37,359 nt of DNA from an uncultured archaeon (GTDB lineage: Archaea > Thermoproteota > EX4484-205 > JAAOZP01): the NCBI GenBank assembly GCA_938045545.1, contig CALIBN010000030.1, forward strand, positions 1 to 37,359. Reading direction: 5' to 3'. The notes under the pieces were generated by a model. The model made no database searches, was not told the origin of the DNA, and saw nothing but the letters and a program-made list of their open reading frames with translations. Shown here one piece after another: positions 1-37,359 of this stretch. The position numbers and the translations under genes are program-made. The stretch's first letter is position 1. Each line of letters opens with the position of its first letter.

Positions 1-99
1 TTATGCGCGCACATGATAACACTGTAGGACATTGCTTTACGTTCCAATCTGAACCATAATAAGATTTATGGTGGGTTTAAGAAAGCTTTCTCCATGCTC

Positions 100-384
100 T
101 TAGTCTTTTATATCTTCAAGAAGAGTAAGTGAGCTCCATATTCTTGTCCTAGATATTGTTGAAAGATTTGGGTCTTGACTTACTTCGTCTAGTACATTTA
201 TGGCTGCCGCCGCCCTTATTCCAGGGGTAGTGGTTTTCTTAGACAGGCTGTTAATAACCTCTTTAATACTGTTTCTTATGTTTCGGGGGGTTGTAACATC
301 GTTCACTACGAAGCTCAGCATTTCCACTGCTTTCATGATTTTCTCCTCATTTTCAACGTCCTTTTTCCGGGGTGTCTTAGACAT
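100..384 (-). CDS. UPF0147 family protein
   Basis: 94 aa with 'D.TTPRNIR' and 'LDEVSQDPNL...SRTRIW', typical of archaeal UPF0147. Confidence 0.85.
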   Translation of the reverse strand: MSKTPRKKDVENEEKIMKAVEMLSFVVNDVTTPRNIRNSIKEVINSLSKKTTTPGIRAAAAINVLDEVSQDPNLSTISRTRIWSSLTLLEDIKD

Positions 385-485
385 TTTTCCTCCTCCCGTC
401 GAATGCAGGGTAATAAGCCCATGGTTTCAATATATGTTTTTCTACTCTCTTTAAATACTTGGTTTATAGAAGGAAATTGGATGGT

Positions 486-818
486 ATGGCTTACAAGAAG
501 TTCGACGTGAAGAGGATGGCGGAGGCGCTTCAAAAAGGAGCCGTGATGATGGCGGTTCACTGCGAAGCCTGCGGAGCCCCTTTGTTTAGGTATAAGACTG
601 GAAGGATAGAGTGTGTTAACTGCGGCCGGCTCTACCGTTATGCCTCAGGCTCCGGAAGCGTCGAGGAACTGTCCAAGCTGGAATACGACAGGGAGGAAGC
701 CCTCTCTCTTTTAAGAGAGGTTGAGAAACACCTGTTTAAGGTTGAAGACGAGCTTAAAATGAAGAACATCGTTGAAACTTTGAAAAGGATAAGGGAAGAG
801 CTTGTGGGAACAGGTTAA
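486..818 (+). CDS. Zn-ribbon protein, UPF0148/SSSCA1 (Auto_anti-p27) family
   Basis: 'MAEALQKGAVMMAVHCEACGAPLF...CVNC'; start moved to ATG 486. Confidence 0.8.
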   Translation: MAYKKFDVKRMAEALQKGAVMMAVHCEACGAPLFRYKTGRIECVNCGRLYRYASGSGSVEELSKLEYDREEALSLLREVEKHLFKVEDELKMKNIVETLKRIREELVGTG

Positions 819-819
819 A

Positions 820-3081
820 ATGGCGGCTTCAAACCTCTTTAAAGCGGATTCGGAGGGGTTTATTGTACATCCTTTGATAAGAAGTGGAAAAGTACGTGCA
901 AGAAGCTATCAGGTTAACATCTCGTTAACCGCTCTCAAGGACAGTACTCTAGTAGTTCTTCCTACGGGTCTTGGGAAAACTGTTATTGCCCTTCTCGTTG
1001 CTGCTGAGAAGCTTCGGACAAGCGAGGGCGTATGTGTTGTTCTAGCTCCTACTAAGCCTCTTGTGGAGCAGCATTACAATTTTTTCAAGGATTGCTTGAG
1101 AATCGACCCGGATCTTCTTGCCCTTTGGACTGGGGAGACGCCTGTGGCGAAAAGGGTCTTCACCGACTACAGGCTAGTCTTCGCAACCCCGCAGCTATTC
1201 AGAAACGAGGTTCTGAAAGGAAACGTTCAGCTGTCGCGTGTAATACTGATAGTTTTCGACGAGGCCCATAGGGCCAAGGGCAATTACGCTTACATAACTA
1301 TTGCCCAGCGCTATGCTTCAGAATGTCCTTCTCCACTGATGCTGGGGTTAACCGCCTCACCGGGTTCCGGCAGGGAGGATATTGAGGCTTTGATGAGAAA
1401 CCTCAGCATGAAAAGCCTAGAATTCAGGACGCGGAGTGATAGTGATGTTACTCCCTATGTTAAGAGGATTGAGTATCATCTTGTACCTGTACCCTTAAAC
1501 CCGTTGGTGAAAGAAGCCAGATCGCTTATCCAAGGATTTATTAATGATCAGATTGATCGGGCGCTTAAAGCATTCCCGTGGGGGAAAAAACCGAGCAACT
1601 TCACTGAAATAACGGAGATGATTAACGCGATTAAAGACCGTCCATTTCTAGATAAGCCGGAGCTCGTGGATGCTTTGAAAAACTTGGCTAGGGCCAGGTA
1701 TCTTATAATAGCCATAGAAAGGCTGGATCTACTTGGTCCCAAATATTTCCTCCAATTCATAAACAGGATAGTGGAGAGAACTAGGAAACCCGGTTCACCC
1801 AAATACTTGTCTCAAATAATCACAGATAAGAGGATGCTTGATGCGGTTGAGCTTCTGAGGCTCCAGAAGGATAACGCGAAGCTCCTAAAGCTCATCGAGA
1901 TTTCTAAGAAAGAGCTTGAATCCGGGGTAAATAGGATAATAGTGTTTGTAAGCTACCGTGCAGCCTCGAAAGACATAGAGAAAGAGCTCTCATTGGTTGA
2001 AGGTTTGAAAGTCACTAGGCTGGTGGGCCAGGCTTCTAAGATCGGCGACAGGGGGCAGTCTCAGAAGGAGCAGGACGAGGTTCTCTCCAGATTCAAAAAG
2101 GGAGAGTTCAATGTTTTAGTGGCGACGCAAGTCGGCGAGGAAGGGCTCGACATCTCCTCTTCAGACACGATCATCTTCTACGATAATACTCCAAGCGGGA
2201 TAAGGTTTGTTCAAAGAGTAGGTAGGACAGGCCGCAACGCGCCCGGCAAAGTATATATTCTATACTTCCAGGATACTCGTGACGAACAGTATCTCTGGAT
2301 TGCTCGCCGAAGGGAGAGAAAAATGCTGGAGGAGATGAGAATGATTCAGAGGCGAAATGAATCGAAGAAGGAGCCTAATTATGCTTTAACCAGGTTTATC
2401 ACATCGGATGAGGCTGGTGAAGATAAGGTGAGCATAATAGTTGACAACAGGGAGTTGGCGTGCCCCGTCGTCAATGAGCTCGCCCGGCTGGGGGTTAAGA
2501 TTACTTTCAGCCAGCTAGACGTTGGGGACTATGTTCTTTCCGAGAGGGTGTGTGTCGAGAGGAAGACGGTTAACGATTTCACGTCGTCAATAATGGACTC
2601 AAGGCTTTTCCAGCAGGCTAAGCTGCTGGCAGACTCTTATGAAATACCTGTCCTGCTGATAGAAGGAAAAGACGTGTACAGCCCGTCGAGCAATATTCGG
2701 ACTAGTGCGATAAGAGGAGCTATTGCAGCACTAATAACAGGTTACAGGACTGTTCTACTCTGGTCCAGAGACGCTAGAGAATCTGCAGAACTTATTTACG
2801 CCATAGCCCTAAGGGAGCAAAAGGAGCTTAAGAAGCATCTTCAGGTTAGGGGTGAGAAGAAGCCTGAAACCATTGCGGACCAGCAGGTTTTCCTTCTCTC
2901 AGGCTTACCGTTGGTGGAAAGGACTACAGCTATAAAACTCTTGAAATACTTCAAGACCCCCTTAAGGGTTTTCAACGCAAGCGAGCAGGACCTCCAGCAG
3001 GTTGATGGAATAGGCGACGTAAAGGCTCGCAGGATAAGGGAAGTCTTAACTAAGGAATTTGATGAAGAAGGTTTAACCTGA
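820..3081 (+). CDS. hef: Hef (FANCM-like) SF2 helicase fused to ERCC4/XPF nuclease with HhH motifs
   Basis: PTGLGKT, DEAH, TAS, QRVGRTGR helicase motifs; GDY...ERKT..DF nuclease motif; C-terminal GIG HhH; ATG at 820. Confidence 0.93.
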   Translation: MAASNLFKADSEGFIVHPLIRSGKVRARSYQVNISLTALKDSTLVVLPTGLGKTVIALLVAAEKLRTSEGVCVVLAPTKPLVEQHYNFFKDCLRIDPDLLALWTGETPVAKRVFTDYRLVFATPQLFRNEVLKGNVQLSRVILIVFDEAHRAKGNYAYITIAQRYASECPSPLMLGLTASPGSGREDIEALMRNLSMKSLEFRTRSDSDVTPYVKRIEYHLVPVPLNPLVKEARSLIQGFINDQIDRALKAFPWGKKPSNFTEITEMINAIKDRPFLDKPELVDALKNLARARYLIIAIERLDLLGPKYFLQFINRIVERTRKPGSPKYLSQIITDKRMLDAVELLRLQKDNAKLLKLIEISKKELESGVNRIIVFVSYRAASKDIEKELSLVEGLKVTRLVGQASKIGDRGQSQKEQDEVLSRFKKGEFNVLVATQVGEEGLDISSSDTIIFYDNTPSGIRFVQRVGRTGRNAPGKVYILYFQDTRDEQYLWIARRRERKMLEEMRMIQRRNESKKEPNYALTRFITSDEAGEDKVSIIVDNRELACPVVNELARLGVKITFSQLDVGDYVLSERVCVERKTVNDFTSSIMDSRLFQQAKLLADSYEIPVLLIEGKDVYSPSSNIRTSAIRGAIAALITGYRTVLLWSRDARESAELIYAIALREQKELKKHLQVRGEKKPETIADQQVFLLSGLPLVERTTAIKLLKYFKTPLRVFNASEQDLQQVDGIGDVKARRIREVLTKEFDEEGLT

Positions 3082-3681
3082 CAAATCAAGATTGAGCCTA
3101 CTCTCGACGATTCTAGTCACTTCTTCCAATACTTCTTCCAAAGGCTTCTCTGCGTTAACCATGACTAGCTCCCCGTTTTCAACAAGCTTCATGTAAACGC
3201 TTCTTATCTTTTCGAGGAGAGAAGCGTCTTCAAAAGGTCCTGAAACCTTCTTCCTCCTGAGGGCGTTCTCAGGGTCTATGTCGAGGTAGATTGCTAAATC
3301 AGGTGGGGGAACCCTGTTGTTAATGATTCTAACCCATTCCGGATCGTTTAACAGTCCCCCCTGGTAAGCGATAGAGGAATGAACGTATCTGTCTGAAATA
3401 ACATAGTAGCCTTTTTCAAGCCTCTTCCTTATGATCCTTTCATAATGCTCAACTCTGTCTGCAGCAAAGAGTAGTGCTAAGTAGTATTGTGGAGCGTTCC
3501 GTATCTTGGAGGCGTGAAGCCTTATCAATGCTCCAACCCGCATGAATGTTGGCTCCACCGTGTAGAAACAAGGATAGCCCTTCTCCCTGAGCTTCAGGTA
3601 GAGGTTTGTGGAAACAGTCGTCTTTCCAGAGCCGTCTATTCCTTCAAAGCTTATATGAACTCCTTTCTCCCTGTCCGCCAT
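3073..3681 (-). CDS. tmk: dTMP kinase
   Basis: FEGIDGSGKTT, LFAADR, DRY..SS.AYQ; ATG 3681 preceded by AGGAG. Confidence 0.93.
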   Translation of the reverse strand: MADREKGVHISFEGIDGSGKTTVSTNLYLKLREKGYPCFYTVEPTFMRVGALIRLHASKIRNAPQYYLALLFAADRVEHYERIIRKRLEKGYYVISDRYVHSSIAYQGGLLNDPEWVRIINNRVPPPDLAIYLDIDPENALRRKKVSGPFEDASLLEKIRSVYMKLVENGELVMVNAEKPLEEVLEEVTRIVESRLNLDLSG

Positions 3682-3727
3682 ACTCCTAAAGCTTATTAGA
3701 GGCCCTATTAAAGCATGTCTTGAAGTT

Positions 3728-5032
3728 TTGGAGTATGTAGCGGAGGTAAGGGATCCGATATATAGATACATTCACATAACGGGCGTGGAAAGAAGCGTGA
3801 TCGATACTCCTGTTTTCCAGAGGCTTAGAAGGATTAAGCAGTTGGCCGGAGCCCACCTGACTTACCCTGGTGCCACGCACACGCGGTTCCTCCACTCGCT
3901 GGGCGTAATGCTGACAGCCAGCAAGATATTTTCTCACTTGGCTAACTATTATCCTGAGAAAGTGGATAAGGATGGGCTTCAACTCATAAGGCTGGCTGGC
4001 TTGCTACACGATATTGGCCACGGGCCTTTTTCACATACTTTCGAGGAAGTTCTCAGCGAGAAGAGGAGTATGACGCATGAGGAAGTGGCGTCCATGCTTA
4101 TAAGCGGGACTGAGATTGCGGACCTGGTCTCTAAAGCTGGGTTTACGGCGAAAGAGGTTTCTAGGCTCTCCGTAGGGAAAGACGGTTCGAGAAGCAAGTG
4201 GGTTAACCAGATAATCTCCAGTTACTTCGACGCCGATATTCTCGACTACCTTCCTAGGGATTCTTTCTTCACAGGCGTTGAATATGGCTTAGTGGATTCT
4301 GAGAGAATCATAGACTCCATGCTTCTATGGGAAGATTCTCTCGCCATCGACGAGGCGGCATTATATGCTTTAGAATCCTTATTCATTGCAAGGTACATGA
4401 TGTTCAAGGCAGTCTACTTCCATAGGACTGTCAGGGCTGCGGTGATAATGCTTTCGAGGGCGATGCTCCTGGTTGACGATGCAGTGGGGCTAACAGGATT
4501 TAAAGATCCGGAGGAATATGTCTCCTTAGATGACCATTCGGTAATCCAGAGAATACTCTCAATGGATAATGCTACCGAGGAAGCTAGGCTGGCTAAAAGG
4601 CTTATAACCGGATATTTAAACAGGTCTTTGTTGAAATCAGTGTTCGAAATAATGATGCACCATGAGGACCCTCTATACCACTCTTTAATCTCCAGACCAT
4701 CACTGCGAGGAAGCCTTGAAAATGAAATCGCTGAGGAGGCTGGTATAGCTCCAAGCCTGGTTTTCCTAGACCTTCCTTCAGTCCCCTCGCTACCATACCA
4801 TCCTGACTATAGTGGTGAGAAACACGGTGGCTTTGACGTAAAGATAATAGGAAGGGAGGATTCTGAAAGAATGGCTAAATCGGTTTTCGATGTCTCCCCT
4901 ATGGTTCAATCTCTGAAGGGCTTCATGGGTCTTGCAAGAGTATACACTTTTCCAGAACACAGGGAAAGAGTTTTCAAAGCCTCTAAAAGGGTCTTCGGAG
5001 AGAGGCCATACTCTTTTAAAATATCTCTTTAA
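3728..5032 (+). CDS. HD-domain phosphohydrolase (SAMHD1-like dNTPase family)
   Basis: QRLRRIKQL, HTRFLHSLG, LLHDIGHGPFSH, DADILDYL.RD. Confidence 0.88.
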   Translation: MEYVAEVRDPIYRYIHITGVERSVIDTPVFQRLRRIKQLAGAHLTYPGATHTRFLHSLGVMLTASKIFSHLANYYPEKVDKDGLQLIRLAGLLHDIGHGPFSHTFEEVLSEKRSMTHEEVASMLISGTEIADLVSKAGFTAKEVSRLSVGKDGSRSKWVNQIISSYFDADILDYLPRDSFFTGVEYGLVDSERIIDSMLLWEDSLAIDEAALYALESLFIARYMMFKAVYFHRTVRAAVIMLSRAMLLVDDAVGLTGFKDPEEYVSLDDHSVIQRILSMDNATEEARLAKRLITGYLNRSLLKSVFEIMMHHEDPLYHSLISRPSLRGSLENEIAEEAGIAPSLVFLDLPSVPSLPYHPDYSGEKHGGFDVKIIGREDSERMAKSVFDVSPMVQSLKGFMGLARVYTFPEHRERVFKASKRVFGERPYSFKISL

Positions 5033-5439
5033 GCCTTGCCAGTAAACCTTAGTATCCTGCCTCTCTTGGCGTCAAGAATTATTGTTTCCCCGTTTTTGAA
5101 CGACGAAAGTATTCTCCGCGTATCCGCTATAACCACCGGTATTCCGGCAAGTATTGCCCCGGAAGATATTATGCTGTCTTCCTGTCCAAGTATTATTCCT
5201 GAGGGGGCGACGCCTCTTTTAGCAAGGCTGTATATCACGTAGGAGCCTACCGTGCTCCCCTTGCTGGATGGAACTGCGAGAATCCTTCTGCACAGGTTTA
5301 CTCCTTCTAGAGGATGGTTCTTCTCGACTATAACTCCTGTCGACGGATCTACCCCTCCGAAGAAGGATATTGGCTGCTGGCTTATCAGTAGAGATCCCTT
5401 AGCAAAACCTGTGTTAACAACCTTGACTTTTAAAATCAT
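5029..5439 (-). CDS. Aconitase X swivel subunit (DUF126); probable phosphomevalonate dehydratase small subunit
   Basis: ISFFGGVDP..G, KGSTVGS; ATG 5439 directly after the stop of the large subunit. Confidence 0.85.
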   Translation of the reverse strand: MILKVKVVNTGFAKGSLLISQQPISFFGGVDPSTGVIVEKNHPLEGVNLCRRILAVPSSKGSTVGSYVIYSLAKRGVAPSGIILGQEDSIISSGAILAGIPVVIADTRRILSSFKNGETIILDAKRGRILRFTGKA

Positions 5440-5440
5440 G

Positions 5441-6598
5441 CTACCTACCACCATATTCTTCAACAAACTCTTTTAAAGACTTTAGGGTCGTTTTAAGCCT
5501 AAAGCTTCCACGCAGGTAGTATGCTGCTTTAACTGAGTTTGTAATAACGTGTGCCCCGTCCTTCTTTAGGCTGCAATACATAACACAGGAGTCTTTAAAC
5601 ACTCTAACTCCTTTTTCAGAAAGTTCAGTCAACAAGCCTTTTTGAAAAGACTCTAAATAGGCACTTCGAGAGGTGAAAATCCATGCTTCCACTGAAAGCC
5701 TGTCTACGCTTCTAAGCGTTTCGTGAAAAATCTTAATCTCCTCTGGAGACATGTGGGGGCAGCCTGTTACGAAGATCAGCCTTTTACTGTGAAACGGCGG
5801 AGCTTCCTCGGAAAGAATTTTCCTCTCCTCCTCAAGCTCGGTTCTATCGAGAATTATTTTTCTCACGGGTTTCTTCACCCTTGAGAATCCTGGCGTCAGA
5901 TTCTCTATCCAAACCATGGGTGCTGCTCCACTGGTGCCGAAGCCTGCGAGAAGCTGCTTGTAGCACAGAATGTTTCCAACGGGTTTTTTCAATCGGAGAT
6001 ACGGTATTTCGGCTCCGGCTTTCACTCCCATAACGTATCCTAGAAGCCCGTAGTCAACCTCATCCTTAAGCTCACCGTTATATTGGAAGAGAATCTTGGG
6101 TTTCTTTCCATTTCGAAGATGTATGCCGGTTCGCGCAGTATAACCGAGTATGGCTGAAGCCAGAGCCGTCAAGCTTCCCTCCTTGTTTGTTGAGGCACCT
6201 ATGATTGAATTTGCATAGAGTACTGCGGAGCTCTCCGCCCAAGCTATTTTCTGATTTTTTCTCAACGGGTTGTCGAACAGATAGGGCATGCATGTGAGCG
6301 ACTCGGTCGCTCCGATGTTTTTCAGACTTCGAATTATTCTCCTCTGTTTCTCAACGACCTCCGGGTCGCATTCAACAGTTGAGTCGTAATCAACGCATCC
6401 GGGGTTTATCGTCGTCCTGACCTTAAACTTTAACCCTGACCTGCCTAAGTCTTCGAGGAATTCAAGCCCAGCGTCACCAATATTTAGATAGGAAATTCCG
6501 GAGAGGTGCGCACTAGATATCTTAATGTATCTTTTCCTTCCAGGCTGCATCGCCTCAAGTATTTTTTTGAACATCCTTTTGGTTACGCGCGTGTTCAA
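5441..6598 (-). CDS. Aconitase X catalytic subunit (DUF521); probable phosphomevalonate dehydratase large subunit
   Basis: AHLSGISY.NIGDAG, TCMPY, WAESSA..YANS, GCPH, DSC, TNSVKAAYY. Confidence 0.87.
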   Translation of the reverse strand: MNTRVTKRMFKKILEAMQPGRKRYIKISSAHLSGISYLNIGDAGLEFLEDLGRSGLKFKVRTTINPGCVDYDSTVECDPEVVEKQRRIIRSLKNIGATESLTCMPYLFDNPLRKNQKIAWAESSAVLYANSIIGASTNKEGSLTALASAILGYTARTGIHLRNGKKPKILFQYNGELKDEVDYGLLGYVMGVKAGAEIPYLRLKKPVGNILCYKQLLAGFGTSGAAPMVWIENLTPGFSRVKKPVRKIILDRTELEEERKILSEEAPPFHSKRLIFVTGCPHMSPEEIKIFHETLRSVDRLSVEAWIFTSRSAYLESFQKGLLTELSEKGVRVFKDSCVMYCSLKKDGAHVITNSVKAAYYLRGSFRLKTTLKSLKEFVEEYGGR

Positions 6599-6599
6599 C

Positions 6600-7880
6600 C
6601 TACATCCTGCTCCTTAAGAAACGTTTCCTATCGATCCCGACTGGAAGGGTTAAGTCCAAGCCCCATTTCGAGGTCACCAGCCTCTCTTGGTCGCTAGAAG
6701 GGTCTAATGAGGATCCACGCATCGCCTCAAAGAAGTAAAACTTACGTTTATCCTGAAACCTTGTGGCTAGTGCGAAATCCACATCTTCGTAGCTTCCCGG
6801 GTCTATGTCGTCATCCACCACGATTATTCCTTTCACAGAGCCATGTGCTTCCATCACGAGCCTTATAACCTTGAAAGGCTCGTCATCACGTTTCTTCGAA
6901 ATGCTTACGAAGCAGTGAAGCCATCCTCCTGAGCCGCTTGAAAGCCAGACGTCCTTAACATCAACATCGTTTTCAGCAAGCTTCTCTCTTATCTTAACTT
7001 CCGCTGGATAACCCATGAGCAGTTTATGTTCAAGCCCCCCCGGGAGAATCGCATGGTAGATAGGATTTTCATTCCAATAGACTTTATCAACCTCGATAAT
7101 CGGTTGTTCCCTTGGCTTATCGGGTAGTCCAAGTATATCAGTCATCCATTCCCTGGCAGTTAGGTCTACCCTTACCCTGCCTTTGAAAACATACTCGGAC
7201 TCAATAGGTACCGGCAAGTCACCATCGTCGAAATACGTGACCTCAAGCGGATTACTGTTTAATGCTCCTGCATAGTCTATTTCCGAAACCTCTTTCGGCA
7301 ACTGGGTTGAAGCAGACAGGATTATGTGCACAGGCGTGCCGATAAGAACAGCCACTTTCAAATCCCTGCCACTATTCTTCTGCTTCATGAATATCTGGTG
7401 CAAATGCCTCCCCTCAACCATCCGTACAGCAAACATGTTTGAACCGAGGTGGAGAAGCCTGTGCACCGACATGTTGACGACGCCATCCTCGGGGTCCCTC
7501 GCCACGATTATGGAGCTAGTAACGTACTTTCCAGCATCATCCCTATAGTATTTTAATAAGGGTAGTCTGGAAATTCTGCTGGGGTCGGACGCTCCATCCC
7601 AACAATAGCTCCTCTCAACCGGCTTGACAGTGTGCCTCTTAGCCCAGGAAACATGGTTAAACAATTCTCCTGCCCCGGTTTTCATCAGCCTCTCCACTCT
7701 GCCCCGGGTAGAGTATAGGTTTGCTATCAACGGGTCTTTGCCTTCGAAGGGCTCTCTAAACAGAATGGTTCGCGGGTCGCTTTCCCTTATCATAATTGGA
7801 ACCTGGGATTCAGAGTGTTTTCTCGAATCCAGGAGGATCTCGTTGCTAAGCTCCTTCACATAGTCCCCTATCCTTATCAT
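6600..7880 (-). CDS. UbiD-family prFMN decarboxylase; probable anhydromevalonate-phosphate decarboxylase
   Basis: N.SVHR, GRHL, VDDDID, ALATR, GSSLDPS, KWGLD; same operon as the AcnX pair. Confidence 0.85.
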   Translation of the reverse strand: MIRIGDYVKELSNEILLDSRKHSESQVPIMIRESDPRTILFREPFEGKDPLIANLYSTRGRVERLMKTGAGELFNHVSWAKRHTVKPVERSYCWDGASDPSRISRLPLLKYYRDDAGKYVTSSIIVARDPEDGVVNMSVHRLLHLGSNMFAVRMVEGRHLHQIFMKQKNSGRDLKVAVLIGTPVHIILSASTQLPKEVSEIDYAGALNSNPLEVTYFDDGDLPVPIESEYVFKGRVRVDLTAREWMTDILGLPDKPREQPIIEVDKVYWNENPIYHAILPGGLEHKLLMGYPAEVKIREKLAENDVDVKDVWLSSGSGGWLHCFVSISKKRDDEPFKVIRLVMEAHGSVKGIIVVDDDIDPGSYEDVDFALATRFQDKRKFYFFEAMRGSSLDPSSDQERLVTSKWGLDLTLPVGIDRKRFLRSRM

Positions 7881-7973
7881 GCTGGTTCTATGATAACCAT
7901 GCTGATTAAAATGTTCCCTGAAGGGTTGGAAAAGAGTTTAATACGTTGAAAAACAATCTTTTAAGGTAAAAGG

Positions 7974-8645
7974 TTGAATATGCGGTTTGAAGAAGTAGCC
8001 GTAAGCCTGAGCGGTAAGACGGTTCTTCTCTACGGTGAGTACTCTAGGGTTTTCCCATTCATTCTTAGCCTAATTAGGTTGAATAAGGATTCTACCCTGC
8101 TTTTCTTAGACGGTTTTAACATGAGAAGAATGGTTAAAGAGGCTTATTCTCTCAGTCCCCAAGTTCTCTCCAGGATTATTTTCTCCAGGTTTGAAAGCCT
8201 TGTGGAGCTCGATAAGGCGCTTGAACAATCCGAGACGATGCTTCTTAACAAGGGCTCCTTTAAGCTTCTCGTAGCGGGCTCCCTGCCGGACGCTTATCTT
8301 CGCGAAATATCGTTGCACGACTCTTCCTCGCACTCAAACATTCTTCATCTTCTCAACAAGATTCTTGCTTTCTTCTCATTCCTCTCCAAAAAATACGGTT
8401 GCATCGGGTTTCTTATTGGTCTTGGCGAAGGCCTGAACGGCTCAGCCAATATTCCGGCGAAAAGAATCTTTCTCTACTGGGTGGATTACGTGTTGGAGCT
8501 GCGTAGATGCAGCTTTGGCGGAACACTTGGAGAGCTAACTGGAAAAACCGGAGTTAAAACCAGACTTTGCGTGTCTCCGGAAGTATTTAAAGAGGCCGGG
8601 GAAGTATTGGAGTGCAACGAGAATGCTTGTCCAAGAAATGTTTGA
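7974..8645 (+). CDS. RecA/RadA-fold protein with degenerate Walker motifs
   Basis: Motif order LLYG..., LFLD, RIIFSR, KLLVAGSL...YLRE, LSKKYG, YWVD..LELR matches RadB/RadC-like paralogues; no GKT. Confidence 0.6.
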   Translation: MNMRFEEVAVSLSGKTVLLYGEYSRVFPFILSLIRLNKDSTLLFLDGFNMRRMVKEAYSLSPQVLSRIIFSRFESLVELDKALEQSETMLLNKGSFKLLVAGSLPDAYLREISLHDSSSHSNILHLLNKILAFFSFLSKKYGCIGFLIGLGEGLNGSANIPAKRIFLYWVDYVLELRRCSFGGTLGELTGKTGVKTRLCVSPEVFKEAGEVLECNENACPRNV

Positions 8646-9114
8646 ACTGGGTATCAAAGGGCTGATTTTCTATTCTCCAGCCTATGCTACTAATGCTTCC
8701 GCCCTCCTGTTCAGGGGCAGGAGACAAATAGACTTTGGAAGAGTTTTCATAGATGGTAAACCGATCTTTGGAAGTGGTAAAACTTTCAGGGGCTTCTTCC
8801 TAGGTCTAGTAACAGGGACTCTCACAGGGATCATCGTAGGCAATCCGGCTGCAGCGTCGTTTCTAACTAGTCTCGGAGCATTGCTAGGAGACCTGACGGG
8901 GGCTTTCATTAAAAGAAGGCTTTCGATAAAACCGGGTGATCCCGCGCCTGTTCTCGACCAGTTTGACTTCATGCTTGGCGCAACACTCTTGTCACAGCCT
9001 TGGAATTATTTGGATCCGCGTGCAATCATAATAATCATGGCTTTAACACCGGCAGTCCACCTGGTTTCAAACTTCTCAGCCTTCCTTCTTAAAATAAAAA
9101 AGGTGCCGTGGTGA
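8623..9114 (+). CDS. carS: CDP-archaeol synthase
   Basis: PAYATNA, IDFG...DGKPIFGSGKT.RG, GDL.GAFIKRR, LDQFDF, KKVPW. Confidence 0.93.
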   Translation: MLVQEMFELGIKGLIFYSPAYATNASALLFRGRRQIDFGRVFIDGKPIFGSGKTFRGFFLGLVTGTLTGIIVGNPAAASFLTSLGALLGDLTGAFIKRRLSIKPGDPAPVLDQFDFMLGATLLSQPWNYLDPRAIIIIMALTPAVHLVSNFSAFLLKIKKVPW

Positions 9115-9129
9115 AGCCTAATGCCCCGT

Positions 9130-9576
9130 CTACCTTAAGGCTGTTGACTTAAGGTAATCCAGCCCAACTATCATCAGCAGAGATATTGTTAAAAGGATTA
9201 TTCCAAATATTATGATTGTGTTCTTCTGGGAAACGGACCTTGACCCCCTAACCAGCAGAATCGTTCCCATGCCTGCGAAAAGATAGGAGATAAGCATGTA
9301 AATCATCTCTAAGCCCGTTTGTGAAAGGTAGTCGCCCAATGCCCTGGGAATGTAGAAGTAGACGCCGTACCCGTAGGATGATAGATCTATCATCCACGGG
9401 ACTGCCTGAAAGTAAGTAATCACGTAGGTTGCTCCCGACAGGAACGCTCCTATGGCGATGGTTAAACCTATCAGGATGAGCATGTTTACAAATTCTCCTC
9501 CACGGATTACACCCGCCTTCTCGCTCCACTTCCTTATTTTCTCCATCAAGTATTCCGGCAACAGCAGTGGGTTCAT
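9130..9576 (-). CDS. 3-TM membrane protein resembling OST subunit DC2/OSTC (OST3/OST6 family C-terminal part)
   Basis: 148 aa with three hydrophobic helices; 'FLSGATY', 'Q..LE', 'GMG.ILL.R' and 'FG..L..IS.......K' parallel eukaryotic DC2; about 2.5 kb from aglB. Confidence 0.6.
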   Translation of the reverse strand: MNPLLLPEYLMEKIRKWSEKAGVIRGGEFVNMLILIGLTIAIGAFLSGATYVITYFQAVPWMIDLSSYGYGVYFYIPRALGDYLSQTGLEMIYMLISYLFAGMGTILLVRGSRSVSQKNTIIIFGIILLTISLLMIVGLDYLKSTALR

Positions 9577-9666
9577 ATACTTGGGTTTCTGGCTTGAAAT
9601 AGCGATTTAAGCATTTCCTTTCCACTTTAAAAAGGTTTTTAAACGGCTGAGGAGCTGGGGCTCCTG

Positions 9667-9954
9667 ATGAAAGCCAGTTCTGGAAAATGCATAGCCTGCG
9701 AGAGGAGCATTGAAACAGGGTCTGAACCGTCTTTCTGCAGGTTTCACCTGGAAACGTATAGAAGTATTGTGAGGAACTATGAAAACTGGAGGAACGCATA
9801 CGGTGATTTAACGCCAGAGGAGTTTCTCAAAAGGCTGGAGAACAATGATTATGCGGGTAAATGGGTTAAGGAGGTTGCGCGCGTCATGCTTTCAAACCGC
9901 GGGTTGCTCCAGTTTTTCCTGAACGATCTGTCTTACTCGGGCAGGAAGGGTTGA
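9667..9954 (+). CDS. Small hypothetical protein with CxxC...CxxH motif
   Basis: 95 aa ORF, TTTTTAAA about 30 bp upstream; CIAC...CRFH, GKWVKEVA. Confidence 0.6.
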   Translation: MKASSGKCIACERSIETGSEPSFCRFHLETYRSIVRNYENWRNAYGDLTPEEFLKRLENNDYAGKWVKEVARVMLSNRGLLQFFLNDLSYSGRKG

Positions 9955-12007
9955 CGCATAGAAGCCAAGGCCTCCCTCTAGTAATAACTCTCACCACAGG
10001 CCATCCGCAGATCTTGCAAGTCCTCTCGGTAACGTAAACCCTGCTAGGATTCTGAGGCAAGGGTATGGTGAGGCTGCATTTTTTCTCAAAAACATTCGTG
10101 CATATCCCAAACCTTTTGCCAGTCTTCCTTGAAACAATCATCCTGAGTTCTCCTTCTCTACATAAGGGACATTTCCCAAGAGTGTTCTTCCCCCTGAGTA
10201 TTGATATTATTGAGCTTGAAAGATGTTTACCAATATGCTCTTCGTTGGCCTCCACTTCCCTGAGTATTTCAGCCAACTCGGTTTTCGCCAAGCTTATAAC
10301 CTTCTCCTCATCGATAAGCCCCTTCTCTATCTTCTCCATATTGGCCTCAACTTCTCTAGTCATTTCAACAGAGAGAATCTTTGGTGAAAACCTGTTTAAG
10401 GCAGAAACTAGGCTAAACCCTAAATCGGTTACGACTATAGACCTGCCAGCTATATAGCCCCTCTTGTAGAGCGTCTCAACTATCTCCGCTCGAGTCGCCT
10501 TGGTTCCTATTCCAAGCCTCTCCATCTCCCTCACGAGGGAAGCTGGATTATAGCGGTGCGGAGGGTTTGTGAACCTCTCCTCAGAAATAATCCTTCGAAC
10601 AGACACGCGTTCACCCTCTTTAAGCTGAGGTATTATCCTCTCCTCGGGAGCATAGTAGGGCGAGTATACTTCCAACCATCCTTTCTTAACGATCTCGCTG
10701 CCCCTAAGGGTGAATCTTTCGCTCCCAAGCTTCAAAGAGACTCTGCAAACAGCCTTCTCCGCATCCTCGTCGAAAGCCGCTAGGAATCGCCTAGTCACTA
10801 AATCGAGTATTTTAAGCTGGTCGGTGCTTAAACCCGATTTCTGTTCCCCGGTGGGGTAGATGGCGGGATGCGCCGGGTCATCTTTCTCACCCTGCTTAGG
10901 CGTTAAAACATGTCTGGAAAGTATTTTTTCAACAGTCTTTGAGTAAGCAGGGTTTTCCGCAAGCTTTTCAAGTATTTCCCCGTAACCTATGTCCGGGGGC
11001 AGTTTCTGCGAGGATGTTCTAGGATATGAGATTAAAGCGTTCAAGTAAAGCGTCTCAGCAATGTTGAGCGTTCTTGAAGGGGTGAAGCCGAAAAAGCTGT
11101 AAGCCTCTCTTTGGAGGGTAGACAGGTCAAACGGCTCCGGGACGCTTACCTTCTCAATCTTCCTCTCAACCTTCTCAACCAGGGCTTGCTTAGAATCCGC
11201 TTTTTCAACGATTCTCCTCGCTTCTGCGAGACTGTTCACCCTGTCCTTCTCATGCGTAGCCTCATAGGTCTTACCGTTAATTATAATCTCCGCCTTTAAA
11301 ACCCAGTAGGGAGTGGGGATGAAGGTTTCTATGGCGATCTCTCTCTCAACAAGCAGGTTTAAAGTCGGTGTTTGAACTCTGCCAACGCTGAGGACATAGG
11401 GTGTTCTTACAAAACGCGTCACGGACCGTGTTAAAGCCCTAGAAAGGTTTATCCCGTATAGAAAGTCAACTATGTGGCGGGTCTCGCCTGCTTTCACCAG
11501 GCCCATGTCTAAACCGGGCTTCATTTTTCGAAAAGCCTCCCGAATCTCTTTCTTCGTCAACGTTGAAAGCTTCATCCTGAAAACCCTGTTCTCCTCCTCG
11601 GAGACCCTGTAGAGGAACCTTAGAACATTATATCCTATTAGGCTTCCCTCAATATCATAGTCGCATGCGTTGACATAGTAGTCCACACCGTTGCTCATAC
11701 CGCTCATCTCCTCAAGCCATTTCTCAAGCCTCCTGTTCTTCTCGACGATATGCTTCGGAACCCACTCGTAGTCGAAGACAGGATAGGATAGCCTATTCCT
11801 GTTTCTCGTCGTCAGCTCATACAGGTGGCCTAGGGCTGTTGTAACCAGTATCTCAGAATCCCCGTTTCTAACGAGGAAAGAGGGCACGACCCTGCCTATT
11901 CTCCGAGGCTTCGACTCGGGGTCTAAAGCCTCGGAAATCCTTCTCGCCGCCTCCGGCTTCTCAGCGATTATTAGATACTTAGACAAGGCTTCTACTCCCG
12001 TAGGCAA
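9884..12007 (-). CDS. topA: Type IA DNA topoisomerase (topo I/III) with C-terminal Zn ribbons
   Basis: IAEKP and DYDIEG Toprim motifs, GRVQTPTL, active-site ISYPRT, HPAIYPT, GIGTKATR. Confidence 0.95.
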   Translation of the reverse strand: MPTGVEALSKYLIIAEKPEAARRISEALDPESKPRRIGRVVPSFLVRNGDSEILVTTALGHLYELTTRNRNRLSYPVFDYEWVPKHIVEKNRRLEKWLEEMSGMSNGVDYYVNACDYDIEGSLIGYNVLRFLYRVSEEENRVFRMKLSTLTKKEIREAFRKMKPGLDMGLVKAGETRHIVDFLYGINLSRALTRSVTRFVRTPYVLSVGRVQTPTLNLLVEREIAIETFIPTPYWVLKAEIIINGKTYEATHEKDRVNSLAEARRIVEKADSKQALVEKVERKIEKVSVPEPFDLSTLQREAYSFFGFTPSRTLNIAETLYLNALISYPRTSSQKLPPDIGYGEILEKLAENPAYSKTVEKILSRHVLTPKQGEKDDPAHPAIYPTGEQKSGLSTDQLKILDLVTRRFLAAFDEDAEKAVCRVSLKLGSERFTLRGSEIVKKGWLEVYSPYYAPEERIIPQLKEGERVSVRRIISEERFTNPPHRYNPASLVREMERLGIGTKATRAEIVETLYKRGYIAGRSIVVTDLGFSLVSALNRFSPKILSVEMTREVEANMEKIEKGLIDEEKVISLAKTELAEILREVEANEEHIGKHLSSSIISILRGKNTLGKCPLCREGELRMIVSRKTGKRFGICTNVFEKKCSLTIPLPQNPSRVYVTERTCKICGWPVVRVITRGRPWLLCVNPSCPSKTDRSGKTGATRGLKA

Positions 12008-12111
12008 ATGTTTAAATCGCTTTTGCGCGCTCCGCTTTTAAAATTTTCACGTTTAAAATAGATTTTTATACTTCCTTCCGAGGCCGAAAATGAAGGGTAG
12101 ACGAGTAAAAA

Positions 12112-14688
12112 ATGATGAGGGTCAGGGAGGTCTTTGGAAAAGCCTCGAGAATCAGGCCCAGTATTAGCCTAGAATCCTACGTTAAAACATCCATGTTTAT
12201 CGCCATCATACTCATGTCTATAGCCATAAGGTTCCACAACCTCCCCCTCGGGTTCTACTTGGGTGAGTTCGACCCATTCTGGCATTACCGCAGCGCAGAA
12301 TACATAATGGAGAACGGTGTCCCCGCCTTCTTAGAATGGGTTGATCCCTTAAGCTGGTATCCCTATGGCAGGGCTGCTGCAGCATCCACGCCCATCGGCC
12401 TCCCCCTGGCGGCGGTAGCTATCCACGGTTTCCTTAACATGCTGGGTTTTTCACTCCCCCTGATGGATGTGGCGATAATCTTCCCGCCTTTCGTATCAGT
12501 GCTGGCTGTTGTCGCCATATTCTTCATGGGTAGAGAGGTTTCCGGCGACGACTGGGTCGGCCTGCTCGCGATGCTGCTCCTAGCTTTCAACGGAAGCTTC
12601 ATCGACAGGACGCACATGGGGTTTTTCAAGCACGAGAGCCTAGGCATACCGCTCATAGCGATCTCCGCATACCTCTATTTTAAAGCGGTCAAATCAGAGT
12701 CTTTAAACAGGGTAATAGTTTTCTCTGTGCTGTCGGGCTTGGTTCTAGGCTATCTCTGCATTTCTTGGACTGCTTACGTTTACATGATCGGGCTTGTTAC
12801 ATTGTTTTCAGTGCTCGTAGCGCTTTTCCTAGACGTTGGTTCGGCGGAGAGAACGTTAATCTCTTTCACGATAACCATAGGCCTCTCGATGCTTATTGCA
12901 GTCCAGTTTCCGAGACCCGGGGAGAGCGCCATATACTCCATATACTATATTGCGGTAATCGTAGGCTTCGTAATCATACTCCTAACGAAATACCTTAAAA
13001 GAGTGGAGTCGTCGCTGACACTCCCCATTTTAACAGGCTTCATCGCAATCGGTCTGTCTGCAACCCTCCTGCTTTTCAACACCGGCTTATTCTCCTCTCT
13101 TCTAGGCAAGCTCATGGCTGTGATAAATCCCTCAGCCCGTTTCGAGCAGCCAATAGTTGAGTCCGTGGCTGAACACAAGATGGGCACGTGGTATTCTCTT
13201 TTCCTAGACCACGGGCTCCTGCTATTATTATTCATGATTGGGACAGTTTTAAGTGTTCTGCGGGGCGACAGGCTTAGCAGGCTTTTCATCATATCGGCAG
13301 GGTTGAGCTCGCTCTACTTCGCGAACATGATGGTGAGAATAGGCCTAGTGTTCTCCCCGTTTGTCTCGCTCATAGCTGCAGTAGGCTGCTCGTCGCTCAT
13401 AGGCCTATCCTACCCTGCGGTTTCCGAAAGGATAAGAATGGGTAGGAGGGTCGCTACGCCCGGTAGAAGAAGCATCCTGGGGGTGATATTTGCATCTGTC
13501 TTAATACTCTACATGGGTTACCACGGTATTAACACGGGTATTGCACACATGCAGCAGGAGGGCGGCGCATCCCTCCCCACCTCTTCAATCCCATATCCAG
13601 GCTCCTTCCCAGACTGGATTGAAACGTTAACCTGGATACGGTATAATACTCCTCCAGGCTCAGTGGTTCTTTCATGGTGGGACTATGGCTACTGGATTAC
13701 CTCTCTGGGCAAGAGGCCGACCCTGATAGATAACGCGACGATAAACTCTACACAGGTTGCAGTTGTCGGGAGAATATTCATGTCCAACGATACTGTCGCA
13801 ATACCCATGTTGAGGAAATACAATGTTTCATACATCGTTGTTTTCACAACGCTTCCATTACATTGGTATATTGGAACATGGGGGGATGAGGCTAAGTGGA
13901 CATGGATGGCTGCCATAGGGTATGATTTAAGGCCTGTGAACGCGAGCTACGCGTGGATCTCAGACGACTATAGGAAAGGAGGATATGCCGACTTAAACCT
14001 CACCCGGGAGATGCAGAACACTAATCTGGTTTCAGGATATAATGTAAAATATCTTCCGGCGGGCGTAGTTCTGCCTAGAGGAGACTCGGTTCTTACGAGG
14101 CTCATGGTTAACGCATACATGCAGGCTATTAAGACTATGGGGATTTACCCGGTTGAAAAATTCCAGCTCTCCACCTCACCGTTCTACGAGCTGGTTTTCC
14201 TCTCTCCATCCTACGGGTTTGTATCCGTGTACAAGGTGAATTACAACGCATCCTACGGGGAGGAGTCGCTGGTCTTAGGCTCGTCCCCGGGCACGGTTTT
14301 GAGAAACTCTTCGAAGCTCTACCCCTTGCCGCTAATACCCGGTGTTAGCATGGTGGTGAACATTAAGAGTGTTCACGTGTCTGAGGGCACGGCTGAAGTG
14401 GGGAATGCTTCAATAGTTTTGAAGGCGAATGCTTCCCTGATAGTCAAGATAAACGGGGAGGTTGAGAAGACTTACCCTGCTTCCCCGGGAGAATACAGGC
14501 TCAATTATAGAGATGCCCTCCTCGAGATAATGGTTAATGGAACACTGGTTGAAACCCTTCCGCTGCCTGAGGACTTGAAAAGCATTGAAGCTGGATTCCT
14601 GCAATTTGCTGAAGGCGTTGAGGAAGGCAACATAACTAGCTATGCTTTCTCATACGTCGTGTACGAGGTTAGAGTAGAAGTTTCCTAA
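12112..14688 (+). CDS. aglB: Oligosaccharyltransferase AglB/STT3
   Basis: EFDP..HYR, WYPYGR, SVAEH, WWDYG, DNAT, DEAKWTWM (DK motif); many TM helices. Confidence 0.95.
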   Translation: MMRVREVFGKASRIRPSISLESYVKTSMFIAIILMSIAIRFHNLPLGFYLGEFDPFWHYRSAEYIMENGVPAFLEWVDPLSWYPYGRAAAASTPIGLPLAAVAIHGFLNMLGFSLPLMDVAIIFPPFVSVLAVVAIFFMGREVSGDDWVGLLAMLLLAFNGSFIDRTHMGFFKHESLGIPLIAISAYLYFKAVKSESLNRVIVFSVLSGLVLGYLCISWTAYVYMIGLVTLFSVLVALFLDVGSAERTLISFTITIGLSMLIAVQFPRPGESAIYSIYYIAVIVGFVIILLTKYLKRVESSLTLPILTGFIAIGLSATLLLFNTGLFSSLLGKLMAVINPSARFEQPIVESVAEHKMGTWYSLFLDHGLLLLLFMIGTVLSVLRGDRLSRLFIISAGLSSLYFANMMVRIGLVFSPFVSLIAAVGCSSLIGLSYPAVSERIRMGRRVATPGRRSILGVIFASVLILYMGYHGINTGIAHMQQEGGASLPTSSIPYPGSFPDWIETLTWIRYNTPPGSVVLSWWDYGYWITSLGKRPTLIDNATINSTQVAVVGRIFMSNDTVAIPMLRKYNVSYIVVFTTLPLHWYIGTWGDEAKWTWMAAIGYDLRPVNASYAWISDDYRKGGYADLNLTREMQNTNLVSGYNVKYLPAGVVLPRGDSVLTRLMVNAYMQAIKTMGIYPVEKFQLSTSPFYELVFLSPSYGFVSVYKVNYNASYGEESLVLGSSPGTVLRNSSKLYPLPLIPGVSMVVNIKSVHVSEGTAEVGNASIVLKANASLIVKINGEVEKTYPASPGEYRLNYRDALLEIMVNGTLVETLPLPEDLKSIEAGFLQFAEGVEEGNITSYAFSYVVYEVRVEVS

Positions 14689-14697
14689 CCGTCTAAG

Positions 14698-15525
14698 TCA
14701 GCTCACGTAATCCGGAAGCCTGAACGACTCAGCTATTCTACGCGCCCTCTCATCCTGCATTAACTGTCTAACCTTCTTCTCATACCTGCTTATTATCTCG
14801 TTTATCCTCTCCTCCTCGCGTTGAAAGTCTTCAATATCCAGTTTAAGATTCAGGAACCTGTTCAACACGTTTAAAACCTGCCTGGAGCCCTCGGCGTCTG
14901 GACGTATGCTGGTTGTTTCTCCCAGTATGCATACAGCGTCAATCCCCATTATGCTGCTTAATCCTAAAATTATTCCTGACAATCCGACCACGGGGGTTCC
15001 TATTTCAGCCTTCCTGCAACCCGCTTCTTCAAGCTTTTTCAAAAGCTGCTTGCTGCTTGCGAAGCCTATTGCCTTCTTAGATTCCGATGCGGAAACGTGG
15101 CCTCCAGCAGTAACTATCAGCCTAACTCTCCGTTTAACCAGGAATTTCAACATTTTCATGGCAACGTCATACTCTCCCCAGATGTTTTCCAAGTGCTCGT
15201 CGGCTGTGACTACGAGGAGGTCGGAGCCGTTAAACTTGCTTTCACTCTTGTATATTTTCACCGCTGTGATTCTTGCCACGCCGTTTTTACCCACTATCAC
15301 CTGGTTGCTGAAATATGGGGATGTAACTATGCCTATGAGCCTTGTATTAAGCTTCCTTATCAGGTATCTCGATATTATTCCACCGATCCTACCTAGTCCA
15401 GGTAGTCCTATTATGACAACCGGGTTTTCAATCATAGTATTCCTCCTAACCCAGACCCTCGTCTCCATAAGCGGCATGTCTTTCACGTAAATTCTTGTCC
15501 ATTGCTTCTCAGACATCGTTTCCAC
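14698..15525 (-). CDS. PAC2-family proteasome assembly chaperone
   Basis: IIGLPGLGRIG, TAGG, VVGLSG, CILGET...PD; conserved position next to nop10. Confidence 0.85.
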   Translation of the reverse strand: METMSEKQWTRIYVKDMPLMETRVWVRRNTMIENPVVIIGLPGLGRIGGIISRYLIRKLNTRLIGIVTSPYFSNQVIVGKNGVARITAVKIYKSESKFNGSDLLVVTADEHLENIWGEYDVAMKMLKFLVKRRVRLIVTAGGHVSASESKKAIGFASSKQLLKKLEEAGCRKAEIGTPVVGLSGIILGLSSIMGIDAVCILGETTSIRPDAEGSRQVLNVLNRFLNLKLDIEDFQREEERINEIISRYEKKVRQLMQDERARRIAESFRLPDYVS

Positions 15526-15634
15526 TACTTCTGCTTAAAGTTGCTTAATAAATCTAAAGCTTGGCGACGCTCAGAGGAACGGAGGTTTACCGTTTAAACA
15601 CGCATGTTCCTAGGGATGCTTAGCTTTAAAAACG

Positions 15635-15642
15635 CTTATAAT
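15635..15642 (+). promoter_or_regulatory. TATA box for nop10
   Basis: AAAAACG-CTTATAAT, 27-33 bp upstream of ATG 15662/15668. Confidence 0.55.
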
Positions 15643-15661
15643 GTCACACTCTTGACTGATA

Positions 15662-15844
15662 ATGGTAATGGCGGCTAAGAAACTCCGTAAATGCCCAAGA
15701 TGCAAGAAGTACATGCTTGAAGAGGTTTGTAAGAAATGTGGTGTTCATACTCTTAGCCCCCACCCCCCTAAGTTCTCCCTTGAGGACCCCTTCCTAGAGT
15801 ATAAGGCTAGAGCACTGTTGGAAGCCTTGAAAGCATCCAGCTAG
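15662..15844 (+). CDS. nop10: H/ACA RNP protein Nop10
   Basis: LRKCPRC..Y.L...C..CG......HPPKFS.EDP. Confidence 0.92.
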   Translation: MVMAAKKLRKCPRCKKYMLEEVCKKCGVHTLSPHPPKFSLEDPFLEYKARALLEALKASS

Positions 15845-15860
15845 TGCACTTGAAAAATCA

Positions 15861-16631
15861 TCAAGTTTTCTCAAGAGTCTTCAGAATTCCTCCCTCTCTC
15901 GCTGCGATTTCACTCAGCCTTGCTGCAATCTCGTCCGACAATTTCTTAATCTTCTTAGGCTCGCTGGAGGAAAGCGTTATAGAGTATCTTGGGGCGGCGA
16001 TCACCTTAACCTCCACCGTAACGTCTCTAGTCCCCATTTTTTCAACCTCTCCAAAAACCGTCTTCAACTTTTTTAAGCCATGTTTATCGATAAAGTATAG
16101 TCTCACCAGCATTTTCTTCTTAACCTTCTTTTTAATAAGCTCCTTGGCGGCAAGCTCATATATCGCGTCCCTAGCGTCGCCGCTAATTTTCGTTCTGGCT
16201 AAAGTGTTCTCACCCTCCATGATCGCTATTCTAAGCGCCTCAGTCAGGCTGCCGTATTTCTCGACAAGCCTCTCCTTAGTATCCTCTAAAACATCGTTGG
16301 GTAGTGAGAACCTCGCCGCAACCTGGTTGAAAATCTCAACAGCCTTTTTCTCCGCTCTCCACTTCCGCATGACTGAACGTGCTTCCGCCTTGTTAAGCTG
16401 CTTCAGCGATACGAAAACTCTTTCACCACTCCTGCTTATTTTTATGACTCTCACGACTATCATTTGACCGATCTTAAAGTCCTGCATGCTTCTCTCCTTA
16501 GGGATTTCTGAAACATGGAGGAAAACCTCCCTGTCTTTAATGTCCTCGTTTTCAAGAAGCAGGCCGAAATCAGTTATTTCCTTAACCCTGCAGACAAGCA
16601 GATCCCCTGCTGAAACTGTTTCACCCGGCAT
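15861..16631 (-). CDS. eif2a: Translation initiation factor aIF-2 alpha
   Basis: N-terminal S1 domain (GDLLVCRV, LHVSEI, VSLK) and AAPRY; synteny with S27e and nop10. Confidence 0.85.
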   Translation of the reverse strand: MPGETVSAGDLLVCRVKEITDFGLLLENEDIKDREVFLHVSEIPKERSMQDFKIGQMIVVRVIKISRSGERVFVSLKQLNKAEARSVMRKWRAEKKAVEIFNQVAARFSLPNDVLEDTKERLVEKYGSLTEALRIAIMEGENTLARTKISGDARDAIYELAAKELIKKKVKKKMLVRLYFIDKHGLKKLKTVFGEVEKMGTRDVTVEVKVIAAPRYSITLSSSEPKKIKKLSDEIAARLSEIAAREGGILKTLEKT

Positions 16632-16632
16632 T

Positions 16633-16821
16633 CTAACTGTAAACCTCTATTATCTCCCCGAAAACCTTGCCTTTTCCACCTGTGCTTTTAACTATTGTTT
16701 TACCGCAGACTCTGCACTTGATGTTTGACGCTGGTCTTTCGAAAACTATTTGCTCGTTTTCACACTGGCTGCACTTAACCTTCAGGAAACGAGACCTTGG
16801 CTTAAACAGCAGCCTCTCCAT
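16633..16821 (-). CDS. rps27e: 30S ribosomal protein S27e
   Basis: PRSRFLKVKC..C.NEQIVF...C..CG...TGGK. Confidence 0.95.
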   Translation of the reverse strand: MERLLFKPRSRFLKVKCSQCENEQIVFERPASNIKCRVCGKTIVKSTGGKGKVFGEIIEVYS

Positions 16822-16822
16822 T

Positions 16823-17101
16823 TCACCTAACCACCTCCAGCTTCTTGATCCTTATTCCTCTCTTCTGGACAACATAGCCGCATTTAGAGCATTTCAGCTT
16901 TAAAGTCTGTTTTTTAGTCGTTTTAACGGGTTTCGCCAGAGGAGCCTTCTGCCCCCCGTAGCCGTGTCTGTCAACCCTTTCATGATGCCTTTCCCCAGCA
17001 GCCATCTTCCTTCTTTTGCCTGTTTTCAGAAGGCTGACAGAGTGCTCAGTATACTGACGGCACTTAGGACAGTATGTGTTTATCTTATTAGGGATCTTCA
17101 T
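16823..17101 (-). CDS. rpl44e: 50S ribosomal protein L44e
   Basis: MKIP...TYCPKC..YTEH, GYGGQ, KTTKK..LKLKC..C; real start ATG 17101. Confidence 0.95.
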   Translation of the reverse strand: MKIPNKINTYCPKCRQYTEHSVSLLKTGKRRKMAAGERHHERVDRHGYGGQKAPLAKPVKTTKKQTLKLKCSKCGYVVQKRGIRIKKLEVVR

Positions 17102-17121
17102 GCGTCTGCGTGCTGGGAGCC

Positions 17122-17649
17122 TTAAGTTATAAAGATTTCTTCTATTATGCCCTTCTCCTCCAGAAGCCTGGCTACATAGTAAGGTATGTTCACTAGGCAC
17201 CCGGCTGGGTAGGGCCCGTACTCCCTCCCGTCTTCCCCCACGAACCTGTCAATATTCTTTAAAACTATTGCTAGTGCCTTCTTATCCATGTTTTTAAAAG
17301 ACTGTGAAACGAAGCGTCTCAAGTCGAATTCCTCAGGGGCTGCGGTTAAAAACTTTGAAAGGCTGTTCAAATCCTGTCTCGCCATTTTTTCAAGGCTTTT
17401 AACGTTCAGCAACAGGCTTTTCATCAAACGTGTTTTAACAGCGTCTTCAAGAATGCTTTTAACAGCGCCATAATACCATTCCAACACCCCTCTCTTAATA
17501 GAAGTCTTATCGACCAGTTGAAGCTCACTTCTTATTGACGACAGAAGCTCTGTTAAAGACTCAATATCAGGGCTCGGGTAATCCTGCCTCTCCCTGTTCA
17601 ACCTCCAGGATTCCACCAGTTTCTTCAAAAAGATGCTATCTTCCGGCAT
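17122..17649 (-). CDS. GINS subunit (Gins51/Gins15-like)
   Basis: C-terminal B domain 'LKNIDRFVGEDGREYGPY..G.LVNIP...A..L...G'; follows priS. Confidence 0.75.
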   Translation of the reverse strand: MPEDSIFLKKLVESWRLNRERQDYPSPDIESLTELLSSIRSELQLVDKTSIKRGVLEWYYGAVKSILEDAVKTRLMKSLLLNVKSLEKMARQDLNSLSKFLTAAPEEFDLRRFVSQSFKNMDKKALAIVLKNIDRFVGEDGREYGPYPAGCLVNIPYYVARLLEEKGIIEEIFIT

Positions 17650-18766
17650 ATTCCCCCAGCCCTTTGCATACAATATATACGGCAGCGTAAGCAGGCAGCT
17701 CAACCTCTTCATCCTTAAAAGGCCCGAAGGTTCTTCCTCCTAGTCTGAACCTGGGCGCTATCTTCACTTTTAAACAGGTTTCCTCATCGCCGAAAGCAAT
17801 AGCCTCCTCTAAGGGTTTGAAGGACGGTAAATCCTCAAGCCTGATTCTCCTCTTCACCATGCCGCTGCTACTGTTAATGCTTTCAGGCATCCTCATCAAC
17901 CTGTGCATGTCGATGGTTACAACAGGATCGATCCTCACCTTAAGCTCTTCGACGATGCCCTCAAGCATTTTTAAAACTGTTTCCCTCTTGCTGGTTTTAA
18001 GTTTCTCTACGGACCCAGCCTTTTCAAGAACCCTCATGTACACTCTTCTCTTAACCCCTTTTAAACTCACTCCTCCAATACTAACTCCCCTCTTTAAAAA
18101 ATTAAGCAGCTCCTTCTCATCCAATCCTTGAATCAAAAGGTAGTCTATAATCTCTCTCCTACCTTCTCCCGTTACGTTTAGAAAGTCTTCTTGATTTACA
18201 TGGACATGGTATCCTCTGTTTCCACTGTAGAAGACACGCATATTCTCGGGAGCTATTCCAAAGTCTTCCCTCAAAACATGGATCAGCTTTTCAGTCTCCC
18301 TAAGTGCTACGTTAAGCTGTTTTTCACTAACTAGTCTAACCAGCTCTGTGGGGGCACCGCACGATGGGCATCCGTCTCTCAACCCTATGCCGTACTGGTT
18401 GCATTTCTGACAGATCCAAGCTGATTCCTCTTCGCTAACAGCGGCAACCGACTCCGCATCTATGTCGAAGAAAAGCTCCGCATTAACGAGTTTCTTCTCA
18501 GACATATCCCTATTACAAGGGTCCTCATAGTTTGCGGCGGAAACATATATGTCGAGAGGTATTTCATTCAGGATGAACTCATGAAAATCCCTCAGACTGT
18601 TGAAACACTTGTGTCTAAACATTCCTTTTCCTTTCTCCAGGAAGAAGCCGAACTCCCTGCTTCTTATCGGCTCCGGCGGTACCAGTCTACTGATATTCTC
18701 GTAATAGTACTTGAAGAACTCTCTCTTAAGGAACTCTAGGCTCGTCTGCAACATTCTTCTCACCAT
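17636..18766 (-). CDS. priS: DNA primase small (catalytic) subunit with Zn-ribbon insert
   Basis: REFGF, FDID, SGNRGYHV, ID..VT.D.HRL.R.P.S. Confidence 0.93.
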   Translation of the reverse strand: MVRRMLQTSLEFLKREFFKYYYENISRLVPPEPIRSREFGFFLEKGKGMFRHKCFNSLRDFHEFILNEIPLDIYVSAANYEDPCNRDMSEKKLVNAELFFDIDAESVAAVSEEESAWICQKCNQYGIGLRDGCPSCGAPTELVRLVSEKQLNVALRETEKLIHVLREDFGIAPENMRVFYSGNRGYHVHVNQEDFLNVTGEGRREIIDYLLIQGLDEKELLNFLKRGVSIGGVSLKGVKRRVYMRVLEKAGSVEKLKTSKRETVLKMLEGIVEELKVRIDPVVTIDMHRLMRMPESINSSSGMVKRRIRLEDLPSFKPLEEAIAFGDEETCLKVKIAPRFRLGGRTFGPFKDEEVELPAYAAVYIVCKGLGEYAGR

Positions 18767-19754
18767 ATCTTAAAGGATGCTTGATCCCTTTGCAGTACTC
18801 GTCGGGATAGCAGAGACCATTGGTGAGCATTGTCCTGCAGCTGGGCACAGAGTATTTTTTTCCTCCTCCCCGGATACCGGCCAAGTGTTCAACCTGGTAT
18901 TTAGTAACACTATACTTGTAGTCTGGCTGTTTCGAGAAGAATTCAATTATCTCATCAATATTTCTGCTTCTAGCGATCATGAAAGTTGCTACAACCAGCC
19001 TCTCGAAGTGTGAAGCATTCTCACCGTTCTCCATCCTCCTAATTATCCTGCCAATGCACGGGGGCGTATCCTCCCTCTCCCTTAAGGGGACACGGCTGGC
19101 TTTACCTGTTTCAAGCCTACTCCATACTCCAACTATTTCATCAGCCGCCCTCCTGAAGCTGTCGGGCACGGCTCCCGCCGGAACAGGCTCAAGAGTCTTT
19201 TCGTAAACATAATTATTCACCTCAACTTGGATAAGCCTCGCATACTCGGTTTTCCCCATCGAAACGTATCCATTATTAACAGCTCTGTTTACAAGCTTCC
19301 AGTGGGGCGCGTGAAAAGAGTACGCCAGCTTCAAATATGTTGGTATCTTAACCCTTATCGTGTTCTCGTCGTCCAGAACGCCTCCTACTCCCATTTTTTC
19401 TCCGATATAGAGCAGCGTCTCATCACTCTCGTTCAGCATCCTCCTGTAGGCACCCCTGCTTTCTCCAAGAGCATACATCCTCCTCACATACTCGTTCATA
19501 ATCATCGAAACAAGTATGATCGCTATCGGGAAGGACAGCATTTCCCTCACATAGTTCAGCTCGTCTAAAGCGGTTACCTTAACCTCCTTGAAAATAAGAG
19601 CGTTTTTAACCCTTTCGACAGCCCTTTTCAAGGCTGCTTCAGAGCCTGTTTTCTCCAGGCTTTCCAGCGACAGGTCGATGTTTCTAGATATGAATTCCCT
19701 AGTCTCCGGTAGAAACGGGTATCTCGCAGCCCTAAGGACGTTCTCACTCATCAT
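18726..19754 (-). CDS. priL: DNA primase large subunit
   Basis: ARYPFL, WKLVNR...GYV, PPCI, H..R, YQVEH, SC...LC..D..C Fe-S cysteines. Confidence 0.93.
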   Translation of the reverse strand: MMSENVLRAARYPFLPETREFISRNIDLSLESLEKTGSEAALKRAVERVKNALIFKEVKVTALDELNYVREMLSFPIAIILVSMIMNEYVRRMYALGESRGAYRRMLNESDETLLYIGEKMGVGGVLDDENTIRVKIPTYLKLAYSFHAPHWKLVNRAVNNGYVSMGKTEYARLIQVEVNNYVYEKTLEPVPAGAVPDSFRRAADEIVGVWSRLETGKASRVPLREREDTPPCIGRIIRRMENGENASHFERLVVATFMIARSRNIDEIIEFFSKQPDYKYSVTKYQVEHLAGIRGGGKKYSVPSCRTMLTNGLCYPDEYCKGIKHPLRYGEKNVADEPRVP

Positions 19755-19831
19755 TTTTCAAAGCCTTCTCTAATATCGTCTCTCCGTGAAACTTTATTAA
19801 CATTAAGGTTCGAAACTTCTTAGAAGCAAGC

Positions 19832-19839
19832 TATATAAG
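19832..19839 (+). promoter_or_regulatory. TATA box for pcna
   Basis: TATATAAG 36 bp upstream of ATG 19868. Confidence 0.55.
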
Positions 19840-19867
19840 GGGTCCTCTAAGCTATTAATAACCAGTC

Positions 19868-20638
19868 ATGTCGTCTCCAAGCATCCTCGCAAGGCTCGTG
19901 ATAAACGACGCCAGGGTTATTCGCAAGGCCCTTAGGGCAACTGCCTCCCTGATAGATGAGGCGCCAGTTAAGATTAGTGACGAGGGCCTATCCATAAGGG
20001 CTCTCGACCTGGCGGAAGTTTCGATGATCGACCTAGTGCTTTCGAAAGAGGCTTTCGAAACATTCGATTTCAAAAAGCCTCTGAAGGCGAATATACGTTT
20101 AAGCGACGTGCTGAACCTTCTTAAGTTCGAGGCTAAGTCTGAAAGGCTGGAGATGTCTTTCACGGAGGACAGGGTAAGCTTTAAAGTTAGCAACGATTTC
20201 ACGAGGATCTTCACAATCCCCGTTTTCTTCTCCGAGGATAAGGATCTGCCTCTTCCAAAGGTTTCTCTTGGAAACTCTTTCGAGACAAAGGTGTCGACTA
20301 TAAAACATCTGCTTGACAGCGGGAAACATATTTCAGACTATGTTTCGATAAGCGTGGAGAACAATGCTGTCGTGCTCTCCGCAAGAGGGGAAATCTCAGA
20401 GTACCAGGTTATCCTTAAGGCTGAAGAAGGAAACCTCATAAACCCGGTTTTAAAAGAGGGTTCAAAAGCGTCTTACGACCTTAAAAGGCTTGGCAGCATA
20501 GTTTCCTCCCTACTCTTCGGCGAAAACATGAAGCTAGAGTTCGACACGGATCTCCCCATGAAGATAACTCAGATCATTGAGGAGGTGCCGAACAGCACGG
20601 TAACCTTCTTCATCGCCCCCAGGATGGAAAAGGGCTAA
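19868..20638 (+). CDS. pcn: PCNA sliding clamp
   Basis: LIDEA...S.EGL.IRALD...VSMIDL, C-terminal FFIAPR; 256 aa. Confidence 0.92.
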   Translation: MSSPSILARLVINDARVIRKALRATASLIDEAPVKISDEGLSIRALDLAEVSMIDLVLSKEAFETFDFKKPLKANIRLSDVLNLLKFEAKSERLEMSFTEDRVSFKVSNDFTRIFTIPVFFSEDKDLPLPKVSLGNSFETKVSTIKHLLDSGKHISDYVSISVENNAVVLSARGEISEYQVILKAEEGNLINPVLKEGSKASYDLKRLGSIVSSLLFGENMKLEFDTDLPMKITQIIEEVPNSTVTFFIAPRMEKG

Positions 20639-20644
20639 CCTTCC

Positions 20645-20974
20645 CTAAGAGTATTCTCTCCAAGTATAGCCGCATTTGGTGCATTTGAAAAACTGGGTTG
20701 CGCTTTCATCCGCACCCCTAGTCTGCGTTATCCACCAGTACGCCTCTTTATTCTTACACTTCGGGCAGACAGCAATAGTAATGGGCAGCGGGTTAAGATC
20801 CGTGGTCTTCCTAACCACTTTTATAGCGCCGTCTCTACGCGCCGTCTCAACGCTTCTCTCAACAACATGTGCACGCTCCTCGTAGCCGCATTTAGGGCAA
20901 GAGTACAGCAGGCTATCCTTACCTCTTTTTATCTGAAGCTTAGTACCGCATTTCGGGCAGAACCTTATCTGCAT
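20645..20974 (-). CDS. tfs: Transcription factor S (TFS)
   Basis: Two Zn ribbons; QTRGADE acidic hairpin; start ATG 20974. Confidence 0.93.
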   Translation of the reverse strand: MQIRFCPKCGTKLQIKRGKDSLLYSCPKCGYEERAHVVERSVETARRDGAIKVVRKTTDLNPLPITIAVCPKCKNKEAYWWITQTRGADESATQFFKCTKCGYTWREYS

Positions 20975-21029
20975 AGGGGTTCTAATTGGGTGAACTGCCT
21001 CATTATAAATGTTACTGATACGCTTAGAA

Positions 21030-21311
21030 CTAGGTTTTCCCAGCAGCCTTGTCAAGCTTTTCCCTTAGAGACTCCAAGTCTTCGATCAAACCCCTGATTG
21101 CCTCTAAAAGAAGCTCCCCAGCATCTCCTTCCCCAGCATTTACGTAAAGCGTTGCATCCTGTTTAAGGGGATGCTCCATCCTGTAAGCAGAGTATCCTTC
21201 AACCAGCTTCGCGTTCAAATAGCTCGTTAAAAGGTTTAGCACAGTATGGGTCTCTCCATATATCTCCAGCTCTATGCTGCCCCTCCCAACCCTTCTATAA
21301 ACTACTCTCAT
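21030..21311 (-). CDS. rpo11: RNA polymerase subunit Rpo11 (RpoL)
   Basis: GETHT.LNLL, AY..EHPL. Confidence 0.9.
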   Translation of the reverse strand: MRVVYRRVGRGSIELEIYGETHTVLNLLTSYLNAKLVEGYSAYRMEHPLKQDATLYVNAGEGDAGELLLEAIRGLIEDLESLREKLDKAAGKT

Positions 21312-21901
21312 ACTCTAGCCACCAGCCGTTCAATCTGCTCATTGTAGAAAACGCTAAGCTTCCTGTTCTCCCTTGTCCTGCAGGAGGGGCAGGTCAAGTA
21401 TTTCTTGAAAAGCACCAAGGGGCTTCCGCAATTGCCGCAGTAAGCCTTAACCACACCGTATTCCTTGGCTGACAAATCTATCAGGTTCACGTTAACGGTC
21501 GACATTACTTCACCGTAAATGAGGTCGTTCTCCCTAACATAGTTTCTCAGGCTTCCGGTTCTGAAGCGAGGATAGCTTCTTCCAAAGCTCTCCCTACCTA
21601 CGAGACCAGTATACTCGTAGCTTAACCTATTCCCATTCACGTAAAATATTCTAACGTTAGCATAGTGGCTTGAAAAACCCGTCACGCTCCCGATTATCTT
21701 GAAACCGGGTTTAGGCACGAGAAGAGGCTTAAGCTCAACAACCTCCAGCATCCGCCTGTTTCTGTCGACACTGACTCTTCCAATCCTGCTCGAATATATT
21801 ACCCCGTCTTTCTCAAATGTTCCGTCTCCCGGGAAAAACTCCTCCAAGGTTGCGAGAGGCTCTCCGACGAGTACGAGCCTACTCGGACTCTCCCTCATCA
21901 A
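21308..21901 (-). CDS. csl4: Exosome RNA-binding protein Csl4
   Basis: EEF.PG.GT, S1 domain, GVVKAYC..C...L.C..C...E.RK. Confidence 0.9.
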   Translation of the reverse strand: MMRESPSRLVLVGEPLATLEEFFPGDGTFEKDGVIYSSRIGRVSVDRNRRMLEVVELKPLLVPKPGFKIIGSVTGFSSHYANVRIFYVNGNRLSYEYTGLVGRESFGRSYPRFRTGSLRNYVRENDLIYGEVMSTVNVNLIDLSAKEYGVVKAYCGNCGSPLVLFKKYLTCPSCRTRENRKLSVFYNEQIERLVARV

Positions 21902-22382
21902 CCTCGTCCCCTCTCTTCACAACTTCTTTCTCAATAAAAGTTTCAACAGGGATTTTAGAGGAAGCTGTCTTAAGGCTTTTCTTAACGATGTTTTCATGCC
22001 GAAGGCTTGAGAAAACCTCCATAACGGGTTCACCCGCATCTATCTTAGCGGCAAGCGTAGTAGGCTTCCCATAGGCTTTCTTCATACCCTTGCTAAGCCT
22101 ATCTGCACCAGCCATAGTCAGCATCTTGTGCTCTCTTAAAACAACATGAGGATACGGGATCAGCCTGAGAAGATAACCGGCTTCACCCAGCTCTGTCTCA
22201 AGAATCTTGTTGGCGGCGACACGGGCTGCTTCAAGAGCCTCCTGCTTTATCAAGGCCGGCTTCTTAACCCTGAGCCGGAAGACAGCTTCAAAATCCTCAG
22301 CCTTACCCAGTTTAAACTTGCTCACCCTAACCTGGGGTATTCTAGATATGTATTCCTTCCTAGTGTAAGGCATCTGCTTCAA
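21879..22382 (-). CDS. rpl10e: 50S ribosomal protein uL16/L10e
   Basis: YTRKEYI, ALEAAR, YPH.VLREHK...AGADR.S.GM..AYGKP. Confidence 0.95.
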   Translation of the reverse strand: MKQMPYTRKEYISRIPQVRVSKFKLGKAEDFEAVFRLRVKKPALIKQEALEAARVAANKILETELGEAGYLLRLIPYPHVVLREHKMLTMAGADRLSKGMKKAYGKPTTLAAKIDAGEPVMEVFSSLRHENIVKKSLKTASSKIPVETFIEKEVVKRGDEVDEGESE

Positions 22383-22483
22383 CTTTTATCCTGACCCTTC
22401 CGCTTGTCTTCCAGCAGGCCGGTTTAAAAAGCTTCCCCTTCCAGTAGAAGATAAAAGGCGCGGCAGGAGTAAATACCTTAATC

Positions 22484-23224
22484 TTGGATATAGGCGAGAA
22501 ATACTGCATCGTACTGGTTGGGCCGAAGTATCCGGTGAACGTTGGGCTCGTCGCAAGGACGATGATGAACTTCTCCTTCAGGAGACTGGTTTTAGTCTCC
22601 CCTGGAAAAGAGGTTTTAGAATCTTCAAGGCTTTATGCTGCCCACGGTGCAGCAATAATCGAAAAACAGCTGGTTTACGAGGATCTCTCGCAGGCCCTGC
22701 GAGAGTTGAAGCCCTCCGTAAGCATAGGAACCTCCGGCAGAAAAGCCTCTAAAAGCGTTCTACGCCAGTATGTTTCCCCCAGGGAGATGGTTGAACTATG
22801 CAGACCGTTAGAGGGAAGAGTATTCCTAGTGTTCGGCAGGGAAGACATTGGGCTTAAAAACGAGGAGCTCTCTCAGCTAGACTATGTTGTTCACATACCT
22901 GCTTCAAGCAAGTACAGCGTGTTGAACCTCGCCGTCTCCGCCTCAATACTGATGTACGAGGTTTACATGGGCTCGGCGGCAAATGTTAAGCCTCTAAGGA
23001 GGCCGGCCAGCAGGGAGATAGTAAACAGGATTTATGTTGAAACCCAGAACATTTTCTCCACTTTAAACCTGCCTGAGGTTAAGAAGAACGTTGTGCTCAG
23101 GTCCCTGAGGAACGTTATTGGGCGTTCCGCCCCCTCTGCAAAAGAAGCTGGCAGCATCCTCTGGCTTCTCAGAAAAATAAGGCTGGGAATAGAGGCTTTG
23201 AAAAGGGATCAGGGAGAAAGATAG
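22484..23224 (+). CDS. trmJ: SPOUT tRNA 2'-O-methyltransferase, TrmJ family
   Basis: NVGLVAR.M.NF, VFGRED.GL.NEEL, IPA...Y.VLNL. Confidence 0.88.
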   Translation: MDIGEKYCIVLVGPKYPVNVGLVARTMMNFSFRRLVLVSPGKEVLESSRLYAAHGAAIIEKQLVYEDLSQALRELKPSVSIGTSGRKASKSVLRQYVSPREMVELCRPLEGRVFLVFGREDIGLKNEELSQLDYVVHIPASSKYSVLNLAVSASILMYEVYMGSAANVKPLRRPASREIVNRIYVETQNIFSTLNLPEVKKNVVLRSLRNVIGRSAPSAKEAGSILWLLRKIRLGIEALKRDQGER

Positions 23225-23713
23225 CTTTAAAGAGGTAAAAACATCGTAAACCGAGCCTTATAAAGCATCGCGCACCTCCAATGGATGAGTAACGAAGAGG
23301 ATTAGGGGAGGCGTTGAAACCGGCTAGGGCATAACTAAAGTTTTCGGGGAGCTTAATGTTTCCAGAAAGGTTGGCTTCTCCTCTAAGAATAGGTGTGACA
23401 GGCTTAAGCCAACAACCAGATTACCTCAGCTAACCCTAGTATTCACCCACATCGTGGTCACGGTGGAGAAGAGTAGCAGCCAGCGGGGTTAAAAAACCTT
23501 TGAAATTGCTAGAATTTCTAATTAAGTAAATTCCCATGTCCTTTCTAGGTATGGTTTTATAGGTCTTGACGAAATGAAATAGATATGGAGATGGCTTGCT
23601 TTGATGTGAAGAGGACAAATCACTCTTCTTCATCCGTTACTCCTCTCCCAAACGGGTTTTTAAGCATAGTTGCAACAAAAGATTTATTTGCCTTCAAAAT
23701 CTCCTTCATCCGA

Positions 23714-23824
23714 GCCCTGGTGGTGTAAAGGTTAGCATTGGAGGCTGTCACCCTCCCGATCCGGGTTCGAAAGCACTGGCACGCGATAAAGCGCTAAAAA
23801 GTGCCGATATTCCCGGCCAGGGCG
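23714..23824 (+). tRNA. tRNA-Asp(GTC) with 39-nt intron at 59/60 (23772-23810)
   Basis: GCCCTGG/CCAGGGC acceptor, GGAGG-CTGTCAC-CCTCC anticodon arm, CCGGG/CCCGG T-stem; BHB TTCG-AA^A-GCAC...GTGC-CGAT-AT^T. Confidence 0.92.
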
Positions 23825-23954
23825 TATATTTTCTAAATATTTATAAACATTTATAGTTCTATAGCCAATTCGCGTTATAGTTTAAACGGAATTGGGGTTT
23901 GAGTGCAGCTAAATTTTTGATGCGCTAACTTGTTGAGGCGGATAAGGAAACTAA

Positions 23955-25160
23955 TTAGAGTGAGGCCGCTATGTTGTCCAAGATGCTTTCAAGATACTTG
24001 GCTAGGTTTTCAGGAAGGCCTGTGAGCTCAACGCTTAGGAAGCCTCTCACTATTATTGATCTGGCTTCTTCCTCGGTGAATCCTCTAGCCATAAGGTATA
24101 GGAGCTCCTCTTCTGCTATTCTGCCTATGGCGGCTTCATGCGTCAACTGAACATCCTGTACTCTCGCCTCCAACTCAGGCACGGTGTCTATCCTAGACTC
24201 GTTTGACAGTAATAGTCCTCTGCATTCTACGTGTCCCTTAACGCTTGGAGCCTTGCCGGCGACTCTGGCTCTGGCGACGGTTACGCTCTTGTCGAAGCCT
24301 ATTGTTCTGGAAAGTATTTCGCCTGAGCATGCCGGGGCGCCTAGTTCCAGGGTGCCGCCCACGTCTATCTGAGACGTTCCTCTGCTTATTATGATTGACG
24401 ACAGGTGGGCTCTGCTCCTGTTTCCGTTTAGACGAGCCGCCGGCTGCGTTTGGAGAGATGCTACCGGTGAAGTGTTTATGTAGTGGCTTATGAAGACGCC
24501 GCCTTCCTCGACGTGGGCTACTGTCCTGGGCCTGACGTGAATAGCTTTACCCCAGCTGTGGATCATTGTGAAAGTCAGGGTGCTGCCTTTCTTCAGGTAG
24601 AACTCGGATATTCCGATGTGGAGGCCAGCCTCCTCCCTCATGGCGGTGCACCCCGTTATAACGTGCAGCTTAGAGTTCTCGCCGACCACCACTATGTTGT
24701 GTGGAGCCTGAATCAGGCCCGGTGTCTTTAAAAGGAGGCATGCTTGAACAGGCGTTTCAATATTAACCCCGTCTTCAACCTTTATGAAGTATCCTTCTTT
24801 CTCCCCTAGGAATGCTGCGGCAGTATACTTGTCAGTATTGACTGAAACAGCCTTCCAATAATAGTTCAGGTTTTCAGATTCTTTAAGAGCCTCGCTCAAC
24901 GGCTTAACCGTCAGCCCGCTCCGCCTGGCTGAAGCATAGACTGCCCTGTTATCCACCTGGTAGTAGCTTCCAGACCTGTTTCTCTCTCTCAAGTCTATTC
25001 CCACGGATTCCAGAAGCCTCTCGGAGCCTTCAACCCCTATTGCAAAGCCTGTTCCAAGCTTGAAAACTGAAAGATCCAGGTCTAACCCGTGGGGAGCCGG
25101 TTTCGTCAACGCGTCTTCAGCCTTAGGCTTAAGAATCCTCCTAGCCTCCTCCAGGTTCAA
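23955..25160 (-). CDS. sufB: Fe-S assembly SufB/SufD-family protein (SmsB-type)
   Basis: GCT, H.GISEF, GHVECRGLLL, P.LE......THEAAIG.I..E.L.YLMARG. Confidence 0.9.
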   Translation of the reverse strand: MNLEEARRILKPKAEDALTKPAPHGLDLDLSVFKLGTGFAIGVEGSERLLESVGIDLRERNRSGSYYQVDNRAVYASARRSGLTVKPLSEALKESENLNYYWKAVSVNTDKYTAAAFLGEKEGYFIKVEDGVNIETPVQACLLLKTPGLIQAPHNIVVVGENSKLHVITGCTAMREEAGLHIGISEFYLKKGSTLTFTMIHSWGKAIHVRPRTVAHVEEGGVFISHYINTSPVASLQTQPAARLNGNRSRAHLSSIIISRGTSQIDVGGTLELGAPACSGEILSRTIGFDKSVTVARARVAGKAPSVKGHVECRGLLLSNESRIDTVPELEARVQDVQLTHEAAIGRIAEEELLYLMARGFTEEEARSIIVRGFLSVELTGLPENLAKYLESILDNIAASL

Positions 25161-25897
25161 CGCCTAGCCCTTCTACAGTCAACGCATGCTTCGAATCCGT
25201 GTTCCATAATGTTTGAAACCATTTCCCCGGGGTCTCCGCTGCAAACTATGCGTCCATCGAGAAGAACATGCGCCTCAGAAGCCTTGACGTGTTTAGCAAT
25301 ATAGCCTGTGTGCGTTATCAGTATTGCCGCCTTCCCGTTTAAAGAAAGGTAGCGGGATATTGCTGAACCTATAAGCGCAAGATTCTCCACGTCTACGCCG
25401 GAGTCAGGCTCGTCTAGAAGCAGGAGGCGAGGGTTTTGAATAAGGGTTAGCATCAGCTCAGCCCTCTTAGCCTCTCCACCGCTGAAGCCCACGTTGAAAT
25501 CCTTGTCTAGAAGACTCTCCATCCTCAGGAGCCTCGAATAATCTTCAAGAACCTTTTCAGCCTCGTCCACCGGAAGGCCTCTTTTCTCAAGGATTCTCAA
25601 CGCTAGGCTCCTGAGCCTGACGCCTTTCAGCCTCGGCGGAAACTGGAAGCCTAGGCCTAGGCCAAGCCTAACCCTCTCCTCCATCGTTAAGCCCGTTATC
25701 TCCCTTTCTTCGAAGAAAATGGATCCTGAAACCACTCTACAACGTTTATCCCCCACTATCGCGTGTAGCAACGTGGATTTTCCTGAGCCGTTGGGCCCCA
25801 TAAGGAGGGCTAATTCCCCACGGTTAACTTGAAGGTCCACCCCCTTAATCACGGTTTTGCCCCCGAGCTCCACGACTAGGCTTTTCAAATAAAGCAT
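25157..25897 (-). CDS. sufC: Fe-S assembly ABC ATPase SufC (SmsC-type)
   Basis: GPNGSGKST, FSGGE.KR, LLDEPDSGVD, THTG; C-terminal C...CxxC (IVCSG...ACVDC). Confidence 0.9.
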   Translation of the reverse strand: MLYLKSLVVELGGKTVIKGVDLQVNRGELALLMGPNGSGKSTLLHAIVGDKRCRVVSGSIFFEEREITGLTMEERVRLGLGLGFQFPPRLKGVRLRSLALRILEKRGLPVDEAEKVLEDYSRLLRMESLLDKDFNVGFSGGEAKRAELMLTLIQNPRLLLLDEPDSGVDVENLALIGSAISRYLSLNGKAAILITHTGYIAKHVKASEAHVLLDGRIVCSGDPGEMVSNIMEHGFEACVDCRRARR

Positions 25898-25947
25898 TTA
25901 TATACACGCTTATTTCCCCGCCCCAGCCCGGTTTAAAAAGGTTTAGC

Positions 25948-25964
25948 CTCAGAGTAACTCTGAG
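25948..25964. promoter_or_regulatory. Perfect inverted repeat, candidate operator upstream of the sufC promoter
   Basis: CTCAGAGT-A-ACTCTGAG with 8-bp arms, about 9 bp upstream of minus-strand TTTTTAAA (25939-25932). Confidence 0.45.
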
Positions 25965-26092
25965 AAGTCATTATTCTCCTGCAAACACCTTATCCTCATA
26001 GGCTGGAGGGATAAGACCACTGCTGGAAGAAAAACTTTATCTTGAGACGCTTGACGCTTTTAAAACAACTGATCAAGACGATGGAGGCGTTC

Positions 26093-26156
26093 AGAACCCT
26101 GGGCGAGATGCGCGACGGAAATGGGAAAACCCTAGTGCAATCCAGGGTTCTCCACA
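26093..26156 (+). ncRNA. Candidate small structured RNA (H/ACA-like hairpin)
   Basis: AGAACCCTGG/CCAGGGTTCT 10-bp stem, TGCGC/GTGCA upper stem, ACA at 26154-26156; TTTTAAAA about 35 bp upstream; no clear K-turn. Confidence 0.3.
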
Positions 26157-26187
26157 CTGTTTAAACCCTGAAAGGAGGCTGGTTTAA

Positions 26188-26757
26188 ATGGGTTTTGCAA
26201 AAGGTAAAAGAGTTTTCGAAGAATACGGCTATGTTCTAGACTTCTTGGAGGAGGGCAGGGTTGTAAGCAGGGTCGGCAGGCCTGTGCACACGCCTTACGC
26301 GCAGCTTCTTGGCGATAACTATTTCACCCTGCTGGAGGTTTCTCTATTCCCTCATGTGAAGCTAGGCCTTAAGGAAAGGGTTTTCATAGGAAGGGGAGAC
26401 AGGCCTCAGGTTAAGAACGTGCTTGGACGAATAAGGTATAGTGAGCTGACTCCTCAAGCCAGGTACATGCTTCCGGAGGTTGCGGAACTCATAATCGTTA
26501 GAAACGAACCCAGATTCATAGATCTTTTAAACAATCTTCAATCCATCTCGCCGAAAATGCATGCGATAGAGCTTCTTCCAAGCATCGGCAAGATGAATGC
26601 TAAAAAGATTCTCGAGGAGAGAGCGAAGAAGCCTTTCGCGTCTTTCGAGGACTTTTCAAGCAGGACCGGAGTACAGGGGATTGCGAGACTCATGGCGCAG
26701 AGGGTTGTGGAGGAGCTTTCCACTGAGGTTAAATACCGCATATTCACAAGGGATTAA
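26188..26757 (+). CDS. DUF655 family putative RNA-binding protein
   Basis: EEYGYVLDFL..G, AQ.LG..YFTLLE, H..ELLP.IGK, PF.SFED, KY.IF. Confidence 0.9.
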   Translation: MGFAKGKRVFEEYGYVLDFLEEGRVVSRVGRPVHTPYAQLLGDNYFTLLEVSLFPHVKLGLKERVFIGRGDRPQVKNVLGRIRYSELTPQARYMLPEVAELIIVRNEPRFIDLLNNLQSISPKMHAIELLPSIGKMNAKKILEERAKKPFASFEDFSSRTGVQGIARLMAQRVVEELSTEVKYRIFTRD

Positions 26758-27298
26758 GCCTCTTGGATATTTTAAACAGGATGATCCTTTCAAAAAAGAA
26801 GCTCCTGCAGGAGGCTTCTTCAACAATGAGGCCTTTCTCCTTCAAGGTCTTCTTTAAGCCATCCAGGTCTGAAAGGCTTGACTGAACGAGGAACATTACG
26901 CCGGAGTCGGAAATTAGGGGAAGCACGTTTTCCAAGAGTCTTCTCGAGAAGGATGCGTCTTTCCCAGCAGCCCATGAGGAGTCTTCGCCGGGAGACTGTT
27001 CAACCGGGAGATAGGGAGGATTACTCACCACCACGTCGAATCCAACGCCATCCCTGAAAGCTTTAGCAAGATCCCCGTTTACGACGTGAACCACCCCCTT
27101 AAGCCTGTTACTCTTGAAATTTGCTAAAGTGTTTCTACAAGCCTTCATATCAATGTCCACCGCAACCACCTCAATGCTTCTGCGTGCCAAGGCTAGGGAA
27201 ACTATGCCGCTCCCGCAGCCTATTTCCAGAACCCTCTTGGCCTCAACCTTTTCGACGGCGTCGAGAACCATATAGGAATCCTCTGAAGGAGGATACAC
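26744..27298 (-). CDS. HemK2/PrmC-like N5-glutamine methyltransferase
   Basis: VYPPSEDS, LEIGCGSG, NPPY, FFE; start uncertain. Confidence 0.88.
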   Translation of the reverse strand: MYPPSEDSYMVLDAVEKVEAKRVLEIGCGSGIVSLALARRSIEVVAVDIDMKACRNTLANFKSNRLKGVVHVVNGDLAKAFRDGVGFDVVVSNPPYLPVEQSPGEDSSWAAGKDASFSRRLLENVLPLISDSGVMFLVQSSLSDLDGLKKTLKEKGLIVEEASCRSFFFERIILFKISKRLNPL

Positions 27299-27333
27299 GC
27301 CGGGGTATACTGTAATCCTTAAGCCGTTGACAA

Positions 27334-28443
27334 CTATCTCGTACGTAGCTCAACCACATCCCTGTCTAAAAGCTTGAAAGAAGGGCCTACTCTCAACGGC
27401 CTAGACGTGAAGCCACCCCTCCACAACCTGGCATACTTCAGGTTTTCCGAAAGGTCCCTATGGATTTTGGAGGCAAGCTCCTGGACGGTGGTTTCCTCAT
27501 CCACAAGCAGCGGCCTGCTGGAGGGTAAGACGGTAGAGGGAGGCTTTAAATACACTCTGATAAGCCCTGAGGCTTTGAAAACCGTTTTTAAAAAATCATT
27601 CTTCAATAGCCTTTCTAAGCCGACTATAGATTCCTCCGTAACGCCTAGCTGGTCGGCGGGTAATCCGCCTTCATGGTTTTTCACCACTATTAGAAAGTTT
27701 TTCCTCTGCAAACCCTTTATCGAGCACTCAAGCGTGTAGAGAGATGTGAACTCAGAGAGGTGTATGATCCCGCTTTCCACACCTTTTTCCCTCATGAAAC
27801 TCTTAACCTCCTCTTCAGACAGGAATCGCGACCTGTTCAACACCGTTATCCCGCCTGTCCCCAAACTTTTGAAGACTGCTGTTGACTTTTTTGAAGCAAC
27901 ATAGACTCCGAATCTCCTGAGCATTTCCTTAACCAGGTTGAAGCTCTCGAAAAGATTCTCAACGCTCAAAAGTATCAGTATCAAATCTGATTTCAAGAGT
28001 ATTGTTTGAATAAGCGAGTATTTCTGGCTCTCCACCATGGATGGGGAAAGGGGTGCGAAGCTCAAGACGATGTCTTCGAAGCCAACGCTTAAAGGTTTAA
28101 GCCTACTCAGGGATTCTAGAATAAGCGTTTCATCAAAACTTTTAACACTAGTCAAAAACTCTTGGAGGAGCCTCTTATCCTTAGCCAGTATCGTTGTCAA
28201 CACTGTCGTCTCGCCTTTTTCGAACGCCACAGGCCTAGTGCTGCGCCTCTTTCTTTCAGCAGCAATCTCGTCTTGAAGCCGGGATATTTGGCGTTTAACC
28301 TGAGCCCTAAGCTTCTCAGTCCCCTTATGCTCAGGTATCATCGACAGGAATACCCTAAGGTTCTCAAGCTTCTCCTCCTTGCTCTTAGAGGCAACAACCT
28401 TCTTATATTGGGCTTCTGCTTGAGGCGGAAGATTAGTCACCAT
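27334..28443 (-). CDS. DRG/OBG-related protein with C-terminal TGS domain and degenerate G domain
   Basis: N-terminal TNLP...IP.HKGTEKL and C-terminal IRVY.K...TV..LA..IH...YA.LW...RVG...L.D.DVVE; no GxxxxGKS. Confidence 0.75.
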   Translation of the reverse strand: MVTNLPPQAEAQYKKVVASKSKEEKLENLRVFLSMIPEHKGTEKLRAQVKRQISRLQDEIAAERKRRSTRPVAFEKGETTVLTTILAKDKRLLQEFLTSVKSFDETLILESLSRLKPLSVGFEDIVLSFAPLSPSMVESQKYSLIQTILLKSDLILILLSVENLFESFNLVKEMLRRFGVYVASKKSTAVFKSLGTGGITVLNRSRFLSEEEVKSFMREKGVESGIIHLSEFTSLYTLECSIKGLQRKNFLIVVKNHEGGLPADQLGVTEESIVGLERLLKNDFLKTVFKASGLIRVYLKPPSTVLPSSRPLLVDEETTVQELASKIHRDLSENLKYARLWRGGFTSRPLRVGPSFKLLDRDVVELRTR

Positions 28444-28595
28444 CCTCTATGGAGAGAATGGCGATTAAGGGCTTAAAAAACCTAGCCGCCAGCGAGCATC
28501 GCGGACAAGGGCCTTATTCCCATGGCTTAATCTAATCAGGCTATAAACAATACAGGGGATGAAGTGAAAAACTCATCCGAGGGTTAGGAGCTGGA

Positions 28596-28903
28596 CTACG
28601 TAGGGTGTTCGAGCGTTAAGGCAAACCATAACGTGAACAGGAGCATGTATACGAGGCTGAAAGCTATGGCTAGCAGCCAAGGGATCCTATCCCTAGGTTT
28701 GAACCGCTTGAGCAGGATTCCGAGAAAGTATGCTAACGAGAGGAGTAGCCAGCCGAGAGGAAAAATGGAGACGGGTGGCTTGAAAGGAAACTTCAAAGTA
28801 TCCGGTCAATCACTCTCTGAATCATAATTCTATACGACAACTCGTTCCCCCTGAGCTGGGGGCAGCTCATGCATTCCGGCGCACACTATACTATTGTTCA
28901 CCC
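28596..28903 (-). pseudogene. Small 2-TM membrane protein, probably frameshifted
   Basis: Hydrophobic 66-aa ORF (28596-28796); upstream GGAGG-GTG and 'MIQRVIDRIL' segments lie in other frames. Confidence 0.3.
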
Positions 28904-29123
28904 TCCTTACCACTCTCTGAAGAAAAAGGTGGAGGAGATATTTTTTAATTACGATATTAGAGCGTACTTAGTATCGATATTTTAATTTCTTGCTGTTAGC
29001 ATTATCGTCTTATATTTGGCTGGATAAGCGTATTTTGTTATAGTAAAAAATATTTTTAAATGGAGGTTGGTTATTTTTGACTAAAAACATGGAAAATGGG
29101 GGATGTGTGTTTAGGGGGCCGAT

Positions 29124-29797
29124 ATTAAGCGACATGGGCGAATAATTGAGCAGGCGGTTATAGTGGCATTGTTGATAGCGGTTCTATCGTTAGTCTGCGT
29201 CACGCTGACTACTGCCCAGGCGTTAGGTACTATGCAGGATACGCTTTTTACGGTGATGAGGGTGCTTCGCCACCCTATGGAGTATCCGCCAGAATTTATA
29301 CCATAAGCAAGAACGTGCCCACGGGTCATTTTTACGCTCAATGGCCTACTGTCGTGCTCAGTTATAGATATCTCTATTGGGTTCAGGTAGGCTACACCAA
29401 AGGTTGGAACACCAACTACCAGCTGACGTGGTACGCGGAGAAGAATGACCGGAACGGTTGGGAAATCCACTGGACTGGAACTCCGAACACCGGAGCCACG
29501 TACAATTATTGGATAGAGAGATATGAAAATAGCGGCGTCTGGGTTGGCGGCGTCCCTGGCTATTGGATGTGGAACTTTGGAACGCTTAACCCCAACATGG
29601 GGGTGGATTACCAAGCTTTCAGCGAAACCACGACTACTGAAATCAATACCGATGGAACGCGCTTCAGCGACCTGCGCATCCTTAGCTATAATGGAATCGA
29701 CTGGATCCCTTGGTGGAGGCATGTTCCCAGGGAGGATTCGCCTTACTGGCTCACACAAGTCTCCGATTGCGAGTTCTACGCTTGGGGTGGTGGCTGA
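29124..29797 (+). pseudogene. Secreted glutamic-peptidase-like (neprosin/G1-type) protein, frameshifted near 29220
   Basis: Signal peptide KRHGR-IIEQAVIVALLIAVLSLVCVTLTT-AQA in one frame; mature domain RYYAG..YGVSARI..WVQVGY..AFSE in the -1 frame; no canonical start. Confidence 0.55.
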
Positions 29798-30439
29798 TGA
29801 CTCGGGTTGGAAATATGCTCCTCCTAATGCTTCTGGCATTAATGGGTACGGGCATAATCGTAGGAAACTGCATTATGCCTAAGCAACCCGTTGGAGGCCC
29901 TGCCATTGTCCCAGGTTTCACTAGGCCTGAAGATTTTTATGCTCATTCGCGTGGCCCTGCACCGTTTAGCAAATTGACTGGGATTGTCCCCTTGGACACT
30001 GGTCAGCCAGCTGGCCAAGAGAGGGTTTACGCTCTACCTGCCCACGAGAATGGTGAAGGGGATGGAGCTCACAGCCGTGTGGGCTAAGGTTGTTGATGGG
30101 CAGGTTAGCTTTCCCATAATAGTGCTCTATAGCAACACGGGAGACAAAGACATTGCGACGGCGGAAATCGGGATGGAAATAGCACCTATGCCCGAAATCC
30201 CCTTCAGCTTAGTCAACAGTTCAACCGACAGATTTGATAAAGTGGGCGGGTGTACGGCATTCGTCTCCAGTAGAGCACCAGTGGGTTACAGAGAATATTA
30301 TCTGAAGTATGGCACGGGGTACGCATATCTCGTGGATATCAAGATCGGCTCCTTGAACTATCTCTTCGGATTCGCGCCCGTCTTGACAGAGGAGGAAATC
30401 ATGGAGATCTGTGCAAGCATGAGGCCCGTGGCTCCATGA
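29797..30439 (+). pseudogene. Membrane-anchored extracellular protein, frameshifted near 29990
   Basis: ATG overlaps the upstream TGA (TGATG); N-terminal TM, then a +1 shift at GTCCCCTTGG into the 151-aa ORF (LYLPT...LTEEEIMEICASM). Confidence 0.55.
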
Positions 30440-30483
30440 GAACTGGAATACGCTCGGCTAGAAATATTCATCCTTGCACGCTG

Positions 30484-31734
30484 CTATTTGAGTATGCCTA
30501 CTACTCCTCCGAAGCCCTTGTAGAGCATCACCCCCTCCTCGGTGGCTGTCGATATTAATTCCAGCTGAACGTTTTTCTGAGAGGCTGTTTCAATGAAACG
30601 GTCTAGGAGGCTCTCCTTTTCCGCAACATTCAGGCTTGTTGAGCCGCATTTCGGACATGGTGTTGAGGATAGTTTCGCTGGAAGCGTGATCAGCTCTTGA
30701 AACGGGTGTTGCTCAACAGTCTCGTAGTCGCATCTGCCGCATTTAATCTTAACCATGAATATGTCAAGAGCCTCTGAGAAAAGTATGAGCCTCACCTTTC
30801 CACTTTGAACCGCGTTCTCAACCTCTTTAAGCCCGTAGACAACCTTGTCTGGTTCAGAGCTTACAAGCCTAAGGAAGCTGCCCACCAGGTTCCTCTCCTT
30901 GATCAAGTCGAGCTCCTGAAGCTTTTCAGAGGCTTTCCCCAGTATCTCCTTTATGCCTTGGTGACCCGTGTAGGAAGTGTCAACCACAGCCAGTATTTTT
31001 TTCCTAAGCTCGTAGTGTATAAAATCCTTCTCGAGAAACATTTCCTTAGTTGGTCCCGGCCCGCCTACTATCAACCCTTTTACGTCAGTATTTTGAAGGT
31101 AAACCTCGTTTAGACGCTCAGCCACACGCTTGTAGAAATCGTTTAGCTCCATCTCCCTCAGCCTTTCAAACCTTCTGGCCGACTGGCCTCCCTTACTCGT
31201 CTTACCTGGGACGCCGGAGGTCAGCTCGTCTTTCACGTCAATATTCCTGCCTGTTGCGAGCGCGATCGTCGCCTCAGAATTATCAATCGATAGGATTAGA
31301 TACTTATCCTTCTTCTCAAGCATTTCTTTAAGAGGCTCAACGTAAAACTTGTCGTCGCAGCCATAGTATGAGAGGGTTATTTTCTCAGGGGGCTCTATCA
31401 CGTGAATCTCAATATTCTCCGAACCAGGCGTCTCTCCTGGGATTGCCCCGCAGAATATGACGAGCCCGTTTTCAGGAGCCTCTTCGTAAAGCTTAAGCCT
31501 CTGCTGAACCTTCACTATAGCGTCCTGAACGTTTTTCCTGGTTGTTCTAGACTTAATGTTAGACGCCTTCCCATACTCCTCCCTGAGGTTCGTCATCACC
31601 TCGCTTATCCTTCTTCCCGGGGGTATGTAGAGGCTGATCAACTCCGTCCCGCGCCCCCTTTTTTCAGAGAGCTCTCTAAGAGTCCTTCTCGAAATATACT
31701 CCTTCACCGAGGTTGCGAGCGTTTTTTCACTCAA
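30484..31734 (-). CDS. prf1: Peptide chain release factor aRF1
   Basis: GTELISLYIP, NIKS, Y.CD..F, GGQS..RF; C-terminal CxxC..CxxC. Confidence 0.96.
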   Translation of the reverse strand: MSEKTLATSVKEYISRRTLRELSEKRGRGTELISLYIPPGRRISEVMTNLREEYGKASNIKSRTTRKNVQDAIVKVQQRLKLYEEAPENGLVIFCGAIPGETPGSENIEIHVIEPPEKITLSYYGCDDKFYVEPLKEMLEKKDKYLILSIDNSEATIALATGRNIDVKDELTSGVPGKTSKGGQSARRFERLREMELNDFYKRVAERLNEVYLQNTDVKGLIVGGPGPTKEMFLEKDFIHYELRKKILAVVDTSYTGHQGIKEILGKASEKLQELDLIKERNLVGSFLRLVSSEPDKVVYGLKEVENAVQSGKVRLILFSEALDIFMVKIKCGRCDYETVEQHPFQELITLPAKLSSTPCPKCGSTSLNVAEKESLLDRFIETASQKNVQLELISTATEEGVMLYKGFGGVVGILK

Positions 31735-31808
31735 AATACGGTTCTCCGGAGAGACCCCGCCGACCCCCCATATATTAATATTTCACTCCTCAAGGGGATA
31801 AGGGAGAA

Positions 31809-32498
31809 ATGAGGATCGTGCTGAAAATAGGGCATGCTCTTTTCAAGGGCCACTCGATAGAATTGGAGAAGATACGTGGGACAGCGGACGCGATACTGAG
31901 GCTGCACAACGCTGGTCACAGGGTGGTTGTCGTCGTCGGCGGCGGTGAGCCCAGCAGGACCTATATAAACGCGGCTAGAAGCCTCGGGGCGGACCACGCT
32001 ACCTGCGACGAGATCGGCATAATGGTCACCCGGATTAACGCTCTCCTGCTTTCCGTAGCCTTCGGAGAGGCCTCGAGCAGAAATATCATAGGCAGCTTTG
32101 AAGAGCTTGAGAGACAGCTGGACGCGACTAGTGATAAAATACTCGTCGGAGGAGGTTTCACGCCCGCCCAGTCGACAGACGCTGTCGCAGCACTAATAGC
32201 TGAGAGGCTGAAAGCCGATCTCCTGATAAAGACCACTGATGTCGACGGTGTTTACAACGCTGACCCTAAGAAAAACCCGGATGCGAAGCTGCTTAGAGAA
32301 GTAAGCATAAGAAGGCTCAGGAAAATACTGGGGCAGGAGTCGAAACCCGGAGAATACAAGCTTCTAGACCAGGTTTCCCTCTCGATACTTGAAAGATCAA
32401 GAATACCGGTTGTATTCGTAAACGGCTCCGACCCTGAAAACATCATTAGAGCAGCCTCCGGGGAGAAAGTAGGCACGAGAATAAGCTATTCCGAATAA
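31809..32498 (+). CDS. pyrH: Uridylate kinase
   Basis: VLKIG, VVGGG..SR.YI, D.IGI..TR.NA, STDAVAA, DVDGVY..DP, GT.I. Confidence 0.93.
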   Translation: MRIVLKIGHALFKGHSIELEKIRGTADAILRLHNAGHRVVVVVGGGEPSRTYINAARSLGADHATCDEIGIMVTRINALLLSVAFGEASSRNIIGSFEELERQLDATSDKILVGGGFTPAQSTDAVAALIAERLKADLLIKTTDVDGVYNADPKKNPDAKLLREVSIRRLRKILGQESKPGEYKLLDQVSLSILERSRIPVVFVNGSDPENIIRAASGEKVGTRISYSE

Positions 32499-32927
32499 CC
32501 CTGTTCTCAGAATCAACCACTTAAGACTTTGTGCTCGGCCGAATTTTCAGGAGCAACTCGTTTTTCTAACCTTAAGGCTTTACTGAACGACATGGATGAA
32601 GCTGAGAAGCTTAGAAAGTAATGAAATGGTGAACAGTAATGTCCCAACAGCGTTCGAGGTGGACTATAGTTTCGATTATATACTTATTAAAAATACTATG
32701 TCTTGACAATTTTACTTGTTGTAACATGATTAAAATTAACTCAGAAAGAAATCTTTTCAGAAACTCGATGCTTTTACAGGTTATCTCCACATCGACGCCA
32801 GAGCCGGCCAGAGGACGTATAGCGACACTAAGTCGACCACGGTGGGAGTAACAGTGCCTGAGACATCTCCGCAGGGGAGCTTGGCGAGGCTAGCGGGGTC
32901 AACGGGGAGTATAAGGATTCTTCTCTC

Positions 32928-33460
32928 ATGATGATGGCGGGGAACCTGCCGGAGGAGGAGAAGCGTGAGGCGGAAGGGCTTGCGAAGGAGGAGCGTGAGG
33001 TAGTAACCTCTGAGAGGCTCGTGCTCCTGCAGAGGCCCGGGAGGGAAAGAGGAGGAAGAAATAACCCTCCGATGCTCGATTCGGAGATAAGGGAGATCGA
33101 GGCGCTGGCCTAGGGAGCCCCTCAGACGGCTAAGCCTGAGAATCAGGAGGAGGAGCTGAGCGAGGAGGAGAAGAGGCGGGAGGAACTATATAGGGAGGAG
33201 CTTTTCGAGGCCATCGCGAGGAAGATCGAAGCCGAGGCGGAGTCTAAAGGCCCCTCGAGAGGCTATTCGAGAGATCTGCGGAATCCAGTGAGATAAAGGA
33301 GCGGATCGAGAAACTCTCTCAAAAACCCGTGGAATATGAGAAGCCTGGAGAGACATATAGAGAGCTCGTGGAAGAACTCGAGATCCTAGAGCGCGCGACG
33401 AAGAAACCCCGCGTGAGAAAGGGGACACAAAGCCGCGTTGACGTGAAGGAAACCTGCTGA
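32928..33460 (+). pseudogene. Fragmented Glu/Arg/Lys-rich coiled-coil gene
   Basis: Reading continues in frame past TAG 33111 (GAPQTAKPENQEEELSEEEKRREELYREE...), then a frameshift and TGA near 33290 (DKERIEKL...ELEILE). Confidence 0.45.
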
Positions 33461-33722
33461 TGATAGTATCATGATTAGCTTCAGACTGTTACGCAGATTG
33501 ATACCGTCGGTTCCAGAATTATTACCACTTTCCATATGGTTCCTTCATTTAGCTCAGCAACAGTCTTCTCGCCGCTTATGAGATCCCCCTGGTTCCGCAC
33601 CACCGCTTACTTTCTGGGAGTGTCGATCGAGCAATTTAACTTAACATATCGATCCTGGCTTTTCTCAGCGCTGCTAGAGGATTTTCTTTAACTAACCCGA
33701 AGAATCCTTCTTCAGAAGGGAA

Positions 33723-33873
33723 TGGGGCCAGGGCGATTTGAACGCCCATTCACGGGTTTCCTCCCAGCTCCAACCTTTCCTCATCTCCCTCGCCGGGATC
33801 CTTGGCTTGCATGCGGCTGGAGCCCGCCGTCCTGCCTGGCTGTCCGTCTCAAGTGGCTTTAGACTATGGCCCC
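33723..33873 (-). tRNA. tRNA-Trp(CCA) with introns at 15/16 (19 nt, 33858-33840) and 37/38 (59 nt, 33816-33758)
   Basis: GGGGCCA/TGGCCCC acceptor, GTCT/GGAC D-stem, GCGGG-CTCCAG^A-CCCGT anticodon arm, GGGCG-TTCAAAT-CGCCC T-arm. Confidence 0.9.
33758..33816 (-). ncRNA. Intron-encoded C/D-box-like guide, predicted for Cm34 of tRNA-Trp
   Basis: C'-like ATGAGGA; guide GGTTGGAGCT complementary to GGCTCCAGCC at the exon/intron junction; D-like GGGA places C34 at D+5. Confidence 0.55.
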
Positions 33874-34082
33874 AGTTTCCCCGTGTGTTTTTCCTTATGG
33901 TGGATTTTTAAGGTTTTTCGTGCTGCCGGTTTTTAGGGTTATTCCATAGGCGGGCAACGAGGTTGCAGTTTATTTAGGCTGTTTACTGCCGTTTTTATGG
34001 TTGTTTAACGGTTAGGCTTAAACTGGGCTGGGGGCGGGGAAGGTTTTATTAAGGAGTTACGCTGTTAATCTTCGGATGAGAA

Positions 34083-34325
34083 ATGACTCACGCGTATGTT
34101 TTGATGAATGTTGAGATAGGGACTGAGAACGACGTTCTGAACAGGCTTAAGGAGACTCCGGGGGTTGTGGAATCCTGGATTGTTTTCGGTGTTTACGATA
34201 TCATTACTAAGGTTGAGGCTGAGAACAGTGAGAGGCTTAAGGAGCTCATAAGCAGGTATATTAGGAAGATCGAGGGCGTTAGGAATACTCTTACATTGAT
34301 GCCTATCGAAGGCTTCTCCAAGTAA
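34083..34325 (+). CDS. Stand-alone Lrp/AsnC ligand-binding (RAM) domain protein
   Basis: AYVLMNVE.G.E, V.GVYDII.KVE, IRKI.GV..T.TL; no HTH. Confidence 0.88.
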   Translation: MTHAYVLMNVEIGTENDVLNRLKETPGVVESWIVFGVYDIITKVEAENSERLKELISRYIRKIEGVRNTLTLMPIEGFSK

Positions 34326-34368
34326 AGTTTAAGCCTGGCCCAGTGAAGAGTATCGTGAACTGTTAGCG

Positions 34369-34722
34369 ATGGGGCTGAGATTCGGGTCTAAGAGGGAGCA
34401 GGAGCGCCTGCTTAAGAGGCTTGGGATAAAGCTTGAGGAGGTTCAGGGTGTTAGAAGCGTGGTTATTGAGACTGAAAGCGAGAGGATTGTTTTCGACTCC
34501 CCAGCGGTGACTAAGATGGTTAGCGGCGGTCAGGAGATATACCAGGTTATTGGCGAGCCTGTGGTTGAGAAAAAGGAGAAGGAGGAGTATGTCCCCCCGG
34601 AGGAGGATGTTCTGCTGGTGGCTAAGCAGACAGGCAGGAGTGTCGAGGAAGCTAGGAAAGCCTTGATAACGACTGAAGGCGATATTGCTCAAGCGATTGT
34701 TCTGCTTCAATCAGGCCGGTAG
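34369..34722 (+). CDS. nac: Nascent polypeptide-associated complex protein
   Basis: LG....E...V..V.I, YQV.G, UBA-like EEDV.LVA.QTG...EEA.KAL....GDIA.AI. Confidence 0.92.
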   Translation: MGLRFGSKREQERLLKRLGIKLEEVQGVRSVVIETESERIVFDSPAVTKMVSGGQEIYQVIGEPVVEKKEKEEYVPPEEDVLLVAKQTGRSVEEARKALITTEGDIAQAIVLLQSGR

Positions 34723-34768
34723 GGAAAGGCATATTTGCTTCCACGCGTTTCCTTTAGAGTCTTTAAAA

Positions 34769-35299
34769 ATGATTTGCGAGATATGCGGGGCTAGAGCTCC
34801 GAAACTGAGGAGAGTAGTCATAGAGGGCAGCATTATGAATGTTTGCCCCGACTGTTTCAACACTCTTACTAAGAAGACTCCTGTTGAAAACGTGTTTGCC
34901 AAGCCCGGTGGAACACTGGTGAAGAAGCCGGTTGCCACTAAACCGGTTGCGGTTAAAAGGGTTGAGAGGAAGACTCCTGTCGAAAACGTTTCTCTAGCAG
35001 AGTCCGTGGGGCTTGTGAACAATTACAGGGAGCTTATTAAGAGTAGGAGGAGGGAGCTCGGCTGGAGCGAGGAGGACCTGGGGGAGAAAACGGGTTTGAA
35101 AACGTCTCTTATCAAAAAGATTGAGTCCGGCAAGATAACTCCCTCAGTGGTTGACGTCAGGAAGATTGAGGACGCTTTGAAAATAAAGCTGCTTACGAGC
35201 AGCAAGCAGGAGGAAGCGGCTCCCCTCAAGCATCTTGTTAAAAGCCCCTCCCCAACCTTAACCCTGGGGGATATTTTGCGCGACGAGGCTGCTGAATAA
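34769..35299 (+). CDS. mbf1: Multiprotein bridging factor aMBF1 (Zn ribbon + HTH)
   Basis: CEICG...IEG..M.VC..C, HTH, TLGD; start ATG 34769. Confidence 0.9.
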   Translation: MICEICGARAPKLRRVVIEGSIMNVCPDCFNTLTKKTPVENVFAKPGGTLVKKPVATKPVAVKRVERKTPVENVSLAESVGLVNNYRELIKSRRRELGWSEEDLGEKTGLKTSLIKKIESGKITPSVVDVRKIEDALKIKLLTSSKQEEAAPLKHLVKSPSPTLTLGDILRDEAAE

Positions 35300-35307
35300 C
35301 CGGAGAG

Positions 35308-35901
35308 GTGCCCCGCATGGTTCAAACCGGTTGCGAAATAGGGGTTCTCCGCCTCGGCCACAGGATATTCAGGGATAAGAGGGTGACTATGCATGCCTTC
35401 CTCGTTTCAAGAGCCTTCGGAGCAACCTCGTTCATCATTCACGGAGACAGGGATTCTAAGCTTGAGGAGAAAGCCATGAGGGTTGTCAGAGACTGGGGTG
35501 GGAGAATAAGCGTCGGCTACAGTGGAGACTGGTTGAAAACAGTTGAGGAGTGGAGGAGCAGAGGGAGCCTGATAATCCATCTAACGATGTACGGCATGCC
35601 TGTTGAAAACGTTATTGAACGCGTCAGAGGGGCAGGTAGGCTCCTAGTGATAATCGGCGGCCGGAAGGTTCCCCGAGAAGCCTACGAGGCTTCAGATTAC
35701 AATGTCGCGGTAACAAACCAGCCTCATTCAGAGATAGCTGCGCTCGCAATATTCCTAGATAGGTTTTTCAAGGGCAGGGAGCTCTACATGCAGCATGAGA
35801 AGGCAAGGGTCTTCGTGGTTCCCTCCCCCAGGGGAAAAGTAATATGTAGGAACCCGTTTTACAAGAAGGAGGAAGAGGAAGTTGGGCGAGGACAGGCTTG
35901 A
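35308..35901 (+). CDS. trm56: tRNA (cytidine-56-2'-O)-methyltransferase
   Basis: LRLGHR..RDKRVT.H..LV.RAFGA, HLTMYG, KVP, N.AV.NQPHSE.AALA. Confidence 0.95.
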   Translation: MPRMVQTGCEIGVLRLGHRIFRDKRVTMHAFLVSRAFGATSFIIHGDRDSKLEEKAMRVVRDWGGRISVGYSGDWLKTVEEWRSRGSLIIHLTMYGMPVENVIERVRGAGRLLVIIGGRKVPREAYEASDYNVAVTNQPHSEIAALAIFLDRFFKGRELYMQHEKARVFVVPSPRGKVICRNPFYKKEEEEVGRGQA

Positions 35902-36409
35902 CGCCGTAAGCCATCTTTACACGCAGATCGTAGGCCTGATAGGGGGAGACGAGGCTATAGAGGTCGCGGAGGCATTGATACAGCTTAAGAAGGCGAACGA
36001 GGAGCAGATATCCTCTAAAACCGGTTTAAGGGTAGGAGACGTTAGAAAAATACTTTTCAAGCTTTACGAGAAGGCTCTGATAACCTACGAGGAGCTGAAG
36101 AAGGAGGAGGGAGACAGGATAAAAAGCATATTCCTATGGATGCCGCTCATAGACCAGGTTGAAGGGATTGCGACAAACTACAGGAGGATAATTCTGCAGA
36201 AGCTCAGGGAGAAGCTCGCGTTCATAGAAGGCAACGAGCTCTACCACTGTGGCAAGGAGGGCCATAAAATACTCGTTTTCGACGAGGCTGTTGAAAACCT
36301 TTTCAAATGCCCAGTTTGCGGCGACCCCCTTTTCAGAATGGACAAGGAGGAATACTTGAGGAAGCTGAAAACACTGATAAAAACGATTGAAAATGAGGAG
36401 AAAGAGTAG
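35882..36409 (+). CDS. tfe: Transcription factor E alpha
   Basis: Winged helix 'VRKILFKLYE..L', Zn ribbon 'C...H.....FDEA...FKCPVCG..L'. Confidence 0.9.
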   Translation: MGEDRLDAVSHLYTQIVGLIGGDEAIEVAEALIQLKKANEEQISSKTGLRVGDVRKILFKLYEKALITYEELKKEEGDRIKSIFLWMPLIDQVEGIATNYRRIILQKLREKLAFIEGNELYHCGKEGHKILVFDEAVENLFKCPVCGDPLFRMDKEEYLRKLKTLIKTIENEEKE

Positions 36410-36959
36410 AATACCGGATGAAGAGAAATGCGTCAAGATTCTTTTAGAAGAAGGAGTTAACAGCAACGTCCTCAGACACGTCTTGAAAGTCAGCGAGGTC
36501 GCTAAAGACTTAGCGGACAGAGTGGAGTCGAAAGGACACCGTGTGAACAAGAAGCTGGTTGCAGCCGGAGCACTCCTCCACGATATTGGAAGAGCAGTCA
36601 CCCACGATGTTCCACACGGAGTAATAGGCGGCCAAATAGTCAGAAGAAGGAAACTAGATGAGAGGCTCGCGAAAATAGTTGAGAGACACGTGGGAGCAGG
36701 AATATCCGAGCAGGAGGCTGCAAAGCTTAAACTAGGCACCGTAAACCTGATCCCCGAAACCCTCGAGGAGAAAATAGTCTGCTACGCCGACAAGCTTGTA
36801 GACGGCGATAAGAAGGTAGAGTTCACGGAAACACTGAAACACTTCAAGGAGAAACTGGGCGAAGAACACCCGGCGATAAGAAGGCTTAAAGAGTTAGACG
36901 AGTTTTTCCAAGAAATCCTCCGAAAAGACGGCAAGGACGAAAAACCCAAGCATTATTAA
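36393..36959 (+). CDS. HDIG-domain phosphohydrolase (TIGR00295-like)
   Basis: LLHDIGR, HG..G, ERHVGAG, P.TLEEKIV.YADKL. Confidence 0.87.
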   Translation: MRRKSRIPDEEKCVKILLEEGVNSNVLRHVLKVSEVAKDLADRVESKGHRVNKKLVAAGALLHDIGRAVTHDVPHGVIGGQIVRRRKLDERLAKIVERHVGAGISEQEAAKLKLGTVNLIPETLEEKIVCYADKLVDGDKKVEFTETLKHFKEKLGEEHPAIRRLKELDEFFQEILRKDGKDEKPKHY

Positions 36960-37046
36960 AACCCTTCAAGAAAAACTAGATTTAACAGTTAAACAACAAT
37001 TTAAAGCAAAACATTTTTATCCACCCCAGAATACTTGAACAACCGC

Positions 37047-37163
37047 GGACCCGTAGCTCAAGCGCACAGCGGAGCAGCCTGGTTAGAGCGCTGGGCTTTT
37101 AACCCAGAGTTGGTTTAAAAAACCGCGGGGGAAATGTTGCGGGTTCAATTCCCGCCGGGTCCG
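37047..37163 (+). tRNA. tRNA-Lys(TTT) with introns at 15/16 (16 nt, 37062-37077) and about 43/44 (26 nt, 37108-37133)
   Basis: GGACCCG/CGGGTCC acceptor, GCTC/GAGC D-stem, CTGGG-CTTTTAA-CCCAG, GCGGG-TTCAATT-CCCGC. Confidence 0.9.
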
Positions 37164-37190
37164 CATACCATCCAATTGCCGAGGATAAAA

Positions 37191-37198
37191 TTTAATAG
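37191..37198 (+). promoter_or_regulatory. BRE/TATA of tRNA-Ile
   Basis: ATAAAA-TTTAATAG, 32 bp before GGGCCAG at 37223; same spacing as for tRNA-Asp (31) and tRNA-Lys (32). Confidence 0.6.
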
Positions 37199-37222
37199 CC
37201 GGCTTTAGGGATGAAAGGAGCA

Positions 37223-37352
37223 GGGCCAGATCTAGGGTCGGGCCAGATGAAAGACAACAGCCCAATGGCCCAGCCTGGTTAAGGCGCCCGGCTGATAACC
37301 GGGAGATCGCCGGTTCGAAGGTGTTGCACTACCGAGAATCCGGCCTGGCCCA
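37223..37352 (+). tRNA. tRNA-Ile(GAT) with intron(s) at 7/8 (37230-37246 and 37247-37265) and at 59/60 (37320-37338)
   Basis: The CTGGCCC-A 3' acceptor strand needs GGGCCAG, found only upstream of inserted sequence; CCCGG-CTGATAA-CCGGG; BHB TTCG-AA^G...CGAG-AA^T. Confidence 0.85.
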
Positions 37353-37359
37353 CTTTTAA

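What the first reader, a model, noticed from the sequence alone, without database searches (positions are those of the whole stretch)
37223..37265. tRNA-Ile with introns at position 7/8, apparently two in tandem and born by exon duplication
Seen: the 5' acceptor strand GGGCCAG is separated from U8 by inserted sequence, and GGGCCAGAT occurs twice (37223, 37240). Intron A (17 nt) has GGCC-AG^A...GGCC-AG^A with a perfect self-complementary helix. Removing it regenerates the junction for intron B (19 nt), GGCC-AG^A-TG...CA-GCCC-AA^T. TATA spacing (32 bp, as in the Asp and Lys genes) favours the first copy as the true 5' end. I do not recall 7/8 introns or tandem same-site introns being described. 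Inference: a short duplication of a palindromic exon segment creates a splice motif de novo, a possible snapshot of intron birth with recursive splicing. The 5' exon would be only 7 nt plus leader, and the acceptor stem must be open during splicing.
Basis: partly seen in the sequence, partly recalled or inferred. Interest (0 to 1): 0.85.

Follow-up and report, generated by a model that had tools for sequence, protein, structure and literature searches.

The report
Recent 7/8 insertion in tRNA-Ile gene
The only isoleucine (GAU) tRNA gene found in this uncultured archaeon carries a newly acquired 36-base insertion right after its first seven bases, which most likely has to be cut out as an unusually placed intron and so gives a rare look at a very young tRNA intron.

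Summary
The 5' acceptor strand occurs twice (37223-29 and 37240-46), and 36 nt (37230-37265) separate the first copy from U8 (37266). Two samples assemble it identically. All 18 tRNA-Ile(GAU) gene copies in 16 same-genus genomes lack it, including a sister genome with an identical leader. It is therefore a recent gain exactly at 7/8, and the first copy is the ancestral 5' end.

Removing the 36 nt, or only the last 19 nt, together with the canonical T-loop intron (37320-38), restores a perfect cloverleaf. No other archaeal tRNA-Ile(GAU) gene was found in the 92%-complete MAG. A crenarchaeal-type two-subunit splicing endonuclease and RNase P RNA are present.

The insert folds with exon nt 9-13 into a near-canonical hBHBh' motif whose 3' cut is exactly the insert's end. 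The 5' strand of the motif carries one extra nucleotide.

Its first helix has no flanking helices and a predicted pairing probability of about 0. I favour one 19-nt 7/8 intron, with the first copy trimmed as leader.

Origin by local duplication is suggestive only. No RNA data exist. This is a new variant of a known kind.

The parts
37186..37198 (+). TATA-like promoter box of tRNA-Ile (AAAATTTAATAG). It is conserved in all same-genus orthologues and ends 25 nt before the first acceptor copy.
   Evidence: Sequence. Orthologue upstream regions. Spacing compared with tRNA-Lys (26 nt) and tRNA-Asp (24 nt), read.
37223..37229 (+). First copy of the 5' acceptor strand (GGGCCAG). This is the ancestral, orthologous 5' end of the tRNA.
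   Evidence: The leader plus this 7-mer are identical to G006 (L004), where it is followed directly by U8. RNAfold pairs it with 37345-51 at p 0.88-0.97.
37230..37265 (+). 36-nt lineage-specific insertion at tRNA position 7/8.
   Evidence: It is absent from 18 of 18 same-genus gene copies. Relatives' contigs skip exactly these bases, and two samples carry it. There is no other copy in the genome.
37235..37239 (+). GGGTC, the 5' strand of the outer helix (h) of the BHB-like motif. It pairs with exon nt 9-13 (37267-71).
   Evidence: MFE structure and p=0.75 at 37 C. An outer helix of 5 bp or more together with a 4/4 central helix at the exact 3' boundary occurred in 60 of 20000 shuffles.
37240..37246 (+). 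Second copy of the 5' acceptor strand. Its GGGC (37240-43) forms the central 4-bp helix with GCCC (37260-63). It is the proposed 5' exon end, with the cut at 37246|37247.
   Evidence: Removing 37247-65 plus the T-loop intron gives a 7/7-paired tRNA-Ile(gat).
37247..37265 (+). Proposed 19-nt intron at 7/8. It has inner helix TG/CA, central-helix strand GCCC at 37260-63, and a 3' bulge A64 A65|T66.
37266..37319 (+). Middle exon, U8 to A59, with anticodon GAT at 37294-96.
   Evidence: It is identical to the bodies of L002, L003 and L004.
37320..37338 (+). 19-nt T-loop intron at 59/60 with a canonical hBHBh' motif (H TTCG/CGAG, bulges AA|G and AA|T, h' 3 bp, h 5 bp).
   Evidence: Homologous introns occur in G006, G007 and G010.
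37339..37352 (+). 3' exon: U60, the T-stem 3' strand, acceptor 3' strand CTGGCCC (37345-51) and discriminator A (37352). The contig ends 7 nt later.
37047..37163 (+). Upstream tRNA-Lys(TTT) gene with two non-canonical introns. The Lys-Ile synteny is shared with most same-genus relatives.
   Evidence: Rfam score 55.3 bits. Upstream regions.

Best explanation
The 36 nt at 37230-37265 are a recently gained intervening sequence at position 7/8 of the only archaeal tRNA-Ile(GAU) gene found in this genome. The insert carries a second copy of the 5' acceptor strand. It folds with exon nt 9-13 into a near-canonical hBHBh' splicing motif, made of an outer helix 37235-39/37267-71, a central helix 37240-43/37260-63, a 3-nt bulge A-A|U whose cut is exactly the insert's 3' end, and a 2-bp inner helix. 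The most likely route has three steps. First, the crenarchaeal-type two-subunit splicing endonuclease cuts at 37246|37247 and 37265|37266, and the ligase joins the second acceptor copy to U8, removing a single 19-nt intron at 7/8. Second, the remaining 17 nt upstream (the old acceptor copy plus a 10-nt spacer) are removed as a 5' leader by RNase P. Third, the T-loop intron is removed through its own perfect BHB. Shown here: the insertion, its uniqueness and youth, the motif, the restored cloverleaf, and the presence of the enzyme genes. Inferred: that splicing happens, the exact cut sites, the order of steps, and the use of the second copy.
For: The DNA is real in two samples, and relatives skip exactly 36 nt. 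The insert is absent from 18 of 18 same-genus gene copies in 16 genomes. G006 shares an identical leader and 94.3% identity over 1650 nt of flank. In-silico removal of 36 nt or of the last 19 nt, plus the T-loop intron, gives tRNA-Ile(gat) with 7/7 acceptor pairs, and the 75-nt product differs at 1 base from the intron-less G016 gene. A scan for GAT anticodon arms found only this gene and one on a 3150-nt bacterial 16S-Ile-Ala spacer contig that is a contaminant. Two ARAGORN 'Ile' calls are unspliced tRNA-Arg genes. The MFE structure and ensemble give h and H at p 0.74-0.75 at 37 C. The motif at the exact 3' boundary appears in 60 of 20000 shuffles and at 1 of 84 other insertion sites. Two EndA paralogues are present: the alpha-like one matches 3p1z_B at 5e-46 and keeps the Y..H..K pattern, and the other is beta-like. 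RNase P RNA is present. Imperfect central helices are common in this genus's tRNA-Ile introns: 4/4 pairs in 8, 3/4 in 6 and 2/4 in 3 of 17. Two-subunit enzymes with the crenarchaeal loop cut relaxed BHB/BHL substrates (PMC12397907, passages). Intron presence/absence differs at several other tRNA genes between G000 and G006, so young introns are normal in this lineage.
Against: There is no RNA evidence of any kind. The 5' strand of the motif has 8 nt where a canonical BHB has 7. A strict two-nucleotide ruler from the perfect helix would therefore cut at 37245|37246 and give a wrong product, while the register that gives the right product has a C.C mismatch plus an unpaired G40. The motif's probability falls to 0.44 at 60 C and 0.12 at 80 C in favour of a plain hairpin 37240-45/37266-71. 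After in-silico removal of the 19 nt, RNAfold pairs the FIRST copy with the 3' strand (p 0.94-0.99) and the second copy hardly at all (0.002 or less), so RNase P would have to capture a minor conformer. RNAfold ignores tertiary structure and proteins. Other young introns in this genome mostly have 4/4 central helices. The MAG is 92% complete, and two relatives carry two tRNA-Ile copies, so an unassembled intact copy cannot be excluded.
Confidence: 0.42

Rival explanations
1. There are two same-site introns: a 17-nt intron A (37230-46) is spliced through the palindromic GGCC/GGCC helix, which regenerates the junction for the 19-nt intron B (or B is removed first, then A). The first copy is the mature 5' end.
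For: The first copy is the ancestral 5' end and sits at the normal TATA distance. RNAfold keeps the first copy in the acceptor stem before and after removal of B, so something must still remove the 17 nt. GGCC/GGCC with AG|A on both sides is present. Ordered removal of adjacent introns is known (PMC8450103).
Against: Helix A has p of about 0.000 at all three temperatures, and its flanking helices are 1 bp each (plus hand parse). Only 1 of the 10 equivalent registers gives any helix, and it exists only because GGCC is a palindrome. [quoted passage not shown] Nt 37235-39 of 'intron A' are used as the outer helix of the better motif.
Confidence: 0.12
2. The whole 36 nt leave in one piece, with the first copy as 5' exon. 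The 5' cut is at 37229|30 and the 3' cut at 37265|66.
For: A single insertion event fits a single excision. The 3' site is well presented. The first copy holds the acceptor stem in the predicted fold.
Against: [quoted passage not shown] The helix between the first copy and 37260-63 has p 0.000 and an inner helix of 1 bp (hand parse).
Confidence: 0.1
3. The insertion has crippled the gene (a young pseudogene or weak allele). A functional tRNA-Ile(GAU) gene lies in the unassembled 8% of the genome or in co-existing strains.
For: The BHB is imperfect. The insert is unique to this lineage, with no conservation to argue for function. The MAG is 92% complete. G010 and G014 have two copies each. The contig breaks 7 nt after the gene in all three assemblies.
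Against: No second archaeal GAT tRNA was found. No insert-less contig appears in X1 or X2 (though contigs drop rare variants). The exons, promoter and T-loop BHB are intact. The 3' boundary coincides with a BHB cut site at p of about 0.003 by shuffle.
Confidence: 0.22
4. The insertion is an assembly or sequencing artefact.
For: The gene lies about 130 nt from a contig end and contains short repeats.
Against: The MAG contig, a Logan contig of X1 (depth 34) and a Logan contig of a second sample X2 are identical.
Confidence: 0.03
5. This is a rival for the origin only, not for function. The direct repeat of the 5' acceptor strand is the scar of a mobile-element integration and loss at the tRNA 5' end, which brought in a replacement 5' fragment that already contained the intron (the model of Sugahara et al. 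2012).
For: A direct repeat of a tRNA 5' fragment upstream of an intron-bearing gene is the signature described in PMC3293823 (passages). tRNA-Ile sits at an assembly break.
Against: Only 10 nt lie between the repeats, with no recombinase gene. No other copy of the insert is present in the genome or in two public collections.
Confidence: 0.1

Closest known systems
Non-canonical BHB introns of crenarchaeal (Thermoproteales-type) tRNA genes, including the acceptor-stem 3/4 intron
   Same: A short intervening sequence lies at a non-37/38 position of an otherwise complete tRNA. The BHB-type motif is built from exon plus intron. The genome has a two-subunit endonuclease and many multi-intron tRNAs (review PMC4090602, passages).
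   Different: Position 7/8 is not among the positions listed in the passages I could read (3/4, 20/21, 22/23, 25/26, 29/30, 30/31, 45/46, 53/54, 56/57, 59/60 'etc.'). The motif has one extra nucleotide on the 5' strand. Its outer helix is made from inserted 'leader-like' sequence and D-stem nucleotides. The insert contains a second copy of the 5' exon.
Closely spaced archaeal tRNA introns that must be removed in order (tRNAscan-SE 2.0, PMC8450103)
   Same: The idea that one intron must go before the next BHB can form (passage).
   Different: In the known cases the introns lie at different nearby positions. Here both would lie at the same junction because of a 9-nt repeat, and the first one lacks a credible BHB.
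Caldiarchaeum subterraneum tRNA-Thr(GGU) heterogeneity (PMC3293823)
   Same: [quoted passage not shown]
   Different: In that case a 1.8-kb element with a recombinase separates the repeats. Here the separation is 10 nt and there is no element.
Intron transposition among Thermoproteales tRNA genes (Fujishima et al. 2010; seen only as cited in PMC4090602)
   Same: Recent intron gain within a genus.
   Different: No related intron exists elsewhere in this genome: the best other hit is 16 nt with 1 mismatch at E 2.3.
Repeated tRNA intron gains in Asgard archaea with no known arrival route (bioRxiv 10.64898/2026.10.13.758758)
   Same: Terminal-branch gains were found by comparison with compact relatives. 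A few insertions lie in the acceptor stem or junctions. The arrival route is unknown (abstract and section 2.4).
   Different: This is a different lineage. The sister allele and the flanks are available at 94% identity, so the insertion can be read base by base.

Membership tests
Archaeal endonuclease-spliced (BHB) tRNA intron | Removal of the intervening sequence restores a complete canonical tRNA | tested here: met
   removing 36 nt or the last 19 nt, plus the T-loop intron, gives tRNA-Ile(gat) with 7/7 acceptor pairs. The product has 1 difference from an intron-less orthologue.
Archaeal endonuclease-spliced (BHB) tRNA intron | Two 3-nt bulges on opposite strands separated by a 4-bp helix, with at least one flanking helix and cuts after the second bulge nucleotide | tested here: inconclusive
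   The 3' side is canonical (h 5 bp, H 4/4, bulge AA|T at the exact boundary). The 5' strand has one extra nucleotide, read either as a 4-nt bulge or as a C.C mismatch plus a bulged G.
Archaeal endonuclease-spliced (BHB) tRNA intron | The genome encodes a splicing endonuclease able to cut non-canonical sites | tested here: met
   Two PF01974 genes were found. The alpha-like one matches PDB 3p1z_B at 5e-46 and the second is beta-like. The attribution of those PDB entries to crenarchaeal heterotetramers is recalled, not shown by the tool.
Archaeal endonuclease-spliced (BHB) tRNA intron | The spliced product or excised intron is seen in RNA | not testable with these tools
   No RNA run holding the locus was listed.
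Nested or sequentially spliced multiple introns | Each intron has its own BHB, the second forming after removal of the first | tested here: not met
   Intron A has H 4/4 but flanking helices of 1 bp and p of about 0.000. After removal of B, the fold offers no BHB for the remaining 17 nt.
tRNA pseudogene | Damaged exons or promoter, and a functional copy elsewhere | tested here: inconclusive
   The exons and promoter are intact. No second archaeal copy was found in a 92%-complete MAG. Absence cannot be proven.
Mobile-element integration scar at a tRNA gene | Direct repeat of a tRNA fragment flanking an element or its remnant with a recombinase | tested here: not met
   A 9-nt direct repeat is present, but only 10 nt lie between the copies and there is no element copy elsewhere.
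Tandem duplication | The inserted sequence equals the adjacent sequence in register | tested here: inconclusive
   The 36-nt register gives 15/36 identical (reached by 844 of 20000 shuffles). The last 19 nt against the 19 nt upstream give 11/19 (141 of 20000). TRF finds no array.

The most novel reading that the evidence does not exclude
The locus is a snapshot of de novo birth of an archaeal tRNA intron from local sequence. On this reading, a template-switch or duplication event at the centre of the acceptor/D-arm quasi-palindrome copied pieces of the leader, the acceptor strand and the D-arm (the last inverted). The result would immediately have created a spliceable BHB at a position (7/8) not previously catalogued. 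The old and new acceptor strands would still both be present, and removal might need two steps.
Probability: 0.15. Interest if true: 0.85.

Novelty: new variant of a known kind. Interest (0 to 1): 0.55.

Why it matters
How archaeal tRNA introns arrive is an open question. Transposition between tRNA genes and mobile-element integration have been proposed, and a 2026 census of Asgard genomes found no general route.

At this locus an insertion can be compared base by base with an intron-less sister allele at about 94% flank identity. It lies at an acceptor/D-arm junction that the position lists I could read do not include. It carries a duplicated 5' exon end, and its splicing motif is one nucleotide away from canonical.

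If it is spliced, it extends the known positional and structural tolerance of the crenarchaeal-type endonuclease. It would also give a concrete substrate for testing how a fresh insertion becomes an intron. If it is not spliced, it shows what a failed gain looks like in an essential single-copy gene.

Tried and rejected
- **RNA evidence.** No RNA holder was listed for the locus. Only DNA contigs could be laid.
- **Other alleles.** A gapped pattern for any 10-40-nt insert at 7/8 of this tRNA found 7 loci in genome contigs and 7 in metagenome contigs. None of the 14 is a tRNA-Ile. The window's own genome may be left out of those scans.
- **Source of the insert.** blastn-short against the genome gave only the self hit.
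- **Tandem array.** TRF found none at score 30 or more.
- **Genome-wide intron catalogue.** This was unreliable and I did not use it for counts. ARAGORN accepted many unspliced genes as long-variable-arm tRNAs and mislabelled several. Only strict 3-4-3 motifs were tried, and 10 of 46 Rfam candidates gave nothing.
- **tRNA-Thr(CGT) as a precedent.** It has two copies of its acceptor 7-mer, and I considered it a precedent for a transcribed leader copy. I rejected this because the upstream copy directly follows the TATA box and is probably not transcribed.
- **RF02357 (type T RNase P).** Nothing rang in any genome, so this is uninformative.
- **Literature.** Sugahara 2008, Fujishima 2010, Marck & Grosjean 2003, Sugahara 2007 and Randau & Soll 2008 are not held. 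Supplements are closed. I therefore could not check the primary catalogues of intron positions for 7/8. Searches and the passages read gave no mention of 7/8.
- **Organism name.** It was not determined.

Full report
**What is there.**
Bases 37223-37352 encode a tRNA-Ile(GAU) that standard tools miss. ARAGORN finds no tRNA in the whole window. Rfam reports only the neighbouring tRNA-Lys above threshold. At a permissive threshold Rfam gives this gene 28.0 bits with a wrong acceptor alignment.

Read by hand, the gene has these parts:
- The 5' acceptor strand GGGCCAG is at 37223-29 and again at 37240-46.
- U8 is at 37266.
- The body runs from 37266 to 37319.
- A 19-nt T-loop intron lies at 37320-38.
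- The 3' exon is 37339-52, with CTGGCCC at 37345-51.

The repeat finder confirms the 9-nt repeat GGGCCAGAT (spacing 17). It also shows an 8-nt repeat GATGAAAG (37210 and 37246, spacing 36) and a quasi-palindrome GCAGGGCCA/TGGCCCAGC centred on the 7/8 junction.

I removed either all 36 nt (37230-65) or only the last 19 nt (37247-65), together with the T-loop intron. ARAGORN then called a tRNA-Ile(gat) with a fully paired 7-bp acceptor stem. Without removal of the insert it finds nothing, or only a 4-of-7-paired pseudo-stem. The 75-nt product differs at one T-loop base from the intron-less gene of relative G016.

**The DNA is real.**
- A contig of run X1 (the probable source; 8665 nt, depth 34) covers 37000-37359 with no difference.
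- A 331-nt contig of a second sample of the same study (X2, depth 4) covers 37029-37359 with no difference.
- One contig each from X3 and X4, which are relatives, skips exactly 37230-37265.
- All three assemblies stop at 37359, 7 nt after the gene.

**The insertion is unique and young, and the first copy is the ancestral 5' end.**
A search of 40 related genomes gave the orthologous gene in all 16 same-genus genomes. In each of them GGGCCAG is followed directly by U8. The second copies in G010 and G014 are the same, so 18 of 18 copies lack the insert.

The closest relative, G006, has a leader identical to the window's right up to the first GGGCCAG. Its flank is 94.3% identical over 1650 nt. G006 shares the T-loop intron and in addition has a 28-nt 37/38 intron that the window lacks.

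A gapped pattern for any 10-40-nt insert at this junction found 14 loci in two public collections, and none is a tRNA-Ile. The 36 nt have no second copy in the genome.

The TATA box ends 25 nt before the first copy. The same distance is 26 nt for tRNA-Lys and 24 nt for tRNA-Asp. Transcripts therefore start at or just before the first copy.

**The gene is probably needed, and the enzymes are present.**
A scan for GAT anticodon arms found only two tRNA-like hits. One is this gene. The other lies on contig C20, a 3150-nt bacterial 16S-tRNA-Ile-tRNA-Ala spacer that is a binning contaminant. Two loci that ARAGORN labelled 'Ile' in a crude catalogue are unspliced tRNA-Arg(CCG) and tRNA-Arg(TCG) genes.

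The MAG is 92% complete, so a missing second copy cannot be excluded.

The genome encodes two splicing-endonuclease paralogues.
- The first is alpha-like, 187 aa, and matches PDB 3p1z_B at 5e-46 with the catalytic Tyr/His/Lys pattern.
- The second is 200 aa and lacks the catalytic pattern, so it is beta-like.

This is the two-subunit architecture that the literature links to relaxed substrates (PMC12397907, passages). That the matched PDB entries are crenarchaeal heterotetramers is my recollection. Archaeal RNase P RNA is present, with two hits.

**How the insert could be removed.**
RNAfold on the precursor 37220-37352 gives the following picture:
- The first copy sits in the acceptor stem (p 0.88-0.97).
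- The insert folds with exon nt 9-13: 37235-39 pairs with 37267-71 (5 bp) and runs directly into GGGC 37240-43 paired with GCCC 37260-63.
- This leaves A64 A65 U66 as a 3-nt bulge, so a canonical cut after the second bulge base is exactly the 3' end of the insert.
- These helices have p 0.74-0.75 at 37 C, 0.44-0.45 at 60 C and 0.12 at 80 C. At the higher temperatures a plain hairpin 37240-45/37266-71 takes over.
- A 2-bp inner helix (TG/CA) closes the loop.

The 3' strand between the inner and outer helix has the canonical 7 nt. The 5' strand has 8 nt. The motif is therefore one nucleotide away from hBHBh'. It can be drawn with a perfect central helix and a 4-nt 5' bulge (C44 A45 G46|A47).

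The 3'-side arrangement (4/4 central helix, outer helix of 5 bp or more, exact boundary) occurred in 60 of 20000 shuffles of the insert. It occurred at 1 of 84 other positions when the real insert was moved.

Imperfect central helices are normal in this genus. Of 17 tRNA-Ile introns in the orthologues, whose boundaries were set by comparison and not by motif, 8 have 4/4 pairs, 6 have 3/4 and 3 have 2/4. All but one of them have a 5-bp outer helix.

**Testing the two-intron model.**
'Intron A' rests on GGCC/GGCC alone.
- Its flanking helices are one wobble pair each.
- Its pairs have p of about 0.000 at 37, 60 and 80 C.
- Of the ten equivalent 17-nt registers allowed by the 9-nt repeat, only this one gives a helix, and it does so because GGCC is a palindrome.
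- Part of 'intron A' (37235-39) serves as the outer helix of the better motif.

One result goes against my favoured route. After in-silico removal of the 19 nt, RNAfold still pairs the first copy with the 3' strand (p 0.94-0.99). It locks the second copy into a hairpin with nt 9-13. RNase P would therefore have to act on a minor conformer, or the 17 nt would need another removal step. Secondary-structure prediction ignores the tertiary fold and proteins, so this does not decide between the routes.

My weights for the possible fates of the insert are:

| Model | Weight |
|---|---|
| One 19-nt intron, with the first copy trimmed as leader | 0.42 |
| Crippled allele | 0.22 |
| One 36-nt piece | 0.10 |
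| Assembly artefact | 0.03 |

**Origin.**
- The insert shares GGGCCAG and GATGAAAG with the 27 nt upstream.
- Its nt 37232-45 are close to the reverse complement of exon 8-20.
- Its last 7 nt resemble the acceptor strand at 4 of 7 positions (hand reading; ARAGORN even uses them as a pseudo-acceptor).
- In the tandem-duplication register the insert matches the 36 nt upstream at 15 of 36 positions, a value reached by 844 of 20000 shuffles.
- The last 19 nt match the 19 nt upstream at 11 of 19 positions, reached by 141 of 20000 shuffles.
- TRF sees no array.

Pairing requirements of a BHB would also produce part of this similarity. Local duplication or template switching at the quasi-palindrome is therefore a reasonable but unproven origin. 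Transposition from another tRNA gene has no support. A mobile-element scar lacks any element.

**Context.**
Between G000 and G006 several other tRNA genes differ by insertions of 12-40 nt.
- G000-only examples: 14 nt, 18 nt, 23 nt, and a pair of 18 and 23 nt in one gene.
- G006-only examples: 17 nt and 19 nt.
- In one search, 39 of 45 loci found a counterpart. Some, including tRNA-Ile itself, fell out through my 85% identity filter.

Intron turnover is therefore rapid in this lineage. Most of those young inserts have 4/4 central helices.

**Comparison with what is known.**
Non-canonical BHB introns, including one in the acceptor stem at 3/4, are known (PMC4090602). So is ordered removal of adjacent introns (PMC8450103). 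Proposed gain routes are transposition, mobile elements (PMC3293823) or an unknown route (preprint).

I found no mention of 7/8 in three full-text searches or in the passages read. The primary catalogues were not held and supplements are closed, so I cannot state that 7/8 is undescribed. [quoted passage not shown]

**Verdict.**
The locus is a real, very recent intervening sequence at 7/8 in an apparently essential gene, with a near-canonical splicing motif and a duplicated 5' exon end. Whether and how it is spliced is inferred only. I class it as a new variant of a known kind, with interest 0.55.

Noticed in passing
G000 contig C20 (3150 nt), tRNAs at 173-246 and 276-348: The contig holds a bacterial 16S 3' end, then tRNA-Ile(GAT) and tRNA-Ala(TGC) with encoded CCA. 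It is a bacterial rRNA-operon spacer binned into this archaeal MAG. It would give a false 'second tRNA-Ile gene'.
   Followed up: yes
G000 C16:71821-71990 (L048) and 15 same-genus orthologues (L069-L083): In tRNA-Gln(TTG), a second copy of its 5' acceptor strand lies 2 nt upstream of the gene (AGCCCGG-GA-AGCCCGG). Some form of this is conserved in all 15 genus orthologues printed, with slight variants in a few. It contains the palindrome CCCGGG and could form a leader hairpin with the acceptor strand. The same gene has a conserved D-arm intron whose central BHB helix uses acceptor nt 5-7 and U8.
   Followed up: partly
G000 C47:17502-17671 (L047) and orthologues L049-L068: The acceptor 7-mer of tRNA-Thr(CGT), GCCTCGG, also stands directly after the TATA box, 24 nt upstream, in both G000 and G006. 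Other species keep GCCYC there. It is probably promoter spacer and not transcript.
   Followed up: partly
G000 C13:5044-5349 and C16:26196-26488: There are two full-length matches to archaeal RNase P RNA (219.7 and 190.4 bits) in one MAG. This is either a true duplication or a second archaeon in the bin.
   Followed up: no
L004 640-1437 (G006, downstream of tRNA-Ile); G000 C16, C10, C12 and C17: A 265-aa ORF without any Pfam match follows tRNA-Ile in G006. At least 8 paralogous stretches (66-77% nt identity) exist in G000, and several lie within about 200 nt of tRNA genes. In G000 the contig ends before the expected copy.
   Followed up: partly
window 23714-23824: A tRNA-Asp(GTC) gene carries a roughly 38-nt T-loop (59/60) intron. 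Rfam gives it only 17.9 bits and ARAGORN misses it.
   Followed up: partly
L007 (G008) and L023 (G013), tRNA-Ile genes: Their 37/38 introns end in TTGAGCCGAC and pair only 2 of 4 positions in the canonical central helix. The T-loop intron of L007 also fits no canonical register. These are candidate relaxed BHB or BHL substrates in sole-copy genes.
   Followed up: partly
G000 versus G006, several tRNA loci (e.g. C17:91719-91812, C18:10236-10334, C16:51104-51230, C16:67113-67201, C42:9743-9847, C10:103897-103969): Two genomes with about 94-97% identical flanks differ by the presence or absence of 12-40-nt inserts inside tRNA genes. Three tRNA-Arg isoacceptor genes of G000 carry related introns (AGAGGATT...), and the G006 counterparts compared for two of them (Arg-TCG, Arg-GCG) lack them.
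   Followed up: partly
window 37359 (contig end): The MAG contig and the Logan contigs of X1 and X2 all end at the same base, 7 nt after tRNA-Ile. This points to a repeat or strain-variable region immediately downstream.
   Followed up: no
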